Shown here in pieces: positions 1-32,000 of a DNA stretch of 32,000 nucleotides. How positions within the stretch are numbered: position 1 is the stretch's first letter; each line of letters opens with the position of its first letter. The stretch is from contig JAWOFX010000148.1 in assembly GCA_046497275.1 (NCBI GenBank), positions 2,525 through 34,524 on the forward strand. The letters are read 5' to 3'. This DNA comes from Promethearchaeia archaeon (GTDB taxonomy: Archaea; Asgardarchaeota; Lokiarchaeia; Sigyniarchaeales; SOKP01). A program made the translations under genes and the position numbers. The notes beneath the pieces were generated by a model. The model made no database searches. It worked only from the letters and a program-made list of their open reading frames with translations, and had not been told where the DNA came from.

Positions 1-138
1 AAAGGTTATTCAAGCGTACTAAAACAAATTAATTTAAGCATTTCAATGTATAAGAATGTCGGTGGCAAACTAAATGAAGCAGAAATAGAAGAATTAGAAA
101 ACAAAATTAGATTTTGGAAATCAAAATTGGGAATATAA
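1..138 (+). CDS. 3' end of a hypothetical protein (partial, runs off the left edge)
   Basis: Frame 1 is open from base 1 (KGYSSVLKQINLSISMYKNVGGKLNEAEIEELENKIRFWKSKLGI) to TAA at 136-138. It converges on the next gene. Not in the ORF track. Confidence 0.7.
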   Translation, partial: KGYSSVLKQINLSISMYKNVGGKLNEAEIEELENKIRFWKSKLGI

Positions 139-168
139 TAAATTAGACTATCTTTTTTCTCTTATTGT

Positions 169-1236
169 TTAAAATAATTTAGGATTTCTTATCTTCAATA
201 GCTTCTCAATTATATGGAAAATTTCATTTTTTGAACCTATATAGGCTAAAAGTTGATGAGTTGCTTCTCCTACAGAATTACCGTTTTTGGTTTTAAATAT
301 ATCTAATTGTAATTCTATTTCACCATAACGTAATTCTGATCTTTTTGGAGATTCTGAATTATAAGATTGTATTACTCCAATTTCCGATTCAGGATGATCT
401 CTTGCAACATCAAAACATTCATCTTGCGATTTTGGGATATCATCAGACAGTTTGATTATAAGACCATAACTTTTTGATTCTGGTATATTCAAAATGTACC
501 CTATTTTCGCCTTTTTCGAAAAATCTATGTCTTCAGGTCGGATTGCAAGCTTATATATATCAAATACATCTATTTTAAATCCTATATAGTCTTTTTCTAT
601 AATAAGACGTTCATTTGGTATAGCACGAAAATAAGAAAGGGGTTTTGCTTTATGTTTGGTTGGTATTAAAACAGTTCCAGGATTTTCTGGCCCTCCACTT
701 ATTATATTTGTCAGGCTCCATCCATTTACTTTCAGATTCGGTTTGTTAAGAGTACATACATCATTATATTCAATACCGCAAAAGTTTAAAGCTGAGGATA
801 AAGGATCATCGATTAACTTTATATCTCGTGTGATATTGCCGTTATACATTTCCTTAGTCAGCTGATTTTCTACTTGGATTGATGTTTTCAGTTTGCACGA
901 TTGTTTTGAAGCATTCATAATTTTATAATGTGCTGGATCTAATTTATCTGGACAAAACCAACCCTCCCAATTCTCAGGGTTTCTATAGAAAAATAATCTC
1001 TCAGGACTGATCCAATATCTGTCTCCACCTATATCTCTTCGATTATTGGATATGGTTTCTTTTAGATTCGGATTTATCCACATCATACTATAAGAATTAA
1101 TATGGGGAAAAATTCCTATTGGTCTTCCACCATATTCAGAAATAACCACTTTGCTATTCTCGTTTAGTTCTAAAACTTTGAAAGTTGTTAAATCATCTAA
1201 AGAAGAAATCAAATCATTATATGTATAATAATTCAT
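169..1236 (-). CDS. Hypothetical protein, possibly galactose-mutarotase-like beta-sandwich (DUF4380/DUF6786-like)
   Basis: Long ORF. The first 18 codons of the track ORF are low-complexity AT-rich sequence, so ATG at 1236 (MNYYTY) is preferred. Motif GGDRYWISPE resembles the GG(H/D)RxWxxPE of that group; fold is recalled, not tested. Confidence 0.6.
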   Translation of the reverse strand: MNYYTYNDLISSLDDLTTFKVLELNENSKVVISEYGGRPIGIFPHINSYSMMWINPNLKETISNNRRDIGGDRYWISPERLFFYRNPENWEGWFCPDKLDPAHYKIMNASKQSCKLKTSIQVENQLTKEMYNGNITRDIKLIDDPLSSALNFCGIEYNDVCTLNKPNLKVNGWSLTNIISGGPENPGTVLIPTKHKAKPLSYFRAIPNERLIIEKDYIGFKIDVFDIYKLAIRPEDIDFSKKAKIGYILNIPESKSYGLIIKLSDDIPKSQDECFDVARDHPESEIGVIQSYNSESPKRSELRYGEIELQLDIFKTKNGNSVGEATHQLLAYIGSKNEIFHIIEKLLKIRNPKLF

Positions 1237-1345
1237 AGGTATGATAAGAGTAAAAACTATAAAAAAATAGATAAGACTTAAAAATTTCAATAATCTTTTT
1301 CTCTTAGTTTATTTTATCAAATATTAGAAGTTTATAAAAATAGTT

Positions 1346-2014
1346 ATGGAAAATTTACTTTTTTTGGTTCTTTATTTTATATTTGCAGGACTCAGCATTG
1401 TGGTTATACTAATAAAACAAGAAAAAATGCAATATATTTTTAAACCACTCTTAATCCCGCTCTTAATTATGTATTATATTTTTAATATTCCAATTGAAAA
1501 TGTTGATTGGTTTATTGTTGCTGGAATGACATGCGGTTTAGTAGGTAATATTTTTTTCATGCATATTAAAGAGAAGGAAATGTTTCTAAACGGATTGATT
1601 GTTCATAGTGTAGGCCATGGATTTTATGTATTTTCGTTTTTTTTTTATATAATCAATTTTTCAAGCTTTAGATTATGGAAATTGTTTCTAATGGCTCCAA
1701 GTATTATTATTGTACTAATAACTTATTATAAAATTAAAAATGATTATACGAGCATTAAAATAGCTATGATTTCTTACATAGCAATTGTATTGATGATGAA
1801 TCTTTTTTCTATTTTTCGTTTACCAGCGTCAGAAGGAGGAGACTTTTGGTTATTATGGGTAGGAACCTCATTTTTGCTTATCTCTTCAATACTTATAGCT
1901 TTAAATGAATTTTATGAAATGATTCCATTTTCAGAAGCTACAAGATTAGGAATATACTTTTTAGCCCAATTTTTTATTGTTCAAGGAGTTTTAATCACAA
2001 CATTATCTGCATAA
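1346..2014 (+). CDS. YhhN/TMEM86 (lysoplasmalogenase) family membrane protein, degenerate paralog
   Basis: About 7-8 TM helices with family motifs KPLLIP, G-x-x-F-x-x-x-H-x-x-Y and Y-x-x-AQ. Both conserved Asp positions are substituted (GLVGN, LLISS). Confidence 0.8.
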   Translation: MENLLFLVLYFIFAGLSIVVILIKQEKMQYIFKPLLIPLLIMYYIFNIPIENVDWFIVAGMTCGLVGNIFFMHIKEKEMFLNGLIVHSVGHGFYVFSFFFYIINFSSFRLWKLFLMAPSIIIVLITYYKIKNDYTSIKIAMISYIAIVLMMNLFSIFRLPASEGGDFWLLWVGTSFLLISSILIALNEFYEMIPFSEATRLGIYFLAQFFIVQGVLITTLSA

Positions 2015-2068
2015 GTCATAAAAACTCACAGAAGAATTATTTAAATAATATTATTCCGTAATGTAATT

Positions 2069-2734
2069 ATGATCCAATATATTTTTCTCGGAATTCTTCT
2101 ATTCGATTATATTTTACATGTGTATAGTGAAGCTATCGAACATAAGACACTTAGATATATCACTAAACCATTACTGATGCCTTTAATCATACTCTATTAT
2201 AGTTTTAGTGTGAGTTTATTAGCTATTAATTGGTTTTTAATTATTGCATTAATTTTTGGGATGTTGGGAGATATTTCATTGATGATTGGGAGAGAAGGGA
2301 AATGGTTTATGTTGGGCTTAGGTTCTTTTCTGATTGGACATATTTTTTATATAATTACATATCTTCTCTTAAGTGCACCTAACTTGCTTCAGTTCCCTCC
2401 TATTGGATGGTTACTTTTATTACCATTGATTGGACTTACCTTATTCTTCTTTTTCCGAATTAAGGGAAAGATGGGTGAACTACAAATGCCTACGATGATT
2501 TATTTGATTGTAATATTTCTAATGAGCTTCTTTGCAATGCTTCTATTATCTGTGTTCTCTCCATTAGCCTTTATTTTTATCTATCTGGGGCCAATTCTTT
2601 TTATTATTTCTGATGGATTAATCGCAGTTGATAAATTCGACAAAAAAATCTCAAAAGAGGGAGTATATGTAATGATAACCTATGTCCTTGCTCAATTATT
2701 CATTACGCAAGGAATAATCCTTTACCAAATATAA
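2069..2734 (+). CDS. YhhN/TMEM86 family lysoplasmalogenase
   Basis: KPLLMP, GMLGD, GLGSFLIGHIFY, LFIISDGLIA and TYVLAQ motifs are all intact; about 8 TM helices. Confidence 0.88.
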   Translation: MIQYIFLGILLFDYILHVYSEAIEHKTLRYITKPLLMPLIILYYSFSVSLLAINWFLIIALIFGMLGDISLMIGREGKWFMLGLGSFLIGHIFYIITYLLLSAPNLLQFPPIGWLLLLPLIGLTLFFFFRIKGKMGELQMPTMIYLIVIFLMSFFAMLLLSVFSPLAFIFIYLGPILFIISDGLIAVDKFDKKISKEGVYVMITYVLAQLFITQGIILYQI

Positions 2735-2827
2735 TATTTTTATTTTTTTTCTTTAATTTAAAATTCTAATAAATAGAGTTTGGCGTATTCTTTAACTAAA
2801 GTAAAAAAATTTTTAATGTACAAATAA

Positions 2828-2835
2828 TTTAAATA
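2828..2835 (+). promoter_or_regulatory. Candidate archaeal TATA box for tRNA-Thr
   Basis: TTTAAATA ends 25 nt upstream of the tRNA 5' end (2861). The AT-rich background lowers specificity. Confidence 0.45.
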
Positions 2836-2860
2836 TATAACTAAAATTTGCGCTATTTTT

Positions 2861-2963
2861 GCCTCTGTAGCTCAGTCGGTAGAGCGTTGCCTTGGTATTC
2901 GTTGGAATTGCTCCAAATAAACACACAGGCAAAGGTTCGCGGGATCATAACCCGCCAGAGGCT
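2861..2963 (+). tRNA. tRNA-Thr(GGT) with a 29-nt intron at 37/38 (2898-2926)
   Basis: Acceptor GCCTCTG/CAGAGGC, D-arm GCTC..GAGC, anticodon stem TTGCC/GGCAA, GGT at 2894-2896, T-stem GCGGG/CCCGC, discriminator T, no encoded CCA. The intron contains a TTGGA/TCCAA hairpin. Confidence 0.92.
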
Positions 2964-3147
2964 TCCTATATTATATTAGTAATAGTGAATTAGAATATTC
3001 TCAAAAAAAGTTATTAATAGAAACAAATTCTTTTCAATCTACTGAAGTAAAAACAAAAAGTTAATAAATTTTTAAAATTTGAAAAATTTAAGGTTATTAC
3101 CAGAGTTTTAACATATTTTATTTAAGACTCGTCCTTGTCAATATTCA

Positions 3148-3278
3148 GCCGATGTAGCTTAGTTGGTCATAAAACCAATATTGGTTTGACTTCAGCGCCA
3201 GACTCATAATCCTTCTGAAAAAAATGGGTCAGACTGGATGTATTCTGGAGGTCGTGGGTTCATATCCCACCATCGGCA
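3148..3278 (+). tRNA. tRNA-Met(CAT), elongator type, with two introns (3171-3193 in the D-arm; about 3210-3243 in the anticodon loop)
   Basis: Acceptor GCCGATG/CATCGGC, anticodon stem CCAGA/TCTGG, CAT at 3205-3207, T-stem GTGGG/CCCAC, discriminator A. The G1-C72, GCC start fits elongator Met rather than initiator or Ile2. Intron 1 folds into a bulge-helix-bulge. Confidence 0.9.
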
Positions 3279-3390
3279 CTCTTCTCTCCTCTAAATGATA
3301 ATACTCTTATTCTATCTACAATTAATATGTTTAATAACGATTAAGTCTCTATTGAGATAAAAGGAGATATTACAACTAGAACTCGACAAA

Positions 3391-4029
3391 ATGAAAAATG
3401 AAAAACTAGAATGGGTTATATTTGATGCATGGGGTGTAATATATACAAAACGCAATTTTATCCATAGTATCTTGTATCCTTTTTTAAAAAAATTAAATTC
3501 TGAAATTCAAGAGGAAGTGTTGTATAAGGAATATTTTAAGGCAAGTAGAGGAGAATTAACCTCTCGAAATTTCTGGAAAAATATTGGATACGGAGAACAA
3601 TACCCGGAAATAGAACAAGAATATTTAAAATCTATTTCATGTTTAGATAAAGACTTTATTAAATATATTCCTAAGATAAAAAAAGAGTTTCGAGTAGCTT
3701 TATTAACAAATGATGTAAAAGAATGGTCAAGACATCTTTTACATAAATTTGATATAATAAATTATTTTGAAGAAATTATAATAAGTGGAGAAGTGGGTTT
3801 TCGAAAACCTGGAACGGAAATTTTTGAATATTTTTTAGAACAAACTAGTATTAAGCCCATCAACAGCCTCTTTGTTGATGATAGGTTAACAAATTTGAAA
3901 GCAGCAACAGAAGTAGGAATTAATGTTATTCGATTCATTCGAAAAGAAAGAAAAACTCCTTTTTGTTCGGAATTCGAAGTTGGAAGCTTTAATGAGTTTT
4001 GGCATACTTTAAATAATTTCTATAGATAA
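3391..4029 (+). CDS. HAD-superfamily hydrolase (subfamily IA, YihX-like)
   Basis: Motif I FDAWGV, motif II LLTN, motif III RKP, motif IV FVDD. Confidence 0.88.
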   Translation: MKNEKLEWVIFDAWGVIYTKRNFIHSILYPFLKKLNSEIQEEVLYKEYFKASRGELTSRNFWKNIGYGEQYPEIEQEYLKSISCLDKDFIKYIPKIKKEFRVALLTNDVKEWSRHLLHKFDIINYFEEIIISGEVGFRKPGTEIFEYFLEQTSIKPINSLFVDDRLTNLKAATEVGINVIRFIRKERKTPFCSEFEVGSFNEFWHTLNNFYR

Positions 4030-4061
4030 AGAGATTAACAAGATTATTTTGATTTTAACGA

Positions 4062-4919
4062 TTATTTATATAATCTTAAGCTTGGAAAAAGATCGTTTGA
4101 AATTACTGATAAATCATATTCATGATAATTTTTTATAATATCTAAGAGAAATTCAAAATAATTTGATTGTATTTCTATTTCATATTTTTCACTCAAAAGA
4201 TAAATTAGTTCTTTCTTTGTAAATTCGCCTGTGTTAGAATGGTTCTGAAGAATGTTTATAATAGCCTTCGAGAGCTCAAACGCTTTTAAAACCTCATTCC
4301 TAAGCATAATTAATCCAGAAATCGGAAATTTCTCAGAGAGAAATTTTTTTATGATAGCACTCTCAATTTTGGCATTTTTCATAATTTTCTTTTTTTTCTC
4401 CTCATCAAAAATTTCATCATAATCAATTACTTCATAATTCTCATAATTATATCTATAACGTATATATTCTAATCGATTAAGAATAGCAATATTATAATCA
4501 AAAGAGATTTCAAAGATAAAATCAAGTATTTTAGGCAGTTCTTGAGATATTATCTCACTATCATTCAATAAAAGTACATCTTTCTTCAAAAATACACCTT
4601 TCAATATGGACGCAAGTTCGACTAAAGTTATATTGGATAATACTAATTTTAAATCAATTTTTTCAAGATTTCTATGTGAATTCAAACGATTTTCATCTTG
4701 AATGTTAATATTAGGCGATTCAAGTGTAAAATCACTGACAAAACTATCCCGAATGTTGAAATTTTTGTCAACATATGATATAAATGAATGGGGGCAAATA
4801 ATGGACTTATCAATATTTACCGCTACAATACCTCTTTTACTTTTTTCTAGTAGTGTCTCGTCTACTTCGATTTTTCCCGATTTATTACATACGGGACAAT
4901 GTATTTTAACTCTTTTCAT
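4062..4919 (-). CDS. Hypothetical protein with an N-terminal Zn-binding module (CPVC...CPH) and a helical, winged-helix-like C-terminus
   Basis: 285-aa ORF. CxxC plus CxH ligands, and an architecture I recognise as a Lokiarchaeia-type paralog family. Confidence 0.75.
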   Translation of the reverse strand: MKRVKIHCPVCNKSGKIEVDETLLEKSKRGIVAVNIDKSIICPHSFISYVDKNFNIRDSFVSDFTLESPNINIQDENRLNSHRNLEKIDLKLVLSNITLVELASILKGVFLKKDVLLLNDSEIISQELPKILDFIFEISFDYNIAILNRLEYIRYRYNYENYEVIDYDEIFDEEKKKKIMKNAKIESAIIKKFLSEKFPISGLIMLRNEVLKAFELSKAIINILQNHSNTGEFTKKELIYLLSEKYEIEIQSNYFEFLLDIIKNYHEYDLSVISNDLFPSLRLYK

Positions 4920-5083
4920 CCAAAAAATAAAATAAAATAATATATAATAATATTTTCTATTCCTAATTTTCCTACGACAATCTTAAATTATTTATAAAAG
5001 CTTTGATTAAGTTTTTGGATCTAAAAATATTTAGGATTTTAAAAAAGAACTAATTAAAGTGAGGATTAGGATATTTAATTGAG

Positions 5084-5848
5084 TTAAATTTCTAGTTTTC
5101 TCAAATCTTCGGCTATTATTACCTCATTCTTAAAAATCTCTTCCGCGGATTTTTTCATTAACGGCATTTGGCTTTCAAATATGGGTGAAATGTGAACTAA
5201 GACGAGCTTTTTCGAATTAGACTTTTTCGCCATATGAGCGGCATCGGAGGGAGTACAATGGTGATATTTATGGGCAACTTTCTGAAACTTATCTGGAAAC
5301 GTTGCTTCACAAATGAAGAGATCAGAGTTTTTCGCAAGTATTTCTATTCTCTGATTAGGTTTTGTATCACCCGAATATGTAAGTTTGGAATTTTGAGACT
5401 CAATAGAATATGCGTATGCGGGAAATCCATGCTCAACTTGGATTGCATTTATTTTATAGGAATAACATTCCTTTATTTCTTGGATCTCATCAGAATCTTT
5501 TAATTCAATAAAATCAATTTCAAAACTTCCCATATCTTCTGGAGTATGAGCGAGTTCGAGAATTGTTTTTATGGTTTTTTCAGTAGTTGGGGGTCCCACG
5601 ATTTTTATAGATTTTGATCGGCCTGTAATCCAATAATACCATAGGAGTGAACAAATTCCTAAAAAATGATCATTATGTAGATGAGTTATGCAGATATATT
5701 CTATTGAATCGATCTTCTTTAATCTAATCAGTTTTTGGGTCGTACCTTCTCCGCAATCCAAGAGTAAGTCATCATTAACTAGATAGGCGGGATATGTTCG
5801 ATTTTCTGAAATTATTCCTCCAGATGTTCCAATTAATGTTATGTTCAT
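5084..5848 (-). CDS. RNase Z-family metallo-beta-lactamase hydrolase lacking the flexible arm
   Basis: LIGTSG, LLDCGEGT, THLHNDH (HxHxDH), YSGDT, HHCT and LVHIS motifs. Only about 4 residues lie between AYSIE and KLTYSGD, where the RNase Z exosite normally sits. ATG at 5848 is preferred over GTG at 5857. Confidence 0.82.
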   Translation of the reverse strand: MNITLIGTSGGIISENRTYPAYLVNDDLLLDCGEGTTQKLIRLKKIDSIEYICITHLHNDHFLGICSLLWYYWITGRSKSIKIVGPPTTEKTIKTILELAHTPEDMGSFEIDFIELKDSDEIQEIKECYSYKINAIQVEHGFPAYAYSIESQNSKLTYSGDTKPNQRIEILAKNSDLFICEATFPDKFQKVAHKYHHCTPSDAAHMAKKSNSKKLVLVHISPIFESQMPLMKKSAEEIFKNEVIIAEDLRKLEI

Positions 5849-5872
5849 AAATAACACTATTTCTAATACTAA

Positions 5873-6685
5873 TTATTTTTTATCCTTAACTAATGTCCCA
5901 CCTGAGCGTTTTGTGGCATTATTCTTAAATTTTGTCTGGAATCCCGGTTGATAATTCATATATTTCGGTATGGGATATCTTAGTCCCGCTTTATGAGTAG
6001 CTTCTAATCCATCTATAAGTATCCCTATTTTATTATTAGGTATGGAAAATAATACTTCCGAATCATCAGCACCTCCCCATACTCGATCCCCATTTCCTAA
6101 GATTACTAATTGAGGTTCATTAGTTTGAAATGGTTTCACAACTCCTTCATGACAAGAACCCATACGTCCCGCCGCAGTAAAATCCATAACTCCACCTTTC
6201 ATATATAGATATGATTGGATTAATCGCATAGATTGTGCTGGTAAACAATATATTTGAATTATGTCAGGAACTATTTTAGTTCTTGTTAAGGGTGAGATAA
6301 TTAATCCAACAAAATTCTCATGAAAGATAAAAAGATGGTCATCTAATCTTTTTGAAGTTTCTAAATCTTTAGAATAAAGTCCTATGTTAAATTGGTGACC
6401 CCATTCTGCTATATTTTGTGTTATTGGATCCCATCCATAAACAGTTCTGGCCAATTTACAAGCAATATCTTTTTCTGTTATTGCTATTGTCCACCCATAT
6501 GATCGTGCCATTTTAAAATTCTGACAAACAAAATTATGCAAATCTAAATCTTTTTTAGGTCTTTTAGTATTTGGAGGTATTTCAGATTCATCTTTTATCA
6601 TTTTAATTGCTAATGGATAAGTTGCTGGTCTAATATATCTCTCAATAGCTTTTCCATATTCTTGAAATTTTGTTAAATCTTCCAT
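5873..6685 (-). CDS. DUF169 family protein
   Basis: PLAIK, CQ..AR..G, C..A....G, PDIIQIYCLPAQ, SC...VV, LGNGDR..GG.D.EV pattern. 24 nt separate it from the downstream hydrolase ATG, so they are likely co-transcribed. Confidence 0.8.
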   Translation of the reverse strand: MEDLTKFQEYGKAIERYIRPATYPLAIKMIKDESEIPPNTKRPKKDLDLHNFVCQNFKMARSYGWTIAITEKDIACKLARTVYGWDPITQNIAEWGHQFNIGLYSKDLETSKRLDDHLFIFHENFVGLIISPLTRTKIVPDIIQIYCLPAQSMRLIQSYLYMKGGVMDFTAAGRMGSCHEGVVKPFQTNEPQLVILGNGDRVWGGADDSEVLFSIPNNKIGILIDGLEATHKAGLRYPIPKYMNYQPGFQTKFKNNATKRSGGTLVKDKK

Positions 6686-6820
6686 TATTATACGTTATTA
6701 CAAATAATTCAAATATTAAATTGATAGTTTATCGTTATCTAATAAAACTATTTATTATTTTTGATTTATCTTTAATTTTTAACTATAAATTTTTTATCAA
6801 AGGAGTTAATAAATAATCTT

Positions 6821-8383
6821 ATGGAAAGATTAACATCAGAAAAAATTTCTTCGGAAGAGGTAGGAATACTTGATAATAATGCGGAATGGCTTGGCATTCC
6901 AAAAGCTCATTTAATGGAATGCGCAGGATATTCTTTTGCGACAGATATCATTCAAAGATATAGTTTAGATGAACGTTCAAAGGTTTTAATTTTTTGTGGA
7001 ACCGGAAATAATGGAGGAGATGGTTTTGTAATTGCTAGGCATTTATCAGCTTTTGGAATTCATTCAAAGATTCTTTTAATGGGAACACCAAAGAGTATTA
7101 GATCGGAAGAGGCTCTATTAAATTGGAATATTATATCAAAATCACTCACTCATAGTATAAAAACTGAGACTGTTAGGGACTCGACAGATATTGTTCAACT
7201 TGGAATTTTATTAGATCAAAAGAAAGAATCATACAAACTCATTATAGATGGTTTATTAGGAACAGGTATACAAGGAAAGGTAAGAGAACCATATGCGACG
7301 GCTATAGAGTTTATTGATGAAATTAAAGAACAAAAAGATATTCCTGTGGTTTCAATTGATGTTCCTTCTGGTTTAAATCCAAATACAGGAAAAGTTGAGG
7401 ATATAGCAGTAAAAGCAGATTTAGTCATTACTTTTCATAGAAATAAATTAGGGATGGAAATCGATGGAAATTATATCAGAGATATTGTTGTTAAGTCAAT
7501 AGGTATCCCAGAAGAAGCAAGTCTGTTCTTAGGACGAGGAAATTTACTTCCAAGCCTTAAATCTAGAAAAACGGATTTTCACAAAGGACAATTTGGAAGA
7601 ATGCTCGTCATAGGAGGATCTAAATTTTACTCAGGAGCTCCAGCTTATTCCTCGTTAACGGGAATTAATTTTGGGATTGATTTAGTCATTACTTATACTC
7701 CCCAAGTGATTGCGGATGTTTTGAGAACTTATTCTCCAAATATGATTGTAAGATCAAATCCTGGTGATTGGTTAACCATGGATGCTTTTGAAGAAATAAG
7801 TTCGTTAGTAGATTGGGCGAATGCTATTTTGATTGGTCCAGGATTAGGAGAAGAAAAAGAAACCGAAGAATTATTAATAAAATTGTTAAAGAAATTTAGA
7901 AAGGAAGAAAAATCGTTTGTATTAGATGCAGATGCATTAAAACTCATAAAAAACCACCATGATCTTGTTAAGGGACAGAAATGTATTTTAACTCCTCATG
8001 AAGGAGAATTAAAAATAATGTCGGAAATAGATCTGCCACCTTTTGACGATGTTAGTGGTCGTGGTAAAAAGATCCATAATCTTGCTAAAAACCTTGATCT
8101 AACTCTACTTGTTAAAGGTCCTTACGATTATATTAGCAATGGAAAGATTTTAAAACTGAATAGAACGGGGTGCCCTGAAATGGCTATTGGTGGAACGGGA
8201 GATGTTTTAGCAGGATTATGTACAAGCTTTTTAGCGACTATTAAAAATAGATTCGATTCCGCATGCGCAGCTGCTTTTTTAAATGGATATCTTGGAGAAT
8301 ATATTAAGGAAATTATCGGACCGCGTTTTACTGCATTAGATATGATTGAAAATATAAATGATTCAATTCAAAGCCTTCTATAA
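6821..8383 (+). CDS. nnr: Bifunctional NAD(P)H-hydrate epimerase/dehydratase (YjeF/Nnr)
   Basis: LMECAG, CGTGNNGGDG, IIDGLLGTG and SIDVPSG in the epimerase half; HKGQFG, IGPGLG, VLDADAL, LTPHEGE and GGTGDVLAG in the dehydratase half. Confidence 0.95.
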   Translation: MERLTSEKISSEEVGILDNNAEWLGIPKAHLMECAGYSFATDIIQRYSLDERSKVLIFCGTGNNGGDGFVIARHLSAFGIHSKILLMGTPKSIRSEEALLNWNIISKSLTHSIKTETVRDSTDIVQLGILLDQKKESYKLIIDGLLGTGIQGKVREPYATAIEFIDEIKEQKDIPVVSIDVPSGLNPNTGKVEDIAVKADLVITFHRNKLGMEIDGNYIRDIVVKSIGIPEEASLFLGRGNLLPSLKSRKTDFHKGQFGRMLVIGGSKFYSGAPAYSSLTGINFGIDLVITYTPQVIADVLRTYSPNMIVRSNPGDWLTMDAFEEISSLVDWANAILIGPGLGEEKETEELLIKLLKKFRKEEKSFVLDADALKLIKNHHDLVKGQKCILTPHEGELKIMSEIDLPPFDDVSGRGKKIHNLAKNLDLTLLVKGPYDYISNGKILKLNRTGCPEMAIGGTGDVLAGLCTSFLATIKNRFDSACAAAFLNGYLGEYIKEIIGPRFTALDMIENINDSIQSLL

Positions 8384-8657
8384 TTTTTTTCAAAATATTT
8401 CTTTGAACACAAAATTTTTGAACAGAAAAAATAGCATTTAATAATACAAAAATACTCAATTTCCCTAAAATCTTATAAAAAACGGGAAAAGTAAAATTAT
8501 ATTAATACTAAATTTTTTATTTTTGTTAAAAAGTTTATAATTACAACACTAACTTTTTAATTCAAATTCACTATATAATTAATATATTTGAGATTAAAAA
8601 GAAGAATATATTCGAATATAGAACTAATAATAAAAAATTAATAAGGCTGAAAAATAA

Positions 8658-9509
8658 ATGGTTCAAGTATTTCTCATAAACCCTGACGGAACAACTTCGG
8701 AGGTAAAAACAGAAGGATCTATAAAAGATGTGCTCGAAAATGATCAAGCTTATGTGATCGTATCCGACGATGTGCGAAAAGTGTATTTATGGAAAGGAAT
8801 AAAAAGCAATGTTCGCTCAAAATTTATTGGAGCCAAACGAAGTCAAGAAATTAGAGGACAAGTTGGTATGCATTATAGCGTCGTGCCGTTAGATCAGAAC
8901 GAAGAAGATGAAGATCCTGATTTTCTTGGGTTAATTGGTGGAAGGACAACTAATGGTATTGCAAAAGAGATTTCAGCGGATGATATTGGGGGTGCCTCTA
9001 AAGGAAGCGGAGGACATCCATTACGAGAAAAATCTGAATTTGCTCCTCCCGAACCTGCATCAGATATGAATATTGCGGGAAGTAAAACAAGAAGTAAGCA
9101 AAATAGTGGTCCTCTTTATAAAGGGGAGGAATCTTTAGCTGCTTTTACCACTGATGAGCAAAAAATCAATTTTGAGCAAATTATGCAAAAACTTGAAGAA
9201 ATAAAAATGCCAAATGGCTATGAAAGAGAATTATTAATTATTGGAAATCATGCATATGCTTTGGTAGAGAAAAAACAATCATTTCTAGGAAAAACTACTA
9301 GCGAAAAAATACTTGAAAAAGTTGGAACGATACCAGAAGGAATTTTCTTTGCGGAGAGTTATAGCCCCCGTATATTATCAGAGGGTGGTAATATCGTAGC
9401 AATAGAATTTTTAAAAAAAACAGGAAATACCAAAGCTAAAGTAGAAGAGCAAGATAAAAGAAGTATGTTGAAGAACCAAATTAAATCGCAACTAGAGAAC
9501 AAAAAATAA
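8658..9509 (+). CDS. Gelsolin-domain protein (one gelsolin repeat, linker, C-terminal X domain; 1DGelX-like)
   Basis: N-terminal L.NDQAYVIV....KVYLWKG..S.VRSKFIGA matches a gelsolin/villin repeat. It is followed by a Gly/Ser/acidic linker and a compact alpha/beta domain of about 85 aa. Confidence 0.78.
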   Translation: MVQVFLINPDGTTSEVKTEGSIKDVLENDQAYVIVSDDVRKVYLWKGIKSNVRSKFIGAKRSQEIRGQVGMHYSVVPLDQNEEDEDPDFLGLIGGRTTNGIAKEISADDIGGASKGSGGHPLREKSEFAPPEPASDMNIAGSKTRSKQNSGPLYKGEESLAAFTTDEQKINFEQIMQKLEEIKMPNGYERELLIIGNHAYALVEKKQSFLGKTTSEKILEKVGTIPEGIFFAESYSPRILSEGGNIVAIEFLKKTGNTKAKVEEQDKRSMLKNQIKSQLENKK

Positions 9510-9585
9510 TATATTTTTGAAATTCTTTTTGTCTATCAATTTAAAAATATATGAGTGAAAAAGAAAAAAATACATCTTTTGAAAA

Positions 9586-9978
9586 ATGAGCGATTTAACT
9601 CCTGAGGAAGCAAAGAGTTTGTCAAACTTTTTGGGAAATATTACGGAACATTCAGAACTAGAAGCCTTAGCTTTAATAACTCGTGAAGGTCTTCGATTAG
9701 CTTTTTCTAGCGTACCTGGATATAATGTTGATCCCGATTTATTTTCAAGTCTAAGTGCTGTAGTAGTACAAAGTGGCACTGATGCGATTTCTACATTAGG
9801 TTACCATAATATGCTCGAGGTCATTTTACGTGGAGAGGATGCATTTATCATTCTCTCAGATGCTGGAAGATTCTTTTTAATGGGTGCATGTAGAAAAATT
9901 GAAGACCTCGGAAAAATAGTCTCAATTTTTAGATACTACTCTGGTGAAATCAGAAAACGATATCCACGAAAAGAATAA
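9586..9978 (+). CDS. Roadblock/LC7 domain protein
   Basis: 130 aa with the helix - ALALITREGL - D.DLFSSLSA helix - three strands - LGKI helix pattern. Confidence 0.88.
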   Translation: MSDLTPEEAKSLSNFLGNITEHSELEALALITREGLRLAFSSVPGYNVDPDLFSSLSAVVVQSGTDAISTLGYHNMLEVILRGEDAFIILSDAGRFFLMGACRKIEDLGKIVSIFRYYSGEIRKRYPRKE

Positions 9979-10168
9979 AATTCTCTTTTTTCACACAAAA
10001 TATGAAGTAAATATATTTATATTCGTTTTTGCTATTTTTTTTATAAAGAGTTAAAATTTAACCCAAATTGAATTCTTACATTTAGGTAAATATTATAGAT
10101 TTTAATATTGGGAAAAATAAAATAATTTATTAATCATTTAAAATAAATCATTAAAAAATCTATTAAAG

Positions 10169-12322
10169 ATGTCAAAAGAAATAAAAATTTTCGTGGATCA
10201 AAAACAAGATATTTCCAATACAGTTATAATATCTCCAGAAAATGCAAGAAAATTAGAAGTTTCAAATGGACAAAATGTAGAGGTTTATAATCCAGATAAC
10301 GGACAAACCGTGAATGCAATGGTGCAAGTTTCTGAAAATGTATTAGATTTTGCGGGTAAATTTTCAAAAGATATTTTACAGAATGTTAATTATTCTGGTG
10401 TTGAATTAATTGTGCGTTCCCAAGGTACGGGGACATCTCAACCCGCATCTCAACCAGCTCCAACACAAGCTACAAGTCCTCCACCTCGAGATGCTGGAGG
10501 TACCTTTACACCTCCGCCAAAACTCAAACGCCCAGAAGTCTCACCAAAACCACCTCCTCCTCCCGCACCTCGTCAAACAACTTCAAGTCCTAGTGAAGTT
10601 CCAAAACCTCCTCAATCAGCTCCTACTCCCCCCTCAGATATTCCATCTCAATCCCCACGTCCTCCATCTGTAGTTTCGTACCAACCACCCGGAGGATCCC
10701 GACCTCCTTCTCCTATCTCTTCAGAACAGTCTTTTCCACAGGAATCATCAATGCCACAGCCAGAGCCAGAACCCTTTCCGAATAGAATTGATCCAAATAT
10801 GTTAGCACAACAAAAAAATGGAATTGTCGTTCAACCTGTCGTGTCCGCTAAGATAGAAGGAGGGAGGATTCAATTAAGCTCCAATAATTTACAAAGACTT
10901 GGTCTGGGGCAAGGAATGCTTGTTGCGTGGGAAGATCCTCTTACACGCTCCAATGGTTCAGCTAGAATAGATGTTGCTGCAATAAGTGATGCTCAAATTA
11001 AAATTAGTCAAGACACTAAAGAAGATACAAATATTCAATCAGATCAAATCGTTATATACTCTACAGAACCACCCATCCAAAAAGCTGAAAGCTTGATATT
11101 AGAAGTAGAGTCCCGTGCTGGATTAGAAGGATATGCATTAGTAAGTCCTAGAACTCAACACACTTTATCTCTTCAAAATGATGATGTAATCGCTTTTGAA
11201 GATGATTTAACAGGCGCGATGGGAGCGGGAAAAGTGAGAATCTCTGAGAGAGTCAATGATAATATCATTGTTATTGACAGTGAAATATTAGAAGCATCCG
11301 GAATAGGCAGTTTTGAAGTAACTGTGTCAAAAAATCAAAGACAAATTATTCCTTTACAGAGTGTTTCTTTGGGTATTTCCCCCATCTCAGGGGAAAATAT
11401 GTGGGAAATCGTGAGTACTGCTCGACAAAATATAGGGCAACTTAAGAGTTGGCTTTCTAAATATATAATTTTTAAAGGGATTAAACTTAGATGGAAAGCC
11501 GTTAACATAGCATGTTCCATTCTTAGTTGCGTACCAGATTTAACTGGTGATGTATTAGCTCAAATAACTCCCAATAGCGCATTGACCTTGGCTCCCCAAG
11601 GATTAATACCATTTAATGCAATTCTTATCATCGATATTAGTCGTTCAATGATGGCACGAGATGTCCTTGTGACAAACATAGCCCCAGCTATAGAGGGTAT
11701 CAAAGCTGCGATGGAAAGTAGAGAAATTCAAGAGTTTCTGAAGAAATTTAAAGACGGAGTAAATATCCCACGGCGAATATCTGCTGCATTTGCCGCAGTT
11801 CTATTTTTAAGTGAAAAAGTAGGGAGGGGATTTGGTGAAAAAGTCTCTGTAATTCGATTCGCTGATGAATCTCAAATTCTCCCATTTGGAGGGAGCTTCT
11901 ATATGGATTCTGCCAGTGGTAAGAAAGGTATACTTGAAGATGCCGCTCGTTTGATTGTTGATAGGATTGGAAATGCATATGGTCAAGCCACGAATATGGG
12001 CAGTGCAATGGTCAAAGCAAAAGCGGTCTTGGATGAGTTCAATGAAATGAATCCTAACCAACCGACTATGATAGTATTGCTTACTGATGGCGTACCCACT
12101 GATGGCGACGCTTTCTTTAATACGATACAGCTTTTCGCAGAAAACCCCAACGTAGTGATCTATATAGTTGGTCTTGGAAACCCAGATGATGAATTGATGA
12201 ATAGAGCCGCTCAATTATGCGGTGGAGAGTATTTCAAACCAGATGATGCTGGAGAACTATTAGTTTGGTACTCTAAAAGAGCACGCGACCTCTCTGTAAA
12301 ACTGAAAGCACATAAACACTAA
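10169..12322 (+). CDS. vWA-domain protein with three N-terminal Cdc48-N/double-psi-barrel-like repeats and a proline-rich linker
   Basis: C-terminal vWA with a complete MIDAS (IDISRS at about aa 489-493, TNMG, LLTDG). Three internal repeats of pattern I..S......L.L..G..V...(N/D)P....G.A.V......D..I.I. A Pro/Ser/Gln-rich segment spans about aa 85-205. Confidence 0.82.
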   Translation: MSKEIKIFVDQKQDISNTVIISPENARKLEVSNGQNVEVYNPDNGQTVNAMVQVSENVLDFAGKFSKDILQNVNYSGVELIVRSQGTGTSQPASQPAPTQATSPPPRDAGGTFTPPPKLKRPEVSPKPPPPPAPRQTTSSPSEVPKPPQSAPTPPSDIPSQSPRPPSVVSYQPPGGSRPPSPISSEQSFPQESSMPQPEPEPFPNRIDPNMLAQQKNGIVVQPVVSAKIEGGRIQLSSNNLQRLGLGQGMLVAWEDPLTRSNGSARIDVAAISDAQIKISQDTKEDTNIQSDQIVIYSTEPPIQKAESLILEVESRAGLEGYALVSPRTQHTLSLQNDDVIAFEDDLTGAMGAGKVRISERVNDNIIVIDSEILEASGIGSFEVTVSKNQRQIIPLQSVSLGISPISGENMWEIVSTARQNIGQLKSWLSKYIIFKGIKLRWKAVNIACSILSCVPDLTGDVLAQITPNSALTLAPQGLIPFNAILIIDISRSMMARDVLVTNIAPAIEGIKAAMESREIQEFLKKFKDGVNIPRRISAAFAAVLFLSEKVGRGFGEKVSVIRFADESQILPFGGSFYMDSASGKKGILEDAARLIVDRIGNAYGQATNMGSAMVKAKAVLDEFNEMNPNQPTMIVLLTDGVPTDGDAFFNTIQLFAENPNVVIYIVGLGNPDDELMNRAAQLCGGEYFKPDDAGELLVWYSKRARDLSVKLKAHKH

Positions 12323-12530
12323 AATATTTTTATGTGTAAGGCTAATGTAGTTTTAGGAAAAATATAGGCTTTGATTAAAAGGGAAGGCATATAAAGAATA
12401 GCTCTATTTTTTTCCTTTTTCATATTTTAGTTGTTAGAACCTTAAATTTCTTTAAAAGACATATAGATTTATATTAGTCTTTTTCATTAAATAAAATAAT
12501 AATAATTTAATCCCATTTTTGACCCATAGG

Positions 12531-12932
12531 ATGAAAGAAGTAAAGATAGTTTCGTTAGATGATCGCGGGAGAATAGTGATCCCACAAATTATTCGAGAGA
12601 GTTTAGGTTTAACCACAGACTCTCAAGTTATGATGGTTGCGGACAGTGAGACGAAAGAAATAAAGATTACACCAGTTGGATTAGATGAAGACAGAAAACC
12701 AATAAAATTACGAATTACTATGGAAGATGCTCCTGGAGCTTTAGCCAAGATTGCGATAGCTTTTGGAAAATTAGGAATTTCTTTGATGTATGGTGAATCT
12801 GTTGTTATAGAAAAGGATAAAAAGGCGATCTGGACCGTTATTAGTCCCACACCCAATATACCATTAGAAGAGCTGGAAAAAAAGCTTAAAGTTGAAGGTG
12901 ATGCTCTCAATGTGGAGTTTGTACCTCTTTAG
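12531..12932 (+). CDS. AbrB/MazE/SpoVT-family DNA-binding protein fused to an ACT domain
   Basis: LDDRGRIVIPQ.IRE.LGL followed by MEDAPGALAKIA..FG..GI (ACT). ATG at 12531 is preferred over TTG at 12519. Confidence 0.88.
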   Translation: MKEVKIVSLDDRGRIVIPQIIRESLGLTTDSQVMMVADSETKEIKITPVGLDEDRKPIKLRITMEDAPGALAKIAIAFGKLGISLMYGESVVIEKDKKAIWTVISPTPNIPLEELEKKLKVEGDALNVEFVPL

Positions 12933-13101
12933 AAACCTCTTGATGAAATACTATTTCTTTTTTATATTTTTTACTGATTAAAACCTTGATAAGGCAAACT
13001 AGCAAATAATTTAGAGTCTAAATTTAAAAACAAAATCTATAATTATATTTATAAGATCAATTTTTCATTATTTAATAAGTAAAAATAGTTAAAGAAATCT
13101 C

Positions 13102-13719
13102 ATGGCAAAAAAGAAATCTAAGCAAGACAAAGAAGAAGAAACATTAGATAACGCTTTAAAATCAGCAAAAAAAACAGAAAATGATCTCCAGAATTTAATT
13201 GAAGTCCTACAAATGGGGAAAGGATTTTATAAAAAGAAAGAAAAACAACCAGAAGAAGAAGTAGTTGTGATTCAACCACAATTATCTCATGAAAAGAAAG
13301 AAGAAAAAAAGCCATCTTCAGTTAAAGAAGAACCAAGTTTTATTAAGGAAAAAGGAGGTAAAATTAAAGGAGAGGATATTTATTTAAAATTAGGAGAGTT
13401 CTTTGAGAACCTATTTGAGAGTTATAATGAAAGATATAATGAGTGGGAAAATTCCATTTCTGCTTTATTGTCAATTTTACGAAAAATGAGAAAAATAACA
13501 AAGAAAAACACAGAATCATTAACACATGAAATCAATAATGCATATGAAAAGATTTTAAAAAATTTAGACCAATTTAAATTAAAACGAGATGAGATCGAAA
13601 AAATTGCCGAAGTTGATGTCCAAGGGATGTCTCGGGAATTTAAAAAAGTTTTAGGCTTATTAGAACTCCAGATCAAAGAGTATCAATTAAAAAGAATCAC
13701 AGATGAGATGTTTCATTAA
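13102..13719 (+). CDS. Hypothetical protein: charged disordered N-half and coiled-coil/helical C-half
   Basis: 205-aa ORF, K/E-rich; heptad-like pattern from about aa 90 to 205. Confidence 0.78.
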   Translation: MAKKKSKQDKEEETLDNALKSAKKTENDLQNLIEVLQMGKGFYKKKEKQPEEEVVVIQPQLSHEKKEEKKPSSVKEEPSFIKEKGGKIKGEDIYLKLGEFFENLFESYNERYNEWENSISALLSILRKMRKITKKNTESLTHEINNAYEKILKNLDQFKLKRDEIEKIAEVDVQGMSREFKKVLGLLELQIKEYQLKRITDEMFH

Positions 13720-13773
13720 ATTTTTTGATTCAGGTTTAATCCATTAAGAATAATAAAATCGATTTTTATCAAA

Positions 13774-14943
13774 ATGTCGGCTGAAGATACTAGATATTTA
13801 AGACCAATCATAATTGATTTCGGGTCAAGCATGTTTAGACTGGGTTGGGCGGGGGATGATTTTCCAGAAACTCTTAGCCCAAGTATCTATGTTGATATTT
13901 CAGATTATATTTTTAACTCTGATGTTATAAATGGTTTGGAAGAGATATTTATAGGGGAAGGAGATCAAGATTATCTTTTTGGGGGAGAGGCTTTAAAATA
14001 TCAAAATATATTAAAAATTCATGAATTTATAAAAGAAGAAAATTACAACATTTTGGAAAAATATTTTCTATTTCATTATCAGAAATTAAATATTCCTGAA
14101 AAATATCATTTTATGCAACCAGCTATTATTCTCAGCCCTTTTAACATAACGGATATGGTTAAAGCAAAATTACAACATATCTTTTTTGAGAAATTTCAAT
14201 TTCCTTTTTTATTATTTCTTCCCGCTGATAAAGCGATCTTGTCTACCTTAAGGAAATCTGATGGAGTAATCGTGAATATGGGAGAAAATAGTACTTATAT
14301 ATCTTCAATTTATCATGGTTTTACCAATATAATGGCTAGAGATGTTTTTCCAATCGCCGGTGAAGAATTAACAAATTATTTCTTGAACATGATTTTAAAG
14401 GGAAGAGGTTCAAGCAGAAATTTCTATTTAGATTTTTGGCTTGCTAAGGAAATCAAGGAAAAAATGTCTCTATGTGTACAAAATCCAAAAAAAGAAAGAG
14501 AACGTATAAAAGAGGGCTTAACAAAATATGATAGAGTCGTAAAATTGCCAGATAATTCACAATTAAAAATAAATTCTGAACGATTTATGATAGCAGAACC
14601 CCTTTTTGACCCTAAGGTTGTTCATATCGATTATATATCACTTTCAGAAGTTATAGCGAAGATAGTAAAGTTTTGGGATCGGGAAAATTGGGAACATCTG
14701 ATATCTAATATCGTACTTTCTGGAGGGGGTAGTTTGATTCCAGGTTTAAAGGATAGACTGCAATCAGATTTAAAGAATTATTTTTCTGATAAATTGAAAG
14801 ATAAGATAAAGGTATTAGCTCCTTCAGGCAGAGATAATATGAGTTGGATCGGGGCGAGTATCTTATTTGGTCTAGATAAATTAGAGGGATGGATTAGAAA
14901 CCCGAAACTAGAGAAGGAAAAAAGTGAGGAGAGTGAGAATTAG
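13774..14943 (+). CDS. Actin-related protein (divergent Asgard Arp)
   Basis: Actin-fold motifs IIIDFGSSMFRLGWAGDDFP, FGGEA, EKFQFP, IAGEELT, EIKEK, LPD, ERF..AEPLF.P, NIVLSGGGSLIPG...RL and SWIGASIL. Confidence 0.93.
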   Translation: MSAEDTRYLRPIIIDFGSSMFRLGWAGDDFPETLSPSIYVDISDYIFNSDVINGLEEIFIGEGDQDYLFGGEALKYQNILKIHEFIKEENYNILEKYFLFHYQKLNIPEKYHFMQPAIILSPFNITDMVKAKLQHIFFEKFQFPFLLFLPADKAILSTLRKSDGVIVNMGENSTYISSIYHGFTNIMARDVFPIAGEELTNYFLNMILKGRGSSRNFYLDFWLAKEIKEKMSLCVQNPKKERERIKEGLTKYDRVVKLPDNSQLKINSERFMIAEPLFDPKVVHIDYISLSEVIAKIVKFWDRENWEHLISNIVLSGGGSLIPGLKDRLQSDLKNYFSDKLKDKIKVLAPSGRDNMSWIGASILFGLDKLEGWIRNPKLEKEKSEESEN

Positions 14944-14945
14944 AG

Positions 14946-17519
14946 ATGTCTGTCGATGTTGAGAAAAAAAAAAGGTTTTTGAGTGAATTTCAAGACCGTG
15001 TAATCCAAGCACGGAGATTACTTCAATCAGGAAATCATCATTGGGCTTCTAAATTAATCTTAGATTTATATTTTGATATTGAAACGAAAGAATGGCTTAA
15101 TGCTCAAAAAAAGCATCAGCTTATTTTAGTTCTCTCAAATTCCTTTTGGATCTATATTAATTCTCTTAAAAAAAGCAATAAAGAAGATATAGATTTGATA
15201 AGATACATTGATGCTCATAAACGATTTTTTTCATTTCTTACAAAATTAGAAGATTTCCATCTCTTTGAAAAGTTTGCTACAAATTTGATTCATTCTTTCA
15301 TTAAAATGGAAGATCTTTCTATTGAAGGAATAACACAATTCATTAATTCTTTCTCAATAAAAGTGATTGAGGAAAAAGATTATTTAAAATTAATCGAGCT
15401 TCAAATTTTATTAATGTTTTTAAGAAAATCAGTTATCCCTACGGATTATTTTCGAACTGCGATGGAATATCTCGGAAGAATAATCTACAAATTAGAACCA
15501 AGTAAAAGGGCACTCTTTCTCTATATAATTTTGGAAAATGTTAATATAAAGTTCAATTTAATTGAACATTCTGAAGAATTCATTAATATTATGAATAAAA
15601 TCTTAGTAAATCGAATACCTAATTATCTAAGAGAATATTTTAGTAATTTAAGCAGAATTAAAATAAATAAAGGAACTTTTAATTCAATTAAGAATGATCT
15701 TATAGATTTGATTCATTATTTGAATAATATTGGTGAGGCTTCATGGATTATTATTATTATACGGATATTATTTGATAAGGTAAAAAAGTATGAGTCATTG
15801 GGTGACGCAATTACAGTAACACGAGAATTTGTAGAATATTCTATTGATCGAAACAATTTTCAGGTTGCTTTTGAAATTTATAATTTTTTAGAAGATTTAT
15901 TTTTAATGCAATCTGATTTAGGCTATGATAACGTTACTATTGAACTTTGGGCGGAAGCATGCAAACGATTCGTTACTATGAAAGAAAAAAAATATTTATT
16001 ACAATCGATAGAAAAGCTAACTAATCATTTAAGCACTCCTCAAAAACCGCCTCAAATTTTCCATTATTTTTATACTTGCAACTATCTCTGGAAATTTAAA
16101 AGCATGTTTTTTTCATTAGAGAGACGAGATTTTTGGAACATGATCTTCTACCGCGCTTTATATGATCAAGATGATTTGGAACTAGCTAAAAAGATAATCC
16201 CATATTTAGGAAAGCGAATACGACCTCTTTTAGAGAACTTAGAAGAATTACATAAGCAAACTAAGGAATTAAAAAATGAGATCTATTTTTTAGAAGACAA
16301 AAAGGAACATTCTTTTTATCAACAAGAATTTGAGATTAAAAATATCATTATTAGAATAAAATCCTCGGGGGAAATGTCTTATCGAATTCTCTCATTAGCA
16401 AATGAAATAATTGAGGGAAAAATAAAAAATGAATATTGGAACGATTTACACGTTCTTGATATTTACAATGATTTATTTTCAGATAAAAAAGAAAAAGAAT
16501 TTAATTTTAACCTTCAAGAATTCGGTACTATTCTCTTTCTTTTATTACCAAAATTGATTCGAGATTTTTTTACGCAATTTCAAATTAAAAGTTTGGATTA
16601 CATACCTCAAATATACTTTATCCTGAATCATATGTCAATTCCATTTGAATTAATCTATGATAGTAATTTTTTCTTGTTAAAATATTCGAGTGGTTATAAT
16701 ATTGGTGAACCATCAATAGAAGGTTATAAATTTTCTCCAGATAAATATGAATCTTCGATCGAAAATGCTTCTGATGGATCTTATAAAGTGTTAATAATTG
16801 ATTCAATTAATGCGTTAGGACCTAAAATTTGGAATGAAGAAAAAAAATCAAAAGAGATTTTGTTTCCATTTCCATCGGGAGCAAATGAACTTAATTTTAT
16901 AACCCAATTTCTTAATGAGAGAAGTGAGGTTGAAAGTATGGAGATTCTTACTGGTAGAGAAAGTACACGTGAATCTATTCTTAATAAAATCGGTTCTGGT
17001 ACTCATCATTTAATTTATATCGTAGGAAATATTTTCTTTTCTGAATTAAATCCACAAAATTCCTATTTCATTACCAACGATGATAATATTGTTAAATTTA
17101 CAGAGATTTTTGATATGTTAAAGAAAAATAACAGAATTAAACCACTTCTATTTTTTAACACACAACTTTTTGATAATGAAGGGAATCATCTAAAAGAAGA
17201 ATTAACAAGTTTTGGTGAGATTATTTCCCAATTTAGATTTAATGATATAAATGGAATTATGAGTAGAAATTATCCTATTTTTAATGACGAAACAAAACAA
17301 ATAATAACAAATTTTTTCTCCAATTTGTTTGAAAACAAGAGCTTAGGTATATCCCTTTTAGATGCCAGACAAAAAGTCATAGCTGAAAGGACCACGAAAC
17401 TAATCCAAGAGCAAATTTCAAAATTTGATAAAATTGAAAAAGATCAACATATCAATATTGAAAATAGTCAAGCGATTTCTAGTTTTCTACTTTTTGGGGA
17501 GCCTTGGAAGAAATTATAA
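14946..17519 (+). CDS. Alpha-solenoid (TPR-like) protein with a C-terminal CHAT (caspase-fold) domain, predicted inactive
   Basis: About 440 aa of helical repeats. The C-terminal region follows the CHAT pattern: FG..LF.LL, IPFELI, T...I..., YPI.....FF..L....SLG..L..AR, F.LFGEP. The HxxGH motif reads YIVGN and the L(S/N)AC motif reads FFNTQ. Confidence 0.75.
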   Translation: MSVDVEKKKRFLSEFQDRVIQARRLLQSGNHHWASKLILDLYFDIETKEWLNAQKKHQLILVLSNSFWIYINSLKKSNKEDIDLIRYIDAHKRFFSFLTKLEDFHLFEKFATNLIHSFIKMEDLSIEGITQFINSFSIKVIEEKDYLKLIELQILLMFLRKSVIPTDYFRTAMEYLGRIIYKLEPSKRALFLYIILENVNIKFNLIEHSEEFINIMNKILVNRIPNYLREYFSNLSRIKINKGTFNSIKNDLIDLIHYLNNIGEASWIIIIIRILFDKVKKYESLGDAITVTREFVEYSIDRNNFQVAFEIYNFLEDLFLMQSDLGYDNVTIELWAEACKRFVTMKEKKYLLQSIEKLTNHLSTPQKPPQIFHYFYTCNYLWKFKSMFFSLERRDFWNMIFYRALYDQDDLELAKKIIPYLGKRIRPLLENLEELHKQTKELKNEIYFLEDKKEHSFYQQEFEIKNIIIRIKSSGEMSYRILSLANEIIEGKIKNEYWNDLHVLDIYNDLFSDKKEKEFNFNLQEFGTILFLLLPKLIRDFFTQFQIKSLDYIPQIYFILNHMSIPFELIYDSNFFLLKYSSGYNIGEPSIEGYKFSPDKYESSIENASDGSYKVLIIDSINALGPKIWNEEKKSKEILFPFPSGANELNFITQFLNERSEVESMEILTGRESTRESILNKIGSGTHHLIYIVGNIFFSELNPQNSYFITNDDNIVKFTEIFDMLKKNNRIKPLLFFNTQLFDNEGNHLKEELTSFGEIISQFRFNDINGIMSRNYPIFNDETKQIITNFFSNLFENKSLGISLLDARQKVIAERTTKLIQEQISKFDKIEKDQHINIENSQAISSFLLFGEPWKKL

Positions 17520-17611
17520 GAAATATGAAATATTAAATAGAAATATAATTACTAAATTTATATCTAAAGTATTAATAGAATTCATATATAATACATTAAA
17601 AGTGGTTTAAA

Positions 17612-18148
17612 TTGTCAGATGATAGGTTAATAGAATTAAGAGTAGAAAATCGAAGATTAAAACAAGAAGTTGAAAATTTGGAAAACAAGATATTAACTTT
17701 AGTTGGTAATGTCGAAATAGGGATTTCAGGTGGTCCAAACAATAATAATTTGATTAATGATGAAATTATCAATCTAATAGGGTCCACAAATCATCAACTT
17801 AATATTTTGTCACCAAAAATCGATAGATTTTATACTAATGAACTTATGAATCTTGCAAACAAAGGTCTTGAAATTAGAGTGGTAACGCTTGAAAGAAGTA
17901 ATATACCTAGTGAATTTTTAGAATATTATGATGAGTTAAAAAATGAGCGGAACATTAAAGTTATTAACAACCCTAATGTCGCTAGTCTATTACTATTTAA
18001 TGAAAAGGAAGCTATCTTTACACAGGGTTCATTAGATAAAAAAGAGTTACAGGAGTCAATGTTAATTGAAACCAAAGTTAAATCCATGACCACTTTGGAA
18101 ACAATTAGAGAATATTATAATTTATTTCTTCCGTCTTTTATGAGATAA
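17612..18148 (+). CDS. Leucine-zipper plus PLD/TrmB-C-like fold protein, HKD motif degenerate
   Basis: N-terminal zipper LRVENRRLKQEVENLENKI, then I.NLI....LNILSP.I, L..L..KGL.IRVVT, and VASLLLFNEKEAIFTQGSL in place of HxKxxxxDxxxxxxGSxN. TTG start. Confidence 0.72.
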   Translation: MSDDRLIELRVENRRLKQEVENLENKILTLVGNVEIGISGGPNNNNLINDEIINLIGSTNHQLNILSPKIDRFYTNELMNLANKGLEIRVVTLERSNIPSEFLEYYDELKNERNIKVINNPNVASLLLFNEKEAIFTQGSLDKKELQESMLIETKVKSMTTLETIREYYNLFLPSFMR

Positions 18149-18288
18149 ATTACTAATTCTCGCTAAATTTTTAAATTATTTATCAATAAATCGTAGATTT
18201 TGATAATCTTCTTTTTTCTTAATAATTATTTTAAAAATTAAAGGGATATTTAAATATAATTAAAAAAGATTAGTTGGATATTTAAGAA

Positions 18289-20499
18289 ATGTCTGAGAAG
18301 AAAGTAATCACCGCAAATAGCATAGTGGAATTATTTGGAAAAGGAACCAAGCTTTATGTAAAAATCTCAGAAAATATTCATAATCAAATAGAAAATAATA
18401 AAAAATTATTTCATAAGAAACTTGGAATCTGGAAAAAAATATTTCACCCAATTTATGAAACAAAATCTGATAAAGAGTTATTTTTAGACCATTTAATTTA
18501 CTCAAACATATTATATGTGATTCTTCTCATTAGAATATCGAAAAAAAATCATATTCAATTTAAAAAAATCTATAATCAATATAAAACAAAAGATTTTGAG
18601 ATAATATCTGATCAAATAATAGATTTATTCAAATGGATAAAAATTCAAGAGAATATTTTTAAAGAAATATATGATATAATTGTTGATACTCATTTAGGGT
18701 CGGAAGATTTGTTTCACTCACTTTATCAACAGATTTTTCAATCTTCTATCAGGCATCTCGCTGGTGAGTTTTACACTCCTTCAAAATTAGTTGAAAAAAT
18801 GGTGAGCGATACCTATAAATTTGGGAAAAAAGTGTTAGATCCATCGTGTGGTTCAGGTAATTTTCTTATGGAGATTATTTCAAGAATAATCAAATCAGAG
18901 AAACCAATTAATTCTAAATATGAAGCACTAAACAATCTTTTTGGGTTCGACATTAATCCATTAGCAATTTACACATTAAAGATAAATGTAATTTTGATTC
19001 TTCATGAAAATTTCTCGGACATTAATCTTAATAAATTTGATTTGAATTTTTATGTGCTTGATTCTCTCTTCCCAGAAAATTCTCGAAAAGATCCTAATCT
19101 CAGATTAAAAAATATTTACAATTCATTTGATTTAATTATCGGAAACCCTCCTTGGTTAACATATAAGGATATCTATGATAAAGCATATCAGAAGAATATA
19201 AGAAAATTGGCCGATACTCTTAATATTAAACCCAAAAGTCAATATATTACCCATATTGAATTAGCCACAATTTTTTTTTATGCTATTCCAAAAAAATTTT
19301 CAAAAATTAATGGCATTATCTTTTTTGTGATCACTAAAAGTGTTATAAATGGAGATCATTGCAGGAAGTTCAGATCATTTAAATTTTTCAATAATCTTGA
19401 AATATGGGATTTTCCCGATGATTATAACTTCAATGTGAATCATGTTTGCATAAAAGCTAAATATATAGGAGAGAAAAAGGAACCTATTCAAGAAAAATAT
19501 CCGATTTTAACCAAAATTTTTGATGCTGCATTAAATCTTAAGGAAGAGTTGCTATATTCATCCCTAAAATTAGAAGAAGATGGTGCATTACTACTATTAC
19601 CTCAAAAAGATTTAGATCATTTATCAAATTTTAAATATAGTAGATATAAAGATAAATTTTATCAAGGTGCGACACTGGTTCCTAGACCATTAATATTTTT
19701 CCAAGTCACTGAAAAAAAAGATAATATTCTTATCATTTCTTCGAGTAAAGATATTCTTTCACGGTCAAAAAATAAGTGGAGATTTGAATTTAAAAATAAG
19801 AAAATTGAAGAAAATTTTAGATATAAAACATTTCTTAACAAAGATCTAGTACCTTTTTTCTTGAAAAGAGAGCGAGATGTATTTCTACCCATTGATCTAA
19901 CTGATTTTGATTTTAAAATTAATTATTTACAAAAATTTCCACAAGCTTTCACATTTTATAAGGAAATGAATGAGATTTATAAATCTCGCAAAAAAGCCAC
20001 AAGTGATATAAACACTTTATTTTCTAATTTGAATTATTGGAATAAATTAACCAAGCAAAAAAAAACAGAGCCATATCTGGTAATATATAATGCCAGTGGC
20101 TCCTATTTGAAATCAGCTGTGATCGAGCAATTTGAAAAAAAAATTATTGTTGGTTCTGAAAATTATTATTATGCCACTGACCAAAAAAATGAAGCTTATT
20201 ATCTTACCGCTATTTTAAACAGTCCTATCTTAACTAAGTATATCAAAATGATTAAGAGCTCACGGCATATTCATAAACGCCCATTCTCTTTTCCAATTCC
20301 AATTTATGATAATAAAAATGAATCGCATTATAAGCTTGCTCATAAAGGAAAAAAATATACTTCTTATGCCCACGATATTGTCTATAATAATCCAAAAATT
20401 ACTCCGCGAAAAATAAGAATGATTTTAAATCAGAATTTAAAAAAATTAGATCCTATAGCCAGAAATGTGCTTTTTAATCAGAAAATTCATAAAGAATAA
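18289..20499 (+). CDS. N6-adenine DNA methyltransferase with fused specificity region (Eco57I/Type IIG-like)
   Basis: Motif X GEFYTP, motif I LDPSCGSGNF, GFDINP, motif IV IIGNPPW; C-terminal TRD-like YYL.AILNS. Confidence 0.88.
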   Translation: MSEKKVITANSIVELFGKGTKLYVKISENIHNQIENNKKLFHKKLGIWKKIFHPIYETKSDKELFLDHLIYSNILYVILLIRISKKNHIQFKKIYNQYKTKDFEIISDQIIDLFKWIKIQENIFKEIYDIIVDTHLGSEDLFHSLYQQIFQSSIRHLAGEFYTPSKLVEKMVSDTYKFGKKVLDPSCGSGNFLMEIISRIIKSEKPINSKYEALNNLFGFDINPLAIYTLKINVILILHENFSDINLNKFDLNFYVLDSLFPENSRKDPNLRLKNIYNSFDLIIGNPPWLTYKDIYDKAYQKNIRKLADTLNIKPKSQYITHIELATIFFYAIPKKFSKINGIIFFVITKSVINGDHCRKFRSFKFFNNLEIWDFPDDYNFNVNHVCIKAKYIGEKKEPIQEKYPILTKIFDAALNLKEELLYSSLKLEEDGALLLLPQKDLDHLSNFKYSRYKDKFYQGATLVPRPLIFFQVTEKKDNILIISSSKDILSRSKNKWRFEFKNKKIEENFRYKTFLNKDLVPFFLKRERDVFLPIDLTDFDFKINYLQKFPQAFTFYKEMNEIYKSRKKATSDINTLFSNLNYWNKLTKQKKTEPYLVIYNASGSYLKSAVIEQFEKKIIVGSENYYYATDQKNEAYYLTAILNSPILTKYIKMIKSSRHIHKRPFSFPIPIYDNKNESHYKLAHKGKKYTSYAHDIVYNNPKITPRKIRMILNQNLKKLDPIARNVLFNQKIHKE

Positions 20500-20510
20500 A
20501 AAATTAAAAT

Positions 20511-22370
20511 TTAAATTGCCAATTCTTCAATTTTCTCTTTAGTTGGGCATCCTGTCTCCCAATCCCATCCAGCATATTTGTAGAATTTCTTAAGATTATT
20601 TTCAAGATCTAATTTCACATTCATAGTCCCTCCGCTATGGAGTACTTTAGTAACTATATTGGGCAATTTATCATCTTCTCTAGTAATTCCAAGTTTACAA
20701 TTAATTATTCGTTTTAATTGATTTCCTCTCTCTCCTGCTTCTAAAGCACCTTTTTTTTTACCTAATTCCTTAAATCCTGTGGATGCTCCTAATAATCTCG
20801 CAAGCTGAGCTTGTTGAATGTGAGAAAAATTACAAATTACACTTGAATCATATAAATTCGTCAAATTCCAATATAATACTAATCCTTTTTCCTTTCCATC
20901 GGGATTAAACCTTTCACCTGTCTTAACTCGTGGGATTGCTGCAGTGTCTCCCTCTATATTAAAAATATCGGGTTTTTCATGACTTGCCCCTATATTGCAT
21001 ATTTCATAAGCTAGTGCCTGTATTGCATAAGCTCGAGGATCATGCATGGGTATTTCTAAGCCTTTAACATGAGCTGCAAGTCCAGGATCTACATCTAATT
21101 CTTCAGCTATACGTTTTACACCTTCAGCGAGTAGATCTCCAATTGCTTCTCTATTAACAATTTGGGGAAGCAATTTAACCATTATCTCAGCATTTCCAAA
21201 TTTAAGATCGTCATAATTCATGTCTTTTAATAAATTTGTTATTTTATCCTCAGCAAGTCCTTCTTCACCTAAATAAAAGAGAAAAGCAATACTTACACCC
21301 GCAGAAATGGTATCTATCCCTTCCAAATTGCATAAATGATTACATTTGAGTATTGGATCCCATTCTAAAACATCACATAGAGGACCAAATGCGGCTGCTG
21401 TTTCGTATTCTGGACCATGGATTTTCAATTCTTCCCCATTCTCTTCCATTATTGTTAATCTTCCGCACGCAACGCTGCATCCAGCACAATTATAATTTAA
21501 GACGGGATAATTCTCTTTTAATGCTCTGCCCGTAAGATATTCTGCTTTAAAATCAGTAGAGGTAAAATATCTATGAGGAACATCTCCTAAAACCATTCCC
21601 ATATCCATATAACATAGAGTACCGTAGTGATTGAAGAAATTAAGACCAAAACTCTGCTCCATCACTGTTCTAATTGGCCTAACTGTATCTCGCATTTTCT
21701 CCAAATCAGCATATTCGATCTTGTTAAATCCTTTTACAGCAATAGCTTTAAGTTTTTTACTTCCCATAATGGCACCCAATCCGCAGCGTCCAGCGGCTCT
21801 TCCCTCATCATTTATTATACACGCATATCTGACCTGATTTTCTCCAGCTTTTCCAATACAATTAATCCGAAATTTATCATCTCCCAAAAGTTCATGTATT
21901 ATTTTAGTAGTTAAATGTGTATTTTTACCCCATAATTCACTTGCATCTTCAATCTCAATATCACCCTCTTTTATTATAATCATTTTAGGGTTATCTGTTT
22001 TACCTGTAAGAACGATTGCATCATAACCACTTTTTCTGAGCGCTACTGGAAAATATCCTCCGGATGTAGATTCACCCCAAATTCCTGTTAATGGTGAAAT
22101 AGCTGTAGCGCAATATCTACTACTTGATGGGACAATTGAGGCTGTTAACGGCCCAGTTGAAAATATCAATGGGTTCATTTCATTATAGGGGTCTTCCTTT
22201 AATTTTTTGAAATCTTCCTCATTAAGCAAATCGTAAGTGAGTTTTGCTGATAAACTGGCCCCTCCGATGTATTTTTTTGCTAAATTATCATCTAATTCTT
22301 CAACTCTAATATTATCATTCGATAAATTAATATACGCAATTTTTCCATTATATCCAAACATTTTTTCCAC
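20511..22370 (-). CDS. aor: Tungsten-dependent aldehyde:ferredoxin oxidoreductase family protein
   Basis: GYNGKI..INLS, SPLTG.WGES.SGG, AAGR.G.GA.MGSKKLKAI, CAGCSVAC, GPEYET, EGIDTIS, HVKGLE.P.HDPR and YY..GWD-like C-terminus. Start is GTG 22370 or ATG 22361. Confidence 0.93.
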   Translation of the reverse strand: MEKMFGYNGKIAYINLSNDNIRVEELDDNLAKKYIGGASLSAKLTYDLLNEEDFKKLKEDPYNEMNPLIFSTGPLTASIVPSSSRYCATAISPLTGIWGESTSGGYFPVALRKSGYDAIVLTGKTDNPKMIIIKEGDIEIEDASELWGKNTHLTTKIIHELLGDDKFRINCIGKAGENQVRYACIINDEGRAAGRCGLGAIMGSKKLKAIAVKGFNKIEYADLEKMRDTVRPIRTVMEQSFGLNFFNHYGTLCYMDMGMVLGDVPHRYFTSTDFKAEYLTGRALKENYPVLNYNCAGCSVACGRLTIMEENGEELKIHGPEYETAAAFGPLCDVLEWDPILKCNHLCNLEGIDTISAGVSIAFLFYLGEEGLAEDKITNLLKDMNYDDLKFGNAEIMVKLLPQIVNREAIGDLLAEGVKRIAEELDVDPGLAAHVKGLEIPMHDPRAYAIQALAYEICNIGASHEKPDIFNIEGDTAAIPRVKTGERFNPDGKEKGLVLYWNLTNLYDSSVICNFSHIQQAQLARLLGASTGFKELGKKKGALEAGERGNQLKRIINCKLGITREDDKLPNIVTKVLHSGGTMNVKLDLENNLKKFYKYAGWDWETGCPTKEKIEELAI

Positions 22371-22373
22371 CTT

Positions 22374-23780
22374 TTACATTTTAGATAATTTAATTAAATC
22401 TTCAATATCATTATCCCACGCAATTTCGTAGACTCGGCGAATATTTTCAAGTGTGAAAGGTCTACTTGAATATAAAGCACAAGTGTCGCTCCATGCTTGA
22501 TGAGACAAGGTTCCCAGTTTTTTTTCATATTCAGCTTTATCAATTTTGGGTGTTTTTAATTCCGATACAGATTTAGGAGCACCCACCATATCCATAAATT
22601 TCTTAAGATTTGATAGGAAATTTCTTAACACATCCTCTCTGGACATATGAGCAATTTCATTTATGACTTCATATCGAGGTTTATCACTTAATACAATGGC
22701 ATATATCTCCGCAAGTTTGATAAATCTGTCAGTAACTTTTGCTTGATATGCCACAGACGGTGCTAGAAAAATACCTACAGTAATACCATGATGGACATGA
22801 TACGTTGCTCCAAATGAATGACCTAAAGCGTGTTCAATCCCAGCAGCACTGGTATTTATGAATCCTATACCCGCAAGATAAGCAGCTAATTGCATTTTTT
22901 CTCGAGCCTCCATATCATTTCCACGTTTCACTGCTCTGGGTAAATATTTTAAAATTAATTCAATTCCCGCTATATTCATTGCATCTGTAAATGGTGAACT
23001 TCCGATTAAAACATATGCACCAGTAGCATGCGCTAAAGCGTCCATTCCTGTTCCCATTGTAAGCCATGTGGGCATTGTTTTTACAAAATCGGGATGTAAG
23101 ACCACAAAATCTGGGCAAAATTCATAAAGAGCAACGGCAACTTTTACAGGCGGTTTCCTTGTATCATCATAAATCATCGCATTGAAAGAACCTTCTGCTC
23201 CTGTACCACTCGTAGTAGGGATTGCAGCTAGAATATAAACCTTTTTTCTGAGTCCTAAATAACTAGGAGGCATCATTTGATTCACATTGATTTCAGGTTT
23301 TTCATAATAAAGGAGAATAAGTTTAGACATATCAATGGCCGAGCCTCCACCAATAGCTATAAACACTTTAGGATCAAATTCTTTACAAATGTCAATAGCT
23401 TTATTGATTTTTGTTTTGGGCACTTCTGGAAGAACCTCATCGAAGATACGGCTTTCTATATCTCGTTTTTCTTTAAGAAATGCCGCAACCTGTTCTCCAA
23501 ATTTTCTTAAATCTTTATCTACGATAATAAGAACTCTTTTCTCATCTTCATCTAAAAAAGCACCTAAATGTATTGTAAAATCTGTTAAACTATTTGTTCC
23601 GGTGAAAACTGTCTTAGGAGTGGTAATTGGTAAATGATACCCCTTCATAGCGTTGGAGGCACTCTTTACATAAAGATTGCGCAGATTTGGATCTTCATAC
23701 CAAGTGAGTTCTCTTCTTGATTTTGATGATTTTTTTACTGGCTCTGATTTAGATTCTTGATCAGATTTACTTTTAGACAT
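22374..23780 (-). CDS. Iron-containing alcohol dehydrogenase
   Basis: IGGGSAID, IPTTSGTGAE, and metal ligands DALAH, HALGH and HG. Its stop lies 3 nt before the aor start. Confidence 0.92.
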   Translation of the reverse strand: MSKSKSDQESKSEPVKKSSKSRRELTWYEDPNLRNLYVKSASNAMKGYHLPITTPKTVFTGTNSLTDFTIHLGAFLDEDEKRVLIIVDKDLRKFGEQVAAFLKEKRDIESRIFDEVLPEVPKTKINKAIDICKEFDPKVFIAIGGGSAIDMSKLILLYYEKPEINVNQMMPPSYLGLRKKVYILAAIPTTSGTGAEGSFNAMIYDDTRKPPVKVAVALYEFCPDFVVLHPDFVKTMPTWLTMGTGMDALAHATGAYVLIGSSPFTDAMNIAGIELILKYLPRAVKRGNDMEAREKMQLAAYLAGIGFINTSAAGIEHALGHSFGATYHVHHGITVGIFLAPSVAYQAKVTDRFIKLAEIYAIVLSDKPRYEVINEIAHMSREDVLRNFLSNLKKFMDMVGAPKSVSELKTPKIDKAEYEKKLGTLSHQAWSDTCALYSSRPFTLENIRRVYEIAWDNDIEDLIKLSKM

Positions 23781-24003
23781 TTTACTAACACTTTTTTAAC
23801 AAATTTATTTTAGAAATAAATTAAAGCTTTTACTTAATATTATTATTAGAGAGAAACCTATTTAATTGTAATATCTCAAATTGGAAGTATTAATTGCTAT
23901 AATTTAAAAAATGTTTTTTATGGTTTTGGTTTTATTTTAGACTCTATCCCTTTAATAGAAGTAGAAGAAAAGGTTTATTATAAGGTATTATTACTATTTT
24001 AAT

Positions 24004-24741
24004 ATGTTATTTCAAAATGCTATTAAAGATTATGAAATTCTCTATGGTCTTTTAAGCCTTATATTTGTTATTATTGCTCTTATAATTGGTATTCGGATAT
24101 TAACTAAATATTTCGAACTTAGAAAAAAAGAATTAATTACAGTTGGTCTGGCTTTAATTTTTCTTAGTTCAGCATGGTGGGGTTCTGCATTTTCTTTTTT
24201 GAGCTATATTATTTTTTCTTATGAATTTTCCCAGATTGAATTTATAATACTTGGAGATGCTTTTATTTTTATCGCATTAATATGTTGGATGTATTCCTTC
24301 CTTAGATTGGTATATCCGAATTTATTGAAAAAGGTGATGCCTATATATTTGATAATTTCTGCTTTAAATGAGATTCTGCTCTTCTATTTTTTAATTGTTG
24401 ATCCCGATCAAATTGCTACGATTGAGGGACATTTTAATTCAGAGCATTCGCTTTTTGGTTTGTCATTTATAATATTTTCTCTCGCTTCTGTATTGGTAAC
24501 AGGTATAATTTTTGCTAGAGAATCCATGAAATCAACATCCCCGAAACTGAAACTGAAGGGACAATTTATATTAACGGGTATTCTATCCTTCACTATTGGA
24601 GGCATTTTTGACGCAGGAGGGTTCACAAATCCAATAATATTGATTTTAATTAGAATTTTATTGATATCTAGCGCAGTTGAATATTATTTGGGATTTTTAA
24701 TGTCTGATCGAGTCGCAAACTTTTTGATCGGTAATAAATAG
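24004..24741 (+). CDS. Multi-pass (about 7 TM) membrane protein, unknown function
   Basis: Seven hydrophobic segments and no soluble output domain. Resemblance to 7TM sensor-input modules is weak inference. Confidence 0.78.
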   Translation: MLFQNAIKDYEILYGLLSLIFVIIALIIGIRILTKYFELRKKELITVGLALIFLSSAWWGSAFSFLSYIIFSYEFSQIEFIILGDAFIFIALICWMYSFLRLVYPNLLKKVMPIYLIISALNEILLFYFLIVDPDQIATIEGHFNSEHSLFGLSFIIFSLASVLVTGIIFARESMKSTSPKLKLKGQFILTGILSFTIGGIFDAGGFTNPIILILIRILLISSAVEYYLGFLMSDRVANFLIGNK

Positions 24742-24801
24742 GAGAGAGAGTTCTTAAATAAAAAAAATTAAATTTTTTACATTTCTTTTCAATTTCTTAT
24801 T

Positions 24802-25911
24802 ATGATTAATCCACTATATAAGAAATTAGCAGAAATCGCTGTGAAATATTCGATAAATGTTAGAGAAGACCAAAGAGTAATAATTAGGGGATCAAATGTT
24901 GCTCAAGAACTTGCGTTAGCTATTTATATTGAAGTTCTGAAAGCGGGAGCTCATCCCTTTATAAGTCTTAATATTGAAGGAGAAAAAGAAGCTCTTCTCA
25001 AATATGGTAATGATGAACAGATAACTTACATAGATAAGGTAATTTTAGACGCCTTTGAGGAGTTTGACGGATTGATCTCTATAAGATCAACTTATAACAC
25101 TCATTCCTTTGGATCCTTCGACCAAGAAAGATTAAGCAAGATGGTAGGAAGTGAAAATCAGAGAAAGATTTATACAACGACCCAAGAAAGAGAGTTGGCT
25201 GGAGAATTTGAATGGGTTGTTATTCCTTTTCCATGTGAAGCATATGCACAAGAGGCAAATATGGATATTCTAACATATTCTGAATTCGTACAAAAAGCAT
25301 TATTCATAGATAAAGAAGATCCAATTGGAGAATGGCAAAAAATAAATAAAAAACAAGAAAGAATCGCAGAATATTTGAATAAGAAAGAAGAAATACATGT
25401 AATTGGAGAAGACACAGATTTAACTCTTTCCGTTGATGGTAGAAAATGGATAAATTGTTCTGGGCAGAGAAATCTTCCTGATGGTGAAATCTTCACTAGT
25501 CCTCTGGAAGATGGTGTGGATGGAAAGATTAGATTTACTTATCCAGGTATTTATTCAGGTCAAGAAGTTGAAAATATTTACTTAGAATTTAAAGGTGGTA
25601 TACTAACGAAAGCAGAAGCCGCAAAAAACCAAAAATTATTAGAACATATTGTAAAAATTGACGGCGCAAATAAACTAGGAGAGTTCGCGGTAGGGACAAA
25701 TTATGGAATAACTCAATTTACTAAGAACATACTTTTTGACGAAAAATTGGGAGGAACTATCCATTGTGCCTTAGGGTTTGGTCCAAAAGAGACAGGTTCT
25801 CAAAATGAAAGCAGCATCCATTGGGATATTTTAAAAGATATGACGATCGAAGGTTCAAAAATCCTCGCTGATGATGAGATAATTTATAAAGAGGGAGAAT
25901 GGAAGATTTAA
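24802..25911 (+). CDS. Aminopeptidase, M29 (AmpS/PepS/aminopeptidase T) family
   Basis: NLPDGEIFTSP, LGEFAVG, ILFDEKLGGTIHCALG and SSIHWD motifs. Confidence 0.93.
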   Translation: MINPLYKKLAEIAVKYSINVREDQRVIIRGSNVAQELALAIYIEVLKAGAHPFISLNIEGEKEALLKYGNDEQITYIDKVILDAFEEFDGLISIRSTYNTHSFGSFDQERLSKMVGSENQRKIYTTTQERELAGEFEWVVIPFPCEAYAQEANMDILTYSEFVQKALFIDKEDPIGEWQKINKKQERIAEYLNKKEEIHVIGEDTDLTLSVDGRKWINCSGQRNLPDGEIFTSPLEDGVDGKIRFTYPGIYSGQEVENIYLEFKGGILTKAEAAKNQKLLEHIVKIDGANKLGEFAVGTNYGITQFTKNILFDEKLGGTIHCALGFGPKETGSQNESSIHWDILKDMTIEGSKILADDEIIYKEGEWKI

Positions 25912-25920
25912 AATCATTAA

Positions 25921-25945
25921 TATTTTTTTCTTTTCTTTTCTTTTA
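25921..25945 (+). terminator. Candidate oligo(T) archaeal terminator
   Basis: TATTTTTTTCTTTTCTTTTCTTTTA begins 10 nt after the aminopeptidase stop. Confidence 0.45.
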
Positions 25946-26274
25946 TCTAAGCAAACTTATTTATCTTTACCAAATGATTCAGATCTAAAGGAAAAAGATT
26001 ATTTAATACTAGATCTAAAATTATTTAATAACGAATAAGAATATTTGATTTTGTCTATAACTAACTTAATTTTATCCCAAAAGGTTAAAACAGAAATTAT
26101 TATCCATGATATCTAGCTCATACCATAAAGTTTTTTGGAATACATATTTTTATATTCATTAACTTTTATAGTCTTAATATAAAAAAGTTAAATTAACTAA
26201 AATCATGATTCGCAAATTTTGAAAGAAAAATGACTATTCAAAACAAATATATAAATGGAAGAGGTGGTGAATAG

Positions 26275-26889
26275 ATTCCTTCACGTCGTGGTGATGGCAC
26301 TCTGGTCTTCAAAGTATGCTTTTACGGACCATCCTTAGGAGGGAAGACCACTGCATTGGACTGGGTCTATCGGAAGGAGGGACTCGCTTCAGGAGATATG
26401 CAGCAAATTCAGGATCCTACTGGCCGAACACTTTTTTTTGATAGAGTTGTTGCTAAAGTATCAAATGTAGTTTTTCAAGTATATACTGTTGCGGGTCAGC
26501 GAAGACATAAATTTCAGAGACAAACTGTATTAAAAGGAACAGATTCAATTATTTTTGTCTGGGACAGCTTAATTGATCAATGGGAAGAAAATATATGGTC
26601 CCTTAAAGAATTATTAAAATTTTACGGTAATAAATTACTTCCAAAAGGACCTGGAGAGCCTCCAGAAGTACCGATGGTTGTTTTGGCAAACAAGAGAGAT
26701 TTAGAGGATATTGTGGATGTATCTAAAGTTCGACAAGTATTAGATACAGCTAAGCTAGGTGAAACATTGATTTATGAGACTATTGCGATAACTGGAGTAA
26801 ATGTAAAGCGAGGTTTCGTGTATGCTGCAAGACAAGCAGTTTTAAACCATTATAAGAAATTATCCGGTCAAACGATGGAAAAGACATAA
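26275..26889 (+). CDS. MglA-like small GTPase (Arf/MglA group); probable non-AUG (ATT) start
   Basis: The frame of the track ORF (26356) extends upstream through the P-loop GPSLGGKTT to ATT at 26275, directly after an in-frame TAG. Also RTLFFD, TVAGQ (G3), NKRD (G4) and TIA (G5). SD-like GAGGTGGTGA at 26261-26270. Confidence 0.9.
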   Translation: MPSRRGDGTLVFKVCFYGPSLGGKTTALDWVYRKEGLASGDMQQIQDPTGRTLFFDRVVAKVSNVVFQVYTVAGQRRHKFQRQTVLKGTDSIIFVWDSLIDQWEENIWSLKELLKFYGNKLLPKGPGEPPEVPMVVLANKRDLEDIVDVSKVRQVLDTAKLGETLIYETIAITGVNVKRGFVYAARQAVLNHYKKLSGQTMEKT

Positions 26890-26999
26890 GGAATTTCAAT
26901 TTTTTTACCCTTCTTAACATATTTTTACCTGATTCTTATAAGATTTATTCATAATGATAAATTCATTTTATAATTAAAATAAAAAGAAAGAGGAAGATT

Positions 27000-27317
27000 T
27001 TAATCTAAGCTTGCTCCACATTGAGAGCAGATTTTTTGATTCTTTTCAACTTTTGCACCGCAATATTGACAGATGGGGGGTTCTGATTTTTTTATATATG
27101 TATTTTCCGAATCAATAGCACTTTCGGAGGTTTTCGGTTTCGCTCTGTAAGGATTAGATTCCGAACTTACTATTTCTTCTTTACTACCCCCAAAGAAAAA
27201 TTTAAAAATGAATATAATAACTATAATGAAAATAACCACAATGCCTATAAGGATAATTGTGAAAAAGATGAAAAAGGGACCAAAAATTGCACTTAAGTCG
27301 GGAAATTGAGAAATCAT
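27000..27317 (-). CDS. Single-pass membrane protein with a C-terminal zinc ribbon
   Basis: One long hydrophobic helix, a polar linker, then CQYC...CSQC. Confidence 0.8.
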   Translation of the reverse strand: MISQFPDLSAIFGPFFIFFTIILIGIVVIFIIVIIFIFKFFFGGSKEEIVSSESNPYRAKPKTSESAIDSENTYIKKSEPPICQYCGAKVEKNQKICSQCGASLD

Positions 27318-27467
27318 TTTCTATTTCAAAAATATAGTATATTTTGAATATGTGGGTTATATAAGATCTTAATAAAAATATTAGCATGAATTTATTTAAG
27401 TTTTAGTTTGAAAATTTTAGAAGCTCGCAATAAAGAATAATTTTTCATGAAAAAGTATATAGTCGAC

Positions 27468-27995
27468 CTATATTTCAATTATTTTAAATTCAATATTATC
27501 TCTTGTAAGCGTAAGTATACCATATGAATTCACATCAGTAAATCGCTTATCAGTCGGAGTGCCAGGGTTAAGATACAGTATTCCATCGTGTTCCTCGTTT
27601 ATGGGATGGTGGATATGTCCGAAAATCACGATATCATAACCAGATAAATCATACTTTTTGTTTAATCGTTGAATAATTCCTTTAGGACCTCCGCTACCAT
27701 GGGTTAAAAATATTTTATACTCCATTAATTCTATTTCCCGGGTTTCTGGTAATAATTTGTTAATATCATTCCCATCCATATTTCCAGAAATTCCAAAAAC
27801 ATTTTCTTTTCCGAAGGTCTCAATAAGTTTTTTATAGACCTCTATGTTTGTGAAATCCCCCAAGTGGATAACATACTCAACATTTCTTTTTTTAAAGTCA
27901 TTTATGATTACTTCAGGTATGTGGGGACCTCTGGAGGGAATATGGGTATCAGATAAGATCCCAACTTTTATTTGATTAGGTGAGTGTTCACTCAT
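27468..27995 (-). CDS. YfcE/MJ0936 (Vps29-like) metallophosphoesterase
   Basis: SDTH, HLGD, GNMD, THG, GHIH and NPG motifs. Confidence 0.92.
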   Translation of the reverse strand: MSEHSPNQIKVGILSDTHIPSRGPHIPEVIINDFKKRNVEYVIHLGDFTNIEVYKKLIETFGKENVFGISGNMDGNDINKLLPETREIELMEYKIFLTHGSGGPKGIIQRLNKKYDLSGYDIVIFGHIHHPINEEHDGILYLNPGTPTDKRFTDVNSYGILTLTRDNIEFKIIEI

Positions 27996-28061
27996 AGATA
28001 TGATAATTATTTATGAATTTTAATTATTTCAAAAAGAGGATATTTTAATAAATTCTCTAAT

Positions 28062-30488
28062 TTATAACTTCTTTTGACATTTCCCGATCGCAGAAACGCT
28101 ATCATCTTCATATAAGTTTATTACCCGAACTCCTTTTGCCTTTCTATGAGTGATTCGAATAGAATCCACAGGTAAACGTATTACTTGCCCTTGTTCAGTT
28201 CCTACAATAATATCCTTTTCTCGTGCTATTCGAACTGCAATTACTTGGTCGTTTTCATTCAAACTAATATTTATCACACCTTTAGCAGCCCTTCCTGTTT
28301 TCCTATATTCTTTTATGTATGTGCGCTGTCCCGAGCCCTTTTCTGTGATTGTTAACACAATATCATCATCTGTGACAAGTAAGGAATCGACCACTTCATC
28401 TCCATCACGGAGATCTGCTCCTTTCACACCAATCGCATTTCTCCCTAAGTCACGTAATTCTGATTCGTCGAAACGTATCGCATACCCTTTTTTAGTCGCG
28501 ATAAATATATCTTGCATTTCGTTTGAGAGTTTCTTTACGCTAACCAATTTATCATCCTTACGTATACGTTGCGCTCGAATTCCAGTGCTCTGAACTTTTG
28601 AAAATAATTTCAATCGGATTTTTTTAACAATCCCATTTTTGGTAACCATTATCAATCGCTCATTGGTATTAAAGTTATTTATAGGGATCATTTCAGAAAT
28701 CTCTTCATCATCTCTTAATTTAAGAATATTAACAATTGGTTTTCCCTTAGCTGTCCGGGTTTGTGAAGGGATTTCAAAGCATCTAATTGAATAAATACGT
28801 CCTTTTGAGGTAAAAAATAGAATAGTATCATGTGTGGAACATACGAATAAGTCATTGATGAAATCCTCCTCATCTACATCCATCCCTTTCTTTCCTCTCC
28901 CACCTCTATGCTGTGTTCTGTATTCTTTTATAGAAATCCGCTTGATGTAATGATTTTTTGTTAAAATAACAATTGTAGGTTCCTTTTTAATTAAGTCCTT
29001 CTTTGTAATGTTCTTTATTGCTTTTTGTTCAATAATTTGTGTTCTACGTTCATCTCCATAATTTTTACTCACTTCTGCAAGTTCTTGCTTAATTATTGCA
29101 AGTCTTCTTTTCTCACTTCCCAATATATCTTCATATTCTTTTATGTTTGCATGTAATTCTTTCTCTTCATCAAATAATTTTTGCTGCTCTAAATTTGTCA
29201 ATCGAGAGAGTGGCATACTCAATATAGCTTTAACTTGAATCTCTGAGAGTTTATATTTATCCATTAATTTCTGTTCAGCATCGTTTCTGTCAGAAGCTGT
29301 TTTTATGATATTAACTACATTATCAATATCATTTAGTGCAATTATGAGGCCCTCAACTTTATGAAGCCGTTTTTTCGCTTTTTTTAATTCATATTGGTTT
29401 CTTCGATAGATGATATCTAATCTATGATCTATATACTCTTGAATCATTTCTTTGAGGGTAAGAATCTTTGGTTGTTTACCCTCATTTATTAAAACTAAAT
29501 TTATGATATTAAAACTCGTAAATAATCGTGATCGCTTATATAAGACATTTTCAATTATTTTAGGCTGAGCTTTCCTGGTTAAATCTAAAACTATTCTCAT
29601 ACCCTTTCTATCGGATTCATCTCGTAGATCTGAAACATCTTTTATGACACCATCTTTAATTAACTTTGCAATTTGTTCGATTAATGAGGATTTATTTATT
29701 AAATATGGTATTTCAGTAATCACTAATCTTCGTACATTTCCTTTCTCTTCTAATTCCACTTTTCCTTTAACTGGAATGCTTCCTGTTCCTGTTGAAAAGG
29801 CGTTATATATCCCAGTGGTGTTCGTAATTATTCCTCCTGTAGGGAAATCTGGACCTTTAATAATTTCCATTAATTCTTCAATGGAAATATCGGGATTATC
29901 AATGGTCGATATAATTCCTTGACATACTTCTATTAAATTGTGGGGAGCCATTGAAGTTGACATGCCTACAGCGATTCCTTTTGTTCCATTTATTAACACA
30001 TTAGGTAATTTTGAAGGTAAACATAATGGTTCCTCTAAACTATTATCGAAGTTTGGCTGGAAATCGACCGTTTCTCGATCTATATCCTCCACCATCTCAT
30101 TCGCTATCTGAGAAAGTCTCGTCTCCGTATATCGCATCGCGGCTGGAGGATCTCCATCAATTGAGCCAAAATTTCCTTGCGGATCAATTAAAGGATATCG
30201 CATTGAAAAATCTTGAGCCATACGTACTAAACTGTTATACACTGCCGCATCTCCGTGAGGATGATATTTTCCAAGCGTGTCTCCCACAATTCTTGCGGAC
30301 TTTACATGTGGTCGGTTATAGAAGTGATTATTATCGGTCATAGACCAGATGATACGGCGGTGAACCGGTTTTAATCCGTCTCTGACGTCAGGTATGGCTC
30401 TTCCAACTACTACTGACATTGCATAGTCAATATAGCTGCTTTCCATCTCTTCCTTTAATCGAATATCTTTAATATTTTCTATTGTCAA
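28062..30488 (-). CDS. gyrA: DNA gyrase subunit A
   Basis: PDVRDGLKPVHRR, KSARIVG, HPHGD, AAMRYTE (catalytic Tyr), GyrA-box QHRGGRG and C-terminal pinwheel repeats. TTG start. Confidence 0.97.
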   Translation of the reverse strand: MTIENIKDIRLKEEMESSYIDYAMSVVVGRAIPDVRDGLKPVHRRIIWSMTDNNHFYNRPHVKSARIVGDTLGKYHPHGDAAVYNSLVRMAQDFSMRYPLIDPQGNFGSIDGDPPAAMRYTETRLSQIANEMVEDIDRETVDFQPNFDNSLEEPLCLPSKLPNVLINGTKGIAVGMSTSMAPHNLIEVCQGIISTIDNPDISIEELMEIIKGPDFPTGGIITNTTGIYNAFSTGTGSIPVKGKVELEEKGNVRRLVITEIPYLINKSSLIEQIAKLIKDGVIKDVSDLRDESDRKGMRIVLDLTRKAQPKIIENVLYKRSRLFTSFNIINLVLINEGKQPKILTLKEMIQEYIDHRLDIIYRRNQYELKKAKKRLHKVEGLIIALNDIDNVVNIIKTASDRNDAEQKLMDKYKLSEIQVKAILSMPLSRLTNLEQQKLFDEEKELHANIKEYEDILGSEKRRLAIIKQELAEVSKNYGDERRTQIIEQKAIKNITKKDLIKKEPTIVILTKNHYIKRISIKEYRTQHRGGRGKKGMDVDEEDFINDLFVCSTHDTILFFTSKGRIYSIRCFEIPSQTRTAKGKPIVNILKLRDDEEISEMIPINNFNTNERLIMVTKNGIVKKIRLKLFSKVQSTGIRAQRIRKDDKLVSVKKLSNEMQDIFIATKKGYAIRFDESELRDLGRNAIGVKGADLRDGDEVVDSLLVTDDDIVLTITEKGSGQRTYIKEYRKTGRAAKGVINISLNENDQVIAVRIAREKDIIVGTEQGQVIRLPVDSIRITHRKAKGVRVINLYEDDSVSAIGKCQKKL

Positions 30489-30536
30489 TAATTAGCACTC
30501 TCTTGTTTTAGAATATTAAATTTCAAAAATGAAAGA

Positions 30537-32000
30537 TTAGATGTCTAATACATTAACTTCATCATAATTATTAATAATAAATTTCTTTCGAGGGGTAACT
30601 TCTTTTCCCATCAATCTTGTAAAAACATTATCTGTTTCTAAATGATCCTCATATACAACCCTTTTTAATATTCGAGTATCTTTATTCATTGTGGTTCGAT
30701 AAAGTTCATCTGGAGACATCTCCCCTAATCCTTTATAGCGTTTTAATTTAATAGAACTTGTATCTTCAAGATCATACTTTTCCACTAACTCTTTCATTAC
30801 TTTTTCCTTTTCTTTATCAGTATATACATATTGCTCTGATTTTCTATAACTTAATTTATATAAAGGAGGTGCTGCGACATATAAATTTCCATTGTCTATT
30901 ATTGGTCGCATATATCTAAAAAAGAATGTTAAAAGAAGAGTTTCAATATGTGCTCCATCAACATCAGCATCGCAGAAGATAATAACCTTATGATACCTTA
31001 ATTTGTCAATATCAAAATCTTCTTCGCTTACCCCTTGAATTCCGACTCCTAACGCTTTTATAATTGCTTGTATCTCATTGTTTCTTAAAATTCTATCTAT
31101 CCGTGCTTTCTCAACATTTAGGATTTTTCCTCGAATTGGTAATATTGCTTGACTCCGCCTATCTCTTCCTTGCTTTGCTGAACCTCCTGCTGAATCTCCT
31201 TCAACAATAAAGATTTCACATTCTTCTGGATTATTAGATGAGCAATCAGCCAACTTTCCTGGCATTCGGGCATTATCCAAAGCAGATTTGCGACGAATTA
31301 ACTGTCGAGCTTTTTTCGCAGCTTCACGAGCCTTTTTTGCATCAATAGATTTTTGAACTATTGACTTTCCGATTGAAGGACTTTGTTCTAAAAATTTCAT
31401 TAAGCCCTCAGAAAGTATTTGACTAACCGCTTGCCTTGCTTCAGGATTTCCTAATTTAATTTTTGTCTGACTTTCAAATTGTGGATCTGGAAGCTTTACA
31501 GAAATAACAGCTGAAAGCCCTTCCCTTGTATCACTGCCACTTAATGTGATATCTTGGTACTTTTTAGCCATATATTCTTCAATATAACCATTTATAGTAC
31601 GAGTTAATGAAGATTTAAATCCAGTTAGATGGGTGCCCCCTTCAATGGTATTTATAGTATTACAATAAGTAAGTAGATTTGTTTGATACCCCTGGGTATA
31701 TTGCATAGCAATTTCTACTTCAATCGGCTCTCCATTTTCATCATAACTATCTTGAAAATGAATTATTTGATTATGTAATGGTTTTTTATCTTGATTTAAG
31801 TGTGAAATGAATTCTTTAAGGCCACCTTCATAATGGAATAATTGTCGCTCTTCAGTGATTCTATTGTATATCTCGAATTTGGATTGTGGAGTTAAAAAAG
31901 CTAATTCTCTCATCCTATTTGCAATGGTTGCAAAATTGAAAGTTGACTCCTCCTCTTCATCGAAAGTAAAGATCTCTGGATCGGGATAAAATCTAATGAG
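30537..32000 (-). CDS. gyrB: DNA gyrase subunit B (5'-truncated by the window edge)
   Basis: The frame is open to base 32000 (LIRFYPDPEIF...) upstream of the track ATG. EGGTHLTGF, PGKLADC, EGDSAGG, PIRGKILN, DADVDGAHI and YKGLGEM motifs. Confidence 0.97.
   Translation of the reverse strand, partial: LIRFYPDPEIFTFDEEEESTFNFATIANRMRELAFLTPQSKFEIYNRITEERQLFHYEGGLKEFISHLNQDKKPLHNQIIHFQDSYDENGEPIEVEIAMQYTQGYQTNLLTYCNTINTIEGGTHLTGFKSSLTRTINGYIEEYMAKKYQDITLSGSDTREGLSAVISVKLPDPQFESQTKIKLGNPEARQAVSQILSEGLMKFLEQSPSIGKSIVQKSIDAKKAREAAKKARQLIRRKSALDNARMPGKLADCSSNNPEECEIFIVEGDSAGGSAKQGRDRRSQAILPIRGKILNVEKARIDRILRNNEIQAIIKALGVGIQGVSEEDFDIDKLRYHKVIIFCDADVDGAHIETLLLTFFFRYMRPIIDNGNLYVAAPPLYKLSYRKSEQYVYTDKEKEKVMKELVEKYDLEDTSSIKLKRYKGLGEMSPDELYRTTMNKDTRILKRVVYEDHLETDNVFTRLMGKEVTPRKKFIINNYDEVNVLDI

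Follow-up and report, generated by a model that had tools for sequence, protein, structure and literature searches.

An open reading frame of 717 amino acids (P0001, 10169..12322, forward strand) was identified in the window, the whole stretch of 32,000 nucleotides of archaeal DNA analyzed here. It encodes a real, conserved protein of Loki-type Asgard archaea in which three Cdc48-type barrels, a tether and a vWA domain are joined without an ATPase, the Lokiarchaeial long form of an Asgard Cdc48N-vWA family. With moderate confidence, the protein is regarded as the non-catalytic docking (adaptor or scaffold) subunit of an Asgard ligase-hydrolase gene module that may be responsible for writing and erasing an amide mark. 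This reading draws on the folds, the conserved MIDAS, the family range, the gene linkage, the fusions and the co-occurrence that were observed. More than 400 homologues of the open reading frame, with identities of 61-94%, have been found, and the fullest name given to any of them is "VWA domain-containing protein". The open reading frame is covered by metatranscriptome contigs with a likeness of at least 99%. The RNA-library contigs show gaps at gene borders and cannot define transcript ends.

The protein was modeled with AlphaFold2 on a 92-sequence alignment. Barrel 1 (aa 1-87, 10169..10429) is predicted to be of the double-psi beta-barrel type, with the order b-b-a-b-b-b-a-b and a pLDDT of 86-96, and gives weak Pfam matches to three double-psi-barrel families (Molydop_binding, 1e-5; CDC48_N, 3e-3; IML1_N, 0.11). 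It is followed by a proline-rich disordered tether (aa 88-204, 117 aa, 10430..10780), by barrel 2 (aa 205-300, 10781..11068), a double-psi beta-barrel with a short helix in front, and by barrel 3 (aa 301-392, 11069..11344), the Nn subdomain of a complete Cdc48-type N domain. The Nc subdomain of this domain is a beta-clam (aa 393-480, 11345..11608) with the order b-a-a-b-b-b that ends in ITPNSALTL...PQGLI. In the vWA domain (aa 481-717, 11609..12319) the DxSxS loop is followed by an insertion (about aa 494-535). The MIDAS motif of this domain, as read from the sequence, is D489-I-S491-R-S493 (11633..11647), and T608 (11990-11992) and D640 (12086-12088) are the further MIDAS residues. All of these features lie on the forward strand.

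The first-pass annotation of this DNA had described three similar repeats, a proline-rich spacer after the first of them, a segment ending in ITPNSALTL and a vWA domain with an intact MIDAS, and each of these is borne out. The repeats are predicted to fold as double-psi barrels and not as some other fold (aa 4-84, 219-298 and 308-388, each with the order b-b-a-b-b-b-a-b and a pLDDT above 90), and profile-profile comparison (hhalign) indicates their kinship, with E values of 5e-6 for barrels 2 and 3, 4e-4 for barrels 1 and 3 and 1e-3 for barrels 1 and 2. No relationship of aa 393-480 to the three barrels was detected by profile-profile comparison. The tether is 33% proline, compared with 3.8% in the remainder of the protein, and is predicted to be disordered (pLDDT below 50); ITPNSALTL occupies aa 466-474. 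The metal-coordinating residues of the DxSxS, T and D positions are present on a vWA fold, and in long and short forms of the family D, S and D are invariant, with S491 and T608 conserved in at least 90%.

The proposal that repeat 3 and the following segment form a complete Cdc48 N domain also holds. Residues 306-480 superpose on the N domains of PEX1, CDC48A, NSF, Sec18, VAT and UFD1 over 154-164 residues, and both elements of the Cdc48/NSF/PEX1-type N domain, the Nn barrel and the packed Nc beta-clam, are found at the level of the fold. The best sequence match of the N-domain profile is VAT-N, at a marginal E value of 3.5e-3, and a sequence-profile search of the PDB with aa 203-480 gave chance matches only (E 0.3, all GFP). 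The protein does not belong to the Cdc48/p97/VAT AAA+ ATPases, as its C-terminal domain is a vWA domain; neither a Walker A motif nor an AAA Pfam match is present in the 717 residues, and the first reading had likewise noted no AAA+ domain.

The first-pass annotation had further proposed that the protein is an adaptor delivering substrates to an AAA+ or proteasome machine, and this functional part gained no direct support, in contrast to the structural part. A motif scan of the 717-aa protein detected no SHP, VIM, VBM, UIM or HbYX motif. The combination of UT3, SHP boxes and an Npl4-binding segment that defines Ufd1 was not found, and neither was the Rpn10-type arrangement of a vWA domain followed by ubiquitin-interacting motifs. 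No proteasome gene was seen in any neighborhood of family members, and no AAA+ family was matched among the neighbors that carry Pfam annotation or were scanned, several loci being only partly annotated. A ubiquitin-system adaptor, a Ufd1/Rpn10 hybrid that recognizes ubiquitin-like tags and passes substrates to Cdc48, PAN or the proteasome, is considered unlikely. It is favored by the Sigynarchaeota orthologues P0184 and P0200, both of which end in a domain of the ubiquitin family (in P0200, 25.8 bits with the cut-off at 25.4). The domain of P0184 is 49% identical to the ubiquitin of an adjoining Ub-ThiF(E1)-UQ_con(E2)-JAB operon, and the genome of the window encodes an E2 and a ubiquitin-like protein of 84 aa in which GG is followed by a single C-terminal residue. 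However, the ubiquitin link was seen in Sigynarchaeota only. When a complex of the N+vWA core, Mg and the ubiquitin-like protein of the genome was predicted, two runs scored 0.00, which counts neither for nor against binding.

The conserved unit of the family is formed by the last two domains, an N-domain and vWA core of about 430 aa that recurs across classes of Asgard archaea; the linker and the two additional barrels were encountered in no class but that of the window. The middle region (barrel 2 and the N domain) was matched in 244 of 400 genomes of the phylum, and outside the class the match is an N+vWA protein of about 410-450 aa with 26-41% identity. When the N-domain profile was compared with 1.84 billion representatives, only 118 clusters were matched, and no protein of Cdc48 or DEPDC5 length was found at an E value of 1e-3 or better. 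All family members that carry a source name are Asgard. In a second word-indexed homologue search, made with a diverse core alignment, close long forms were again the sole entries listed. Literature searches that paired Asgard with vWA, Cdc48, double-psi, GCS2 or amidohydrolase returned no description of the protein or of the gene module.

The core is linked to two enzymes, a GCS2-type ligase and an Amidohydro_2-like hydrolase. Among the 41 genomes sampled from one family, the hydrolase and the core are both present in the same 33 and both absent from the same eight, counts that come from related and not independent genomes; in 29 of the 33 carriers the vWA gene is immediately preceded by the hydrolase gene on the same strand. 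The pairing also occurs in two further Asgard families and on one Thorarchaeota-labelled contig. Fusions of an amidohydrolase-like domain with N and vWA domains have been identified in P0224 (Jordarchaeia) and in a paralogue of about 900 aa that adjoins a split pair. The protein P0253 has a faint precomputed GCS2 match, and its C-terminal region shows 33% identity over 464 residues (tblastn E 2e-52) to the GCS2-like protein of L033, so that P0253 looks like an N+vWA+GCS2 fusion.

Two genomes from sister families in the order of the window (G143 and G138) have one contiguous, co-directional cluster with the genes in the order YjeF, gelsolin-like, Roadblock, three-barrel vWA, helical protein, GCS2 and amidohydrolase. 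The genome of the window contains all three genes (core, Amidohydro_2-like and GCS2-like), with the helical-GCS2-amidohydrolase genes on contig C90 and the vWA gene on contig C180. The Pfam matches of its two enzymes are weak (ligase of 568 aa, 21.3 bits against a cut-off of 21; hydrolase of 515 aa, 18.9 bits against 26.4), and a PDB search with them gave weak YbdK matches for the ligase and none for the hydrolase. The vWA and hydrolase genes are 5-6 kb apart in six genomes of a sister family (f3) and 9-51 kb apart where a single contig carries both in genomes of the window's own family. Of 46 genomes of the order, 45 gave a match for the core and 42 one for the hydrolase. No hydrolase was detected in genus g18 (0/3 genomes), whose syntenic vWA protein is strongly diverged, with just 20-24% identity and with threonine in place of the first MIDAS serine. 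The co-loss in g18 is a single evolutionary event. The conserved linkage points to a GCS2-type ligase and an amidohydrolase-fold protein, and not to AAA+ or proteasome partners.

The tight, roughly one-to-one and repeatedly fused pairing with the amidohydrolase fold, together with the conserved MIDAS, would also fit a factor that matures or activates a metal-dependent hydrolase, as the MIDAS-vWA adaptors NorD, CbbO, CoxE and ViaA act on metalloenzymes. Such systems need a MoxR-type AAA+ partner, whereas none was found among the annotated neighbors of the vWA genes (several loci only partly annotated), and a maturation role leaves the Cdc48-type N domain and the ubiquitin-like fusion unexplained. 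Such a role is given little probability.

The window's gene is not adjacent to the ligase or hydrolase gene, an observation that weighs against the docking role; its conserved immediate neighbors are a gelsolin-like and a Roadblock gene. The gelsolin-like gene (8658..9509, forward strand; 1DGelX type, 283 aa) has a weak Pfam Gelsolin match (E 0.16), the Atlas clusters closest to it consist of gelsolin-like proteins of Asgard archaea (score 0.94), and it is syntenic across the order. It lies two genes upstream of the vWA gene, and in the window's family of genomes an actin-family gene lies three genes downstream. With a tether of 33% proline, these neighbors would suit an actin-cytoskeleton factor whose tether recruits profilin-actin in the style of formin, Ena/VASP or WASP. 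In the sister families of the order, however, the helical-GCS2-amidohydrolase set occupies the downstream position instead of the actin relative, and in other classes the core family has neither the tether nor gelsolin-like or actin-type neighbors. Tether length among homologues ranges between 56 and 157 aa, and on the aligned sequences the composition of the tether is conserved and its sequence is not. The tether of the window has one PPPPP run (aa 128) and no second run of at least four prolines, and the alignment consensus contains scattered P-x-P positions but no conserved polyproline run. According to Akil and Robinson (2018), Loki profilins reportedly do not bind polyproline, which also counts against an actin role, and such a role appears improbable.

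The Roadblock/LC7 gene (9586..9978, forward strand; 130 aa, Pfam Robl_LC7 2e-5) immediately precedes the vWA gene in all genomes of the order for which the upstream flank was inspected, and contig C90 carries a second Roadblock gene, of the LAMTOR3/MP1 type, after the ligase-hydrolase genes. The Sec23 trunk has a vWA fold. The Roadblock genes bear on the proposal that the protein is the archaeal counterpart of the DEPDC5/Iml1 NTD-SABA scaffold (GATOR1/SEACIT), and perhaps its ancestor, working with Roadblock or longin platform proteins in small-GTPase signaling. In DEPDC5, an NSF-N-like domain is joined to a downstream Sec23-like domain without an intervening ATPase (review PMC8534245), and this protein is the sole known protein that was found described with this arrangement. 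In a Foldseek search with the full model, Iml1 and DEPDC5 chains ranked 2-5 with about 420-446 aligned columns, but p97 N-D1 chains scored equally. In VIA searches with the full model, vWA proteins filled the top rows, so that the absence of a two-domain match to DEPDC5 from them counts neither for nor against one. The N-domain profile matches DEPDC5 weakly (single copy E 0.4), a signal that is not significant and is inferior to that of VAT-N. The IML1 Pfam match is confined to IML1_N on barrel 1, the SHEN, DEP and C-terminal domains of DEPDC5 are missing, no DEPDC5-length protein emerged from the large profile search, and the Roadblock linkage is limited to the order of the window. This reading is considered quite unlikely. 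In a passage from the search by Liu et al. (bioRxiv 10.1101/2020.10.19.343400) for GATOR1 parts in Asgard archaea, NPRL2-like proteins are reported and a DEPDC5 homologue is not named.

For the docking subunit, we infer physical binding, ligands and enzyme targets as follows. The core, in which a Cdc48/NSF-type N domain is directly fused to a MIDAS vWA domain, would work with the two enzymes that accompany it across Asgard archaea, the ATP-dependent carboxylate-amine ligase of GCS2 type and the metal hydrolase with the Amidohydro_2 fold. The MIDAS metal would bind a partner or substrate through an acidic side chain or a free carboxylate, and the N-domain cleft would accommodate another partner, which could be a peptide or a beta-grasp fold. 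In this manner the core could bring enzyme and target together, or could read an amide mark written by the ligase and removed by the hydrolase. In the class of the window, the two added barrels, one of them on a proline-rich tether of about 115 aa, may provide more binding sites and reach. A wider proposal, tentative and rather doubtful, is that the core is the reader or docking subunit of an Asgard-specific writer-eraser-reader system for an amide-bond mark on proteins, with a GCS2-fold ligase as writer and an amidohydrolase-fold enzyme as eraser, and could be the stock of the eukaryotic DEPDC5/Iml1 NTD-SABA unit.

Asgard archaea are the closest known relatives of eukaryotes. An amide-mark system, if true, would add a third kind of protein tagging to ubiquitination and pupylation. 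If the module marks proteins, the lineage from which eukaryotic ubiquitin signaling arose would contain a new tagging system. If no protein is marked, the module still provides concrete, testable partners for a conserved Asgard protein without an assigned function. In either case, an adaptor-binding domain of the Cdc48/NSF type is used without an ATPase and joined to a metal-dependent adhesion domain, in a small family that is Asgard-only as far as its members are named, is co-inherited with an amide ligase and a metal hydrolase, and is tied to a ubiquitin operon in one lineage.

The N domain is alike in fold to those of Cdc48/p97, VAT, NSF/Sec18, PEX1/PEX6 and the UT3 domain of UFD1. Unlike the Cdc48/p97-type proteins, the window protein has a vWA domain after the N domain without an AAA+ ring, and two extra stand-alone barrels before it; unlike UFD1, it lacks Ufd1-type SHP motifs. 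The intracellular MIDAS-type vWA proteins, including ArnB/VWA2 of Sulfolobus, p44/p34 of TFIIH, Rpn10 and the Sec23/24 trunk, have no Cdc48-type N domain, and relative to them the vWA domain of the window has an insertion of about 40 aa after the DxSxS loop. An FHA/zinc-ribbon partner of the ArnA type, as for ArnB, and the UIM of Rpn10 are absent here. DEPDC5 is a eukaryotic scaffold protein of nutrient signaling with about 1600 aa, whereas the Asgard family has 430-760 aa, an intact MIDAS and no significant sequence similarity to DEPDC5/Iml1. The linked ligase is GCS2/YbdK-like, and GCS2/YbdK ligases have their fold class in common with PafA and Dop of the pupylation system (PafA, Dop, Mpa). 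Compared with that system, the neighborhoods here show no Pup-like tag, proteasome gene or Mpa-type ATPase, and the hydrolase is of the Amidohydro_2 TIM-barrel type and not a Dop paralogue. Both combine a ligase and a hydrolase with a binding protein that is itself non-catalytic.

The open frame at 10169-12322 on the forward strand encodes a protein of 717 aa, in which the C-terminal vWA domain (VWA, 36.7 bits; VWA_2, 32.2 bits) is the sole domain above threshold in Pfam. Weak Pfam matches to the double-psi-barrel families Molydop_binding (1e-5), CDC48_N (3e-3) and IML1_N (0.11) are located at aa 3-63. The AlphaFold2 model, based on a 92-sequence alignment, contains three barrels (aa 4-84, 219-298 and 308-388), each with pLDDT >90 and the order b-b-a-b-b-b-a-b, a disordered stretch (aa 88-200), and a b-a-a-b-b-b unit (aa 398-476) after barrel 3 that is followed by the vWA domain. 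Proline makes up 33% of the spacer after the first barrel, and the spacers of homologues are 56 to 157 aa long. The barrels are homologous to one another at the profile level (hhalign E 5e-6, 4e-4 and 1e-3), and the unit after barrel 3 is unrelated to them by profile comparison. The first-pass annotation had described three barrels, a Pro-rich spacer and a vWA domain without an AAA+ domain, and its internal-repeat and structural checks have now been carried out. The description is borne out by AlphaFold2, hhalign and Pfam. The proposal that repeat 3 and the next segment form a complete Cdc48 N domain also holds, as Foldseek and an independent VIA search with the model of aa 203-480 concur in assigning aa 306-480 to this domain type. 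Neither a Walker A motif nor an AAA match was found in the protein by Pfam and motif scan, and a pattern search detected no SHP, VIM, VBM, UIM or HbYX motif. The protein lacks a catalytic domain; its N-domain cleft, of Cdc48 type, and its carboxylate-binding MIDAS site are both well-known means of docking proteins.

A word-indexed search identified over 400 homologues, 656-759 aa in length and 61-94% identical, and those named in their source are called 'hypothetical protein' or 'VWA domain-containing protein'. The protein is highly conserved from aa 203 onwards, with a mean column identity of 90% in the vWA part of the 92-sequence alignment. The aa 203-480 query matched 244 of 400 genomes of the phylum, with identities of 62-88% in the window's family (query itself excluded), 45-59% in the order and 43-55% in the class. 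In other classes, this query is matched by the N-domain part alone, in open frames of ~430-490 aa. The genes extracted from these classes encode proteins of 423-487 aa (26-41% identity to aa 311-716) that consist of exactly an N domain and a vWA domain with the MIDAS retained. Among the genomes searched, both additional barrels and the proline tether occurred in the window's class only. The conserved unit is thus smaller than the whole three-barrel protein. An exhaustive HMM search of 1.84 billion representatives with the N-domain profile yielded 118 clusters (50% identity), none of which is of Cdc48 or DEPDC5 length, and all source-named members of the N+vWA family are Asgard. The best solved relatives of the profile, VAT-N (E 3.5e-3) and single-copy DEPDC5 (E 0.4), are both marginal. 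A 667-aa protein from the representative search (P0257) consists of three complete Cdc48 N domains in tandem (CDC48_N x3 and CDC48_2 x3, E 2e-68) and lacks an AAA+ module. It is a further case of N domains employed without an ATPase.

Upstream of the vWA gene lie a gelsolin-like and a Roadblock gene, both in the window and in all other genomes of the order whose upstream flank was examined. The product of the gene directly downstream (12519-12932, +) joins an AbrB/SpoVT-type barrel to an ACT domain; synteny of this gene holds in two of three relatives. In evolutionary terms, the swapped-hairpin barrel of AbrB is related to the double-psi barrel. In the window's family of genomes, a coiled-coil gene, an actin-family gene and a gene for an 857-aa protein with a weak CHAT match follow (13102-17519, +). 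A role linked to actin and profilin is a minor possibility, as it would depend on neighbouring genes whose conservation ends with the window's family and on the proline tether, which has no conserved polyproline motif.

The gene is matched at >=99% by contigs of four RNA-library runs from salt-lake samples in two studies, the longest piece spanning 10309-12206. These contigs, which also cover the gelsolin-like and Roadblock genes, agree with transcription of the vWA gene, DNA carry-over being possible. At 10046-12385, they start ~120 nt before the ATG (run X8, from 10046) and stop ~60 nt beyond the stop codon, and none bridges to a neighbouring gene. A monocistronic transcript is weakly hinted at by this pattern; the ends of transcripts cannot be defined from such contigs.

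Sister families of the order carry helical-protein, GCS2-like and amidohydrolase-like genes at the position of the coiled-coil, actin-family and CHAT genes. Two genomes of the order (G143 and G138) contain a single co-directional cluster of YjeF, gelsolin-like, Roadblock, three-barrel vWA, 705-aa helical protein, GCS2-like and amidohydrolase-like genes. The distance between the vWA and hydrolase genes is 5-6 kb in six genomes of one sister family and 9-51 kb in genomes of the window's family that have both on one contig. In the window's own genome, another contig (C90; L069:5297-12110) encodes, co-directionally, a 576-aa helical-repeat protein, a GCS2-like protein (568 aa), an Amidohydro_2-like protein (515 aa), a 245-aa coiled-coil protein and a 154-aa Roadblock protein. 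The latter, which also matches MAPKK1_Int (LAMTOR3/MP1 type), is encoded by a second Roadblock gene tied to the ligase-hydrolase module.

The link to these two enzymes goes deeper and reaches wider than that to the gelsolin-like and Roadblock genes, and it extends across Asgard. When 41 genomes of another Asgard family were searched with the core protein (N domain plus vWA) and its ~500-aa Amidohydro_2-like upstream neighbour, both were detected in the same 33 genomes and neither in the same 8; in 29 of these 33 carriers, the hydrolase gene immediately precedes the core gene on the same strand. Two further families and one Thorarchaeota-labelled contig show the same pairing. In many genomes of the 41-genome family, the strand opposite the split pair also encodes, ~4 kb away, a paralogue of ~880-920 aa that unites an amidohydrolase-like part with a divergent N+vWA part. 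Fused paralogues are located at L032:9667-12390 (-), L020:10287-12828 (+) and L021:3993-6482 (-), and the same fusion occurs in Jordarchaeia (P0224). GCS2-like genes are close by in other loci too. Protein P0253, with a faint precomputed GCS2 match, looks from its sequence like an N+vWA+GCS2 fusion, because it is similar in its C-terminal region to the GCS2-like protein of L033 (33% identity over 464 residues, tblastn E 2e-52). This metagenomic contig (L033:1-15233) encodes at least four vWA-type paralogues of the N+vWA family alongside a 1046-aa GCS2 protein, a membrane zinc-ribbon protein and a protein with a transglutaminase core.

In genus g18, the search of three genomes (G135, G136 and G137) detected no amidohydrolase-like gene. 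All three retain a vWA gene in the syntenic place, preceded by YjeF, gelsolin-like and Roadblock genes (L022:7681-9936, -, in G137). Its product shows 20-24% identity to the window's protein, the neighbours showing 41-52%, and has threonine in place of the first MIDAS serine (DLTRS). The divergence fits a loss of constraint after the partner's disappearance, although the case counts as just one evolutionary event.

Two Sigynarchaeota-type clusters (P0184 and P0200) have an extra C-terminal ubiquitin-family domain on the core. The P0184 gene (L031:7001-8698, +), which has a 349-aa coiled-coil gene directly upstream, adjoins a divergent Ub-ThiF-UQ_con-JAB (Ub-E1-E2-JAB) operon (L031:2360-5546, -). 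The domain fused in P0184 and the operon ubiquitin share 49% identity, and the ubiquitin's 'STAGT' C-terminal tail motif is retained in the fused domain. The window's genome contains an E2 gene and a ubiquitin-like gene, both away from the vWA locus; the latter (contig C168; L038:1447-1701, +) encodes an 84-aa protein ending in QAGG plus one residue, with identities of 90-98% in the family and 73-89% in the order. This second link, to ubiquitin, is lineage-specific. Because of it, the first-pass proposal of an adaptor delivering substrates to a proteasome or AAA+ machine keeps some weight, but no proteasome gene was seen in the neighbourhoods and no AAA+ family match among the annotated neighbours.

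The most likely working partners of the core are the amidohydrolase-like and GCS2-like proteins, in view of recurrent adjacency and fusion, of coinciding presence and absence, and of the g18 case. On this ground the three-barrel vWA protein may be read as the docking subunit of the ligase-hydrolase module, a reading given roughly even chances. Such a module could either mark proteins, as a writer-eraser-reader set loosely like pupylation, or make a small molecule. No published description of the protein or of the module was found in the literature. Common descent with DEPDC5/Iml1 is a weak possibility, since p97 N-D1 reaches an equal Foldseek score and the similarity in sequence is not significant. 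As an analogy of architecture, DEPDC5/Iml1 is nevertheless the best available, DEPDC5 having an NTD like the N domain of NSF and a SABA domain like a domain of Sec23 (review, PMC8534245).

Follow-up and report, generated by a model that had tools for sequence, protein, structure and literature searches.

Four adjacent genes in the genome of a Promethearchaeia archaeon (GCA_046497275.1), here called A, B, C, and D, are best explained as one vertically inherited, operon-like module whose products would be non-catalytic binding proteins that most likely assemble together, a reading of moderate confidence. The window, that is, the whole 32,000-nt stretch of contig JAWOFX010000148.1 that was analyzed, carries them at positions 13102-18148 as four ORFs that share the + strand and are separated by 54, 2, and 92 nt. 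These ORF coordinates confirmed the orientation and spacing given in a first-pass annotation made from the sequence. One of the products is an actin-related protein (Arp). No published description of this four-gene combination was found, and the first-pass annotation knew of none. The features of the locus are as follows.

12519..12932, + strand: gene for an AbrB/MazE-type DNA-binding and ACT protein, associated with the module but outside its core (Pfam ACT 4.6e-6, MazE_antitoxin 1.5e-4)
13102..13719, + strand: gene A, a 205-aa orphan (ORF call, no Pfam family at threshold)
13774..14943, + strand: gene B, a 389-aa divergent Arp (Pfam Actin 1.4e-48)
14946..17519, + strand: gene C, 857 aa, a TPR-like solenoid and a CHAT/caspase fold
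14946..16325, + strand: gene C residues 1-460, TPR-like alpha-solenoid of about 22 helices (AF2 and Foldseek)
16335..17519, + strand: gene C residues 464-857, caspase-like (CHAT) alpha/beta domain without the catalytic dyad (Pfam CHAT, fold matches)
17612..18148, + strand: gene D, 178 aa, TTG start, a leucine zipper and a PLD fold
17612..17710, + strand: gene D residues 1-33, leucine zipper (alignment and AF2 helix)
17711..18148, + strand: gene D residues 34-178, PLD fold without HKD and with an LPSFMR tail (AF2, Foldseek, profile)

All four products of the module were computed to be soluble. A promoter and terminator scan returned 39 promoter-like sites against 38 expected, using a bacterial consensus on an AT-rich archaeal host.

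Conservation, gene order, and losses

Conservation of the neighborhood in other Lokiarchaeia was one of the checks named in the first-pass annotation, and the neighborhood is conserved, with changing flanks, in at least 35 genomes from three families of one order of Lokiarchaeia-type Asgard archaea (loci L001-L020, L021-L039, and L046-L049), all of which keep the order A-B-C-D and the strand. The four genes are collinear at every sampled locus with a full-length C. Collinearity persists even where the identity of C has fallen to 23-27% and that of B to 28-33%, a distance at which none of the flanking genes of the window is retained. The median gap is 65 nt between A and B, 18 nt between B and C, and 80 nt between C and D. 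Genes A, C, and D are single-copy, and the chromosomal setting of the module is one of housekeeping genes (gyrase, AOR, Fe-ADH, M29 peptidase). A search for related loci with a single module protein returned 3 close loci.

Gene C occurs in 118 of the 134 genomes of family f1, in the one genome of f2, and in 7 of the 14 genomes of f3, and full-length C was not found outside the order among 400 genomes of the phylum. Gene D is present in 125 of the 154 genomes of the order. Because matches of about 552 aa at the CHAT level in sister orders (families f5 and f6) have no A, B, or D homologue within about 6 kb, the module does not extend there. C or D went undetected in some high-quality f1 genomes, so either the module is dispensable in places or these genes were missed at assembly gaps. 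A single-contig genome of 6,035,313 bp (G016), putatively that of Ca. Lokiarchaeum ossiferum, carries the module at about 4.583-4.588 Mb; in this organism, transcripts of all four actin homologues have been found by RT-qPCR (PMC9834061).

Losses divide the module into two parts. In two genera, g18 and g15, A is followed directly by D, and C and the module Arp are found nowhere in the genome, including one closed genome of 4.36 Mb. In the D tree, g18 is sister to g19 and g20, which have all four genes (support 94/92); its position nested among four-gene lineages implies that B and C were lost together, so that at least one of the two cases is a joint loss. The genus g17 has the rearranged order B'-C'-A', with D elsewhere, which indicates that A stays with B and C. 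Since A and D are kept without B and C, the module is two-tiered, with an A/D core and a B/C pair, and at least part of its function is independent of the Arp. The first-pass annotation had proposed a stoichiometric, non-catalytic scaffold that contains the Arp; its three calls of dead enzymes hold, but the Arp is not an obligatory center of the unit, given that adjacent A and D outlast the Arp and the CHAT protein in two genera. A 155-aa ORF upstream of a lone D in another genome (G012) is not an A homologue.

Upstream of the module, the AbrB-ACT gene lies 169 nt from A in the window. Families f1 and f2 and, within f3, genus g15 have it directly upstream of A; g16, g18, g19, and g20 do not. 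Its product is a possible regulator of the module. A 283-aa upstream gene was also considered as a linked partner, but the g15 copy beside D is orthologous to a different paralogue (contig C118), which makes the link weak.

The same pattern can be read without a stable complex. The four products may be co-regulated members of one pathway in which C and D, for example, would be sensors or adaptors whose former active sites bind a small phosphorylated ligand or a peptide, the Arp would be a nucleotide-dependent switch, and the AbrB-ACT protein a regulator. The occurrence of the AbrB-ACT gene upstream in three lineages is consistent with such a pathway, as are the two genera in which A and D function on their own. 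However, the 2-nt gap between B and C and the 4-nt overlaps between them in three lineages point to translational coupling, which together with joint loss is the usual signature of subunits made in fixed amounts, and TPR solenoids and zippers are typical elements of assemblies. A pathway of this kind is possible, though doubtful. Non-catalytic proteins that assemble together remain the preferred reading, and gene order suggests that the four products may form a stoichiometric complex.

Gene B is a divergent actin-related protein

Gene B belongs firmly to the actin family, with a score of 166 bits against Pfam Actin PF00022 (cut-off 27, residues 10-370, 1.4e-48) and matches to actins in the PDB at 1e-35 with the single sequence and 2e-59 with a profile. 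Among the five intact actin-family genes of the genome, it has diverged furthest. In the profile ranking against the PDB, the top matches are actins, and no affinity to Arp1, Arp2, or another Arp class was observed.

Alignment to yeast actin and to the Lokiactins of the same genome, together with an alignment of 17 orthologues, shows that the phosphate-2 loop is altered, as had been noticed in the first-pass annotation. The loop reads N-M-G-E-N-S-T-Y in B versus D-S-G-D-G-V-T-H in actin, and in actin numbering the substitutions are D154N, D157E, G158N, and H161Y, with P or K in place of Q137. In actin, Q137, D154, and H161 position and activate the attacking water. None of these three ATPase residues is conserved across the 17 orthologues of B. 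Among the same orthologues, D15 (actin D11) is nearly invariant, and G17, G170, and G317 (actin G13, G156, and G302) are invariant. As judged from these alignments, the residues that activate hydrolysis are lost in B, and nucleotide binding is probably retained.

Genes C and D carry enzyme folds without catalytic residues

Gene C only marginally passes the cut-off of Pfam CHAT PF12770 (24.8 bits versus 24; 1.8e-5, residues 564-724), and its architecture is seen more clearly in the AF2 model (pLDDT 84.4), in which solenoid helices span residues 5-459. Foldseek searches with this model retrieved the TPR-CHAT protein Csx29 at 1.5e-10, TTC28 at 2.5e-10, and separases at 1e-7 to 1e-5. Among the hits of the solenoid itself are TPR proteins, along with the TPR regions of Csx29, TTC28, and separase, and fold matches of the CHAT domain include DdvA, SAVED-CHAT, gingipain, MALT1, and caspases such as CED-3. 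In place of the dyad, where a strand-end His-Gly and a Cys are expected, C has G694-N695 and T738-Q739. Residues 464-857 of the window protein contain no Cys at all, and across 18 orthologues no alignment column keeps His or Cys throughout, the nucleophile position being occupied by Q, K, H, R, or V. The earlier call of a CHAT domain without its His/Cys dyad is therefore borne out, and C cannot work as a protease of the Csx29, TTC28, or separase type. Nor does C belong with the separases: it has no dyad, and its E-values for separase are weaker than for bacterial Csx29. A similarity to separase that does not exceed that to bacterial CHAT proteins gives no indication of a specific separase ancestry.

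Gene D begins with a helix at residues 3-33 in its AF2 model (pLDDT 86.8). L9, L16, L23, and L30 occupy the heptad d positions of this helix and an invariant N13 an a position, in agreement with the zipper proposed in the first-pass annotation. For the remainder, Foldseek returned NucT (3e-9, TM 0.64-0.74), followed by Nuc, Zucchini, PLD3/4, TrmBL2 (9e-8), and FAM83 DUF1669 (3e-7), and a profile search gave NucT at 0.0024. The HxK(x)4D motif is absent, as previously claimed; its site is V-A-S-L-L-L-F-N in the window protein, and the consensus there is V-K-Y-L-L-V-F-N. PLD folds without HKD elsewhere serve in dimerization or scaffolding. Despite the loss of HKD, R95, Y106, and P121 are invariant in D, and N120 and N122 nearly so. 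This conservation would suit the ligand-binding sensors or adaptors of a co-regulated pathway, and the nearest non-catalytic folds, the pseudo-PLD domains of TrmB-type regulators and FAM83, point the same way.

The C-terminal tail of D, LPSFMR, is invariant and is kept also where B and C are absent, so it cannot serve the Arp or the CHAT domain exclusively. For the same reason, the conservation of the tail in genera without C rules out that the sole role of its FMR end is to mimic a product in the dead CHAT groove. Homologues of D form 63 clusters, all annotated as 'hypothetical' and all from Loki/Promethearchaeota.

The resemblance of C and D to a TPR-CHAT protease and a PLD nuclease, next to a DNA methyltransferase, raises the question of a degenerate or unconventional defense or conflict system, such as a Craspase-like or restriction-like island. 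The solved structures nearest to C are indeed Csx29 (type III-E CRISPR), SAVED-CHAT, and gasdermin-activating CHAT proteases, D resembles the nucleases NucT and Nuc, and the methyltransferase gene downstream of the module matches type IIG enzyme models of PADLOC-DB 2.0 at 2e-38. However, this neighbor, which adjoins the module in family f1 only, is alone in matching PADLOC-DB 2.0; A, B, C, and D match no family there at E <= 0.01. The protease dyad and HKD are missing in every orthologue, and the module is single-copy, vertical, and fixed order-wide in a housekeeping region, in contrast to patchy, mobile defense islands. A defense system is hence very unlikely. It is barely credible that C or D is still an enzyme through non-canonical residues, with the Arp as its regulator or substrate: the nearly invariant N695 beside the lost His position of C and the conserved polar cluster of D would allow it, but the CHAT domain of the window protein has no Cys, the nucleophile site varies, and the single His of D (H61) is not conserved. 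Binding proteins derived from enzyme folds remain the preferred account of C and D.

Gene A and a proposed assembly

In the product of gene A, a basic tip at the N-terminus (MAKKKSK) is followed by a variable linker of low complexity, rich in Pro in family f3, and then by a conserved C-terminal domain (residues ~90-205, about 115 aa) that is helical and in which F100, Y112, W115, N136, F158, K161, Q190, and E193 are invariant among 18 orthologues. The gene has one copy in its own genome. Pfam and Atlas matches of the helical domain are sub-threshold or at chance level, and an Atlas search with A retrieved a Promethearchaeota orphan cluster only. The protein is helical, and the fold predicted for A alone is of low confidence; the coiled coil named in the first-pass annotation is a tentative label. 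In a complex prediction with the Arp, D, and full-length A supplied as alignments and A scored, the score was 0.00, a value that, with the fold of A itself uncertain, speaks neither for nor against binding.

If the products assemble, A and D would form the persistent core, A contributing its basic tip, flexible linker, and helical domain and D a zipper dimer that holds two pseudo-PLD domains. B and C would form a pair, co-produced and jointly lost, with C holding the Arp against its solenoid or within the groove that once took substrate. The A/D adaptor could then place the B/C pair in the cell, for instance through the polybasic tip of A on a membrane or nucleic acid, and the nucleotide state or the actin-like surfaces of the Arp may link the assembly to the Lokiactin cytoskeleton. 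A bolder and rather unlikely version is that Lokiarchaeia-type Asgard archaea have evolved an Arp machine of their own, independent of Arp2/3, dynactin, and chromatin remodelers. A hydrolysis-dead Arp would be held by a separase/Csx29-like pseudo-protease scaffold, and the A/D adaptor would position the pair to nucleate, cap, or anchor Lokiactin filaments, for example at the membrane of protrusions.

Comparison with known systems

A close parallel in gene arrangement is the crenarchaeal 'arcade' cluster of crenactin and arcadins 1-4, in the account given by Izore et al. (2016, PMC5173319), citing Ettema et al. (2011). In both, an archaeal actin homologue shares its cluster with small accessory proteins that are specific to the lineage. 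Arcadin-2 is built of a core, a linker that is not conserved, and a short, conserved stretch at the C-terminus with which it docks on the hydrophobic groove of the actin, and its binding is proven (PMC5173319). By layout alone, A, with its linker and conserved C-terminus, and D, with its invariant tail, can be likened to it. However, the actin member of the module is a catalytically degenerate Arp and not a filament-forming actin, and its candidate partners include a TPR-pseudoCHAT and a pseudo-PLD protein.

For individual members, C has the layout of Csx29, TTC28, and separase, its best structural matches, with a caspase-like domain after a helical repeat, but it lacks their dyad, and the module has no CRISPR, cohesin, or securin context. 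Gene D resembles TrmBL2, FAM83 DUF1669, and the TrmB effector domain in having a long helix ahead of an HKD-less PLD fold; unlike TrmB, it has no winged-helix DNA-binding domain, and unlike FAM83, it has no known kinase partner. It has a zipper of its own and an invariant LPSFMR end. In Arp2/3, dynactin, and INO80/SWR1, an actin-fold subunit with weak or no ATPase activity plays a structural role. The likeness of the module to these eukaryotic assemblies lies in this principle of a weak or dead actin-fold structural subunit and is a functional analogy at most, as A, C, and D match no ARPC, dynactin (p62/p25/p27), or HSA family of Pfam at E <= 1. The module is confined to one order, and its partner proteins are unrelated to subunits of eukaryotic Arp complexes.

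Significance

To our knowledge, Asgard genomes contain several Arps besides Lokiactin whose partners and functions are not known. The order-wide retention of the four genes makes A, C, and D candidate partners of the archaeal Arp encoded by B, and the module thus offers three specific, conserved candidates for one Asgard Arp. It also brings together in one operon three enzyme folds, those of the actin ATPase, a caspase-like protease, and PLD, that have turned non-catalytic. Lineages with only A and D provide natural comparison strains, and the presence of the module in a cultivated organism makes the question of archaeal Arp partners directly testable.

Architecture of the four-gene module

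The source genome of the window (3.85 Mb, 98.9% complete; contig C180, 2525-34524), whose close relatives carry labels of Promethearchaeota or Lokiarchaeota MAGs, encodes four co-oriented genes, A to D. When the ORFs were re-read, the coordinates and the gaps of 54, 2 and 92 nt reported in the first-pass annotation proved exact, and no membrane segments were predicted in A, B, C or D.

A, 13102-13719, co-oriented with B, C and D: ORF of 205 aa, helical orphan
B, 13774-14943, co-oriented with A, C and D: ORF of 389 aa, actin family, divergent actin-related protein (Arp)
C, 14946-17519, co-oriented with A, B and D: ORF of 857 aa, TPR solenoid and CHAT domain
D, 17612-18148, co-oriented with A, B and C: ORF of 178 aa with a TTG start, leucine zipper and PLD fold

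The product of A falls in no recognisable family; its polybasic tip is joined by a linker that varies, and is Pro-rich in one family, to a helical C-terminal domain that is conserved. B belongs to the actin family (Pfam Actin, 1.4e-48) and is the most divergent of the five intact actin-family genes in this genome. Alignment to yeast actin and to Lokiactins from the same genome bears out the alteration of its phosphate-2 loop (NMGENSTY vs DSGDGVTH), and Q137 (actin numbering for B) is also substituted. Across 17 B orthologues, D11, G13, G156 and G302, the structural positions for nucleotide binding, are retained, but Q137, D154 and H161 are not. Judged by these residues, B would be expected to bind nucleotide still but to hydrolyse it poorly. 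A PDB search with the B orthologue profile places actins first, ahead of any eukaryotic Arp class.

Outside the window, the same genome contains a 511-aa actin-family paralogue (contig C169, 9081-10613) with an insertion of ~130 aa bearing four CxxC pairs (CPKCG, CPICG, CPKCG and CPYCG), which looks like two zinc ribbons within the actin fold. For an actin-family gene on contig C66 (10869-11683), the match falls into three segments and the frame contains a TAG; either the copy is broken or sequencing introduced an error.

Database entries name C and D "hypothetical" or "CHAT domain-containing". The structural model of C is confident (pLDDT 84.4, pTM 0.74), with the following predicted parts:

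Residues 1-460: helical solenoid
After the solenoid, before 555: small beta element
Residues 555-850: alpha/beta domain

In Foldseek searches of the PDB, C groups with TPR-CHAT proteins (Csx29, 1.5e-10; separase, ~1e-7), with further matches to DdvA, SAVED-CHAT, gingipain and caspases; among Swiss-Prot models, TTC28, gasdermin-associated CHAT proteases and separins match. The core strands due to present the protease His and Cys terminate in G694-N695 and T738-Q739. The CHAT domain had been described as lacking this dyad, and it contains no cysteine at all, with no invariant His or Cys across 18 orthologues. D is modelled as a helix (3-33) followed by a PLD fold (pLDDT 86.8) matching NucT (TM up to 0.74), Nuc and Zucchini, and also TrmBL2 and FAM83, whose PLD folds are non-catalytic. 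The reported lack of the HKD motif, HxK(x)4D, likewise holds, with VASLLLFN at that position. The helix is a textbook leucine zipper (L9, L16, L23 and L30 heptad-spaced, N13 invariant), and LPSFMR forms an invariant C-terminal end.

Conservation and evolution

Full-length C occurs in three families of one order (118/134 genomes of f1, 1/1 of f2 and 7/14 of f3); among 400 genomes of the phylum, matches outside the order are at CHAT-domain level only, and none of these has A, B or D in its vicinity. A single copy of D is present in 125 of the order's 154 genomes. The neighbourhood is conserved in every examined locus with full-length C, where A-B-C-D order and strand are kept (loci L001-L039 and L046-L049, but not L040; at least 35 genomes). 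This order persists at 23-27% identity for C, where the window's flanking genes are all gone. Median gaps are 65 nt (A-B), 18 nt (B-C) and 80 nt (C-D), with a 4-nt B-C overlap in three lineages. The module is present in a single-contig genome of 6,035,313 bp, candidate Ca. Lokiarchaeum ossiferum, an organism in which transcripts of all four actin homologues have been detected (PMC9834061). In this candidate Ca. L. ossiferum genome, the module Arp (L038, 8700-9839, minus strand) has no ATG, GTG or TTG before the phosphate-1 loop. A start at the first ATG would yield 307 aa lacking this loop, and the open frame runs upstream to "...GIHITDVKFDILVELGSFETK", which suggests that the species either uses an unusual start codon for this Arp or has an Arp with a shortened N-terminus.

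In genus g15 and in g18, which includes a closed 4.36-Mb genome, D is present, directly after A, and C is absent, as is the module Arp, best matches being only at the generic 27-28% level. The genes beyond these A-D pairs are unrelated ones (for g18, Hef and a PHP protein; for g15, AbrB-ACT). When D is analysed by maximum likelihood, g18 groups as the sister (94/92) of g19 and g20, which carry all four genes; g18 is nested among four-gene lineages, so the loss of B and C there was a joint one. For g15, the same tree supports no particular position. In g17, Arp' is followed by the N-terminus of C' across a contig break, C' in turn precedes an A homologue, and D lies on another contig. Overall, B and C move together, A and D are retained together, and A keeps to B/C when the order is reshuffled.

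Genomic neighbours

The surroundings are ordinary chromosome, with gyrase A/B, aldehyde ferredoxin oxidoreductase, Fe-ADH, M29 peptidase and NAD(P)HX repair genes. Closer neighbours are:

8658-12322, plus strand: three co-oriented genes upstream of the module (283-aa protein, Roadblock/LC7 protein, 717-aa vWA protein)
12519-12932, plus strand: AbrB/MazE-type DNA-binding and ACT domain fusion, 169 nt upstream of A
18289-20499, plus strand: N6-adenine DNA methyltransferase of type IIG/MmeI kind, 736 aa, 140 nt downstream of D (PADLOC REase_MTase_IIG, 2e-38)
L041, 6047-7261, minus strand: orphan protein of ~380-413 aa with ~10 hydrophobic segments, also in L035-L039 and L044

The upstream trio adjoins the module only within f1. 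Its 283-aa protein has only a faint gelsolin-repeat match (E 0.16) and at least four paralogues in the genome; the neighbour of D in g15 (L042, 5479-6429) is a paralogue of a different copy, the one on contig C118. AbrB-ACT, a possible ligand-responsive regulator of the module, lies directly upstream of A in f1, f2 and g15, not in g16, g18, g19 or g20. The methyltransferase keeps its position at 44-63% identity in most sampled f1 genera and is absent there in f2 and f3; such positional stability is unusual for a restriction-modification gene. The hydrophobic orphan, which belongs to no Pfam family and lacks homologues in the genome of the window, immediately follows D in 7 of 8 f3 loci, A-D-only loci included, and may be a membrane link for the module in f3. 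Another eukaryote-signature gene, a small GTPase of Arf/Ras type (26356-26889, plus strand; Pfam Arf, 6.9e-9), lies ~8 kb downstream.

Proposed function

Retention of residual catalysis is unlikely because the "nucleophile" position varies. A role as a defence system, which the methyltransferase next door might evoke, is also unlikely, because A, B, C and D match no PADLOC defence model, the chromosomal setting is ordinary and the methyltransferase adjoins the module only in f1. Among described systems, the crenarchaeal arcade cluster comes closest in kind: its arcadin-2 has a variable linker and, after it, a conserved C-terminal element that binds the crenactin groove (PMC5173319); the present module differs in its parts, and its actin-family member is a degenerate Arp. 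No description of this gene combination was known at first pass, and a full-text literature search covering a minority of subscription journals gave no paper in which CHAT domain proteins and Asgard actin relatives are connected.

Alongside the observed anatomy and evolutionary pattern, we infer every physical contact in the following scheme. The module products would form a non-catalytic assembly, in which the solenoid and dead groove of C may hold the Arp, the B-C gene pair being putatively translationally coupled. The zipper dimer of D, with A, would make an adaptor able to exist alone. The actin-like surfaces or nucleotide state of B may then provide the link to the actin cytoskeleton.
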